NCBI GenBank assembly: GCA_951406725.2
Contig: OX597821.1
Span: forward strand, 25,606,001-25,670,000
Length of the DNA: 64,000 bases
Direction: 5' to 3'
Source: Octopus vulgaris
Lineage: Eukaryota
Of this stretch, positions 1-64,000 are shown one piece after another; positions within the stretch are counted from its first letter, which is position 1; the number at the start of each line of letters is the position of its first letter. The translations under genes and the position numbers were made by a program. The notes below the pieces were generated by a model, which saw nothing but the letters and a program-made list of their open reading frames with translations, searched no databases and was not told the origin of the DNA.

Positions 1-609
1 GATAACAAGGATTAAGGGGGGAAGTAAACAAGAGACAACTTTATAGAGGAGGGGAGGGAGTTGAAGCAATAGACACAGAGGGGGAGTAGTAGTAAGAGTC
101 AATGATGAATGGAAAAAAAAAAAAAAAGTTTGGTTAAACAGTAAACTTTCACAAACTATGCAGACACACACACATACATTATATATACATAAATAATGTA
201 TGTATATATATATATATACACACGTGTTTGTGTCATACAGTGAGATGCTAAGAGAAGAGAAAGTGTAGGGTGGAAGAGTGGATAAAGAGCAATACAGAGC
301 TCACTGGGACCCCCACCCCACAATTCGCTACATGAAATAGAATAAGGCAATAGTAGTAATGTTAATTAGAGGATCACACATATATTGCAACGAAGGCACA
401 TGGGGTAGGATGAACACACAAGGAGAATGTGTTAACGAAGACACGCCATTGATATAAATATATATACACATGTACACTTCCATAAACTACTTGCCCTCCA
501 CAAACATCAGACCAGATACAGCGTAGAGGCTTCCATGCAGGCTAATATATACCATACATTCACAACAGACAAGACATTACCTCAGTATACACACACACGC
601 GAGCGATAT

Positions 610-1010
610 ACATGTGTTACATCACAAATACCTCTACACCGAGATCCATATATGGAGTAACAAACTGTGGGCTGACATCCTGTAGACAGATCACACTGTC
701 CAACACAGACCCACAACTTTGAGGAACATCACACATACTTACACCATGAAGTAAGATCAAAGGTCCACCCCATGGGGTAACACCACAGATCCACACCATG
801 AAGTAACATAATAGACCCACCTCCTGCAGTTACATCACACAGATCTACCCCAGATCCAAACCATAAGATTACAACACAGACCCACCTCCTGTTGTTGCAG
901 CACTAAGACCAACAGCCTATGTTTCCACCATACAGACATAGTGTTTACATCATACAAACCTACATTCTGGAGTTCAATACAGACCTGCACCCAGGGAATT
1001 ACATCACTGA
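610..1010. repeat. Degenerate minisatellite (TACATCACACAGATCCACACC-like units)
   Basis: Recurrent acatcacac/agacccacctcctg/caccatgaagta motifs at roughly 25-50 bp spacing. Confidence 0.5.
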
Positions 1011-1075
1011 TGTACCCAGTGAAGCTACATTATGTAGAGTGAGGGTTAAATATCCACACCCTACACTCTCTAGAC

Positions 1076-1291
1076 CAGTAGTTTTCAACTAGGGTTCTGC
1101 GGAACCTTAGGGTTCCGCCAGTACAGTCCAGGGGTTCCGCAAGTTACAAAACTGCTAAAATCGACAGTAATTTTTAATTCTCCAGTGCAGATATGTGTGC
1201 ATAAGACTATTAAATTATTGCACAGGGGTTCCTCGAGCCAGTGGAATGTTTCCTTGGGGTTCTGCTCCAGTAAAAAGTTTGAAAGGCACTG
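1076..1291. mobile_element. hAT (Charlie-like) MITE
   Basis: TIRs CAGTAGTTTTCAACT / AGTTTGAAAGGCACTG; perfect 8-bp TSD CTCTAGAC at 1068-1075 and 1292-1299; subterminal GGGTTC repeats. Confidence 0.9.
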
Positions 1292-2304
1292 CTCTAGACA
1301 CTAAAAGCACAAGGTTTACACAAACAAACTAGGGCCTACAGATCTAATGGATAAGTATTCATGGTGACACATCAGGCACACTCCACACTAGATATCACAT
1401 GTCAAAGTCACACACTGTACCAGACACACCAAGTCACCAAATACCTAGGTCACTGCCACAGCAGTTAACACAAGACAGTCACTACATTATCCAGTCACAC
1501 TCCACTTGTCACAAACATCAATACGAGTACATATTTCTCTAATACACAACACTTGAGTGAGGATGGTGGTATGGAAAGGTAACATAGGAAGTTGGTGGTT
1601 GCTGCTATTTAGACATGGACAAAATCATGATCAAGGGCATTCTAACCATGACCATAGACAAGAGTCGAATATTACACATTATACAACACTTTTCTTTTTC
1701 TTTTAAAAGATGATGCATGATTTTAGAGAGATCTGGCTACTATTTCTAGCAAGTTAAATCTCCTCCATAGGGTTAATGTTGATGTTTAATCCAGAGACAA
1801 CTCTGATAAAGCAGACAGACCTAAGATCAAAAAGCATAGCAGTCATGAACGTCCCATTGTTTTTTTTTCTTTACCTAACTGCAGGAATACACTACCTTAC
1901 ATGTTCCCTTTCTGAAATGCTAAGATATGCAATTTGAAAGGAGATTTTGTTTTTCATTTCTCAATTTGAGGGCCTATATAAGGATTCCCTCTCTGAATTA
2001 ATGTTGGTAGAATGTGAGAGATAAAGGTGACAGTGATCCTGTGATATAAAGATGGAGGGTTAGTGATGAAGGAGATGGATTAATGTGAAACTTAAAGAAG
2101 GGTAGAATGGGATGGAGAACAGATAGTGAAGGAGATCAGAATAGTTTATGTTGAAGCCACGGCAATGAGGTATATCTAATCTCTGCACACTACACACAAC
2201 CATTACAGACATTACACAAATTCATCATTTCATATACGCACACTATCATATATTAATAACATGTACCAGATACAGAAAATACATATACATACACTATAAA
2301 CATT

Positions 2305-2339
<35 letters not shown>

Positions 2340-2865
2340 GAAAACACCCCACAATGCAATACATAAATCCAACATGTGCATGCAGCGATACATAAACACT
2401 ACACAATACAAGACTTCACATAACCCACGCACTCTCATAAAGCACTGCTCTCCACAAATATATACACTCTATACACAGTGACCAGAGTTTGATGTATAAT
2501 ACATACACATTAAGACTAAGATTGTAAAAATATATACACACACACACACACAACAGTGATCAGATATGCAATATGTCTATCATACATTCACTTTACATGC
2601 ATACATGTATAGAGTATACATGCATGCACACAACAATCATGTTAAATATTAAACACAATAAAACATATACACACTGATCAGAGTAGCTATAGATTCCATA
2701 CATACATATATATTATACCAACTCAGAGATTCTACACAGTAATCACGGTTTACAATACACATGCACACACTAAAGACATCCGCTACACAAATTGAGATTT
2801 ACAATATATAACAAATATACATATACACACAATAAGGTTGGTTATATACATATATATACACTTAC

Positions 2866-2927
2866 CACCACCATGAATGTAAAAATCCCGGAGGTTCACC
2901 TAATGTAATATTTTTTTCCCATCGAAT
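2866..2927 (-). CDS. SSBP3: SSBP/Ssdp coding exon 3 ([20 protein letters not shown] + TG)
   Basis: The minus strand reads ttctgtttcag|ATT CGA TGG GAA AAA AAT ... TCA TGG TGG TG|gtaagt. The exon is 62 nt and continues the LUFS domain. The expected next exon (VFWDLY...) was not seen in 1-2865, so the gene continues beyond the window start. Confidence 0.97.
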
Positions 2928-3136
2928 CTGAAACAGAAATTGGTAGAATGAGTTACAAGGCACAGATTGTGTGATGTTGTGGCCTGCATGCCTTTACCAC
3001 AGGACAGACAGTCCAACTTTGACAGGGAAGCATGTACAATTGAGGAAAGCAACTACAATGTTTCACTGGTACTTACTAACACCACTTATCAGATTAAAAT
3101 CATAGGAAATAGTAAGGCGTGGGATTTCACCTAACT

Positions 3137-3446
3137 CAGTGGTTCTCAACCATTTTCTATCTATGGACCCCTACGATTACTGTTCTATTCCGCTAGACCC
3201 CATAGCCATTTGATGTTTAAAAACTCTTTTTATAGACACTTCTTTCAAAATTCCTATTTTGTCTTTCATATATTGCATGGGTTGAACGATGTAAAACGTT
3301 TAAGAAATTTAGATGGTTCTGGCAATAGATACATCTAAAGCAAAATTTTTTCATGCACCCTTAATATACTACTGTGAGTCCTTAATTTACTACTTTAGTT
3401 GCATGAACCCTAAAAATCTTACATGGACTTTGATTGAGGACCACTG
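3137..3446. mobile_element. hAT MITE (older)
   Basis: TIRs CAGTGGTTCTCAACC / GATTGAGGACCACTG; imperfect 8-bp TSD acctaact / atctagct. Confidence 0.75.
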
Positions 3447-4819
3447 ATCTAGCTAGCTCTTGTAGTTGTTTTTACTAACTCCTATTCACCAATTTCTATT
3501 TTGGAGTCAATTCCAAGCAGGGATTGATTTACATGTTTCAAACCCCGATTAACCCTTTTGTTACCATTTTTGTTGAAATATGATGCCTTAGCTTCAATCA
3601 ATTTTGAAAATAAGGAAGAATTAGTAAAACAACTTGTCATAAATTAAGCTGGTGATCAGAACAAAAATTAACTTCAAATTTTAATGAAAAGTTTAAATTT
3701 AGATCACAGACAAAAAAAAAGTTAATCATCATTTTAGTGTCCACGTTTCCAAGCTTACATAGATCACACAGAATCCACTGGGACATATTTTCCATGGCCG
3801 AATGCACTTACAGGTCGCTTTCACCAGTTTCCAAGCAAGGTAATATTTCCCCATGGCTGGACATGTTTTCATGGCAGATTGGAAACAAAGGATGAAGGAC
3901 ACCGCTTGTGCCACTGTCACACAAGAGGTGACACTCGTTTACAGCCTTTGAGCCATGCCAACAAGGAAATACAAACACACATATGTATATAGAACAGGTT
4001 TCTCTCAAGATCCATCTACGAAATCCACTTACAACAAGACTTTAGCTGGCCCAAGGCTACAGTAGTATAACACTTGCCAAAAGGTGCCATGCAATAGAAT
4101 CATATAGTCATGCCTGCATTTATGTTATAAAAGAAAAGAATGCACCAATATTTTTGTCACCAATCCATGACAATATGGACCCTACAACTAGACAGAAGAT
4201 ATGTATTATTAACAGTATTTAGGAATGTAACCAGAAAACAAAACATGACTCACAACTGGTGAGTGTGGCTATAGGCTTTAATAGGACTTTCTCCAAATGT
4301 AAAGAATATTAAAAAGACAAATTAAAAGGGCTGTTTCAAAGTCACTATGATGATATTTGATGACTGTTAGTAATGGAGTTGGTGTTCAACTGCAAGTTGC
4401 TCTGACTGAGCAAACTTATGTTCAAAAGCATTCCAATCATAATCATCCTGTCTTCTATTCAGATGTAAGTGTATCTAGGACAATATTATCTAATGTGTCC
4501 CTCCTTAAATATGGCAAGTTGGTAGACATCATTGCCTGGTTTAACACTGGTCATCTAGCCCTTAGCTGCCTTTATTAGAGTCCACTGTGTTGCACTCATT
4601 CAGGGCCAGGCTTCCAGTATGAGGATAAATTCTTTTCCACAGTAACGAAGGGCCCCTAACAAGGGTCATGGGCACTTCTCTTCCTTCTCTGACTAAGCCC
4701 TTAACAAAAAAGAAAAGAAAAACAAAATGAAACATGGCTGCTATTTCCAGCAAGCCGAATGACTGTAGATGTTTTTGTGTTGGCAGTGATGGAGGTGATT
4801 CAGAAACTACCAGCCGGAG

Positions 4820-5870
4820 CATCGTTACCAGGTGATAACTAAGTAATGGCCAGTAGAAACTAGATGATGATCATGTGGTAAAGTACTGACCATAATAAGT
4901 AAAGGACTGAGTGAAGACCCAGATGTGAAGTTAAAGATCAGATTAGATGACCAAGTGAGAAAAGAGTAAGTGGTAAAGACCCGGGGTAGATGACTGGGTG
5001 AGAACCAATTAAAGACAGATGAGACAATGGACGGAGACCAAGTAATGAGAACAGTAGAGGCCATAGGTAGATGAGCAAGTAAGAATCATGTTGTAAAAAT
5101 AGTACAGACCATGTGCAGATAATAAAGGAAGTAGAAACCAAATGAGAACCAATGTTGCAAAGAATGATCTTTCATGTAGCTAACAAGAAAGGAACCATGC
5201 AATAAAGAAAAGGAAGAGACTTTGGGTAGATGACCCAGAAAAAACCATGTGGTAAAACAGGTTGCTGTTTGTTTCTAGTTCAACACTAACCAAACAGTCT
5301 TATGATCAAAGACATTCAAAGAACTAATCCATGTTATATATAAAACTAATCTGTTAATGCCATGTCCTTATATAAGACTGTAGAGTGTGATTTGAAGATT
5401 TGGCTGCTAATTCTAGCAGATTGAGTGACTATATGGTGACTTTTTCACTGGCTCATGGTGAAGAAAGATCTATGGTTAGATGACCAGATCCATGTTGTAA
5501 GAAGGCACAGATTACAACTAGATAACCAGGTGGGAACCATGTGATAGAGATTACGGGCAGATGACCAAAAGACTATGGTAAAACAGGCAAAGACCAGAGA
5601 GATTATGGGCAGTTACCAAAGTGAACCAGGAGGAGACCATGTGGTAAAACAGACATCATAGTTATATGAGCAACTGACGACCATGTTGCACACATAGATA
5701 CCATGAGCAGATGACCAACCAGCTGAGAATCACTCTGTAAACAGAGACTGGATGGGAAAGGTAAGCAGCTGAGGGCTATGTGCTAAATATGGGGACCTGA
5801 GATTGATGAGCAGCCAAGGATCGCATAGTGAAACATGATAGAGAGCAAAGACAGATGACCCCAGCGAGAA
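4820..5870. repeat. Degenerate ~45-50 bp tandem repeat (GTAGATGACC...AACCATGTGGTAAA)
   Basis: About ten or more diverged units of agatgacc / ccatgtggtaaa adjacent to SSBP exon 2. Confidence 0.65.
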
Positions 5871-5912
5871 ACAAATGTAAGGATGTGTGCCACAAATACA
5901 ATTTATACTTAC

Positions 5913-5985
5913 TTCTGATAAAAACGTCTGTGCACTTTTCTGAGCTCCAACATGTAGTAAATATTCATAGACATATAACGCTAAC
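5913..5985 (-). CDS. SSBP3: SSBP/Ssdp coding exon 2 ([25 protein letters not shown]; LisH/LUFS domain)
   Basis: The minus strand reads ttgcaatttcag|G TTA GCG TTA TAT GTC TAT GAA ... TTA TCA GAA|gtaagt. The exon is 73 nt, phase 2 to 0, and the peptide is the conserved LisH motif of SSBP/Ssdp. Confidence 0.97.
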
Positions 5986-6091
5986 CTGAAATTGCAAGAA
6001 AGTGGTTTATATTTATACTGGCAAAATCAAACATGAAAAAAAATTAATCTGCTGGAAAAATAAAGTAGTAGATGTGTGCATGTGTATATAG

Positions 6092-6132
<41 letters not shown>

Positions 6133-7858
6133 CATAAGTAAGCAAAGTTTTGGAGGGAGGGGTGTATATATACACAGAAACAACTAGGCAAGAATATACA
6201 CACATCTATAGATGTATACAAGTGTTTATTTTCTTGACAGAACACATGCAGATATACACACACACACACACATGTATAATACATATACACATACGTATAC
6301 ATGTACATGCATCTACATAAACACACATGCACACATATACATACACACACAAATATTTTATTGAGAACACAAGCATACTATTATTATTGTAGTAGTAGTA
6401 GTAGTCAAGAGCAGTGAATGGTGGTGTTTGCCACATGTTTATAGCTGAAGTATTTCAAATGTTAAATGCTAAGACATGTTTGGACAGTTGTGGTAGGGGC
6501 TAACATCTTATGGGGTGGTTTATGAAAGGGATGTGAGGGTAATGTTACTGCTGGGGAGGAAGGAGAGAAAAACTGGACGGTACTTCTTTGGCAAGGGGAT
6601 AACGTTTGAAGATTAATAACAGACGATGTTTAGTCTCAGGTCAGATCTGATGAAGCAGACCTAGGCGTTCCACTCGTGACTACCCTGTGTATTAAGACAG
6701 TATATCTAAACTACACTTTCCGATGTGTTCTTTCTTTAAAAAAAAAAAGAGAAAAGACTAGCTTGTGATTTGAAGATTTTACTATTATTTCTAGCATTTA
6801 GAATGACCAGGCAGAGGCCATATAGGGCAACAATGTAAAACAAAGAGGTGAATAGGAAGAAATAAAAATGGGTCACAATTAAGAGGAATAATGATTATAA
6901 TACGGCTGGGCACGAATAAAGGAAAAGGATAAGAATTATAGCGAGGGCTAACAAGCAAGGAAAAGAATGTAATACATATGAAAACGAGAGAAGTTAATCA
7001 GGGAAGATGGTTTAACACAAGTGGGATAACAAGATTAGTACAAACTTTAATGCAAAAAAAGCTGAAGGTGCAACTGGGCACACTTTTAACCAGTAAGGTA
7101 GGTGGTGTACAGTAAAGTTTTTAAACATAACAAATAAGGGGTAAAAGAAGACAGAGTAACAAGGAGAATGGAGAGGAAAATTAAAAAGAGATTTAACACA
7201 TGCTGGGTAGGGATAACAACATAATTAAAACGTGGAGGTAGAGAGAGGATAGGAATATGAAGAAAAGGCGGGGTAACAATAATAGGATGTTAAAGAAAGG
7301 GATAACACTAGGGTTGGTTGGCTTTCAACTTATATTTATTGTATCTTAGAAATGGGAAAACAGAGAGAGAGAGAGAGAAAATAGACAGACATGGAAGAAA
7401 AGTGCTAAATAATAGAAGTAGTGCAACAACAATAACGACAAGAGAAATAATAACAAAGACAGCAGCAGCAGCAGCAGTAACAACAAGATGTGGTGGAGGG
7501 GGAAGAGGAGGAGAGAGACTGAGTAAAATTTTGGGAGGGAAATAGAAATTTCAGATATTAGTCAGTGTTTTAGTGTCTGTCTGTGTGTCCTAGTAATGGT
7601 CACTGTATATATATAATGTACGCGTATGTATACACACACACTAAGTGTTTGTGTGTGTATATATATATATATATACATGCACACATACAAACGTGTAGGG
7701 TGGTCATGTATATATATATATATATATATATGCACACATATAAACGTGTAGGGTGGTCAGACTATCTAATTGAGGTCTGTGTGCGTATTTGATGAGGTGG
7801 TGTAGTAAGTATATTTTGACTGTGTATGTGGTGTTAGTGAGGTTGAGTATATATATAC

Positions 7859-7908
<50 letters not shown>

Positions 7909-8362
7909 TGAGGGATGAGACAGCGTGTATGTTGTGGTTTAACTTCCAGGTCAACCCTGAACAAGCAGGCCGATGATCAAAAGCATTCCAGCCATGACAA
8001 TCCCATATTTTGAGAGTTAGCGCATTGTCTAGATCCCTTTTCCTTGTACATCAGCAGATTGTGGTTGAAGGGGTGTTCAGTTACTATTTCTAGCACGTTC
8101 AGTGACCATGCAGATCCTCCTGTTGGAAGAGAGAGAGGATGCGAGGCAGATATGTCGTTAGCCTCAGGTCAGCTCGATCAAGCAAATCTTATTGATCAAA
8201 GGCATTCCTCTCGTAACTAACCCATCTTTTTCGTAAATGCAGGGAACCCAAGTGTCCACATTTTTAAGAAGTTAGGAGAACATGAGCTATTTTGCTATTT
8301 TCTAGCAGGTCGAGTAACACAAAAATCTTCAGTGTGTACATGGTACACTGAAGCTGTGTGTG

Positions 8363-8433
<71 letters not shown>

Positions 8434-8474
8434 TTGATGTATTGAGGTTATGTGAATATGAACTGAAAACTGTG

Positions 8475-8510
<36 letters not shown>

Positions 8511-11231
8511 ATCGTTTGTAAAAAAACAAATCCGAAAGAAGCACAGAAAGATGCAGTACATATTAAAAATGGGGAAGGCCGGTTTTATGGGATTACTTAG
8601 GCTTCCCGTCCATTAAGGGTTTAGCTATATATGCTGTGTGAGTACCAGTTGTAATGAAGCTGTGTATATGAGGAGTAATGAAGGCTTGTATACATGGTAT
8701 ACTGAGGCTGGGCTGTGTGTACGTAAGTGAAATGATGAGGTCGTGTGGTACTGTGATGCTATGTGTAAAAGATGAAGTGAGTCTGTGCTTATTTATATAT
8801 GTGTATATATATATATATATACATGGCATAGTGTGTAACGTGGGAATTTGGTACTTAGTGAGGCCTAAGTGAGTACGTGATACGATGGGATTCAGTCAAA
8901 AGTGGTGGTGTGGTTTTGTTGTTTAAATCTGTGGTTGTATGTTGTGACTCCGTCCCAAGTTAACTGTGACTGAGCAAACCTATATATAATCAAAGGCCAC
9001 TCCAGTCGCGACCATCCTCTTCGTTTAGGGATATCTACGACTACTTTATTCAATGTGTTCTTTTCTTTATTTAAACTATTAGGGAGTCATTTTGATGGGT
9101 ATTTGACTGCTGTTACTAAACAGGTCAAGTTGTACCAGATAGAGTCTCTGGTTGGCTCGTGTTTGCTGTACATATACTGAAGTGATTTGCCTATTGTGTA
9201 TATTTCAGGGAGCAGGAATTCCCGATGGCATTTGGCTGCTATTTCTAACAAGATGAGCTACAGAGTATCGGTTTCCTCCTGACCCAGGCAAATGTGTATA
9301 CATAGGCAGCGTTGTTTAACACTAGGTCAACCATGATCGAGTAAAACCAATGATCAAGAAGTACTCCAGTCGCAACCATATATCCTTTTGTATACCCAAT
9401 GCATGCCTCATTTTAGCATGGCAGAATGTGACCGAGGCGGGATTTGGGTCCTACTTTTTGCAAGTCGACTGACCGCCTAAAGCCTCTTTCGTTTGCTTGT
9501 GTGATGTCAGAATCGTGTTGTTTATAGCCCCAGGTAAGCATGTAATGAGGAGACCAATGATCAGAAAAAAAACATTCCATTCACAACCACTCCATCTTTA
9601 TTTTTTTGTTTCTCCAGACATAAATATACCTTGGACAACATTATTCAATGTCTGTTTTTTACTAATTTTCAACGCAGAGGGGAATAATTTAAGGTTGGTG
9701 TCTCATGGCTAATTCTGGCAAGTCGAGCCACCATATAATCTCCGGCTTACAAGCGAAGCTGTGTTTGTTATATGTATGTAGTGTTGTGAAGCCGGCTGTA
9801 TGTATGTGTTTATACATGTGGTGTTATGAGACCGGTTGTAATGTATGTACATGCAATGTGACTGAGAGTGTGTACATGTGTGCGTATTGAGAAGTTTTAT
9901 TTGTGGTGACCGTAAAGGACCGCTTCTTTTATAATTTCATTGTTGGGTGCCGCCACTAGCAAGAACAGCCAGGGTTTTCCCCCCTCCAATTGCTAAGCAG
10001 CCGTTTGTTACCCCTTTTCTCTGGACATACAAAAACATCCATCAATAAATAAATCCCTTCAAATACTTGACCCTCCAAACTGCAGCACTTTATTTAATCA
10101 ACATGGAAATAATTAACTTGATTACAACCACCATAGCCCTGTTTGAAAAAAAAATACACACCTTTATATACATAGGGGCATTCATTCATAGCGGAATAAG
10201 ATTACCAACCACCAAACCAACGTGTATCATCCTGAGTCTAATGAAGAACACCACAGTATATTACTGGTACTTAACTTCGCTAACATACACACGTAGACGA
10301 TTAAGAGTGAAGTTTCAAACCACAGCATTGAATTCAGAAATAAAACTCGTTTGGGTCTTTTTCACTAAAGCTATAGGCTCGGTGGTGAGGTCTGCTCTCC
10401 ATACAGGAACAAGAGATTTATATGGGATGGACAGATACAACGTTGTAAGTGTCGATGTCCTTCTTTTAGAGTTTATAATACCTATCATATGAAGTGAAAC
10501 TGAACCGACAATCTCGGCTTAATTTCATTTCATTATATTAATGCAGTAAAATTATTTTTGATTAGACCCAAGGAACAGAGGGAATAGAATCAATTCTGGT
10601 TTGTATATTAATACAAACTTTATAGATATGAAATAAGAATAAAAATGGTAGATGGTTAGAAAGAGTAAATAGGGTCAGATAGGGGCCCCCTGGAATCCTG
10701 AAAGAAAAGCTCACGATTCAATGTTGTATGTTAAAGTAACTTAAGACCCGGGCTATAAATTAATGAATGAGGGGGGGAAGAATGGGTAGTAAATAAACAA
10801 ATAAAGAAGTTAAGATCGTCAGGTGGTTCATTTTAGAAAGGTGAAGGAGGTTTAATTAAAAGAAAAACCCTTGGCTACATGTGTGTTTTGTGTATTTACC
10901 CTAAATGCCGAGATCCTACCCTAGCTCCACAAAACCTGCGAAACGAAGAGCTTCGGTCCCGGAGGATACATATAAACAAACGTGCTACATACAGACATGT
11001 CGAATACAACAACAATAACCATCATAACAATAACAACAAACAGCAAAGTGGAACAAGAAATTAAAGACATCGAAACATGGAGCGAAGACATGAGAGAGAG
11101 GAGGGAGGGAGGACGAAAAGAGATCGAGGAATGAGAGCGAGAGAGAGAGAAGAGGAGTGAGAGAGAGAAAGAAGAGGTAATGATGATGATAATAATAATA
11201 GTGGTGGCGGTGTGGTTGTAGTAGTACTTAC

Positions 11232-11287
11232 TTTTCCCTAGCTTGAGCATCAGACGGCACTGTAGAGCCTTTCCCTTTGGCGTACAT
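11232..11287 (-). CDS. SSBP3: SSBP2/3/4 (Ssdp) single-stranded DNA-binding protein, coding exon 1 (MYAKGKGSTVPSDAQARE + AA)
   Basis: The minus strand reads caagcATGTACGCCAAAGGGAAAGGCTCTACAGTGCCGTCTGATGCTCAAGCTAGGGAAAA|gtaagt. This is the recognisable Ssdp/SSBP N-terminus, with a canonical donor in phase 2 that joins exon 2 in frame. The invertebrate gene is co-orthologous to SSBP2/3/4, so the symbol is approximate. Confidence 0.96.
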
Positions 11288-11500
11288 GCTTGTAGCTGAA
11301 GTGTCACGGCACCTGTCAAGCCATCAAGGACGACACTGACCCCGTTGCCTTGCCAACGTCAAGGAGAGCTGTCAAAAGGCAAGTTACGATTGGGTAGTTA
11401 ATTATAGTAACTTTGGAGCACCTTGAAACAGTCGGCTACGATATCATGTGCTGCTAGACTGACAAAGGCTGATTGGCGCTCAGCCAATTATCTGCCACTT
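11288..11500 (-). promoter_or_regulatory. SSBP 5'UTR and proximal promoter
   Basis: Unique, CpG-containing sequence directly upstream of the SSBP ATG. CCAAT boxes lie at 11389-11393, 11472-11476 and 11484-11488 (the last two an inverted pair). TGACAG (TALE/Meis-type) motifs lie at 11313-11318 and 11369-11374. Confidence 0.6.
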
Positions 11501-12731
11501 CATCCCCCAACACATACATACAACTACACTTACACTCTCCTCTTCCACAGCTTTACCCCTCTCTATAAAATATGTATCAACTTCCTTTCTAACTACGTCA
11601 TTCCTCCATCTACTCCTCTTTCTTTCTCTCTCGCTCTCTACATATGGTTTTTTAATAAACACCCACACTCTTTCCTCCCCTTCTATACAACTTACCTCTT
11701 TCTATACACGTACACACTGCTCTCACTCCACCTTCTACTCTATCACTCCTCCCCTTCGCCTGCATACCCTCTCTAAATAAATACAAGTACACACTCCTTT
11801 TTTATGTCATATTTACTCCACCTACTACTCTCTGCCCTTCATAAGCAACGCACTCTCTATTAAATTCTTACACGCTTCTATCGCTTACTCAGTCTCCTTC
11901 GTCTAACCAATTACTCTCTTTCTCTCTATCACTCATACCACCACTCTTCTCCTATACACATAAGCAATACACACAGATGTAGACACTAGAACTACAGCAC
12001 ACACACACATGCCTATACACACAAGTATTAAAATGACACTCACACACACACTATTAACACATGTATTTACGATACACACACATATGTTCTTAGACAGAGA
12101 GCGGGGTGACATACACATACATACTCTTACTTTGCCCCTCTCTCACTGCTCCATACACGCAGCGAAGGGGAGAGAGCACGTAGAATAAAATATTTTCCTT
12201 CGTTAAGTGAATAAAATACAATTACGTATTCCATGTGAAGAAGGGGGGGAGAGAGAAAACAGTATTATCATCATTATTATTATCATTATTAAAAATGTAA
12301 GAAATCATTATTTTCACCGTTAATATTATTAATGTAGAAGTGCCGCATGACGACTTCTGGTCTCTGATCGAGCCTCAACAAACGACATCACCCTTGTCAT
12401 TAAACAATATCGTTTGCCACATCAATGCAATATTTACTGGACTTATTTCAACTTAATTATTTTTCTCCACTGCAGAAAAAAAAAAAAAAAGGCAAAGCCA
12501 AAAAAAAAAATATATACGAAATAGGAATTCAAAAAATATTTGGAAAAGTTTTTTTTTTTTTTTTTTTACTCGGTTGCCAGCATAATTCGAACTTACACCC
12601 TCTTCCTGTGAAATATATATAAAATATGAGTGAAGAACTAATCTTTATTAACCCTCTTTTAGTAACTTTTATATTTTCAATTAAGATGTGCTTGCACAAG
12701 CTTTACGCACAAATATACCTTTAAATGAGTA

Positions 12732-12774
<43 letters not shown>

Positions 12775-13424
12775 TATACATACAGTAATACTTAATATTT
12801 ACACATACAAATATACGTATATGCGTGTATACACTTATATATATATATATATGTATAACGAGTATATAGCTTCAGCATGCGGTTTTATACATATACACAG
12901 TAAGACTATAATATCTTTCTACATGTGTTGTAAATTCAAGTGTTTTGGGATGTATTTTATGTTGTTACTAATTATTAGTATTTACGACAGATTTGGTGCA
13001 ACTTTCTCCATATATACAGAGAGAGATGCTAACTGTTTAATTTCAGCCAGAACTGGTTGGATCAATGAAGAAAATTTAAATAATAAAAGCTTTCAGCAGT
13101 TGACCTATATTTACAGAGACTCCACGGACTGAATAGAGGCGGGGTACCTTGAAACTGCTGGCTCTAGACGATTCCTATAAGAGAGGGAAGGGATGCCAAC
13201 ATGACTTGTAATTCACTACACTTACTATTTACTGGCCACGGGAAATCTGTCTCTCGCTTAATTCAACAGCAAATAAAATTATTTACTAATATATATTGTA
13301 TGTTTAATATATTTTGCATTACAGTAGTCGTTTTTAGCCCGGTGCTGCGACAGTTCTACAACCTAACCCACCTAGAAGGAAAAGGGGTTTCCCTAAGTCC
13401 GGTCCATTGTAGATCCATGAAGTG

Positions 13425-13529
13425 ATGACGGCTGGTTCGATTTCCGAGGAAGAATTTCTGGCTTCAGCTCACAACTTCTTGAAAGTCTCCGCTGACAATG
13501 TCGACGTCTGGCAACTTCACAAAGTACCT
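13425..13529 (+). CDS. ATG10: Ubiquitin-like-conjugating enzyme ATG10, first coding exon (MTAGSISEEEFLASAHNFLKVSADNVDVWQLHKVP)
   Basis: ATG plus 35 open codons ending CCT|gtaagt (phase 0). The pattern (G-S-I-S-x-E-E-F ... F-L-x-x-S ... D-x-W) matches the ATG10 N-terminus. A candidate acceptor (ttttgcattacag) lies at ~13324, and the neighbouring SSBP gene supports the call. The downstream catalytic exons were not found in the window. Confidence 0.82.
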
Positions 13530-13969
13530 GTAAGTGGAAAAAAAAAAACCAACAAAAAATAACGTTATCTTTGTTTACGTTCAACATCCCCACATCCCCC
13601 AATCAAATGTATATATACCTAAAAATTGCGTATACTATAATATATATGTATATATATATGTATGTACATACAATAAATTTAAAATAAATGTATATAATAA
13701 TAATATATGCATATAATCCTAAGTATATATATATATATATCGTTATATATCTATGTAATGTACACACACGTGAAATAAAATATATAGAAATGTAAAATAA
13801 ACTTTATACATATAACTATACAAATGTATAGAAATTGTACGTGTGTATATATATGTATATATATATATATACATATATATACGTAACAAATATGTGTATC
13901 TATATAATATATATATATATTTATAAAAATGTAAAAATTAACGCAATATAAATATAAAAATGTTTATAC

Positions 13970-14005
<36 letters not shown>

Positions 14006-15391
14006 ATATAAATATATGTATATTATACACAATATAAATATTAAAATGTTTATACATATATATATATATTCGCTTTTTATAATGAAATGGGTTGGACGGT
14101 CCATAGCAATTTTACACACTTCCTAAGAGCTACTGCTCCTAAATACTAGTGCTTGAACTTGTCATTTTGGGTCAGTTTCTGTGGCTGGATGCCCTTCCTA
14201 TTGCCAACAAATTTACAACTTGTGCTGGGTACACTTCCCCATGACACTGGAGTACTCGGTAACCTTAAGGCGTGTAGATTGGGGAGAAGAAAAGGGAGAG
14301 GGAGCAATGACAGCAGAAAGGCCAGAAATGGTTAGTCAAGTAATATATCATCATATATATATATATATATACACACATATATATATATATACATACTTAT
14401 ATATATGTATACATGTATATATACAATGTATGTATATATATATGTATATATATATATTTATATATATATGTATATATATTTATGTATATGTATGTATATA
14501 TATATATGTATGTATGTATAAATATATGTATGTATGCATATATATATGTATGCATATATATATGCATCCATATATGTATATATACATATGTGTGTATGTA
14601 TATATATGTATGTATATGTGTGTATATATATATATGTATATATTTATAATGTCTATATATGTGTGTGTGTTTATATATACATATATAAAATAATACATAA
14701 TTATACTACTATTTATATGTAAATAAATGTGTGTGTATATATAATTCATAAGTCATACTACATATATATGTGAGTAAATATATATGTGTGTGTGTATATA
14801 TATGCATTAATTTATTCTATACATAAGGCTGTGGTTATGGGGCATGTTTTCCAAGCCTATGGTTTCAGGTTCAATCTCACTACATGGCACCTTGGGCAAG
14901 CGTCTTCTACTTTAGTTCTGAGCCAACTGATACTGTGTGGGTGAATTTGGCAGACAGAAACTGTAAGGAAGCCTACTGTATACACACATGTACACGCACA
15001 CACACATACATATAATGTATGTTGGGGGTGGGACATGTTTGTGTTGTGCATGTCCTACTCACCACTCGGCAACCAGTGTTGGTTTGTTTATATCCCTGTA
15101 ACTTAGCAGCTCAGCATACTTCACACTATATGTACTGGTGTCACTTTGTTCAACTAAACTCTTCAAAGCAGCACCCCAGCATGGCTGCACCCCAATGGAT
15201 AAACAATACAAATATCATATAGGTGCAGACATGTGTGTGTGGTTAAAAAGTTCACTTCACACCCATGTGGTATCAGGTTCTAACCCCCTACTCAGCATCT
15301 AGGGGGGTCTTTTACAATAATTATAGTCCAACCAGTGCCATGAGTGAATTCAGGAGACAAAAACTATAAAAAGTTTGTTATATTTATATAT

Positions 15392-15775
15392 AGGCACAGG
15401 TATGGCTGTGTGATAAGAAGCTTGCTTCCCAGCCACAAGGTTCCAGGTTCAGTCCCATTGCATGGCACCTTGGGCAAGTGTCTTCTGCTATAATCTCGGG
15501 CCATCCAAAGCTTTGTGAGTGGATTTGGTAGATGGAAACTGAAAGAAACCTGTCGTATATATCTATATTAACGTGTGTGTCTGTGTTTGTTCCCCCATCA
15601 CCGTTTGACAAATGGTGTTTATGTCCCTGTAACTTAGCGGTTCAGCAAAAGAGACCGAAAGAATAAGTACTAGGCTTATGAAATAAGTCCTAAGGTCGAT
15701 TTCTTCGACTAGAAAACCCTTCGTGGTTGTGCTCCAGCATGGCCACAATTAAATGATTGAAACAAGTAAAAGAAT
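15392..15775 (+). mobile_element. SINE family 1, full length (older copy at ~14826-15200)
   Basis: Same head, CORE and tail motifs as the 16128 copy. Confidence 0.85.
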
Positions 15776-16127
15776 ATATGTGTGTGTGTGCGCGCGTGTA
15801 TATATATGTGTGTATGTGTGTGTGTGATAAACAAACTTAAGAAAACCTAAATGTGTTGGTATTTTACAGACAAGAAAGTAAATTTCGAATGCAGTAGAGC
15901 TGTGAAAACAGGAGACAGAGATTGGGTATTTACCCTTAGAAGACGGGAAATAAAGTTGCCAGCAGGCAACTATGGGAAGTTGAGCCCCATACCACCCCTC
16001 AGATACAGACTGAGTGCTCTAATCATTAAGCTAAAAGGCCCCTAACATATAGATATATGTATGTGTGTATATGCATGTATATATATGTATCTATGTGTGA
16101 AGATATATATATATATATATATACATA

Positions 16128-16512
16128 GGCGCAGGAGTAGCTGTGTGGTAAGTAGCTTGCTTACCAACCACATGGTTCCGGGTTCAGTCCCACTGCGTGG
16201 CATCTTGGGCAAGTGTCTTCTATTATAGCCTTGGGCCAACCAAAGCCTTGTGAGTGGATTTGGTAGATGGAAACTGAAAGAAGCCCGTCATATATATGTA
16301 TATGTATATATATATGTGTCTGTGTTTGTCCCCCTAGCATTGCTTGACAACCGATGCTGGTGTGTTTACGTCCCCGTCACTTAGCGGTTCGGCAAAATAG
16401 ACCGATAGAATAAGTACTGGGCTTACAAAGAATAAGTCCTGGGGTCGATTTGCTCGACTAAAGGCAGTGCTGCAGCATGGCCGCAGTCAAATGACTGAAA
16501 CAAGTAAAAGAG
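16128..16512 (+). mobile_element. tRNA-derived CORE-type SINE, full length (family 1)
   Basis: A box (TAGCTGTGTGG), B box (GGTTCAGTCCC), CORE-like CATCTTGGGCAAGTGTCTT, internal (TA/TG)n, and a 3' end ...AATGACTGAAACAAGTAAAAG. Near-identical copies occur across the window. Confidence 0.9.
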
Positions 16513-16590
16513 TATATATATATATATACATATATACATAATAAATTCAATAAATAGTCAACAGGAAGGAGTACACAGCTATTTAATAAA

Positions 16591-16691
16591 CACTACACCT
16601 GTTTCGATATAACATAGATCCACATATACACAGGATTTAAGTTAAGCAACAGTTTACCTGTATAATGGGATCAATTGTATCTCCTCAAGTG
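16591..16691 (-). ncRNA. Hammerhead ribozyme-like motif, type I, long stem II (core UUGAGGA)
   Basis: The minus strand reads CAC-TTGAGGA-[GATACAAT..GATCC..ATACAGG...CCTGTGTAT..GGATC..TTATATC]-GAAAC-AGGT-GTA-GTG. Confidence 0.6.
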
Positions 16692-16954
16692 ATATATTAT
16701 CGCTGTCCCCATAAGTAAATCTTTGACTTTGATGCTAACACATCCAACTAAGCCTAGACTTTTGAATACTACTGGCTATTTGGTAATTCTAAGGGTGAAC
16801 GAGCTCTATTTTGTACTCTGCTACATTCCTGATGGAATACACTTTAAATATATACATATATATATATATATATCCTAGAAACAGCTGTAAGACCTATCTA
16901 TAAATGTTCTAATATCTATACAGCCTTGGTTTTTTATCTTATTACACAAAAAAT

Positions 16955-17001
<47 letters not shown>

Positions 17002-17003
<2 letters not shown>

Positions 17004-17382
17004 CGCAGGAGTGGCTGTGTGGTAAGTAGCTTGCTAACCAATCACATGGTTCCGGGTTCAGTCCCACTGCGTGGCATCTTGGGCAAGTGTCTTCTGCTAT
17101 AGTCCCGGGCCGACCAATGCCTTGTGAGTGGATTTGGTAGACGGAAACTGAAAGAAGCCTGTCGTATATATGTATATATATGTATATGTGTGTCTGTGTT
17201 TGTCCCTCTAGCATTGCTTGACAACCGGTGCTGGTGTGTTTACGTCGCCGTCACTTAGCGGTTTGGCAAAAGAGACCGATAGAATAAGTACTGGGTTTAC
17301 AAAGAATAAGTCCCGGGGTCGAGTTGCTCAACTAAAGGCGGTGCTCCAGTATGGCCACAGTCACGTGACTGAAACAAGTAAA
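17002..17382 (+). mobile_element. SINE family 1, full length
   Basis: Highly similar to the 16128 copy; inserted in (TA)n. Confidence 0.9.
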
Positions 17383-17412
17383 AAAAAAAAAATATATATA
17401 TATATATATATA

Positions 17413-18077
17413 TGAGGGGAAGTCAAAAATTATCTGCACTTTTGCACTAACACACCTTTATTATTGTCACTCTGTCTTCTGTGCATGCATGCTCATAGTT
17501 GGTACTATTGTGGTCGTGATCAAAGTTTGAGCCTGGTCCTGCCATTTTTCATCCTGGCTTTACAGTGTAAGCATGGCCGCTCCACTAGCAATGTGCATCA
17601 AAGAAGAACAAAGAGCAACAATCCGATTTCTCTGAGGGAAAGGTGTGTCAGGTGCTGAAATTCATCAGAGGCTTTTAGCACAAAACGGGGACAGTGAACT
17701 ATCACGTAAAAGTGTGTATGAGTGGATCAAGAAGTTTAAAAGTGGCTGGACAAGCATGACACATGAAGAGAGAGCAGGATGCCTGTCAACCTCCACTACT
17801 GACAAGAGATTTCAGCAAGCTCAAGAGATGGTAATGGTGAACCGGTTCACCATTACCATCTCTTGGACCACTGCTCTTTTTTCTTCTTAGTTGCACACTG
17901 CTAGTGGAGTGACCATACTTACACAGTAAAGGTAGAAAGAAAAAATGGTGTGATCAGGCTCAAACTTTGATCACATGACCACGATAGTACCAACTGTAAG
18001 CACACATATGCAGAAGGCAGTATGACAATAATAAACATGTTATGGTGAAAGTGCGGATAATTTTTGACTTCTCTTCG
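17413..18077. mobile_element. Mariner-derived fold-back element with a transposase N-terminal (HTH) fragment
   Basis: TA-flanked TIRs TGAGGGGAAGTCAAAAATTATCTGCACTTT / AAAGTGCGGATAATTTTTGACTTCTCTTCG. The peptide EEQRATIRF..GVSGAEIHQRLLAQNGD..LSRKSVYEWIKKFKSG is typical of mariner transposases. The ~200 bp outer arms are inverted copies of each other. Confidence 0.9.
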
Positions 18078-18309
18078 TATGTATGTGTGTGTGTATGTAT
18101 GTATATATGTATTATATATAAGCCTGCTCCTGCTTAACTGATTTAGTCTCTTTATATTCCTTTGATGCACCGCTTCTAATTTACCAAAGGTACTCTAAGA
18201 TTTTTATAATACTTTTGTGTTATGAAAGCATAGGGTTATGTGTATTTCTTATGCTGACTTATATACAGATGTGTGTGTGTATTTATATATATAAATAAGC
18301 TGCTAACTA

Positions 18310-20870
18310 AAGTGGACATGTTGCATAACACTTGAATGGCTTCCAAGGTGTGCATGGAATGTATGAGTATTCTACAAGGAATGAGGAGAGCTCAAGTTTC
18401 CTAGAGTTTTGCAATGCAAATGACCTAACCATTTTCAACACTAAAACTTCAGGACACCAACCACCTGATTACCTACTAGTCAGATGAACAGAAAAGCAAA
18501 ATAGACTTTATTGTCAACAGAAAATCAGCTAGACAGATGGTTGTGAAAGCCAAGTTTTTTCCCTGGGAAAAAATGTTCCACCCAATATTGGTTAGCAATT
18601 ACTGATTCCAGAATAAATGCAAGACAGAACTAGAGGTTCGAGACATCTTGAAAATGGAACAAATAGAAGTTTAAAAAGCTGTGAAACTGTCAGAAGTTCA
18701 GAAAATTACTACCTGAAGCATTTGATGAGAGATGGAGAGATAAAGACCTATGGGATACCCTGCTAAAGGCCACAGACTGGATATGAGGTTCGTCAAGACC
18801 TCAACTAGATGAATGGTGACATTGTACTGGAATAGTTTTTATATACCAGGTTTTAAAAGATAAGAGACAAGCCAGGGCAAACTGGATGAAAAGGGATAGC
18901 AAAGAAAAATATCAAATTGCTGGATGAGATGCTAGACATTAGATATATACTTAGCTAGGAAAGATGCAAAAAGAAAGAAGTTTGCACATGTTCTGTAGTA
19001 CAAGGATCAAAAGTATGTGGTGCCTAGAATAGCTGATAGCATTAGAGAGAATCATGATATTATAAGGAAGTAGGGCTTACCAGCAGTAACTGAATTTTTT
19101 CTCACCAACACTGAAATGAAAGCAGCATGGAGATGCTGCTGAAGGTAGAGAATGAATGTGAAAGAGAGAGAATCTATGCCATGTAGACCCCAACAGAGGG
19201 AACAGCCATTTCACTTGACAGCAGTATGGTAGAGTGATTAAGGATATGAAGGCAGGGAAAGCAGTCGGCCCTTTGGAAATAGTTGCAACAGTTCTCAAAA
19301 TGTCTGGTGAAATAGGGTATAGACTAGTTACTCAAACAATTCATCAGGTAATACAAGAAAACAAAATACTCAAAAACTGGTGCACCAGCATCATTGTAAA
19401 CTGTTACAAAAGCAAAGGAGATGCACAAGAGAGAGCAAATTACAGAAATCAAAGCAGGGCATGAAAGTTTTTACAGAAAGAATTCTTGCAAAGTTGATTA
19501 GGGACAATATAAATCTAGATTAGAAGTATTAGGAACAGGATAAGCCTTGATTTAGAAGTATTTTAGCTTTGTACCAGGAAGAGGTATCACCCTTGCCATC
19601 TACCTATTTTGCACTTGCAAAAGAAAACCTTAGCTTGAAATAATCTTGGCATTTGAAGACCTAGCGAAGACTTTCAACAGAATTCCTTAATCTGACACCT
19701 GGTGGGTGCTAAGGAAGCTAGATGTAGATAAATAGCTAGCGATGACTGTAAAAATCTTGTACAGGAATGCACTCAGCAGGATGACAGTTAAAATGAATAC
19801 AAGGAATTTAAGCATACAATTTGGGTTCTATATAGATTTGGTCTTCAGTCTTCTCCAGCTTATTATAGTCTTCTAAGCCATAACAGAAGGATTTAAGACT
19901 GGCTATCCCTGGGAAATTCTGTATATTGATGACTGTTTCTGTTATAAGGTAACAGAATCTATAGAAGATTTGGAGAAGGAATTCCAGATGCGAGAACAAA
20001 ACCTGGAATTGAAAGATGTTAAAGTCTACATAGCCAAGAAAAAAGTTATGCTAAATAGAAAAGAAGACAGGAGTCTGCTTGCCTTAGGAAAATGACTGAT
20101 CATTATGCAGAAAAGGAATAAATAGAAACTCTATACAGTGTGCCCAGTGTAAATAATGGACATGCAAGAAATGTAGTGGGATCATAGGCAGGCTGGGGAA
20201 AAGGCAGCCTTCATATGTGGCTAGTGTACAGGAGGATTAAACTCAAAAAGCACCCAAGAAATAGTTTCTCTCAGCTGGTCAGGAGTCTTACTAAAAAATA
20301 GTCAATTGTTTTTGTTATGTAAGTAACATAATTGGCAGTGGAGGTAGTGGGTGTGTCTGAAAGCATAGTAGCCAGAGTGAAAATGGAATGGAAAAAATTC
20401 AGGGTGTTACTACTTCTGAGGACAACAGTGGGCTTCTCTTACAGAGTGAAAGGCAGTTGAGTGATGCTTGTATCCAAAGTTCAGTGCTACATGGTATACC
20501 TGGACCTTGAAAGCAGAGTTTTTTTTTTTGTGAAGGCTAGAAAGAACTGGGACAAGTATCCTTTGCTGGATGTGTAATGTCACTGCACATAAACTGCACA
20601 GTACAAATAACTTAAAAGTAAATTTGTGTACAAGAGGAATCATATGTAGTTTGCAAGAGAAAAAACTGCATTGATATGGTGGCATATGATACATGTAGAT
20701 GATGATAGTGGCGAAAGGAAAAATAATAGTAGATGGTGCCTGTGGAAGAGGAAGACCAAAAAAACATGACTAAGTGGTGAAAATTAATCTCAAGATGAAC
20801 CTCACAAAAAGGAATGACAAGGAACCATAACAATTGATGACACGTTCTCTTGGGCAAACATGGCAGAGAG
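18310..20870 (+). mobile_element. Degenerate RTE-clade LINE (endonuclease end, RT and C-terminus)
   Basis: Frameshifted homology to the intact RTE fragments at 44.2-46.5 kb (IKDMKAGKAVGP..WCTSIIVNCYKSKGDA.ERANYR; CGRGRP). Confidence 0.85.
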
Positions 20871-22899
20871 TAAATGCTAACAACGGGTGGGTTGGTGGTT
20901 GCGATACTCATGCAGCATTCACTCACTTCTCCCCTTCTGCTTCTCTTTCTCTTACTAGCCTCTTACAACAGCTTCTCTACCCAGGATGCTTTCAGTAAAT
21001 CTTCATCCTCTGCACTTTTGCCAACCTCTATAGCACCCTCCAGTTTCTCTTTCTCTCAGTGCATTCACCAGTTGCTCCTCTGCCTCTCTTCCTTTCACTA
21101 TCCCTGCTTCACAGTTTCCCTGCTGCCTCAACATCTACTCATTTCTCCCTCACTAACCTCCTCCTATGATCCCCACTCTTCTCTTTTCTTTAATGACTTT
21201 CTTCCCACAGCCACTCTCATCTCTTTCTTTCTTACATGTTCCTTTCCCTTCATATTCACCTTCATAATGTAAGATAGCCCTGGATCCATCTTGTATCCCT
21301 TCCATATTCCATCAAGAGTCAGTGTCTGTTATTCTCTCCACTACCGCTCTCTTGCAACAACAAGTCTGTTCCTCTCAACAAATTTTATGATCTTGCTTAA
21401 AGTCAACACTCCTTGTCTTCTATTTCCTTTTCAGTTGCATGATACAAAGTGACCTCACTAGTGCTGGTGCTATGAAAACAAAAACCAGTACACTCTGTGA
21501 GGTAACTAGCATTACAAAGAGTATGCAGCCATAGAAATTATGTCAAAACTGAGATACTGTGACACAATGCGGTCCTCCAACTTGTCAGATCTTGTCAAGC
21601 AATCCAAACTACAAAAAAATGGAAAGCAGATCTAAAATTTGTGTGTGTGTGATTATATATATTCACACAAACACACATGTATACATATACAAATACATGT
21701 ATACATATACACACACACAGATATATAAGTACATAGATATATATGTATATTATACATATATAATGTATGTATGTATATATGGATAGATAGATAGATATTC
21801 ATATGTAAATATATTTACACAGATAATATATATGCATCTATATATAATGCTTTCCTAAATAAAAGTGCACTTCATTTTTGTAACTCTGAAGCAATAGAGT
21901 GATGCACAATCATTCAACTATGAGTGTATTGCATCTTATAGCAGAAACGGCTGTAAGCTAATGAAGTTCATAATATAATTTCTTATTCTGTTATCATTTT
22001 AATTTCTTATTACTGCTCTGTACTTGATTGATGCTTTGTTCTGAAACATACGTATATCAAGTTCTAACACTATTTGTAATTGTATAATATATACACAATG
22101 TATAATATACACACACACGGATCTATGAAATTTACTTGTGTGTGTGTATATATATACATATATATATATATATCATCCTCTTCATTTAACATCCATTGTC
22201 CTTTAAAATGATGATGATGATCATATATATATTTATAGGAATAAACCCAAAATCAAATGCTTATATTTTTAATGCATTTAGTACATACATTTCAATTAGT
22301 TATTTAATGGTTATCATACATAACTACTCAAAATGTGCATATTAAATGCATTCAAAATATGAGCATTTGGTTTTGTGATTACCTCAGTATTACACAATTC
22401 ATTAATCTTTCTAACAGTCTAGCCCGTCATTACTTGAGTAATTCAGTTACAGTGGAAAATTAAACCAGACATTCAGCTGAAATCTTTTGGCAAATTTTTT
22501 TGTCGCAAAGTATACAACTTAATATACACACTGTCATAATCACTGTATTAATGTCTAATTTTTCATAATTGTATGGGTCAGAGAAAATTTACTGATGCAG
22601 AATCTCTATGTCTGGATGCTCTTCCTATTACCAACAAACTTGTTTCTATGCACAGTAACATTTTCCCAGTAGTCCATATTTGTTTTTGCAGAAAATTGCA
22701 AACAAACATCACCACTTATACAGCAGTGAATCTCATTTGCAATTTACAGTATTGTAAATTTTGTTTCATAACCACCAATTCATATTACTAAGCAGTTTCA
22801 TGTTGAAGAGCCTTCCAAGTGTAGAATGATATATTAACAATCATCGGACAAAGCATTCGTTGTGAAAACGAAATTCCAGAGTAGCAAAAGACTGACTCA

Positions 22900-23280
22900 G
22901 TATATTGCTTCCCGACCACTTGATTCCAGATACAGTCCCACTGTGTGACACCTTGAGCAAGTGTCTTTTATATAGCCTCGGGCCAACCAAAGCCTTGTTA
23001 GTGGATTTGGTAAATGGAAACTGAAAGAAGCCTGTTGTGTATGCATATATATATGTATATGTGTGTCTTTGTGTCTGTGTTTGTCCCACACCACTGCTTG
23101 ACAACCAGTGTTAGTGTGTGCTTACATCCCCTTAACTTAGTGTTTCAGTAAAAAGAGACCGATAGAATAAGTACTAGGCTTCAAAAAAAAAAAAAAGTAC
23201 TAGGGCTAAGCTGCTAGACTAAAACCCTTCAAGGCAGCGCCCCAGGATGGCCACAGTCAAATGACTGAAACAGGTAAAGA
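22900..23280 (+). mobile_element. SINE family 1 copy
   Basis: CORE and tail motifs as in the 16128 copy. Confidence 0.8.
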
Positions 23281-23597
23281 TGGAAGATATATATATGATG
23301 GTTGCCCCCTCGTTATCGAGTATGGCCGTTGCACGAAGCTTAACTGTTATTGGTGCTGTGATCGAATGTGACTTTTTAGCCCAGCTAAAGATCTACAATG
23401 TCTTGTACAGAATTGGCAGCTAAAACCTTTACCGGTAATAGCTGGCTGTAGTTGTAACTGGGCTTCACGTATGTATATATATATATATATATATACATAC
23501 ATACAATTTGACAGGAGCTGGCAAGCCAGAAGACTGCTCCAAGCTCAACAGCCTGCTTTGGTATGGTTTCTATGGCTGGATGCCCTTCCAATTACCT

Positions 23598-23826
23598 ATT
23601 TCTTTACTACCCACAAGGGGCTAAACACAGAGGACAAACAAGGACAGACACACGGATTAAGTTGATTATATCGACCCCAGTGCGTAACTGGTACTTATTT
23701 AATCAACCCCGAAAGGGTGAATGGCAAAGTCGACCTTGGCGGAATTTGAACTCAGAATGTAGCGGCAGATGAAATATCGCTAAGCATTTCGCCCGGCATG
23801 CTAACAATTCTGCTGGCTTGCTGCCT
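23598..23826 (-). mobile_element. tRNA-derived SINE family 2
   Basis: Reverse complement of the 54111 copy (GAGTTCAAATTCCGCC B box; TTAAATAAGTACCAGT; GGGGTCGAT). Confidence 0.8.
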
Positions 23827-24402
23827 TTGCCCTTCCTAATACCAACCATTTTACAGAGTGTACTGGGTACTTTTTTTACATGGTACCAACTCTCTCTATA
23901 TATCTCTCTCATACACATACACACCACATACCGCCAGTTTTTCTGACATAGACCATGTAAAACTCTCTTTAGTTTCACACCTGTCAACTTTTCCCTGAAG
24001 AAGAACTCCATCTTAAACAGATTTTCCACTCCCCATAGCAAGTTCACTATATTCATGCTATTGATTTTACTACAGAATTCAAATCTTACTGATGTAGTGT
24101 ATTTATATTTAGTTAAGTGACCAATGGTTTTGCATCCATAAAGCCTATGGACAACTCATCAGGTTGAAGAGGCATATGCCATCTGCCATTAGAGTCTGGC
24201 AAGTCATTCCTCAAGTAAGTGCCTTTATGGATGTGAAACCAGTGGTCATTCTATGACCAGACGTATACTTAACTGCATATAAATATATATATATATATAT
24301 ATTGATAATTAGATATAGCCATATACATATGTACATAAGTGTGTATAGATATATGCATACATGCACAAGCACACACATATATACATGCACAAGCACATAC
24401 AT

Positions 24403-24446
<44 letters not shown>

Positions 24447-24749
24447 TCTTTACTCTTTTACTTGTTTTAGTCACCTGGCTGCAGCCATCCCAGGGTACTG
24501 CCTTGAAGCATTTAGAACAAATTGACCATATTGGTTCTTATTCTATCAGTTTCTTTTGCCAAACTGCTAAGTTATGGAAATGTAGACAAACTGATACCAG
24601 TTTTCAAGCTGCATTTGGGGACAAACACATGAACAAACTTTTTAAAAACAGTTCGAATATATTCTTGTGACATATTTGACTTAGCACGCATAATATATAA
24701 TACATATGAAGAAATATATAGATACGACAAAAGATCAGATAAAATACAT

Positions 24750-26500
24750 GATAAAGCTATAACAGCTAAGAGACAGGTTTGGAAAATCTGAAAAGAAGAT
24801 TGAAGCATAGGGCACTATAAATTATCTAGAAGGGAAGCTAGGTATCAAGTATACTCAGCCAACTCGGAAACAGAAAGGAAGAGATTTACACATGTTCTAC
24901 AGTATGAGAAACAGCGATGTGAGATGTTCTGGATTGCAAGAGAGCGTGCCAGGAAAAACCAGGATGTCACTGAGGAGAAGTATATCCAGAATGATTGAAG
25001 CATAGTGCTTCAATAGCCTTAGTGCTGCTGATGCAAAAAAATGAACAACTATTAAGAGAAGTTATTGAATGAACAGAGACAAGGGTCTGCCTCATGATGA
25101 CCCAATAGAGGAACTAGAAATTCAAGTTAGCTGCAGGATGGTAGATAGATTGATTAAATATATGAATATAAGTAAAGTTACAGGCTTACTGGGGATAGGT
25201 TTTGAGACTAAATATCTGGTGAAGTACCCGAATGTGGTATGATAGTAAACTGCTACAAGGGCAAAGGAGATGCATTAGAGAGAGGAAATTACAGAGGTAT
25301 CAAGTTGTTGAAAACAGATTATGAAGGTTTTAGAAAAAGCCATGGAATAATTGATCAGGAACAAATTTAGACTAGTTGAGATGTTGTGTAGCTTTATGCT
25401 TCAAAGAGTTACTACTGTGCCATCATCCTAATGAGACAACTGCAGGAAAAATATTTAGCTAAGAGTAAGCAGTTATATGTAGTATTCATTGACTTAGAGA
25501 AGGCCATTGATAAGGTATCGAACTCAGTAATCAGATGATCTTTAAGGAAACAAGGTGTAGATAAATGACTTGTGAATGACTTGTACAAGCTATGTAAAAA
25601 GTTACAGTCAGTCAAGTGAGAGTCAGTGATGACTTTAGCATGAAAGTAGAGATTCAACAAGGTGTAATCCTCAGCCAACTGCTTTTCATTATAATCTTAC
25701 AGGCCATCACAAAGGAGTTCAAGACCAGCTGTCTATATGAACTATGTGTTGATGATCTACCACTTGTAGCTGAATCTATAGTAGAAAAATTAGAGAAACA
25801 ATTACAGACATGAAAGCTAAAATTACAATCAATAGTCCTCAAAATAAACTTAGCAAAGACTAAGGTATTAGAAGGAAAGAAGACATGATCTCAATTCTAC
25901 CAGGTAAATGGTTTTGCCTGATTTGCAGAAACGTAGTAGCTTACACTAAGCACAGGGTAAGCTATGGATGTAGAAGAAATGTAGTGGATTAATAAGCAGG
26001 CTTTGTATGTGGCAGATGCATTGGAGTAATAACCAAGAACACACTTTAAACAGATTCTCTAAATGTTCAGCTTGTAGTTTTATAGCTTCTGTTACCTAAG
26101 TGGCATAATTAACAGAGGAGGTAGTTATTCCCGAAGTTTAATAATTAGAGTAAGAAGAGGTTAGCAAAAGTTGAGGAGCAGATTGAATGCCTCTTATGTT
26201 CAAACTGATATGCTGCATGGTAGTGACACTTATGCCTTGAATGCAGGACACTTGCAAAGGCAAGAAAGAAATGGATGTGCAGTGTTGATGTGCATGCATG
26301 CTAGAGTACAAAGAGCTGAGGGTAAAACAACTGAGTATTAGGAGAATCAAGTGTAGTGTGCAAGAGAGAAGGCTGCATTGGTGTAGGCATGTGATGCTTA
26401 TAGAGAATGATTACTGCATGAGGAAGTGTCATGCATCCAAAATTAGTAGAATCCATGAAACGGGGAGAGTGAGGAAGATTTGGGAAGAAATAGTGAAGCT
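24750..26500 (+). mobile_element. Degenerate RTE-clade LINE
   Basis: VEIQQGVILSQLLFIIILQAITKEFKT..L.VDDL and VQERRLHWCRHV are homologous to RTE RT, with many stops. Confidence 0.85.
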
Positions 26501-27333
26501 GACACATTCTTACATGTGTCAGATGTCATTTGTTGGGACAAATTTTCTAAAGCCAGATGTACTTGTCTCTAATCCTTACCTGTTTCCAATCAAGGTAATA
26601 TTTCCACATGTTCAGACATGTTCTACACTGAAGGTTGGAAACAATGGGCACTGCATGCATGACAGTGACACTCAATTACAGCCATCACAAGAAGACACTA
26701 ATGCACTCGTGCAAACACACATGCATACATTCACGCATGCATGCACACACACACACAATATATACAAATATATGTATGTATGTTTCCAGTAGTTATCTTG
26801 GACTTCCTGCACCCCTCCATTTTGCTGCCTGAGCCCAACAAGCTAGGTTTCTGTAAGCTGCCTATGAAACTTGCATGGGGCCTATGAAAGTTCCATGGGG
26901 CTGAATCAAACTGTTCTAAATAATAATCATCATCATCATTGTTCAACCGTGGTCGAGACAATGGAATTTACCATGCTACGCCAGACTTCACGGTCCATCA
27001 TGGCATTACACACACACACACACATGTATATATGTGCTGGTGATACATAAAAAGCATCCAGCACACTCTGTTAAGGGGTTGATGTTAGGAAGGGCATCCA
27101 CCCATAGAAATCATGCTACAACAGACAACTGGAGTCTGAACAGTTCCATGTCAAACTGCCACACAGCCATGCCAGTGCCTTTATTTGTACCCATGCTGGA
27201 ATTTGTACTGCCAACCATTATTCACCTTCCTCTAGACCAGTGGATCCCTTTGGTTCCTCTCTTACCTGAATGAGGGGGGATTTACCATAGTCATTCAATG
27301 TCTAAAAACTCCTCTTGTATTTTTTATGGTTAA

Positions 27334-27554
27334 CCCTTTAGCAGTTAAGCTAATTTATATCTGACCAAAATAATCTACCTGTATTATCTTTAGACTGGTT
27401 AAATCTGGCATTTCACACCTACCCTACAATGTCATTCCGAAAATAAACAACCACGTCATTGAAATCTCAAAGCTATGAAGTAATGCAGGACTAATTCATA
27501 TCAATGTGACTAAATAAGCATTACATTTGATAGAGCAATATGAATACTAAAGGG
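27334..27554. mobile_element. piggyBac-like MITE
   Basis: TTAA-CCCTTTAG ... CTAAAGGG-TTAA termini with a TTAA TSD. Confidence 0.75.
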
Positions 27555-27599
27555 TTAAATATGAGCAACTACATTGTTAAAATATTTTATATATTGTAG

Positions 27600-27858
27600 A
27601 GCGAGGTTGTTTATGGAAGACCAGCAGTCACCCATGCATACCGGTTTCCTCTCTCCACACCACTGATGTTACCCAAGGGAAAGGCAAAGGGGCCGATACA
27701 GCTTGGCTCTAGTGATGTCATAACTCATTTCTACAGCTGAATGAACTGGAGCAATGAGACATAAAGTGCCTTGCTCAAGAATACAACACACAGCCTGGTC
27801 TGGGAATTGAACCCACTATCTCATAATTGTGAACCCGACGTCCAACCACTGAGACATG
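27600..27858 (-). mobile_element. tRNA-derived SINE family 3
   Basis: Minus-strand A/B boxes (TCTCAGTGG; GGTTCAATTCC) and TTCTTGAGCAAGGCACTT; related plus-strand copy at ~35351-35580. Confidence 0.7.
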
Positions 27859-28835
27859 CGTCTTCGTTGTAGAAATATAACCAGTTTATTGCAAATGAAT
27901 TTTAACAACAAAATCTTATGCGCACCCCCCCTCCTCTCCTCCAAGGGCCATATAGACCTAACTTGAGAACCACTTCTATTTGTCACCCCCTCCCCTCCCC
28001 CAAGGGCCATATAGACTTAACTTGAGAACCACTTGTTTTGCTTTGTTCACATCTATTACCCATCACTCTTCTCCTGTTTATAATAACTCCTTCTCTACCA
28101 CCCTACTCTTGCTTCTTTCACCCACCCATTCTGGCTTTCTACAACTCCACTCCTCAATTACATTACCTAAGCAAAACTACACATCTTAGGTTACTGAGTA
28201 CTGGACACTTATAGTATGTAATGGTATCCCCTCCACATATGCTGATGCCATGAGGGAAAACCTCCCACATACACCAACACACAAACACCACAGTCAAAAC
28301 CCCTTGCACACCCTCTGGAATGATTGGTGAGCAAACAGAAGTAGTGTTGAGATGTTCTCTTGTCCAGTTTCACTAAGGACTATGCATCCTCTCTAGGGCT
28401 AGTCACAAAAAATAACCCAGTACACTCTCTAAGATGAGAGTGATGAGTAATTGAGTAGAGAAAGCTAGGGCTTGTATGTTCCTTTTAGTCCTAACTTGCC
28501 TTGGAAATATCAGCCTCTTTACTCTGAAAGTTGTTGGTGATAGGAAGGGCATCTGGTAACAGAAACCAGACCAAAATGACATGCACAAGCAGCAGTCTAT
28601 AATAACAGTGAGTCCCAACAAGAAGGGACTCACATTGTGATGACCCATGTCCACCAAGGAAAACGCACATATTAAATGATAATGATATGTATGTGTGCGA
28701 GTTTGCACACACACATGTATAATGTTATGTATATATGTGTATGTAACTGTATGGTAGGAAGCTTACTTCCCAACCACATGCTTTCAGATTCAGTCATACA
28801 GTGTGGCACCTTGAACAAGTGTCTTCTACTATAGA

Positions 28836-28890
<55 letters not shown>

Positions 28891-28891
28891 A

Positions 28892-28928
<37 letters not shown>

Positions 28929-28947
28929 TGTATATATATGTATATAA

Positions 28948-28979
<32 letters not shown>

Positions 28980-29018
28980 GTATATAAATATGTATATATG
29001 TATATATATATATATGTA

Positions 29019-29072
<54 letters not shown>

Positions 29073-29089
29073 TACATACATATATATAT

Positions 29090-29590
29090 ATTTGTTTTAA
29101 ATATTTTAATTAATTGTATCTTATTTTTTATTCTATTTTTATATTTAAACGAGAATATATTTAAGGCATTTCGTATTTTACAAGATTATATACATTTATT
29201 TATTAATTTATCTTATAAATTATTTTATTGTTTTTATCTTTAACCTGAAGAGTGGCTATATTTATATTGAAGTGATTTTACTACTACTACTATTATTATT
29301 ACTATTATCATTTCTTAAATATAGCCACGAAACACATGTCATTATTCTACCAAATATATAGATTTTATTTATTATTTTGCACATTATTTAAACATTGTTA
29401 TATGTTTTATCTTATATTTAATCTTTCTATATGTAATATTTCTAAATGGTATAATTTAATTTTTCATTATTGAATTGATAAAAGGTGAATTTTTTCTAAT
29501 TTATATATATATATTATCTTTTGTGAAATTTGATTTAATATTTCTAAATTGAATGTTTCCCTGTAAGTTTGAAATAATATTCCGTCATAT
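29090..29590 (+). mobile_element. AT-rich non-coding repeat carrying a hammerhead-like motif (Penelope-like/retrozyme-like relic)
   Basis: CTGAAGA (29245) - GTGGCTATATTTA...TAAATATAGCCAC (13-bp stem) - GAAA (29329). The downstream AT-rich part is homologous to 32640-32780. Confidence 0.6.
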
Positions 29591-29604
29591 TATTATTATA
29601 TATA

Positions 29605-29659
<55 letters not shown>

Positions 29660-31241
29660 GCCACGTTCGGATGGTGCTTTTTACGTACTACCAGCACAGG
29701 TATCTCAACTACAATTTCCATTTGATTTTTATTTTGATGTTGATGTACTTAACTCAATAGGTCTCCTCAAGTACAGCAGGTCACCCTATGATCAAAGGTA
29801 AGCATAGCAGGCCGTCCTGCAATCCAAGGTATTTGGGATGGGCTGGGGCTGCTATGTGAAGCTGGTGCAGGAAACAGCCATGAACTACGTTATTTGTCGG
29901 GTCTTCGCAGTCACAGAATATCTTCTGAGGTTTCAGTCTTTCGTCATTGCCTCTGTGAGACCCAACGTTCAGAGGTCGTGCTTGACCACCTCATCCCATG
30001 TCTTCCTGGATCTACCCAGATTCCTTCAACTGTTTGGGAGTGGCACTTCTTCACACATCTCTCCTCATCCATTCGTAGTACATGACCATACCAGTGCAAA
30101 CGTCTCTCTTGCATGCCACATCCGATGTTGCTTATGTCCGGCATTACTCTCAGGGTGCTTACACTCTGTCGTGTGTGCACACTAACATTATACATCCAGC
30201 AGATCATGCTAGCTTCATTTCTTTCAAGCCTACGCATGTCCTCAGCAGTCACAGCCCGTGTTTCACTACCATGAAGCATGGCAGTTCACACACATGCATC
30301 GTACAATCTACCTTTTACTCTGAGCGAGAGACCCTTTGTCACCAGTAGGGGTAGAAGCTTTCTAAACTTTGCCCAGGCTATTCATATTCTAGTGGTGACA
30401 CTCTCTGAGCATCCACCTCCACTACTAACTTGGTCACCTAGGTAGCAGAAACTATCAACTACTTCTAGTTTCTCCCCCTGGAGTGTGATGGAATCTGTTT
30501 TCTGAGTATCTGCCGCACATAAAAGCTATCTTCTCAGTTAAATTTCCTTTGATGTTGCTGCACCTTATGCATCCATAGCTTACACTGGGTACATCTTATG
30601 GAGTTTCTACCTACACCTTTTCTACAGATCGAGCAGGGCCACCTACTTGAGGGTGTGTGTGATGAGTTCGCCTTCCTACTGACTATAACTTTGATCTTTG
30701 CTTCATTGACCCTAAGGCCTTTTGATTCTACACTTAGCTTCCATGTCCAAAATTTCTTCTCTAGTTCCAGTAGTGATTTTGCCATGAAGGCCAGATCATC
30801 AGCATAGAGGAGCTCCCAGGGGCAACCCGTCTTGAATTCCTCTGTTATTGCCTGGAGGACTATGATGAATAAAAGGGAACTGAGGGCTGAACCTTGGTGG
30901 ACCCCTACTTCTACACGGAATTCTTCACTATACTCGTTGCCAATCCTAACCTTACTAACGGCCTCTCTGTATAGGGCCTGTACATCCCTTATTAACCATT
31001 TGTCAATCTCCAGTTTCCTCATTGCCCACCAGATAAGGTATCGGGGGACCCTGTCAAAGGCTTTCTCCAAGTCCACGAAAGCTAAGTAGGGGGGTTTATC
31101 TTTCGCTAGATATTTCTCATGCAGTTGTCGAACCAGGAATATGGCATCAGTGGTGCTTCTACCCAGAACAAAACCGAACTGCATCTCATCTAAGCAGACT
31201 CTCTCTCTAATGAGATGGGCTATGACCCTCACCGTGACCAT
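29660..31241 (-). mobile_element. RTE-clade LINE, 5'-truncated (RT core to 3' UTR)
   Basis: ORF 30534-31241 has [34 protein letters not shown] and LLYADD. ORF 29944-30279 has LHGSET and RRLHWYGHV. Both sides are flanked by (TA)n. Confidence 0.95.
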
Positions 31242-31284
31242 ATATATATGTGTATATATATATGTGTGTGTGTGTGTATATATG

Positions 31285-31349
<65 letters not shown>

Positions 31350-31356
31350 GTATATA

Positions 31357-31419
<63 letters not shown>

Positions 31420-31420
<1 letters not shown>

Positions 31421-32780
31421 TTTAAGAACGCTAAGTAATACGTTTTTAGTTTTTAAATATATTCGAAAAGATAAGTATACAGTTTATTTAAGAATTAATG
31501 GTGTAATTTATATGATTATTGATAGAATAAATATTGATTTCTAATTTTTTTATTTGTTAATTATAATTGCAATATGTACATGTATTTAATTATTATTATT
31601 TCTATAATTATTATATGTGAACTATGATCTAAAAGTATTGAGTGTGGTTGCTTTGTGAAATAGTTTGTAATGTAAAATATAATAGTATAGGTAGTGAAAA
31701 GTTTTTCTTTTTTGTACTATTGGATTTAATTATAATAATAAGTACTTTCGTTATTCCCTTAATAAGTGAAATATTAGATCTAGACATATAAACGCTAAGT
31801 TATACATTTTTTAATTTAAAATATTTTTTAGTTCATAAATATCTTTGAAAAAATAAGTATACATTTTATTTAAGAAATAATGTTGAAATTTATATGATAA
31901 TTGATTTAAAAATATGTATTTCTAATTTTTTATTTGTTAATTATAATGTAAGATATCTACTTTTATTTAATTATTCATATTATAATATATTGTTGAAATA
32001 TATACAAAATACTATTACAGGGTTGTGGCTGCCAAGTTGTTGATATAAGATATATTATAAGTTTTGTATAGAGTTTAGTACATAGTTTGTATCAGATCAA
32101 ATAAGATGTTTATTTAATTAATAAATTAATATATAATTTATTTAATTAATAAACATAGATTAAATTATAGTAATTTAGCTTAACTTAAGTATATGATTTA
32201 TTTTAAGTATTTTTATTTTAATTAATTGGACTGTTATATTTTTCCAGTAAAGATATACTATGGTTTGTTTAAATAATTCTCAAAGCTAAAATATATCTTC
32301 ACAGATAAAATATATATTTCTATCTATTAACTCTATTTTTTTTACCTTAGGTTTTTAATGTGATAAATGTATTATAAATACCTCGTCCTACATTTTAAGT
32401 TTCAAATTTAGTTAACAGAGTTTCTTCTATAAGAAGAATCATGTTTTTATTTCTTTAAGAAATATTGTTTAATTCTGTTTATGTATTAAAAATATGTATT
32501 TATTTAACTATAATTGTTGTTATTGTTGACCTGAGGAGTGACTATACTTTCTAATTGAAGTCTTTTTGGTTTGATTAAATTTAAATTTAATTGTAATTTG
32601 AATTGAACTTATAGCCACGAAATATACATAGTCTTTTTCCTTATTATATACTGTTTATTTATTATGTACTTTTTGTGATCTAGATAAATGTTTTATCATA
32701 TATTTTTTCTATATGATATGTTTTATGTCTGTCATTGTTTGAATTACATAATAGTGGTTTTTCTCTAATTTATATATATC
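31420..32780 (+). mobile_element. AT-rich element with an internal ~360 bp-period duplication and a 3' hammerhead-like motif
   Basis: 31427-31600 resembles 31790-31980. The motif reads GAC-CTGAGGA (32531)-GTGACTATA...TATAGCCAC-GAAA (32619)-TATACATA-GTC. Confidence 0.6.
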
Positions 32781-32853
32781 ATATGAACATATATATATAT
32801 ATATTTATACATATGTATATATATGTATATATAACTCCGTATGTATATACAGA

Positions 32854-32890
<37 letters not shown>

Positions 32891-33310
32891 TAGAAATATT
32901 GAATTTCTAAATGTCTCAGAGAGACATGAGCAGTGGTGGAGTGATATAGTGGTCGTATACAGTCAACTCAATGTGACAGTCCCGTAAGGGAATTACACCA
33001 CCGCCATTTAGCCCTAGGAAACATTGATGTTTCCTGTCGGCTTTGACACATTTTCTGTGTCCTTATATATTGCAATATTTTCACCAATTTCAATATCATG
33101 ATTAGTGAAACACAAACTGGTCGACTATCATAATATTCCAAATTGTGTGCATTTTCCTTCTTTTATTATATATTTTTTCATTATAACTCACCACATGGGG
33201 AAACTCACTTCAACATAATTTTTTATTACTTTATATATATATATAACATATGGTATAATTATAAACAGGGCAAAATTTAGCCATTTCTCTACAGACTGAA
33301 AAATTATGAA

Positions 33311-33358
33311 CAACCTTAATCGATTTTCGAACCTTATTGGGTTCTCATCAGAAGTGTC
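33311..33358 (-). ncRNA. Minimal type I hammerhead ribozyme motif (Penelope-type)
   Basis: The minus strand reads ACACTT-CTGATGA-GAACC-CAATAA-GGTTC-GAA-AATCGATT-A-AGGT. The core is intact, stem II is 5 bp, stem III is palindromic and the cleavage triplet is UUA. Confidence 0.75.
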
Positions 33359-35067
33359 TACATCATTCTGACAATCTCCAGAGAAACAAGCAGTCAAACT
33401 TTTTATATACTCAACAAATGCAGCAGTTACTCTATGAAGGAGTCCATAATTTGCATACACGTATGATACACATATGCATATATATGTGTGTGTGTGTCTA
33501 TGCATGTATATGCAGGCCTGGCTGTATACTTAAGTAGTTCACTTTGCAAACCTGTGGCCTTGGATCCATTTCGAATGCACTGAGCCGTGAGCAAGTGTCT
33601 TTTACTACATAGCGCCGTGCCAGAACAAACTGAGAGAAGGTCTTCAGTTATGTGTATACTCTTTCCTTCTATATTCTTAACAGTAATACCAATGAAACAA
33701 ACCAGATGCATTTGTATGACAGGGCCTTTAGGGTCATACAATCTGCAGTGGCTAGCTTCCTGAAACACATGACTTTATATCATTATATAAAGTATAAATA
33801 TTGATTACACTTTGTGTGTGTGTGTGTGTTCGTGCAAGTGTATATGTAAGTATATTCATGCATCTTTATGTTTATCATATGATATAATAAACATTTTTTT
33901 CCTATTCTGCAAGTATTACGTTTTATATCAGATAATATTTGGTGTATGCAAATATTTACTCTGCTGGGTGGTTGGAGTTTGGAAGGGCATCCAGCTGTGA
34001 AAACTGTGCCAAAATAGACACAGAAGTCTGGTCAGCTCCTATCAAACCATCCAACTGTTGCCAGCATGGAAGGTAAATGTTAAACGATGATGGTCATGAT
34101 GATATATATGTGTTTGGCAATTGAAGGTGTCATCATCATCATCTTTGTTTTACAGCCACTCTCTTTGCTGGTGTAGGTTGTCATTGTCAGTATTAGCACA
34201 TATTTAAGGAACTGGTCACCGTGGCATATTTGGAGAACTACAGTTCTGTTTTGGTTTCTATGACTGTATGCCCTTCCTAACACCAGCTAATTTACAAAAT
34301 ATAACCAGCACCACTTTTGGTGCACCAGCACTTGAGAGGCGTCATATCCTTGATATGACTTAGTGGTTAGGGTATTTATTTGTCTCACAATCATCAGTTC
34401 GTAAGTTTGATTCCTGAGTAAGACACTTTATTTCATGTTGCTCCAGTTCACTCAGGTGACACTCTATTTTGCATTGCTCTAGTCCACTCAGTAATAAAAA
34501 TAATCAGTGGTTTGAATAAGTGTATATAGTGAAGACAATGTAACCAAGAAGACAGAGCAAACATAATGTGGGAGGCAATATGATGACAGAGATCTGAAGT
34601 ATACACAAGAAAAGGGCAAGTGTACAACAATAGACATAGTGAGATGGGATAATGGCAGTACAGGAAGGAAAGGTGAAGGTAGAGTGAACAGGGCTTAGTT
34701 GATTCAGTGAGGTCTCATGTACAGACTTTGAAATGGGCTTGAGTGATGGTAGAGGAAATAGAAAGTAGGGAGGTCTTGTACCAATGAATGATATAAATGA
34801 TAGAGGTGGGTGGTAAAAATAAGGGGATGAGGGTAACAAGAAAGCAACAGGTAGAGGTTAAAGGGTATCAAAGTGTTGGAGAGGTAGAAATGCAAATGTG
34901 TGTGTGTATATATATTATTTCAAAGAGCATCAAGTTCAAAAAGGAGCTGTGTCCTGCCACTTAAAATAAGTGAATGAAAATATTTAATCCATAACCATTA
35001 GTCTGACAAAATATATTCTATTTTGCCTATAGCTCATTAGCAAAATAATATATTCTGTCAATTGTCA

Positions 35068-35284
35068 GGCGCAGGAGTGGCTGTGTGGTAAGTAGCTTGC
35101 TAACCAACCACATGGTTCCAAGTTCAGTCCCACTGTGTGGCATCTTGGGCAAGTGTCTTCTGCTATAGCCTCGGGCCGACCAATGCCTTGTGAGTGGATT
35201 TGGTAGACGGAAACTGAAAGAAGCCTGTCGTATACATGTATATGTATATGTTTGTGTGTCTGTGTTTGTCCCTCTAGCATTGCT
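35068..35284 (+). mobile_element. SINE family 1, 3'-truncated
   Basis: Head nearly identical to the 17002 copy. Confidence 0.85.
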
Positions 35285-38199
35285 ATGTATGTATGTATAT
35301 ATATATATATGTATGCATATATATGTATGTATATATATATATATATATAATGGCTCAGTGGTTAGGATGTTGGACTCATGATTATAAGATTGTGATTTCA
35401 ATTCACGGACTAGGTGAAGCATTGTATTCTTGAGCAAAACACTTCATTTCGTGTTGCTTCAGTCCACTCAGCTGGCAAAAATGAGCAGTCCTGTGACGGA
35501 CTGGTGTCCTTTCCAGATGTGGAATTTATATGCCATGGAAACCTTATAAGTCAGCATGACCTGAGAAGGTAACTTTACTTTTTCTTAAATGAAAGGCATT
35601 TGATTCCTGTTATACACAGCCTTTCTCTCAAGTCATCTCTACTATATTGTTCATGCATAATGATGAAACATTCAACAAATTATGCTCACCTTATTTCTTT
35701 CTAGCCCTCATAAGCCCTCTGACTTCAAAGGCTCAGGTTTCACAACCATATAACTTCATTTACAAACGACATACTACCTACCCTCCACTCTTACCTAAAG
35801 GAGAGGCTTTTTGATCCCAGCAAAGACCTTGAATTTTTTTCCTCAACTATTGTTACTGTTCTACTTCTCCAAACACACACCTTTTATATATGTATATATC
35901 ATCATCATCTTTTTTTCATGCCGACATGGGTTGGATGATTTAACAAAAGTAGATGAGCCAGAGGGGTTGTCAGGTTTTTGTGTGTATATACACACATGTA
36001 TGCATGTCTATCTGTATGTATGTATGTAAAGGTCTAATAATTGGTAGCATGAAGTGTAGAGAAAGCCTGCACTCTTATGCAAGTATGGCAGAAAGATCAC
36101 TGAAATGGGTAATGATTGTGGCTTAGATAATCTTGCTGCATTCATCCTCTATTCTCCCCTCCAACTTCTGTAATGCCTTCCCTCCTCCTTTTCTCTCAAT
36201 GATTTTATTACATTCATTCACTGCACCTACATTTCTCTGCCTCCCTTTCTCTCACTGACCCTCTCCTCATGTCTTCTTCATCTCCACAACATCCTCTCAT
36301 TTCTCTCTCTCTCTCTCTGCCCTGCAACAACACTCCAACCTCTCTTTCACTGAGCTTCACCCCACAGCTTCTCCAGCTCACCACCCTCATCCCTATCTCT
36401 TTCATACACCTGTTAAAGCAAATTACACATCCATATTGGTTTCGAATTTTGGCACAAGGCCAGCAAGTTCAGGGTAGGGGGCTAAGTAAATTACATCAAC
36501 AGGTACTTATTTTATCGACCCCAGAAGGATGAAAGGCATGGTCGACTTTGGCAGAATTTGAACTCAAAATCTAAAGATGGATGAAATGCCGCTAAGCATT
36601 TTGCCTGGTGTGCTAACAATTCTGCTAGCTTACTGTCTTATAATCACACGTCCATATTAAGTCCTACAATGTGAGACAGCACTGGACAACCATTACTCCA
36701 TCTTCCCAAAGGTCCTTACTACTGTATCTCTTTCTCACACAGCCCTGATATGGGTCTTTCCCTTCCCCTGTCCCATCCATTCCTTCCCCAACTGTACCTC
36801 TTCCGCTACTATTCATACCACTAACACTCTCTTACAACAATAAACATGTTCCTCCCATTACATTTTTACATTCACCTACAGTCATCAATCTCTCTCCTAT
36901 TCTCCCTCTTAGTCATAGTAACTCTTTAGTCTTGCTGGCTACAAGGCAATCTCACTAGTGCTGGTGCTATGGAAATAGTATGCAGTGCGTTCTGTAAAAT
37001 ATTTGGCAAATTGAGAAGAGAGGACTAAGGTTGAAAGGACTCTTCAGTCTTGCTAAGGGCATGGCAGCCACTCTAGCGATGGTATTATGAAAAATATGCG
37101 CCTTTTACACTAAGTAAAATGGTTGATATCAAGAAAGGCATTCAGACATAGAAGAACCATGTCAAAACAGAAATGTTTGAGCGAGATATGGTCCTCTGAC
37201 CTGTCAGATCCTGTAAAACTGTCTGACCCATGCCAGCATGGAAAACAGGCATGAAAATATGAGGATTTTCATCATCATTATAATCATCATTGTGTGGTTG
37301 AGAAGCTTACTTCACAACCATTTGGTTTCAGTGTCAATCCCACTGTGTGGCACCTTGGAAGACTCCTATAGCCCCAAGCTGACCAAAGCCTTCTGAGAGG
37401 ATTTGGTAGATGTAAAAAATAAAAGAAGCCTGTTGCTTGTATATGTATATGTATGTGTATGTTTGTGTGTACTCTTATCTTTGACACCATGTGATGACTG
37501 TGAATTAGCATCACTGTGTCATACAAGGTTGGGTATGAGAGGATGTTGTGGAGGTGAAGAAGATATGGGGAGAGGGTCAATGAGAGAGAAAAAAAAGGCA
37601 GTGGAATTTAGGAGCGGTGGATAAATGTAATAGGAACTCACTTGGGCTATGACACTTCACCCAACCTATATCGTTCTGTAGAGAAATGATGATAATGAAC
37701 TTGATGCGTTGTTGAGGAATTTGCCTTCATGTGATCTTGAGTCGAGCCCTACTGCGGGGCACCCTGGACAAGTGTCTTCTACTATAGCCCCAGGCCAAAC
37801 AAAGCCTTATGAATGGATTAGGTAGACAGAAACTGAAAGAAACCTGTCGTGTGTATTCATGTCTTGAAATCACGTTATTTTGTAAGAGAGCATCACCATT
37901 ATACAAACGATGTTATTCGTTTCTAGTCTTCCATGGAAAACATGCCTGGCCATGGGGAAATCATTATCTTACTTGGAAACAGGTGAGGGTTGACGATAGG
38001 AAGGGTAGCCAACCAGAGAAAATTTATATGAAAGCTTTCCATCTGATCCATGCAAACATGGAAAAGTGGACGCTAAATGACGATACGTTTCTATGTAAAT
38101 GTGTAAAAAGAAGAAGAATGAATGAAAGTGAAAGAAAATTCTAATTCTTAACAATCGACATTACATTAAGATAGACACATCCAATACTTCAATGAATGG

Positions 38200-38904
38200 T
38201 GCGAATATATTACGTTTGCGAAAATGACTCCAGGTAAACTCTTATAAATTGAGATTGCCCGAAGTTTCATAACTGACGCGGTATATACTTTTGAGGAAAT
38301 GCCATATTCTTTTCAAAGTGTTCCGTACGTAAGGTTGCATCGCTTGGTAGGATTGTCTTAACAGCTTTATAGGGACTCGGACAAACCAATGCAGTAGGGA
38401 CTCTACATGCACAACAACGGCATTCAGAGATTAGCTTTAGGCTCCTAAATCCGTAGGACCCTTTAGCAACTGCCTACTACGCGGCGATACCTTAACCCCC
38501 TGCGTGTTCAAATAATTTTCGTAAGTTTGCCCGATGCTTTTAGTTAGCCCGGACACCTGGAAAACATGTACAGTGCATCACAAGTGATACACAGAATAAG
38601 CAAGGTGGTCAGACGGCACTCATCGTTGGGGATTTGAGAAATGATTGACTGTATTTTAATGTAATAGATTTTCTTTGTTCTCTGGCAGTATATATACAAA
38701 AATTTAAAGATCGCCCACGCATAATTATATATATATATATATACACTAATTTATAATTATATCAAAGGGTGCGGATAAAACCCACCAACACGCTAGAAAT
38801 AGACGCCAAATGGCTCTAAAAACCGCCTACGTTAGCACAGGTTGCAAGCGGACATGTTATTAGTGACACGTTTGTATATATACGTGTATAACATGCATAC
38901 ATAC

Positions 38905-38962
<58 letters not shown>

Positions 38963-40762
38963 GTGTGTGGTGTGTGTATGATGCATACATGAGTGTTTGT
39001 CGTTATGTTTATGTTTATACCGATCTAAAACCGGTGTCGTTTATTTGTTTCTTTTCCTGCGGTAGCAGTTCGACAAATAAAAGTCGATAAAATAAGCATC
39101 AGACAGTAATAAATACACATGTCGAAATGATTTGCAAAACCATTGAGGGAGGTATTCCAACATGTAGCAAAACGAAAAAAATATAAATTCACACGTTTTC
39201 AATGTGGCATGTGTGTGTCAACACTTCAGGGTGGATTTCATTTATTGCCAATATTAAGTAAATTTATAAAACATAGTATATCTAAGCTTCTATTCGAAGT
39301 GACATTAGGGTCGAGGAAATACAACGTAAAGAAAATAAATTGAGAGAAGAAAAAGTAAACAAATTTCGGTGCGAATAAATCATCACGGGGTACATAAAAC
39401 ATATTTACACCGGGTGAAGAAGACCTGTAGCGGATTGTTAAATAGTGTTTACTAAAGTCCATTTGACATTTCTGTGTGTACGTGTGTGTGCGTGTGCGAG
39501 TGTGTGTGTGTGTGTTTGTGTGTGTGATCAGCTGCTGGTATGTAAGTATGCTTATAAACAGATCCACTGGCCCGGATTAAAAATTAAGGGCACAAGACGG
39601 AGTGAGGGAACCAGTTTTATTTTTCTTTCTTTTGCAGTTTCGGATTTCCTATGTTGTGACTGAACCAGACCTCTACAAAAATAATAATAATAACAGAAAA
39701 AAAAACGAAACGTTGTGCAATTTGTATTTTCCCCTGTTATCCTGGTTGGAATAAATAATTTAAAAAAAAAAAAGACAACCCATTTAAAGGTTGTCATGTG
39801 CTGTGTTTCAAAGAAAAACGAATTTTAGATCCATTATTTCAAAGTCACCATTTATTTCTGAATGTCTTGCGAGTCAGGGAAGGGTTGAGGGTCACCTTCG
39901 CTGGGTTTCGCTTAGGGGCATTTGGCTCTGCTTGTAACATACAGTCGTTTTAATAAGTCATCATACTGATCAATAGATTTATACTCGTTTATTTATTTTT
40001 ATTTTTCTAATAATATAAAAGTAAATAGTCAGAATAAGAGAAGTGTGTGTTTCCGCCTTTGTGTAAGGATCTGTGTGTTTAATTGTCGAAGCGGAAGGTA
40101 GTATTGCGATTCGATTTCAAATCCTAGTTTGATCCTCTTACCCTCCTGTCAAAATGTTGGGTTGTATATAATGAATATGTATATGTGTGTGTGTGTGTGT
40201 GTAATATAACAGGAAATTACTCACAGATTCTGGTTAGTAAAATAAGAGCCAACGACCGAATGTCTGATAGAATGTAATCTCAGCCGGTTGAAATGATGTT
40301 GTTTGTATGAGAACAGACACAGGGACAATGTCAGAGAAAGGGGGGAGACGCAGAGATAGTGTATGAGAGAAAGAGAGAGAGGGGGAGGGAGGGAAGAAAC
40401 ACAGGGGCAGTGTGAAAGAGAGAAACAAAGACAACGTGAGAGAAATGGGGGGCGGGGGTGACACAGGAACAGTGTGAGGAAGAAAGAAACACATCGACAG
40501 AATGTGATAGAATGGTTGTCTGAAAACATACCTCTACTTTTAGACTCTACGTTTTTACGTCTTTTGCTTGCTTACCTTGTCTAACATGTTTCTTTTCATA
40601 TTCTCTATCTAGCTATCTATACGTCCATGTATCACCTCGCGTCAACACTTTCTTTATTTCAGTTTTCCATATAATCTTCTTGTAGTAAATTAACTAGATT
40701 TTCTATTTCATTTTTACATGCGTACAGAAAGACAGACACACAGATAGGTAGAATGATAGATT

Positions 40763-40798
<36 letters not shown>

Positions 40799-40900
40799 CA
40801 TGGATAGATGGATGGACGGACGGACTGACGGACGGACAGACGGACGGGCGGGCGGCAGATATAGGCTATCTACTTCGGTCTGTCTCTTACCCTATACATA
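38200..40900. promoter_or_regulatory. TE-poor, CpG-richer island (candidate enhancer or internal promoter)
   Basis: CG dinucleotides are visibly more frequent than in the flanks, the sequence is unique, there is no convincing ORF and no SINE/LINE insertion was recognised. Confidence 0.35.
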
Positions 40901-41045
40901 GTTCTTCCTCATAGAATTCCCCTGTCTCTCTCTTTCTGTGTAGCCAAAGTTGTTTCCTGTTCATACTGCTCTCCTCATTCGTTATTTATTCACCATGTTC
41001 TATATTTTTAGATCTGATTTCTAACTATTTTTCCCTCTTCTTTCC

Positions 41046-41090
<45 letters not shown>

Positions 41091-41221
41091 AAAAATTAGA
41101 GAATCACCATGTAGCAACTCAACAATGATATATATGTATAAGTATATATATTTATATATATATATATATATACTCTTTTACTTGTTTCAGTCATTTGACT
41201 GCGGCCATGCTGGAGCACCGC

Positions 41222-41289
<68 letters not shown>

Positions 41290-41299
41290 ATATATATAT

Positions 41300-42730
41300 T
41301 TTTAAGTTTCAGCCCAGAGCTGCAGCCATGCTGATGCACAACTGTTTTGCGCTACACTGTTATTACTAAGAGCCTCCTCCAATATGTGGCACTTGATGAA
41401 GAATGGAGTTTGATATAGCTACCCCCATTTGCACCTCTTGCCATGAGGTAGGCTCATCTGGGACTCTTGACATGAAGAGGTCCAGCTTTGATTTAAAAAC
41501 TCCTACATCTACTTTGTGCAAGTTCCTCTGACTCTTTGGGAGAATATTAAAAAGCTGTGGTCCCTTGAAACCCAGGCTGTTGCAGTAACTGGTCCTGAAG
41601 TGTAATGGCATTGCTGGGATCTTTGGCACTATGCAGTGTCATCCCGTTCTGACATTGGTGTAGCTTTCAATGCCAAAATTTGGCACAATTCCTTCCAGGA
41701 TCTTCCAAATATATATTACTGCATACCTCTCCCGTCTTCTCTCCAGGGAGTAGAGTCTTAGCTGTTTTAACCTTTCCCAGTAGCTGAGCTGTTGCAAAGA
41801 GACGATCTTCTTTGTGAATCTTCTCTGGATTGCTTCAAGGTCCGCTGTTAATTTCACACTGGTGGGTGACCATTGTTGTGAGCAGTAATCCAGGCGGCTG
41901 AGGATGAATGTCCGCCAGAGGACCATCATGGTTTCCTTATCTCTGGTTCTGAATGTTCTTAGGATCCATCTAGCCAGTCTGCACTTCGTCGCTATCCTGG
42001 TAATGTGGACTTGGAAAGAGGTATCATCACTCATGTCAATACCCAGGTCCCTCACTGACTTAGGTTCTGGGATTGAAATTCCCTGTGGACCGGTGTACCC
42101 TGTAGGTTTAATATTCAGTTTCGGATGCTGGTAGTGCAGGGCCTGGAATTTTTCAGCATTAAACTGCATATTATTATCGTCAGCCCATCTGTAAATTGAG
42201 TCTAACTCCTGCTGCAGGTGTGCAACATCGCTGGGGTTCTGTATTTTCTGCGAGACTTTCGTATCATCTGCATAGCTTGCCAGAATGGCTATCCGGCTAT
42301 CCGGGCATTTGAGAGGGCCACTATAAAAAGCAGTGGTCCCAAAACAGTGCCCTGTGGAACATCATTCACTACTTATGTGTTCATAGAGGTGGCTCCATTA
42401 GCCACTACTGCCTGACTCCTATCTTTCAGGAAGTCATGTAACCACTCTCCAAGTTTTCCAGCTATGCCAAGGTCATGCAGTTTGTGGCATATCATACCAT
42501 GATCCACATTGTCAAAAGTTTTTCCAAAATCAAGGTATATTACGTCCACATTTGATTTGTTGAGTTACTGTCTCAACACCCAGTCATAATGTTGTAAGAG
42601 CTGAGTCCGGCAGCTCCTACCTGGTCGAAAACCATGTTGGGTATCACTCAGCAAGTTATTTTCTTCAAGGAATGCAATTAGTTTCCCTCTGACTATACGT
42701 TCCATGATTTTGCTGATGTGTGATGTCAGA
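41300..42730 (-). mobile_element. CR1-group LINE, 3' part of the RT ORF (degenerate)
   Basis: [69 protein letters not shown] and GPQLFNILP motifs. Confidence 0.9.
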
Positions 42731-42739
42731 GAGAGAGGC

Positions 42740-44225
<1,486 letters not shown>

Positions 44226-45632
44226 GTGTGGCAGGTGACTTCAATGGACATGTTGGATGGCATGTCGGGGGCTTCCATAGCATACATGGAGGCTACTGTT
44301 TTGGTTCTCGCAATGAGGAGGGAACCAGGCTGCTGGAGTTCTGCGATGCAAATGACCTTATGGTTTGCAATACCAACTTCAGGAAACCAACCTCTCACCG
44401 TTCTGGCAGACACACTAGCCAGATTGACTACATCCTTGCCAGAAAGAGGGAAAGAGGGCTGCTTATAAATGCCAAAGCCTTCCCGGGCGAAGAATGAAGT
44501 CCTCAACATAGATTAGTAGTTAGTGACTTCAGGATCAGGGCTAAATGGCTGCCCAGAAGAAGACCAGCTTGGAGGAGAAGGGTCTGGAAGCTTAAAGATC
44601 CTGCAAATGGACAGAGATTTAGAGACGTACTACTCAAAGTCTTCGATGAAATAGAAGGGGATATAGCTTCACATAATGTGGAAGAAAACTGGAGATTTCT
44701 ATGGGACAATCTGCTGACAGCTACTGACCAGATCTGTGGATGGAGCAAAGTCCCATCTCGACCCAAGGTAACGTGGTGGTGGAACAATGTGGTTGACAGG
44801 GCTATTAGACAAAAGAAACAGGCTTGGAGGGACTGGAAGAATGGAGGTAGCAGGGAATTGTATCAGACTGCCAGAAGGGAAGCTAGGAGACAGGTTTATT
44901 TAGCCAGAGGGGAAGCAGATAAGAAAAAATTTGCCAATGTTCTGTGCCGTGAGGACGAAAGACTTGAGGTATTTCGTGTAGCAAGACAGTGTGTGAGAGA
45001 GAATCGTGATGTGGTAGGAGAGAAATGTGTTCACATGGATGATGGTTCACTTGCGCTAAATGAGGATGCAAAGAGAGAGCTTTGGAGATGCCACTATGAA
45101 AGGTTGCTGAATAAAGAAAATGAATGGGATAAAGAGAGTCTGCTGAATGTCGACCCAACAGAGGGACCAGCTGTCCAAGTTGACAGTTCTTTGGTAGTTA
45201 AGGCAATTAGAAGCATGAAGATAGGGAAAGCCTCAGGCCCATCAGGAATTACTGCAGAGATGCTCAAAATATCTGGCAGTATCGGCTATGGCCTAGTCAC
45301 CCGTATAGTTAACCAGGTGATACACGAAGGAGTCATACCCAATGACTGGTGTAGCAGCATAATAGTCAACTGCTACAAAGGTAAAGGTGACGCCCTTGAT
45401 ACAAATAATTACTGAGGTATCAAGCTGTTGGATCAGGTGATGAAGGTTACGGAGAGGGTCATAGTCCAACTGATTAGGGAGAGAGTCAACTTGGACGAGA
45501 TGCAGTTTGGTTTCGTGCCAGGGAAAAGCACCACTGATGCCATATTTCTGGTGAGACAGCTGCAGGAGAAATACCTAGCCAAAGTTAAACCTCTGTACCT
45601 GGCTTTCGTTGACATGGAGAAAGCCTTTGACA
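44226..45632 (+). mobile_element. RTE-clade LINE fragment (endonuclease C-terminus to RT N-terminus)
   Basis: [55 protein letters not shown] and AFVDMEKAFD motifs, with few stops. Confidence 0.95.
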
Positions 45633-45693
45633 TGATTGATTAATTAAAAGCATTGTGAATAGATAAGCATAATCTGAGTGATAAAGGGGTTAA

Positions 45694-45900
45694 CCCCTTC
45701 ATTACCATTTATTCTGAAATATACTGCCTTTTTAATTAATTTTTAAAATAATGAAGAATCTATTAAAATAACTTTGATTATTAAGCTATTGTTTCAAACA
45801 TATATCAACATAAAATTTTGTTGGAAGGTTTTAATTCAGATCGTTTTAAAACAGGAATTTGTCATATCATAGAATCAAGGGCAGGTTGGGAGCAAAAGGG
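45694..45900. mobile_element. piggyBac-like MITE
   Basis: TTAA-CCCCTT ... AAAAGGG-TTAA termini; related copies at ~3550-3710, ~48560-48770 and ~53654-54000. Confidence 0.7.
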
Positions 45901-46234
45901 TTAAAGCAGGATTTTTTTTTTCATCCATTAGAAATGGGGAAAGGCATTGCCCTTAGCTCCTTTTCACCTGGTCTGAGACTGGTGGGTTGAAGGGAAGGAG
46001 AAAGTTACCCTCAAACTGGATGCATTAACCAAAATGTTTACTACAAAATAGATTCAGCTGAAGCAACTCAATGTACCAAGTGGTGATGTTAAGCCAGGTA
46101 ACAGATTAAGACCATCATTGTAGAGTTAGTGCCGGATGTATACAGTCAGTGAGAAACAGATGTCATTGCAGTAAGAGTTTAGAAAAAGGACAACTCATAA
46201 AAGAAACTATAGTATGAGCAGTTTTATATATTAC

Positions 46235-47047
46235 AAGTATAAGTACCTTGAGAGAAAAGTTGGACCTAAGAAGCATCAGATGTGGTGTGCAAGAGAGACG
46301 ACTGCGCTGGTATGGTCATGTGGTGAGAATGGATGAGAATAGCTGTGTGAAAAAGTGCCACACCCTAGCAGTTGAGGGAACCTGTGGAAGAGGTAGACCC
46401 AGGAAGACCTGGGATGAGGTGGTGAAGCACGACCTTCGAACTTTAGGCCTTACCAAGGAAATGACTAGTGACCGAGACTTTTGGAAATATGCTGTGCTTG
46501 AGAAGACCCGGCAAGCCAAATGAGACCATAACCTCGTGGCCTATGCCAGGAGTGTAACCAGCCCGCTTATGCATACCTTTCTTTCTTTGGACACTAAACT
46601 CTGCTTGCAAAGACCTATTAAGGCAAGTGAAATCAAAATCAAATTCGATGACTGGCATCCATGCTAGTGGGGCACAAAGAGCACCATCTGAGCGTGATTG
46701 TTGACAGAGTGGCTAACTGGCTTCCGTGCCAGTGGCACGTAAAAGGCACCATTCGAGCATGATTGTTACCAGCATCGCCTTACTGGCACTAGTGCTGGTG
46801 GCACGTGAAAAAACATTTGAGCGAGGTCGTTGCCAGTACCGCCTGACTGGCCTCCTTGCCGGTGCACGCAAAAGCACCCACTACACTCTCAGAGTGGTTG
46901 GCGTTAGGAAGGGCATCTAGCTGTAGAAACTCTGCCAGATCAAGATTGGAGCCTGATGCAGCCATCTGGTTCGCCAGCCCTCAGTCAAATCTTCCAACCC
47001 ATGCTAGCATGGAAAGCAGATGTTAAACGATGATGATGATGATGATG
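46235..47047 (+). mobile_element. RTE-clade LINE 3' end (ORF end, 3' UTR, (GAT)n tail)
   Basis: LREKLDLRSIRCGVQERRLRWYGHV..VEGTCGRGRPRKTW; the 3' UTR ends CATGCTAGCATGGAAAGCAGATGTTAAAC(GAT)n. Confidence 0.92.
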
Positions 47048-47689
47048 AAGTATATAAAGATGCTTTAGATGCTATTTGTTTTGTACATCCCACATACACA
47101 GTTTCAGATTTGTGAACTGTATACTCTGTATATTGATATAGGTTAAATCTGTATTCTGTAATGTGCTCTGCATTAAGAGTACAAATGACAAAATAGTGAA
47201 AAGTTAGTGGACAGTAAACTGGGAGGTTTGCAGTTCACGTTTTGTCACCAGCACTTCACCTTTAGAAGCTCACCTTAGGTTGAATTACAACTGATGATGA
47301 CCTTTGGATTTAACAAATGATTCATTAGCTTATATTCTTGAATTCAATCCCACCTAAAGTAGATTGACTCTTCATATCCAGGAACAGTTGTATCTTTTAT
47401 TCACTCATCTCTACATGAAACAAAATAAACGTAAGGCTGAAGGTTTCTCAGTTTACATCTGAGGAGGAAGTCTGGTCTCATTTATGTATAACCTTCATTG
47501 TTTTAGTGTTTTCTTTTCTATACTTGTATGGATCAGACAGAATTTGTTGGGGTAGATTCTGTATGACCAAATACCCTTCCTGTCATTTTAAGGTGATGAT
47601 TTAACACACACCTTTTTATTATTATCCTTCATGATTTACTTTGAGTATCAGTGGATACAATAAATTGTAGAGATCTTTTTGTTTCTCCA

Positions 47690-48290
47690 AAGCAATGCTC
47701 ATATGACCCATACTGATACTGATTTTGAACTACTAGCTAATTCTTTTCATGATGCACAATATCTCTTGATTTCCCTTTGAGATAGCAGCAAACTATGTTG
47801 AGCTCTACCTGAATGATTTAAAAAATAATACATTCAACTGTGTCATCAGCAAAAGATACATTTACAAATTAAAATCTTAAGTGACAATTTTATGAACTGT
47901 GAGGATGATTTAAAATAGCTAGGCTCATATGTAATGAAGTCAGAAAAGGATTTTCTCATTCCGAAGATCATGACATGGTCGCCTTGCAGTAAACTGATCA
48001 ATGTTTGGACATCTGATTTAAGCTGATCATTTAAAATCATTAGCTTTCATACTTTCATTAAGTCAGTTCACTCTTATATCTCAGAGACACTTCCCACAAG
48101 ACTTCAAAAACGATAAGCTGGTAGCTTTGTTTGATTTATATGTAGAGTACAAAATCTTTTAAGGAAAACTCATCCAACACTAAAACAAATTTATGGGACT
48201 TTTCTTTATCTTCCAAACAGTAGGCAGCATAGAGTACAATTTACTGGGAACTGCTCTGCAGTAAAAGACAGCCTAAAGTCACCATTTTTT
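47690..48290 (+). mobile_element. Ancient RTE-like LINE RT relic (different family)
   Basis: Degenerate translation: TDTDF..LLANSFHDAQYLL; DL(K)*LGSYVMKSEKDFLI.KIMTWS.CSKLINVWTSDL. Confidence 0.6.
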
Positions 48291-50210
48291 TCTTTGGAGA
48301 CCTTTGTTCAGCTGGTGGAAAAGTCATAGGCTCTCTATCCAGGTGTCATCACAGGAAATTTGGGATACCTGGTGGGAGACTTTGATGGGGTGATGCAGGT
48401 TAATGAGTTTCAGACACAAATTTTGAAGTCTGTTATGATGATGAGACATTAATATTATAAATATTCACATAAGGTTGAGATCCACCATGGCCTTGGCCAT
48501 GCTGGCTAAAACAAAATAAAGAACTGAGTCTAAAGATTAGAACTGAAAAGTAAAATATATTTAACCCTTTCATGATCATATTTCTATTGAAATTCACTGT
48601 TAACAAAACAACCATCTTGTTCTAATTATTCAGCTGCTCTTTTGAACATAATTTGATGAAAGGTTCTTACATAAAATTGAGTTTTAATCTAAATAAAATT
48701 ACATTAAAACAAGGTACATTGAATCATCATAGTGCCAGATGTAGTCTCAGGTAGAATATTATCAAAAGGATTTCAAATGTCAATCTAATTTGGCACCTGT
48801 TCCCTAAAGCTAGGTAAAGTGCAGCAATGAGAAGTAGGTATACAGTTGGGATTGAACTTGAAACTTATGCATCCCATATTATATTCACATTATTATTTCA
48901 GTTCTACTGACCACAGTACAGCTGTTCAACTGAAAACACTAATTATTATCTTCTCTTCTATACTCTATTTTGTTCCTAACAAAAATGTCATTTGAACTTC
49001 CATGAAACTATTCACTACTGAGACAGTTCTTATTGGCATTGTTATCACTAGTATCATCATCTTCACCACCACCATTACTTTTGTTAGTAGTACCACCACC
49101 ATCATTTTCACAACCACTGCTATCACTATCTTCCCTATCTCATCACCATTGCAACCGTCACCGTCTATCATTTAGACCTACAGTGTTTTCTTCAGTTATT
49201 GTCTACAAACAATACTTTTGATCTATTTATGGTTACAAAAGTCCTGCTGAAGCAGCAATCTTTCTACAATAAACTGTCAAGATCACAAAGTAATGCACTT
49301 TACATCATCACAGGCTGGATACAGACCACCTGTACAAAAAATTTTTTTAAATACTGAACATGAAAGACAACCCAGACATGTAAAAGACAGTTTATTGCTG
49401 CTGCAAGCTTCAACGTTCACAGTGCTTGCTACTACCTGTATTAATCAGCTCACTAACTAACAAGTACAACCACAACCAAAACACCTCTGGAACACTACTA
49501 CAATGCCATATTCCCCCCCACCCCCAGTCCAAGCCCTATGATAAAACTTCCAAAACTTTACTATAACTCCATCTCTTCTTCAGATCATCACCTCTCCTGC
49601 CCAGTCAAGATGCTGCAATAACAACTCTCTCACCCAGACCAAACACTATCTTTTATCTTTCACTGGTCTCAGTTAATACGCTGTGGCCATGCTGGGGCAC
49701 CACCTTGAAGGGTTTTAGTCAAACAAATCACCCCAGAATTTTCTTTTTTACGCCTGGTACTTCTTCTGTCAGTCTCATTTGCCAAACATACCAGCACCAG
49801 TTATCAAGCTGTGGTATGGGACAAACCTGAATACAAAGACACAGGCACACATAGATATATACCTCATCCTCATCATCATCATCACCATCATCATCATCAT
49901 TGTTCTTGTCGTCATTTAATGTCCACTTTTCCAGGCATGCACTGGCAAGGGGTCGATGAAGTTTATTTGAGGCAAATTTACTACAGCCAGATGCCCTTCC
50001 AGTCACCATTCCTCTTCTGTTTCCAAGCAAAGTAATATTTCCTCAGGGTCAGACATGTTCTTTCAGGATATTGGAAATCAATGACACTAACTGTATGAAA
50101 GTCACACTCATTTACAACTATCACACGATATGAAGACAAGATCACACACACACCAAAGCTTTGTGAGTAGATTTAGTGGATGGAAACTGAAAGAAGTTTA
50201 TGTGTATATG

Positions 50211-50257
<47 letters not shown>

Positions 50258-52059
50258 GCCTCCCTGCTTTGGCATCACAAGATTGTTGTAAACAAGTGTT
50301 ACTGTAATGTCAGTGGTGTTCTTTATTTCCTGTACCCTGTGAAAACATATCTGGTCATGAAGAAAGATTACATTACTTGGAAATAGATGAGGGTTTACAA
50401 CAGGAAGAGCATCCAGCTGTAGAAAAATTTGCCGCAACAAATTTCATTTGACTCTTGCAAGCATGGAAAAGTGGGCATTAAAATGATAATGATAGTGCTA
50501 GTGGTGGTGATGATGATCCTGATCATGATGATGATGATGAAACACTTTCATAGGGGGAAACTAGATCAGCAATAGGTTTGTTATCACCAAACACCAATGA
50601 TAAGTTAAGAACAACTGTCACACTTGGACCCAAATCCACTTTGTCTGCCTCTGCTATGGCCACTATTAGAACATACAGAAACTCCACTGGAACTGGCTGA
50701 GCAGGGTGGAATATATAACATACCCAGTCTGCCACACTCTGCCATACTATAGATCAAACAATAAACCAATGTTTGTCAGAGTGAATAGTCTGGATTCTCA
50801 ACTTGGTGAAGATAAATTAAGTGGGCTAAATCTATGGATCACACCTGTTTGCTTAAACAAACTACCTGTATTTTACAGGTGTACTTGATCATAGCCCTTC
50901 TGAGTTTACAGTATAACATCCAGCATAAATAAATTAGGGAACCACTATGTCACAAGAACAGCTTTTATCATTAGCTAGCTTGTTCAGGACTAACCATTGG
51001 TCATCTTGTTCAGGACTAACAAACGCTATATATATATATAGCCAACAAAGGAACATTTATGTCAATCATAGCCAAACTGTGGCCCATGGGACTTCTGAAT
51101 GGCATGCCTAATGAAAGCTAACCTTGAATTCTTTTAGTGGTGCAACCTGCATCATCATGTTGACAAGTAACCCTTGGTAACTTCTTTGATAAGTGCCCTG
51201 TACTTACCATAGAACTTTCATGAGAAAGTACAAATGTTGTTTCCCCATTGCTTTCCTTCACATATTTTTTTTACAAGATACCATCTAGTCAGCTAGATAC
51301 TGACAAGCTTGCTATGATATATGTGTAGGCATTCTGAACATAAATAGCCTGAATAAATATCAAAAGGCATTTATTTTATCAGACAAGCTAATGGTTCTAC
51401 CAAGTCTCTGCTTTAAATTACACCCTATAGGGTGTCTGATGGTCAAAGTTTAACATACATCTACACATGTAGGAGTTAAGGTCTTGACAAAATTTTTGTG
51501 AAAGACTGGCATCGACCCATGTAATGTAAGTCTCCTTTCTTTATGCCACTGATGTTTAGTCAAAGAAAAGGCTACCAACAAATTAAATTACATCCTGCCA
51601 TCTGAAAAATAGTAAGGGTATATTAGATATTGGTTTCAAATTTTGGCTCAAGGCCAGGAATTTTGGGGAAGGATGATAGTTGATTATATCAACCCCAATG
51701 TTCAACTGGTAGTTAATTTATCAACCCCCAAAAGGATGAAAGGCAAAGTTGACCTTAGTGGAATTTGAACCCAGAACATGCTGACAAAATAAATACCGGT
51801 AAGCATTTTGCCCAGTGTGCTAATGATTCTGCCAGTTCACCACCTTAAGGGTATATTAGATATTGTTAATTATGGTTACACTATCTCAGAATAAAAGACA
51901 AGACAGTCACAGCTGGAATACTTCTGTAGGAATTGTTATAATAAGCCCCTACCTACACTGAACCTCTTAGTTTTCATAAAAACAATGATAGGGTAGAATT
52001 GTAGCTTCATAAAATAACTGGTATTATGGTGTATGAATGTCAATAGAGGAAACCAACAA

Positions 52060-52822
52060 CATGATTCTGGGTTCGGTCCCACTACATAGCACCTTGGGAA
52101 AGTGTCTTCTACTATAACCTCAGGCCAAAGCCTTTTGAGTGGATTTGGTAGACAGAAGCTGAGAGCAGCCCATTGTATGTGTGTGTGTGTCTGTCTGTGT
52201 TTGTCCCCCCCACCATCACTTTGACAACCGATGTTGGTGTGTTTATGTCCTCGTAATTTAGTGGTTCAGTAGAAAAAGACTGATAAAATAAGTACTAGGC
52301 TTACAAAGAACAAGTCTTGGGGGCAATTTCTTCGACTAAAAAACCATTTAAGGCATTGCTCCAGCATGGCTGCAGTCAAATGACTGAAAAAAGTAATATA
52401 TATATATTCTTTTATTCTTTTATTTGTTTCAGTCATTTGACTGTGGCTTTGTTGGGGCACCACCTTTAGTTGAAGGAATCACCTCCAGGACATATTCTTT
52501 GTAAGCCTATTACTTATTCTATCGATCTCTTTTGCTGAACTGCTAGGTTACTGGGACATAAACACACCAACATTGGTTGTCAAGCGACAACAGAAGCTGA
52601 AAGCAGCCCTTTGTATGTGTGTGTGTCTTTGTGTCTGTGTGGAGTGACAAACACAGACACACAAGCATATACATATATGTATATATACGACGGGCTTCTT
52701 TCAGTTTCCATCTACCAAATCCACTCACAAGGCTTTGGTCGACTCAAGGCTATTATAGAAGACATTTGCCTAAGGTGCCGTGCAATGAACCTGGAACCAT
52801 GTGGTTGGAAAGCAAGCTTCTT
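52060..52822. mobile_element. Two family-1 SINEs in tail-to-tail inverted orientation (+ 52060-52392, - 52408-52822)
   Basis: ...CAGTCAAATGACTGAAAAAAG is followed after ~20-30 nt by TTGTTTCAGTCATTTGACTG... Confidence 0.85.
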
Positions 52823-52847
52823 ACCACACAGTCACGTCTGCAGCTAT

Positions 52848-52880
<33 letters not shown>

Positions 52881-53243
52881 CTAGCAAAACGCTCCCCCCC
52901 CCCCCGTCCAATGGACAGTACTGAGTTGTCAAACATTTAAGCCAAATTTTCTCAAAACAACTTGTCCGACCATCCCATTTTGTGGTATTATTTCAAGCCA
53001 GCCGGCTTTTTTTGCACAAACTGCTCGTGCATTTTTCTCGCGTACACATAGTATCGATCACAACAGCTGATGCACTTGTACATACAAATACACGTTCTCA
53101 CGGCTTTATCTATCACATTCTCACCTGGAATCGATTTTTGTAATTTTTTCAAGACTTATACAAGCCCTGATACCATCGGTATCTACATATCAAATTTCTG
53201 TGCAATCGGAAGGAGACAGACAGAACGGATTTTATATAATAGA
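52881..53243 (-). mobile_element. Non-autonomous Helitron
   Basis: The minus strand starts A|TCTATTATATAAAA and ends in a GC-rich stretch ...GGGGAGCGTTTTGCTAG|T; no TSD. Confidence 0.7.
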
Positions 53244-54110
53244 TACACACATACATATAAATATACCATTGTCAATCATGAAGATGATTGATGATGCTAT
53301 ATATATGGATATCCCTTACTTTTTATCTCTTTATTCATCAGTCCAGTTATCTAACTACATATCTACCTACTCACAGATCCATCTGTCCTTCCATTTATCT
53401 ATCCATCCATCTGTCTGTCTGTCTATCTCAGACACACCCAAAACATTACAATCTTTCATTTCATGACACAAACCTATTTCATCCTGTAAACTTCATTGAA
53501 CTGATTGCTGCTGACAAAGACCATCCCCAATTTACTTTTTTATTGTCTGTTTGTGTTTCTATAGAGGAGAGGTGTACTACAAGGTTTTCTTTACAACCAT
53601 GTCATTTTTAATTCAGCCCCATATGTAACAGCTTAGATGTACCATAGCTCTAACCCTTTCGATAGCAAACTGCCCTCGGTTTTATGTTCAAACTTCCTAT
53701 TTTACTATGGTCTAAATTAAAATTTTCCTTCAATATTTCATTGCTAATTTATTTTCAAATCTTTAGTGTAATAACAGCAAAGTAATTTATATTATATTAT
53801 TCATTATTATTTTGGGGGTCAATAAAATAAGTACCAGTTGATCACTGGGGATCCATGTAATCGACTTAGCTCCTCCTCCAAAATTGCTGGCCTTGTGCCA
53901 AAATCTAAAGCTATTATATTATTCGTTATTATTCAGTTATTCCCAAAATTAATTAAAATAAAGAGGGTGTATTTCAACAGAAGTATTATAATAACGGGGT
54001 TAAGGGTGAAATATTGACAGAGACTGTTTGGAAACTCATCTCTACTTTTCAAATGTGTATCCAACATGTATATATATACATACATATAATACTTACATCC
54101 ATATATATAC

Positions 54111-54330
54111 TGGCAGAAACGTTAGCATGCCGGGCGAAATGCGTTGCCGTATTTCGTCTGCCGTTACGTTCCGAGTTCAAATTCCGCCCAGGTCAACTTT
54201 GCTTTTCATCCTTTCGGGGTCGATAAATTAAGTACCAGTTACGCACTGGGGTCGATATAATCGACTTAATCCCTTTGTCTGTCCTTGTTTGTCCCCTCTG
54301 TGTTTAGCCCCTTGTGGGTAGTAAAGAAAT
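54111..54330 (+). mobile_element. tRNA-derived SINE family 2 (young copy)
   Basis: TGGCAGAAACG A-box-like and GAGTTCAAATTCC B box; other copies at ~36434-36640 (-), ~51628-51846 (-) and ~57060-57275 (+). Confidence 0.85.
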
Positions 54331-54925
54331 ATATATACTATATATTTGTGATTGTCATGTACAAAAAATTAGAACCCTCATCATCTGGTTGGTAGCATTT
54401 ATCATAGAATAATATCAAACAATTGATAGGAAACATTAGGATTATTAAACAAGATAACATCAGGATTGTGTAATTCACTCATAAGGTGTGCAAATAACCT
54501 ATAACTGGGTTTTTTTCTAAATGATTATCAATTGTTTCTGTACATAATGTGTGTTGCACAGTCTCACAAAATGATTTCTAATATATCCTGTTAATTGTAT
54601 TGTACTATGTGTATATTCTTTTATACTTTTACAAGTTTCAGTCATTTGAATGCAGCCATACTGGAGCACCACCTTAAAGGGTTTTAGTCAAAGAAATCGA
54701 CCCCAGGACTTATTCCTTGTAAGCCTAGTATTCATTCTATCGGTCTCTTTTACCAAACTGCTAACTTACAGGGACACAAGCACACCAACAGCAGTTGTCA
54801 AGCGATGGTGTGTGGATAAACACACACATAAATATACATACATATATATATGTAAATATATATAAATACATATATATATAAATACATATATACATATATA
54901 AATATATAAACATATACATATATAA

Positions 54926-54989
<64 letters not shown>

Positions 54990-54997
54990 ATAGATAT

Positions 54998-55036
<39 letters not shown>

Positions 55037-55101
55037 CACATATATATATGGAAAAAAAAATCAAGGTAGAAAATGCTAAAATAATTTTATAAAAACCATT
55101 T

Positions 55102-55137
55102 CAGTACCGGTTTCAGCCATTGAGACTTTTTCAACTG
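55102..55137 (-). ncRNA. Minimal hammerhead ribozyme motif with U3-A8 core variant
   Basis: The minus strand reads CAG-TTGAAAA-AGTC-TCAAT-GGCT-GAA-ACCGGT-A-CTG. Confidence 0.65.
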
Positions 55138-55693
55138 TAAGTATGAAAAACAATCAAATTTTGGAAAAATTAAAAGGAAAAGAAAATCGTGCGAGTGCTA
55201 TGATAGTAGTAGGATGTTAAATGGTCAAGTGCCCTGAAAGTGACTTGTTGTGGATGGTAGTAGTGACTGAACTCTTGAGACATCTCTTTTGAATGTATTG
55301 TTTATAATATTTGTGTAGGTGTTATTCGAAACAGCAATAGTAGTAAAGTTAGGAAGGAGGTGGCAGAGAGGAAGAAGACAAAGAAGAAGAAGGAGGAAGA
55401 GAAGAGAGAATATAATAAGGGAATGCAGAGGTATGATAGTAGTAGAATGTTAAATGGTCAAGTGACCATTTAACATTCTACTACCATTAGTTTCATATTA
55501 AAGAATACCTCAACGATTATGAAGCTTATTACATGGAAACATTTCTCTTCATCTCCGTTTTGGATTAATTGATAATTGTTGAGGTATTCCTTAACATGAA
55601 ACCAATGAAGGCCTTAATACACCAATAAATAATCTTTATCTATTAATGCAGTATTGAGCACACATTCTCATTGTTTGATATTTACACACACAT

Positions 55694-55725
<32 letters not shown>

Positions 55726-56774
55726 TCATTCATCCATTCATGAGGACTGAAAGAATTGGTAGTCAAACAAAAATACCTTTTGGTGTTTTGTTCTGCCACT
55801 GTTATAACCCTTTTCCCTATGTTGACATTGTCTTTCTTATGAAATCAATGAAATAAGCATTATACCAAAGTACTGTGGGATAAATGTAATCAGCTAAAAC
55901 CTCTTAAGTGTGGTTCCCCAACATGGCCTTAGATTATTGATTGATACTAGTGAAAGAATAACAGAATTTATGAATCTATATAGCTGTCTGTATGTCTGTC
56001 TACCTACCTGTCTACTTATCTGTCAGTCTGACCACCTATCTCCTACTTACTTATCTACCTGTCGCAGTTTACCTGTTCAACCTACCCATCTGTCTCTCTA
56101 TCTACTCATCTATGTGCCTATTTATATTTTGCTATTTACCCATCTACTGCTCCTGTCTACTTTACATTCACCATTTAACAACGATCACCTCTGTTTCACT
56201 CAATAACTACTTTAAGAATCTATATTACAATTTTCTTTTATTTTTTATTTTTCACTAGTTTCTTCAATATTTGATATTCACTATATTGTTTTGATATTGT
56301 TTAACAATTAATTCCACAGAATTCTTCTAGAAATCTTAATTAGATGCTGCTATATAAGACACATTTTCATCAAAAGTAACAGTTAGTACCTACTAAACAT
56401 TATTGTAGTTACTATTTTCTTCAGAGTTTTTTTTTTCTTTATTTATTTTTTATTACTTCTGTTATTTTTGATATAGTTAATCAGTCTGGTTCACTTTAAG
56501 AAACATTCGTAGTTGCTAAGCTATGGACAGTTAATGTATTATGTCTTATCAGTCTCAAACAAAATCATTTTAAAAGATTTTTATATAATCAAATATAACT
56601 TTTATATTGAGTAACGATATCATTTCAGACAGTGTTCTCAGAATCATTTGAATCCATCAACAGACATCTACAGTATTTTCAATTTATTTATTTAAAGTAC
56701 ATGACTGCCTAAGGGTCACGGTCGGTTAAGTTGAAGAGTGAAAGGTCAATTGACCTATAATGATTGTTATCTAT

Positions 56775-56998
56775 GTAAAAAGCACCATCCGATCGTGGCC
56801 GTTGCCAGCCTCGCCTGGCCCCTGTGCCGGTGGCACGTAAAAAGCACCATCCAATCGTGGCCGTTTGCCAGCCACGTCTGGCGCATAAAAAGCACCCACT
56901 ACACTCACGGAGTGGCTGGCGTTAGGAAGGGCAGATCAGACTGGGCCTGGTGCTAGCATGGAAAGCGGGTGCTAAACGATGATGATGATGATGATGAT
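56775..56998 (+). mobile_element. RTE 3'UTR-derived short element with (GAT)n tail
   Basis: AAAAAGCACCATCCGATCGTGGCC..GGCGTTAGGAAGGGCA..GCTAGCATGGAAAGCGG(GAT)n; a sister copy lies at ~59785-60020. Confidence 0.8.
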
Positions 56999-57455
56999 CT
57001 ATACTCTTTTGTAATGAATCTTAGCCTGGATGATAGTAACAAATGTAATATTAAGGTGTATGGTGGCAAAGTAGCAGAACAGTCAGAATGCCAGACAAAA
57101 TGCTTAGCAGCATTCCATCCATCTTTATGCTCTGATCTCAAATTCTCTCAAGGTCGACTTTGCCTTTCATCCTTTTGAGGTCAGTAAAATAAGTATCAGT
57201 GGAGCACTGGATTGATGTAATTGGCTTATCCCTCCTCTAAAATTGCTGGCTTTGTACCAAAATTTGAAACCAATATTAAGGATGTACTGTGGGATGTTTT
57301 GGGTGTTTGGACCTTTATATTTCAGATGCAAAGGCCCATCTTCAGAAGAAAAGAAGATGGACCTTTGTGCCTAAAATATAAAGGTTTTATTAAACTTACC
57401 ACAGTGTCAGAAGCTTTGTATTTTCTTTCTTTTTACCTTCTTTGATATCTATTTA

Positions 57456-57521
<66 letters not shown>

Positions 57522-60447
57522 TGGATGTATATATGGTGAGCTTCTTCCAGTTTTTGTCTACCAGATCCACTAACAAATCTTGGATCAACCCAGGGCTGTT
57601 CGAGCTGTCATACAATGTGTCTGAACCACACAGCCACAATTCTGCCTATACCTAAGAATTATATTAAGGATACACATATCTATGGGATACTCGGCCACCT
57701 ACAGAGTGATTCATTGAACCTAAACCAATGTAGATATATTAACCTTTTTTTTACTATGTGTTTTTGCATGTACGTGTTGCTTTGTAATTAGATGTGCTTA
57801 CATGTGTGTTTCAGTGTGTAAGAGATAATGTGTGATTCTGTCTATGTATCTGTAAGTCAGCATGTGTGTGCATGTGTATGTGTATGGTTAGGTGAGACCA
57901 ATATTCTTACTCATATCGCTGCTGTATTCTTAATTAGTTTGACATCTTACAGTAACAGTATTTAAAAGAAACTGTATCAAAATACTAAATACAGAATGAA
58001 GGTTGACCCTAATTTTAACAATTTGCTTCAATCCTTCCACTTATCAGCCTTGTTACAACATCTGATTCTTACATTGCCCAAGATTTGCCATTTCTAAAAT
58101 GATTGTTACAGATATCTCAGCTACTCACACATAGAATTTACTGTAATTAAGATTGTTATTTTCTGTTTGTAAGTTAGTTGTTGTTGTTGCTGTTCTTCTT
58201 CTGCCCTGGTTGAGCATATCTCTAACAAAATACATTCCAACAATGACTATCCCCCTTTTTCCTATGTTCAAGGAGCCCAGAACTACATTGTCCAGTGGGA
58301 TATGGTCTGAGTGAGATTTGGCTGCTGTTTCTAGCAGATTGAATGAAGCACATAAAGGCTCCTTTATTAGTTCATTTAAGTTAGTGAGAGGAGCAGGAAA
58401 GACAATATCCATAAGCACCATTCTCAAATTGGTGAAGTTATTGTGGTTAATGTTAATTCCTGCGATATAGGCCAATATTTGTAAGAAAAATGTGGCTGAG
58501 CATGGAAGGAATTCCAGAGGATCGAAATTCCAAGAGAACAGGATTGAGGAAAAGGTGGTGAGTCTGGAAAGTGAGACATTGTAAACTTAATTATAGCAGG
58601 AGAGACTTGTAATTCAGGTCAGGTATGAGTGGAGGGGGTATGCGTCTAGATGATTCAGTGTGGTGGGTACTCAATCAGAGGTGGTGGTGATAGGAGTGGA
58701 ATACCGTCACTGTGTAAATGAAGGGTCATTGTTATTTAAGTTTTGGATAGTTTTGAGGTCAGTCAGTTTGACAGTCTTTCCTTTTCTTGCAAAATATTCC
58801 ACTGTGAATTATAATCCTTATATATTTCTGAGATTTTAGAATAGGTACACTGTTTCCTTGTGTGTCATACGATGCAACTAAAAGGTTTGATAGTAGGAAA
58901 GGCATCTAACCATGCAACACAGCCTCAAAAAGTCCTCTTCGATCAGTGCCAGCATGGAAAAGTGCCCATAAGAACAGTGGTTGTGGTGGTGGTGGTGGCA
59001 GTGGCAGAAGCAGCAGCAACTATAGCAGTGGTGGTGGTAATGATGATGATGATGATGATGATGATTTTTCACTACAGGTGTTTTGTTATGCTTCTTGTGT
59101 ACTGCATTAGTTGCAAATTGCCCATCAACCTTCTGTCTTAATAAAACAAATGATCAGTTTTAAGTATACTGGAGTCATTTTAATTATCTACAGTTTGCCC
59201 TTAAATGTATGGTCTTGTATTTCTGTTAGAAATAATAATTATTTTTATCTTACTACAGTAAACTAGTTTCTACATGCAGTGGCCACCACAAATATAGAAC
59301 CATTAAACAGATTTTGAAGTTTGTATGTTATGAACTACTTCAGTGTGCTTTAATTCTTAGAGGTGAAAAGATTATTATTAACATCAACAAAAGATTTCTT
59401 TTGAGCACAATATATTCACAGGTTAACATTCAGTATGATATTCTTCTGTATTGATATCTTTGCGCTGTCTGTTGAGTATGAGCCCAATCAAATACTAGTG
59501 GCTAGAAAGGCAAATTTGTTCCCAGTTCTTTAATTGTTCTATACAGATTATTGAGATCCAACAATCTCTGAGCTTTGATATTATGATCTTCTGTGTTCCA
59601 GAGATTTTCAATCAAATTGAGATCAAAGAGCTGGGTGTTCAGAGCATTATCTTAACTTGTATTTTGTTATCATATGTGAACTAGTTAAAATTATTCATCC
59701 ACTCCACTGGATTCCACTCACTAAAGTTCCAGTCTGTGTCGGCTCAAGCAAATTTCAAGTGTGCCTTTTGGTTTTTCATGGACTAGCCTCCGTGCCGGTG
59801 GCATGTAAAAAGCACCATCCGATCGTGGCCGTTGCCAGCCTCGTCTGGCACGTAAAAAGCACCCACTACACTCACGGAGTGGTTGGCGTTAGGAAGGGCA
59901 TCCAGCCGTAGAAACATTGCCAGATCAGACTGGGCCTGGTGCAGCCTTCTGGCTTCCCAGACCCCAGTTGAACTGTCCAACCCATGCTAGCATGGAAAGC
60001 GGACGCTAAACGATGGTGATGGAAATGAATGTCTTTTTATGGGTGTCACAACCATTTAGTTTGAATCACTAGTAGTAGTTTGAATCTATTCTGCTTGATG
60101 TCAGCTGTTCATTGCCTCTGACAATCTATGAATGATTTTGGAGGACATGTTCATAGGTCTTTCACTTTTAATGCCATCATGCTAACTACTAGTGTCTCTG
60201 TAGGTGGCAGCAAGTTTCATACAGAAGACTGATTGCTTTTTTCATATAAAGTGATGTCCCTGTAGCAGATGTCCTCTTCTTATAGACTGAACAATGTGTC
60301 TGTTTTGTAGGTGACAAACTGGCCTGCTTTCTCAACTATATTGTCACCATAATACTATTAAAAAATACCACAGACTCACTTAGAGTCTTATATCTGGACA
60401 AGTGATTTGAAATTAAAACCATAGAAGACTTTTGTGAAAAATCCATA

Positions 60448-60606
60448 GGCGCAGCGTGTCTGTGTGGTAAGAAACTTGCTTCCCAACCACATGGTTCTGA
60501 GTTCAGTATCACTGCGTGGCACCTTGGGAAAATGTCTTCTAGTATAGCCTCAGGCCAATCAAAGCCTTGTGAGTGGATTTGGTAGATGGAAACTGAAAGA
60601 AGCCTG

Positions 60607-60674
<68 letters not shown>

Positions 60675-60890
60675 ATTTATGTATACCTTTGTGTCTGTGT
60701 TTGTCCCCCACCACCACTTGACAACTAGAGTTCGTGTGTTTACATCTCTGTAACTTAGCAAAAGAGAATGATAGAATAAGTACTAGGCTTTAAAGAAAAA
60801 GTAAGCCCTGAGTTCGATTTCTTTGACTAAAACCCTTCAAGGCAGTACCCCAGCATGGCCACAGTCAAATGACCAAAACAAGTAAAAACA
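60448..60890 (+). mobile_element. SINE family 1, full length
   Basis: Head, CORE and tail motifs; further partial minus-strand copies at ~24445-24625, ~54615-54825, ~61420-61640 and ~62400-62460. Confidence 0.85.
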
Positions 60891-60899
60891 AAAGAGATC

Positions 60900-61380
60900 C
60901 ATCCTCTCTGTCTGCTGTTACTGGGAGGGCTATGGGATCAGAGTCCTCAGGTATCTCTTCCATCAGAAGCAACCATTATTACACTTTCTGGTTGTTTTCC
61001 CAAGCATGACCAACTGAGATTATGGATATTATCCAGCCTTCTCATTCTTGGTCTACCCTTAAGAATCTTGCTGATTGGCTTGGCTTGAAGAATCACATTT
61101 TGTGATTCTTTCTTGTGATATTCTTATCACATGTCCCTTGTATCAAAGTTGTGATTTCTCAAGTGGTGGCTCAGTTTGGAGAGCCTCCTTGATCTCTGAG
61201 CTACACATCCTGTTGAGTAAAGTTACTTCAGAGATCCTTCAGAATAACCTCATTTTGGCCACTTGCATTCACAATCATACCTATTTGGCCTTTACCCAAC
61301 ATTCATGACCATAGGCAAGGATAGTCACAAAAACCATATTGAAGATAGCAAGTTTGGGTTTTTTACCAACTTTTCCTTCA
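60900..61380 (-). mobile_element. Degenerate RTE-like LINE C-terminal relic
   Basis: The minus strand encodes TILAYGHECWV (a YGxE-W motif) and a downstream GRPR-like codon run. Confidence 0.55.
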
Positions 61381-61702
61381 CTGAGGATTTAAATAAAATG
61401 ATTTAAATAAGGGTATTATTCTTTTATTCTTTTACTCGTTTCAGTCATTTGAGTGAGGCTATACTGGAGCACCGCCTTGAAGAGTGTTAGTCAAACAAAT
61501 TGATTCCAGGACTTTTATTAAGCCTAGTACTTATTCTATCAGTTTCTTTTGCCAAACTGCTAAGTCATGTGGATGTAAATACACAAACACTGGTTGTCAA
61601 GCGGTGATGGGAAGGGACAAACTCAGACACAAACACACACATACACATCGATAGATATATACATACATACACACATACATACATGCATGCATGCATACAT
61701 AC

Positions 61703-61739
<37 letters not shown>

Positions 61740-61959
61740 TGCATAATCCAAAAGTTAAGGAATGGAGTAGATAAAATCTGGGCTACATATGTTTCATAGT
61801 GAACAGCCCTAACTTTGGGATTTTATTTGCATACCCTGGCTGCCAAATGTGAACTAGAAAATAATTTTTTTCAACTTATCATACTTCTTCAGTATGGGAA
61901 AAATTCACAACTTTCTGCACCAACTATTGTTCTTGAAAGTTGTTTTTTATGTGTTTTTG

Positions 61960-62132
61960 ATAGTTTCTGCAGATTGCTTGAAGCTAACTTTCTTCCTATA
62001 CCTTGATCTTTGGATCTTACATTTATATATCTATAAATTGTTTTTATGTTTTTTTTTATAGTTTCTGCAGATTGCTTGAAGCTAACTTTCTTCCTCTACC
62101 TTGATCCTTGGATTTTACATTTATATATCTAT
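61960..62132. repeat. Direct duplication of ~75 bp (period ~98 bp)
   Basis: atagtttctgcagattgcttgaagctaactttt..accttgatc..tacatttatatatctata occurs twice. Confidence 0.85.
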
Positions 62133-62514
62133 ATATATATTGTTGCTATTATGCAAAAATGGCATAAGTCCAAAACATTGCTTTTTCAGAAAACGAAAAA
62201 TAGCTTCACCATTCCATAGCAAAACTTTTGTACAATTTTTGATATCATGGCATCTGAAGCAGCTGGAGATACAATAGTTTGTCCAAAAGAACTGGCTATT
62301 GCAAACAAAAATAAATATTGAAAAACGCATTTGGCCAAATGTGGACATACAACAGTTTAACATAAAAGTAATGATATATATATATATATATATATATATT
62401 GAGGCTTCTTTCAGTTTCTGTCTACCAAATTCATTCACAAGGCCTTGGTCAGCCTGATGCTTTAGTAATCTTTATCATTCCTTACAAGTATTTGTTAATT
62501 TCTTTATATTGATA

Positions 62515-62911
62515 CTAGCAGTATCGCCCGGCATTGCTCGGTTTGTAAGGGAAATAACTATATAAGCATTTTTAGAGAGTCATTGCCAAAAAATAGCAAA
62601 AAAATGCATTAAAAATGGAAAAAAATGATGGTAAATTTTTTTTTTAAATCGTTGACTCATCATAGACATTTTTAGAGAGTTACTTCCCTTATATAATAGC
62701 GAAAAAATGCATTAAAATAGGAAAAATTGATGGTAAATTTTTTTTTTAATCGTAGACTCATCGTAGACGCACACTAATACCCAGAAGGGCTCGATATGAA
62801 TCACGACTATAAGATACCCGGTTTTGGTTAAACTGCACCGCAAAATGTGGGAGTAGTTAGGAATCTAAATCGTAGGAGACAGACACACAATTTGACTTTT
62901 ATATATAAAGA
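62515..62911 (-). mobile_element. Non-autonomous Helitron
   Basis: The minus strand starts A|TCTTTATATATAAAA and ends in the hairpin CCGAGCAATGCCGGG followed by CGATACTGCTAG|T. It has an internal tandem duplication and no TSD. Confidence 0.85.
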
Positions 62912-64000
62912 TTTCTTTGTATTGATTATGAACTTTATTTCAGATATTCAAAAAATCTGTTGAATGATTCTAAATTTCTGATGGCTGCTGTACTTACACA
63001 AACTCTTGAATGTTGATTTAGGTAAAATGTAGATATTTTAGTGTAGATGTTGATAGTTAATAGAACATCTTTCATATTGTGAAATATTGCTGATAATTAA
63101 CCACTGATTTTAATTTTAATTAATGAAAAGTTAAATTAATTAATAAATGCTGTTAATGTTGTTAGGTGAGAGTTGGTCAGTGAAGAAAATTGTTCTTAGA
63201 AGTATATGGAAGGACAGAGGGACATGCATGCATAAAGGTGAAATCAGGTCGCTGAGGTTATTCCTTCAGGGATACAAATTCTTATTTGATACAAAAGCAT
63301 GCCAACAAACATGGTCTGTCATTCATCATAAACTCACTGTAAACAATGATTTTCCAGCTGAATTTTGTTTATTATTATGTTCTTCAACATTACTATTGTT
63401 GTTGTTTTAATTTTGTTTCCTTCTCCCCATTCTTTGTTTCTTAGATTTATTTTTTCACACTGGTCTTTGCTGTTGTGTTTAGTGACCGACAGTAATTTGA
63501 AATGATATCAAGTCAAACAAGAATTGTCAGTCCTCTATAGATTTAGTTTTATCATGTTTTTATATTGATTAACTGTCACATTTTGCCTCACACTATCAAC
63601 ATTTTAAAATCAAAAAATTGCTTCTGTATTTTACAGGGGATTTTGTTTTATTTCATTCTTCATGTATAGTAATTCACCCCTAATTTTTATGTCCACCTAT
63701 ATTTTTGTATGGTAGTGGTAGTGCACGTTGCTATAAACTTTGGCTTGTCTATTTAACCCATTTAATTCCATATAGCAATCATTTCTTAAATTTGTGAAGA
63801 AAATAAATGATGGAAACTACCAATCAAACATAAGCAGTTTCAAAACCTACAGCCTCTAAGCGTTTACAAAGTAGTAGATGGGGCATTGATTAACAGGTGA
63901 AAAAGTAGTTTAGATTATTATTATGAGTTGCTGTGATAAATGAACCACAGTTTAAATTATGAAGCAATGGAAAGTATGTTCAGATTTTGTTACTCCTTTA

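Follow-up and report, generated by a model that had tools for sequence, protein, structure and literature searches.

Interlocked 5' ends of SSBP and ATG10 in Octopus vulgaris as a likely reason for the persistence of an old head-to-head gene pair

This study indicates that SSBP and ATG10, which stand head to head in the analysed window (64,000 nt of Octopus vulgaris DNA), are interlocked at their 5' ends, and that this overlap likely keeps the two genes from separating; we put the probability of this reading at roughly 0.6. A spliced SSBP leader appears to start inside ATG10 intron 1 and to cross ATG10 exon 1 in antisense direction. It extends to position 40326 or beyond, which gives the two transcription units 27 kb or more in common. 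For most of the hundreds of catalogued ancient gene pairs the physical reason for linkage is unknown, and this locus offers a concrete and testable one.

The coding parts of the two genes were placed as follows (positions in the window):
11287 to 11232, minus strand: SSBP coding exon 1, 56 nt, ATG at 11287 (GT-AG ends, in-frame reading)
5985 to 5913, minus strand: SSBP coding exon 2 (LisH), 73 nt (GT-AG ends, in frame; spliced from 11230 in contigs of all four runs)
2927 to 2866, minus strand: SSBP coding exon 3 (IRWEK...HSWW block), 62 nt (GT-AG ends, in frame)
13425 to 13529, plus strand: ATG10 coding exon 1, 105 nt, 35 aa, ATG at 13425, phase-0 GT donor (profile, ORF, run contigs)
13530 to 64000, plus strand: first 50 kb of ATG10 intron 1 (268,670 nt), with exon 2 at G000:C8:25888200

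SSBP exon 2 is identical to SSBP2 in PDB 6iwv at 24 of 24 residues (E 1e-10), and the O. bimaculoides/sinensis SSBP protein gave 14 matches, all on the minus strand of C8, 13 of them collinear over 163 kb; one more exon, beyond these 13, was found by a separate search. ATG10 comprises six plus-strand exons with an intact 204-aa ORF, which shares 198 of 204 residues with ATG10 of O. bimaculoides, and introns of 268,670, 44,986, 68,961, 975 and 7,027 nt. When an ATG10 exon-1 profile of 78 sequences, with the four closest (cephalopod-like) excluded, was searched, the 13425 exon ranked first of 12,516 fragments (E 1e-6). PF03987 matches on C19 were set aside as probably the paralogue ATG3, judging by their motifs. 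The two genes are non-paralogous protein-coding neighbours (LisH/SSDP versus Autophagy_act_C) of unrelated function, SSBP being a developmental regulator and ATG10 an autophagy E2.

An earlier note on this DNA had described the SSBP and ATG10 start codons (11287 and 13425) as diverging across 2137 nt, a distance that is confirmed here. Its assignment of the 13425 exon to ATG10 is borne out by splicing, as X7 and X9 contigs run on from 13530 into exon 2. The overlap of the transcription units had been missed there.

The SSBP leader was resolved into the following parts:
11232 to 11368, minus strand: SSBP exon with the ATG, in the form to which the long leader is spliced; 11287-11232 is coding (run contigs)
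11369 to 13371, minus strand: leader intron, 2003 nt, GT-AG (joint 11368/13372 in X5, X7 and X9 contigs, not in X1)
13372 to 13527, minus strand: middle leader exon, 156 nt, non-coding, antisense over ATG10 coding exon 1 (run contigs, splice sites)
13528 to 40224, minus strand: leader intron, 26,697 nt, GT-AG (X5 and X9 loose ends map to 40225)
40225 to 40326, minus strand: distal leader exon of 102 nt or more within ATG10 intron 1, its 5' end at 40326 or further upstream, with a presumed promoter

The first joint, with minus-strand GT-AG, was found in contigs of three of the four runs (three studies), and the second junction, to 40225, in two; a single 732-nt X5 contig contains the distal exon, the middle exon, the ATG exon and exon 2. 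The four runs are presumed to be RNA, none being a DNA control, and their contigs are unstranded, with direction taken from the splice sites; they do not prove the phasing of the long leader as a whole transcript, and more upstream exons are possible. By splice-site orientation in these unstranded contigs, 13425-13527 is an exon on both strands. A leader intron and exon lie between the two ATGs, the whole 'intergenic' stretch being that intron; uncovered bins between 12780 and 13332 were excluded from the evidence. The distal exon is located 26.7 kb into ATG10 intron 1, and the 30 nt at its end match G000 exactly at a single place; any conservation of this exon beyond Octopus is conjectural. 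A repeat origin of this exon was considered and found unsupported, as copies were detected for the GA-rich flank alone and none for the exon part, in a DNA search that skips common words.

The leader acceptor at 13529-13528 mirrors the ATG10 exon 1 donor on the opposite strand. With 21 pyrimidines in 25 positions it ranks among the best 0.65% of the 1849 YAG sites on the minus strand. The corresponding purine run that follows the donor of ATG10 exon 1 scores 21/25, more than any of 12 other donors checked (5-15). Judged by this composition, the mirror splice site looks selected.

We propose that the distal exon marks a second SSBP promoter, which may be cell-type- or stage-specific and is likely hosted by ATG10. 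ATG10 would then play the bystander part known from genomic regulatory blocks, except that it would house leader exons and a promoter instead of, or in addition to, enhancers. Any breakpoint that falls between the start codons or within the initial 27 kb of ATG10 intron 1 would sever SSBP from the distal promoter and disrupt ATG10; such rearrangements would be selected against because both genes would suffer. We infer from this layout that the interlock maintains the linkage, and the overlap could instead be a consequence of long adjacency. Overlap cannot be the constraint acting today in human, where SSBP2 and ATG10 are divergent neighbours at a distance of about 220 kb.

The regulatory block proposed in the earlier note survives in that SSBP uses sequence in the large ATG10 intron, and what that sequence provides is a leader exon with a presumed promoter. 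In the classical form of this explanation, distal enhancers in the ATG10 introns drive SSBP from its proximal promoter, and the long leader arose as a by-product in one lineage, for instance from an enhancer turned promoter; we consider this unlikely. It fits the wide spacing in human. The pairing of a developmental regulator with an unrelated bystander is found here, SSBP being a partner of LIM-homeodomain proteins with a bilaterian-conserved promoter (PMC10735318, in the parts covered), and three ATG10 introns exceed 10 kb, as the main text of Irimia 2012 describes for bystanders (PMC3514665). However, intron size alone carries little weight, because the SSBP coding region itself spans 163 kb and long introns are a common property of the whole locus. 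The bystander introns of 269, 45 and 69 kb in octopus also stand against an intron 1 of only 2.5-3.3 kb in L047 and L076, two genomic contigs of mite-like type, where it holds another gene and the pair is still kept. In the Isl-Scaper block, as given in the same main text, a long-intron bystander likewise harbours cis-sequence on which the developmental gene depends; the hosted sequence here differs in being a transcribed leader, one exon of which reuses a bystander coding exon on the opposite strand (PMC3514665).

Between the start codons lies the 'Ssbp2 promoter', one of only 25 regulatory segments reported to be conserved across bilaterians in the parts covered of Frith and Ni 2023 (PMC10735318):
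11292 to 11399, minus strand: bilaterian-conserved 'Ssbp2 promoter' element, approximate extent of the octopus row of Suppl. Fig. S32 (Frith and Ni 2023, PMC10735318)
11316 to 11324, minus strand: uORF of two codons (Met-Ala-stop) that precedes the SSBP ATG by 37 nt, in the conserved core, of putative function

The element contains CCAAT, an RFX-like palindrome and a TGACA/E-box core. The last 3' splice acceptor of the long leader (11370-11369) falls inside it, and so does the likely proximal 5' end of a short SSBP form near 11378 (one contig, one run). By visual count, ATG-NNN-TGA is present in 24 of the 29 sequences aligned in Fig. S32 (PMC10735318). The parts covered of that paper raise RNA-level function as a general possibility and leave the splice acceptor, the upstream leader and the Met-X-stop uORF unmentioned, and a term search of its text and supplement gave no occurrence of ATG10 (PMC10735318). 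The locus adds a splicing and translation reading to this segment.

The earlier note had also offered a shared bidirectional promoter, that is, a promoter or co-regulation between the start codons that keeps the pair together. As the main cause this is improbable, as about 2 kb separate the proximal 5' end of SSBP from ATG10 exon 1 and a second leader exon lies 27 kb inside ATG10. This comparison uses exon 1 at 13425, and contigs cannot fix transcription starts. The orientation is 5'-5' wherever it is seen directly, namely in octopus, L047 and L076, ATG gaps are at most 0.6-1.1 kb in mite-like loci, and CCAAT boxes on both strands, together with a palindromic RFX-like site, lie at 11357-11488, all of which would suit such a promoter. 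No contig, however, connects ATG10 on the plus strand with the conserved element, and the element was undetected upstream of SSBP in L047 and L076, both of which are linked. Mouse SSBP and ATG10 differ in level and main tissue, according to the portion covered of PMC10317118. Pairs of the HSPD1-HSPE1 type share the conserved head-to-head orientation and show strong co-expression with less than 1 kb between starts, a signature cited in the main text of Irimia 2012 (PMC3514665), whereas here the proximal ends (11378, from one contig, versus exon 1 at 13425) lie farther apart than that and the units overlap. Opposite-strand exonic 5' overlap, as found here, is the mark of head-to-head overlapping (cis-antisense) pairs.

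Mites and abalone show signs of the same layout as the interlock in octopus. Four SSBP mRNA contigs of mite-like type, which represent three different sequences (L021; L024; L026/L028), carry an antisense Met-initiated frame resembling ATG10 exon 1 at 579-1060 nt upstream of the SSBP ATG; the frame ends in a phase-0 GT donor, and the contigs run 196-873 nt into the intron. Their exon-1 profile values (E 2e-4 to 0.04) overlap with those of spurious SSBP-coding matches (0.009-0.014), and L024, L028 and L076 scored at chance level against octopus exon 1 and above shuffles against tick or millipede. Alternatively, the mRNA contigs could be artificial fusions of SSBP mRNA and unspliced ATG10 pre-mRNA. 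In the L047 and L076 genomic contigs the two genes are oriented in the same way, the catalytic exons of ATG10 follow downstream, and the ATG gaps are -2 and 615 nt; comparison of the mite transcripts with them revealed no leader homology beyond simple repeats. In RefSeq ATG10 models of two Haliotis species, the start is an antisense translation of the SSBP 5' element (17/17 residues identical in P0021, 17/18 in P0025), which implies an overlap in the reciprocal sense. Only tentatively, we suggest that the interlock is ancestral: the protostome, perhaps bilaterian, ancestor may have had a distal SSBP promoter in ATG10 intron 1, and the 'Ssbp2 promoter' element may act partly at the RNA level, as the 3' splice acceptor of the long leader and a two-codon uORF tuning SSBP translation. 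On that view, interlocked promoters would join co-regulation and enhancer blocks as a third source of ancient microsynteny, one that is under-recognised.

Unrelated neighbours linked in at least four lineages, mostly 5'-5' and often combining a developmental regulator with a housekeeping bystander, were described as CAMPs in the main text of Irimia 2012, and the present pair shares these features (PMC3514665). Its linkage across lineages is supported by scaffold, accession and locus-tag proxies, plus direct sight in octopus, L047 and L076. The CAMPs are explained there by co-regulation or bystander-intron enhancers, whereas here leader exons and a presumed promoter lie within the partner; 'antisense', 'alternative promoter', SSBP and ATG10 each have no occurrence in that main text (PMC3514665). 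The pair may already be in its catalogue of 595 pairs (Table S2). No description of the conservation or overlap of the pair was found in search listings of the literature. The supplements of Schmidbaur 2022 (seven files), Davila Lopez 2010 (six files), Gaiti 2017 (12 of 16 files) and Marletaz 2018 (four files) gave no SSBP-ATG10 match, a weak result as gene ids may be used there.

Concerning the age of the pair, the earlier note's suggestion of ancient bilaterian microsynteny is supported. SSBP and ATG10 were on one scaffold or in consecutive accessions in 23 of 24 comparable species in four phyla (molluscs, a brachiopod, a tick and sea urchins), and the accession or locus-tag gap was at most 12 in 9 of 14, namely six molluscan species, Lingula, Ornithodoros and Diadema; accession order is a proxy and does not prove the order of genes. 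The count leaves out Mytilus edulis, Haliotis rubra and H. cracherodii, whose contigs are not comparable. In the lists, either SSBP or ATG10 was missing for amphioxus, annelids, nemerteans and insects, and the one cnidarian with an SSBP record, Rhopilema, had no ATG10 record. The exception is the prawn Macrobrachium, with ATG10 on another chromosome; under the interlock reading, the pair could break in this way once another promoter has taken over from the distal one or the distal one has disappeared. Among 10 distinct genomic loci from metagenomes with at least 3 kb of DNA upstream of SSBP, 8 also lacked ATG10 there, and the pair was apparently lost in several fast-evolving lineages.

These losses, together with the small invertebrate gap, would fit neutral retention, in which a short gap is merely a small breakpoint target and no selection acts. 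We regard this as very improbable, since the other neighbours change: RPS23, a neighbour in human, has no family match on octopus C8, and PTPA, nested in the mite-like loci, is not in the octopus ATG10 intron and is located on C1/C14. The seemingly selected mirror splice site also argues against it, and chance retention in four lineages was put at below 0.0002 per pair in the main text of Irimia 2012 (PMC3514665). BAF, likewise without a match on octopus C8, is fused to ATG10 in a Solemya gene model.

In the octopus genome (G000), the window corresponds to C8:25606001-25670000 and contains the 5' parts of both genes, with the SSBP exons having GT-AG ends and staying in frame:

11287-11232, minus strand: SSBP ATG exon, coding part
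5985-5913, minus strand: SSBP exon 2, identical to SSBP2 in solved structures
2927-2866, minus strand: SSBP exon 3
13425-13529, plus strand: ATG10 exon 1, whose peptide also starts the O. bimaculoides protein

Matches of an octopus SSBP protein span 163 kb of the C8 minus strand, and ATG10 comprises six plus-strand exons in order on C8, with an intact 204-aa frame (198/204 identical to O. bimaculoides) and a first intron of 268,670 nt. Contigs of two sequencing runs guessed to be RNA (X7 and X9) splice exon 1 to exon 2, which joins the 13425 exon to the downstream ATG10 exons and so passes a test set beforehand in the earlier note; its figure of 2137 nt between the start codons is also correct. 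The SSDP profile detected another SSBP exon at C8:25497304-25497384, about 105 kb past exon 4 and missing from the protein isoform X5/X6 used as query. The Octopus vulgaris ATG10 model P0563 (CAI9726587) starts with a different 13-residue piece instead of the exon-1 peptide, probably a gene-prediction miss over the very long first intron. Inside this intron, reading-frame fragments at 30537-31421 (minus) and 44200-45640 (plus) of the window read like LINE-type endonuclease/reverse transcriptase. S12/S23 and PTPA family matches at C16:28355646, C5:8067828-8068150 and C14:37890939 of G000 are long single-stretch or stop-containing, and could represent retrocopies or the mitochondrial S12 gene.

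Contigs of four runs from four studies (X1, X5, X7 and X9) were aligned over 11200-13560; the runs are guessed to be RNA, and the contigs are unstranded, do not fix start sites, and have depths that rank nothing. A joint at 11368/13372 with minus-strand GT-AG ends, skipping 2003 nt, was found in contigs of X5, X7 and X9 and was not seen in those of X1. The X5 and X9 contigs also jump from 13527 to sequence at 40225, a single match in G000, across a 26,697-nt intron whose minus-strand splice sites are canonical at both ends. All four pieces, namely the distal exon (102 nt), the middle exon (156 nt), the ATG exon and exon 2, occur together in one 732-nt contig of X5. Of the 105 coding bases in ATG10 exon 1, 103 are overlapped in antisense by the middle exon. 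The acceptor of the middle exon ranks among the best 0.65% of 1849 YAG sites on the minus strand and corresponds, as reverse complement, to the ATG10 donor region; downstream of this donor, a run of purines (21/25 vs 5-15 in 12 other donors) supplies the antisense pyrimidine tract. Three short uORFs (18, 4 and 2 codons) lie in this long leader, which does not extend the reading frame to any great length. In X1, one contig extends to 11470 and another stops at 11378 with a 23-nt tail, presumably a template-switch adapter, which points to a proximal SSBP start near 11378. That a bidirectional promoter holds the pair together seems quite improbable to us. Given the leader anatomy in the contigs, ATG10 would host a putative distal SSBP promoter together with the leader, and 5' ends interlocked in this way would constrain separation of the pair, a reading to which we assign a probability of about 0.6.

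An ATG10 exon-1 profile scan of 48 metagenome-derived SSBP loci (L017-L064) found antisense ATG10 exon-1 matches upstream of SSBP in six: L021, L024, L026, L028 and L046/L047. The first four are mRNA contigs with chelicerate best matches (L026 and L028 are 99.7% identical, separated by an alternative exon), and all four show a Met start and a phase-0 GT donor like octopus, continuing 196-873 nt past the donor. Every exon tested beats shuffles against at least one of the tick, octopus and millipede exons 1 (0-2/2000; 42/2000 at best for a spurious control), and three of the mRNA/genomic exons are at chance level against octopus exon 1. On the simplest reading of these sequences, the SSBP leader of the mRNA contigs would begin within ATG10 intron 1; SSBP mRNA merged with ATG10 pre-mRNA is also possible. 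In Haliotis rufescens and H. cracherodii, the RefSeq ATG10 proteins (P0021, P0025) open with residues translated from the antisense strand of the SSBP 5' element, N-termini that are unlikely to be genuine; these gene models suggest that ATG10-sense leaders may cross SSBP exon 1.

The first 110 nt 5' of the SSBP ATG match the octopus sequence of the 'Ssbp2 promoter', which Frith and Ni 2023 (PMC10735318) report among 25 segments conserved across bilaterians; this element itself is already published, and ATG10 is absent from that text and supplement. The element core is transcribed: contigs L018 and L022 both carry it in their 5' ends. Counted by eye, 24 of the 29 rows in Fig. S32 (PMC10735318) have an ATG-NNN-TGA inside the core; in the window and in both of those contigs, it lies 37 nt upstream of the main ATG. 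A degenerate core copy in L021 keeps Met-Val-stop with TAA. The same letters are also explained as MEIS/PKNOX, the label given in that paper, and outside the element there is no enrichment, since the motif occurs in only 5/38 leaders (background 5.4%). Many protostome rows of Fig. S32, whose PDF columns are scrambled, also contain TTTGACAG, the word that serves as acceptor in octopus.

The age of the linkage was assessed by whether the two proteins are encoded on scaffolds of equal length and by accession/locus-tag order, neither of which gives orientation, in a mollusc-heavy sample (best 120 matches per search, query-shared words required) from which three species with non-comparable records were dropped. 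Among the matches listed, SSBP and ATG10 have a scaffold of identical length in 22 of 24 comparable species; their accessions are consecutive in O. bimaculoides, and in Macrobrachium rosenbergii they lie on different chromosomes (78.4 vs 92.1 Mb), the linkage being absent. The ancient linkage proposed earlier thus holds by these proxies in 23/24 comparable species among the matches listed, with M. rosenbergii as the exception. Eight species among those matches have both genes on a scaffold shorter than 5 Mb.

Shared scaffolds under 5 Mb (length in Mb)
Diadema 0.32; Lingula 0.47; Lymnaea 0.93; Mizuhopecten 0.95
Mytilus coruscus 1.09; Candidula 1.67; Ylistrum 2.39; Saccostrea echinata 4.29

Both-gene identifiers, available for 14 species among the matches listed, differ by at most 12 in nine (O. 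bimaculoides, Pecten, Mizuhopecten, Sinanodonta, Lymnaea, Candidula, Lingula, Ornithodoros and Diadema) and by 111-1431 in four (Lytechinus pictus, L. variegatus, Haliotis asinina and Liolophura), and are from different batches in O. sinensis. Human SSBP2 and ATG10 are divergent at 5q14.1 and about 220 kb apart; an enhancer block holding the pair is likelier for vertebrates and unlikely overall. Mouse Ssbp2 and Atg10 fall within one QTL interval in the available text of PMC10317118. The linkage is real and old, and its neutral retention appears very improbable. The pair described in the earlier note stands as real and old, and its probable mechanism is more specific than the note proposed, with the interlocked leader ranked above an enhancer block or bidirectional promoter. 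Ancient 5'-5' pairs form an established class, about 600 strong in Irimia 2012 (PMC3514665), and SSBP-ATG10 may already be among them; searches of the literature and of paper supplements turned up no description of the overlap or of how the pair is conserved, although subscription papers and other supplements may hold one. In Solemya velum, a BAF domain is fused to the ATG10 model (P0042), which suggests that BAF is the downstream neighbour of ATG10 there; in G000, BAF is on C11.

Among 80 metagenome loci kept out of 222 SSBP matches, 16, representing ten distinct sequences, have at least 3 kb upstream of the SSBP ATG. ATG10, catalytic exons included, is head-to-head with SSBP in two of the ten (L047 and L076) and was not found within 5-10 kb upstream in the other eight. 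The best SSBP matches of L076 include a mite, and L047, whose short SSBP piece is not diagnostic, would be mite-like from the layout common to both. The start codons are 615 nt apart in L076; in L047, the SSBP ATG and the closest in-frame ATG10 ATG overlap, one CATG (7338-7341) being common to both, so the 5' UTR of each gene would fall in its partner's first coding exon. An intronless PTPA, encoded on the ATG10 strand, lies inside ATG10 intron 1 in L047 (4766-5701) and L076 (2923-3966, minus); no PTPA is present in octopus ATG10 intron 1. This nested gene sits just past where the long SSBP leader would begin, and is possibly a retrocopy driven from the opposite side of the predicted distal SSBP promoter. 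Four divergent SSBP copies (L065, L066, L067 and L071), intronless over the matched part, have different neighbours (PCMT, presenilin, CDP-alcohol transferase and UPF1); three come from contigs with one name prefix, and they possibly represent a lineage with several SSBP paralogues.
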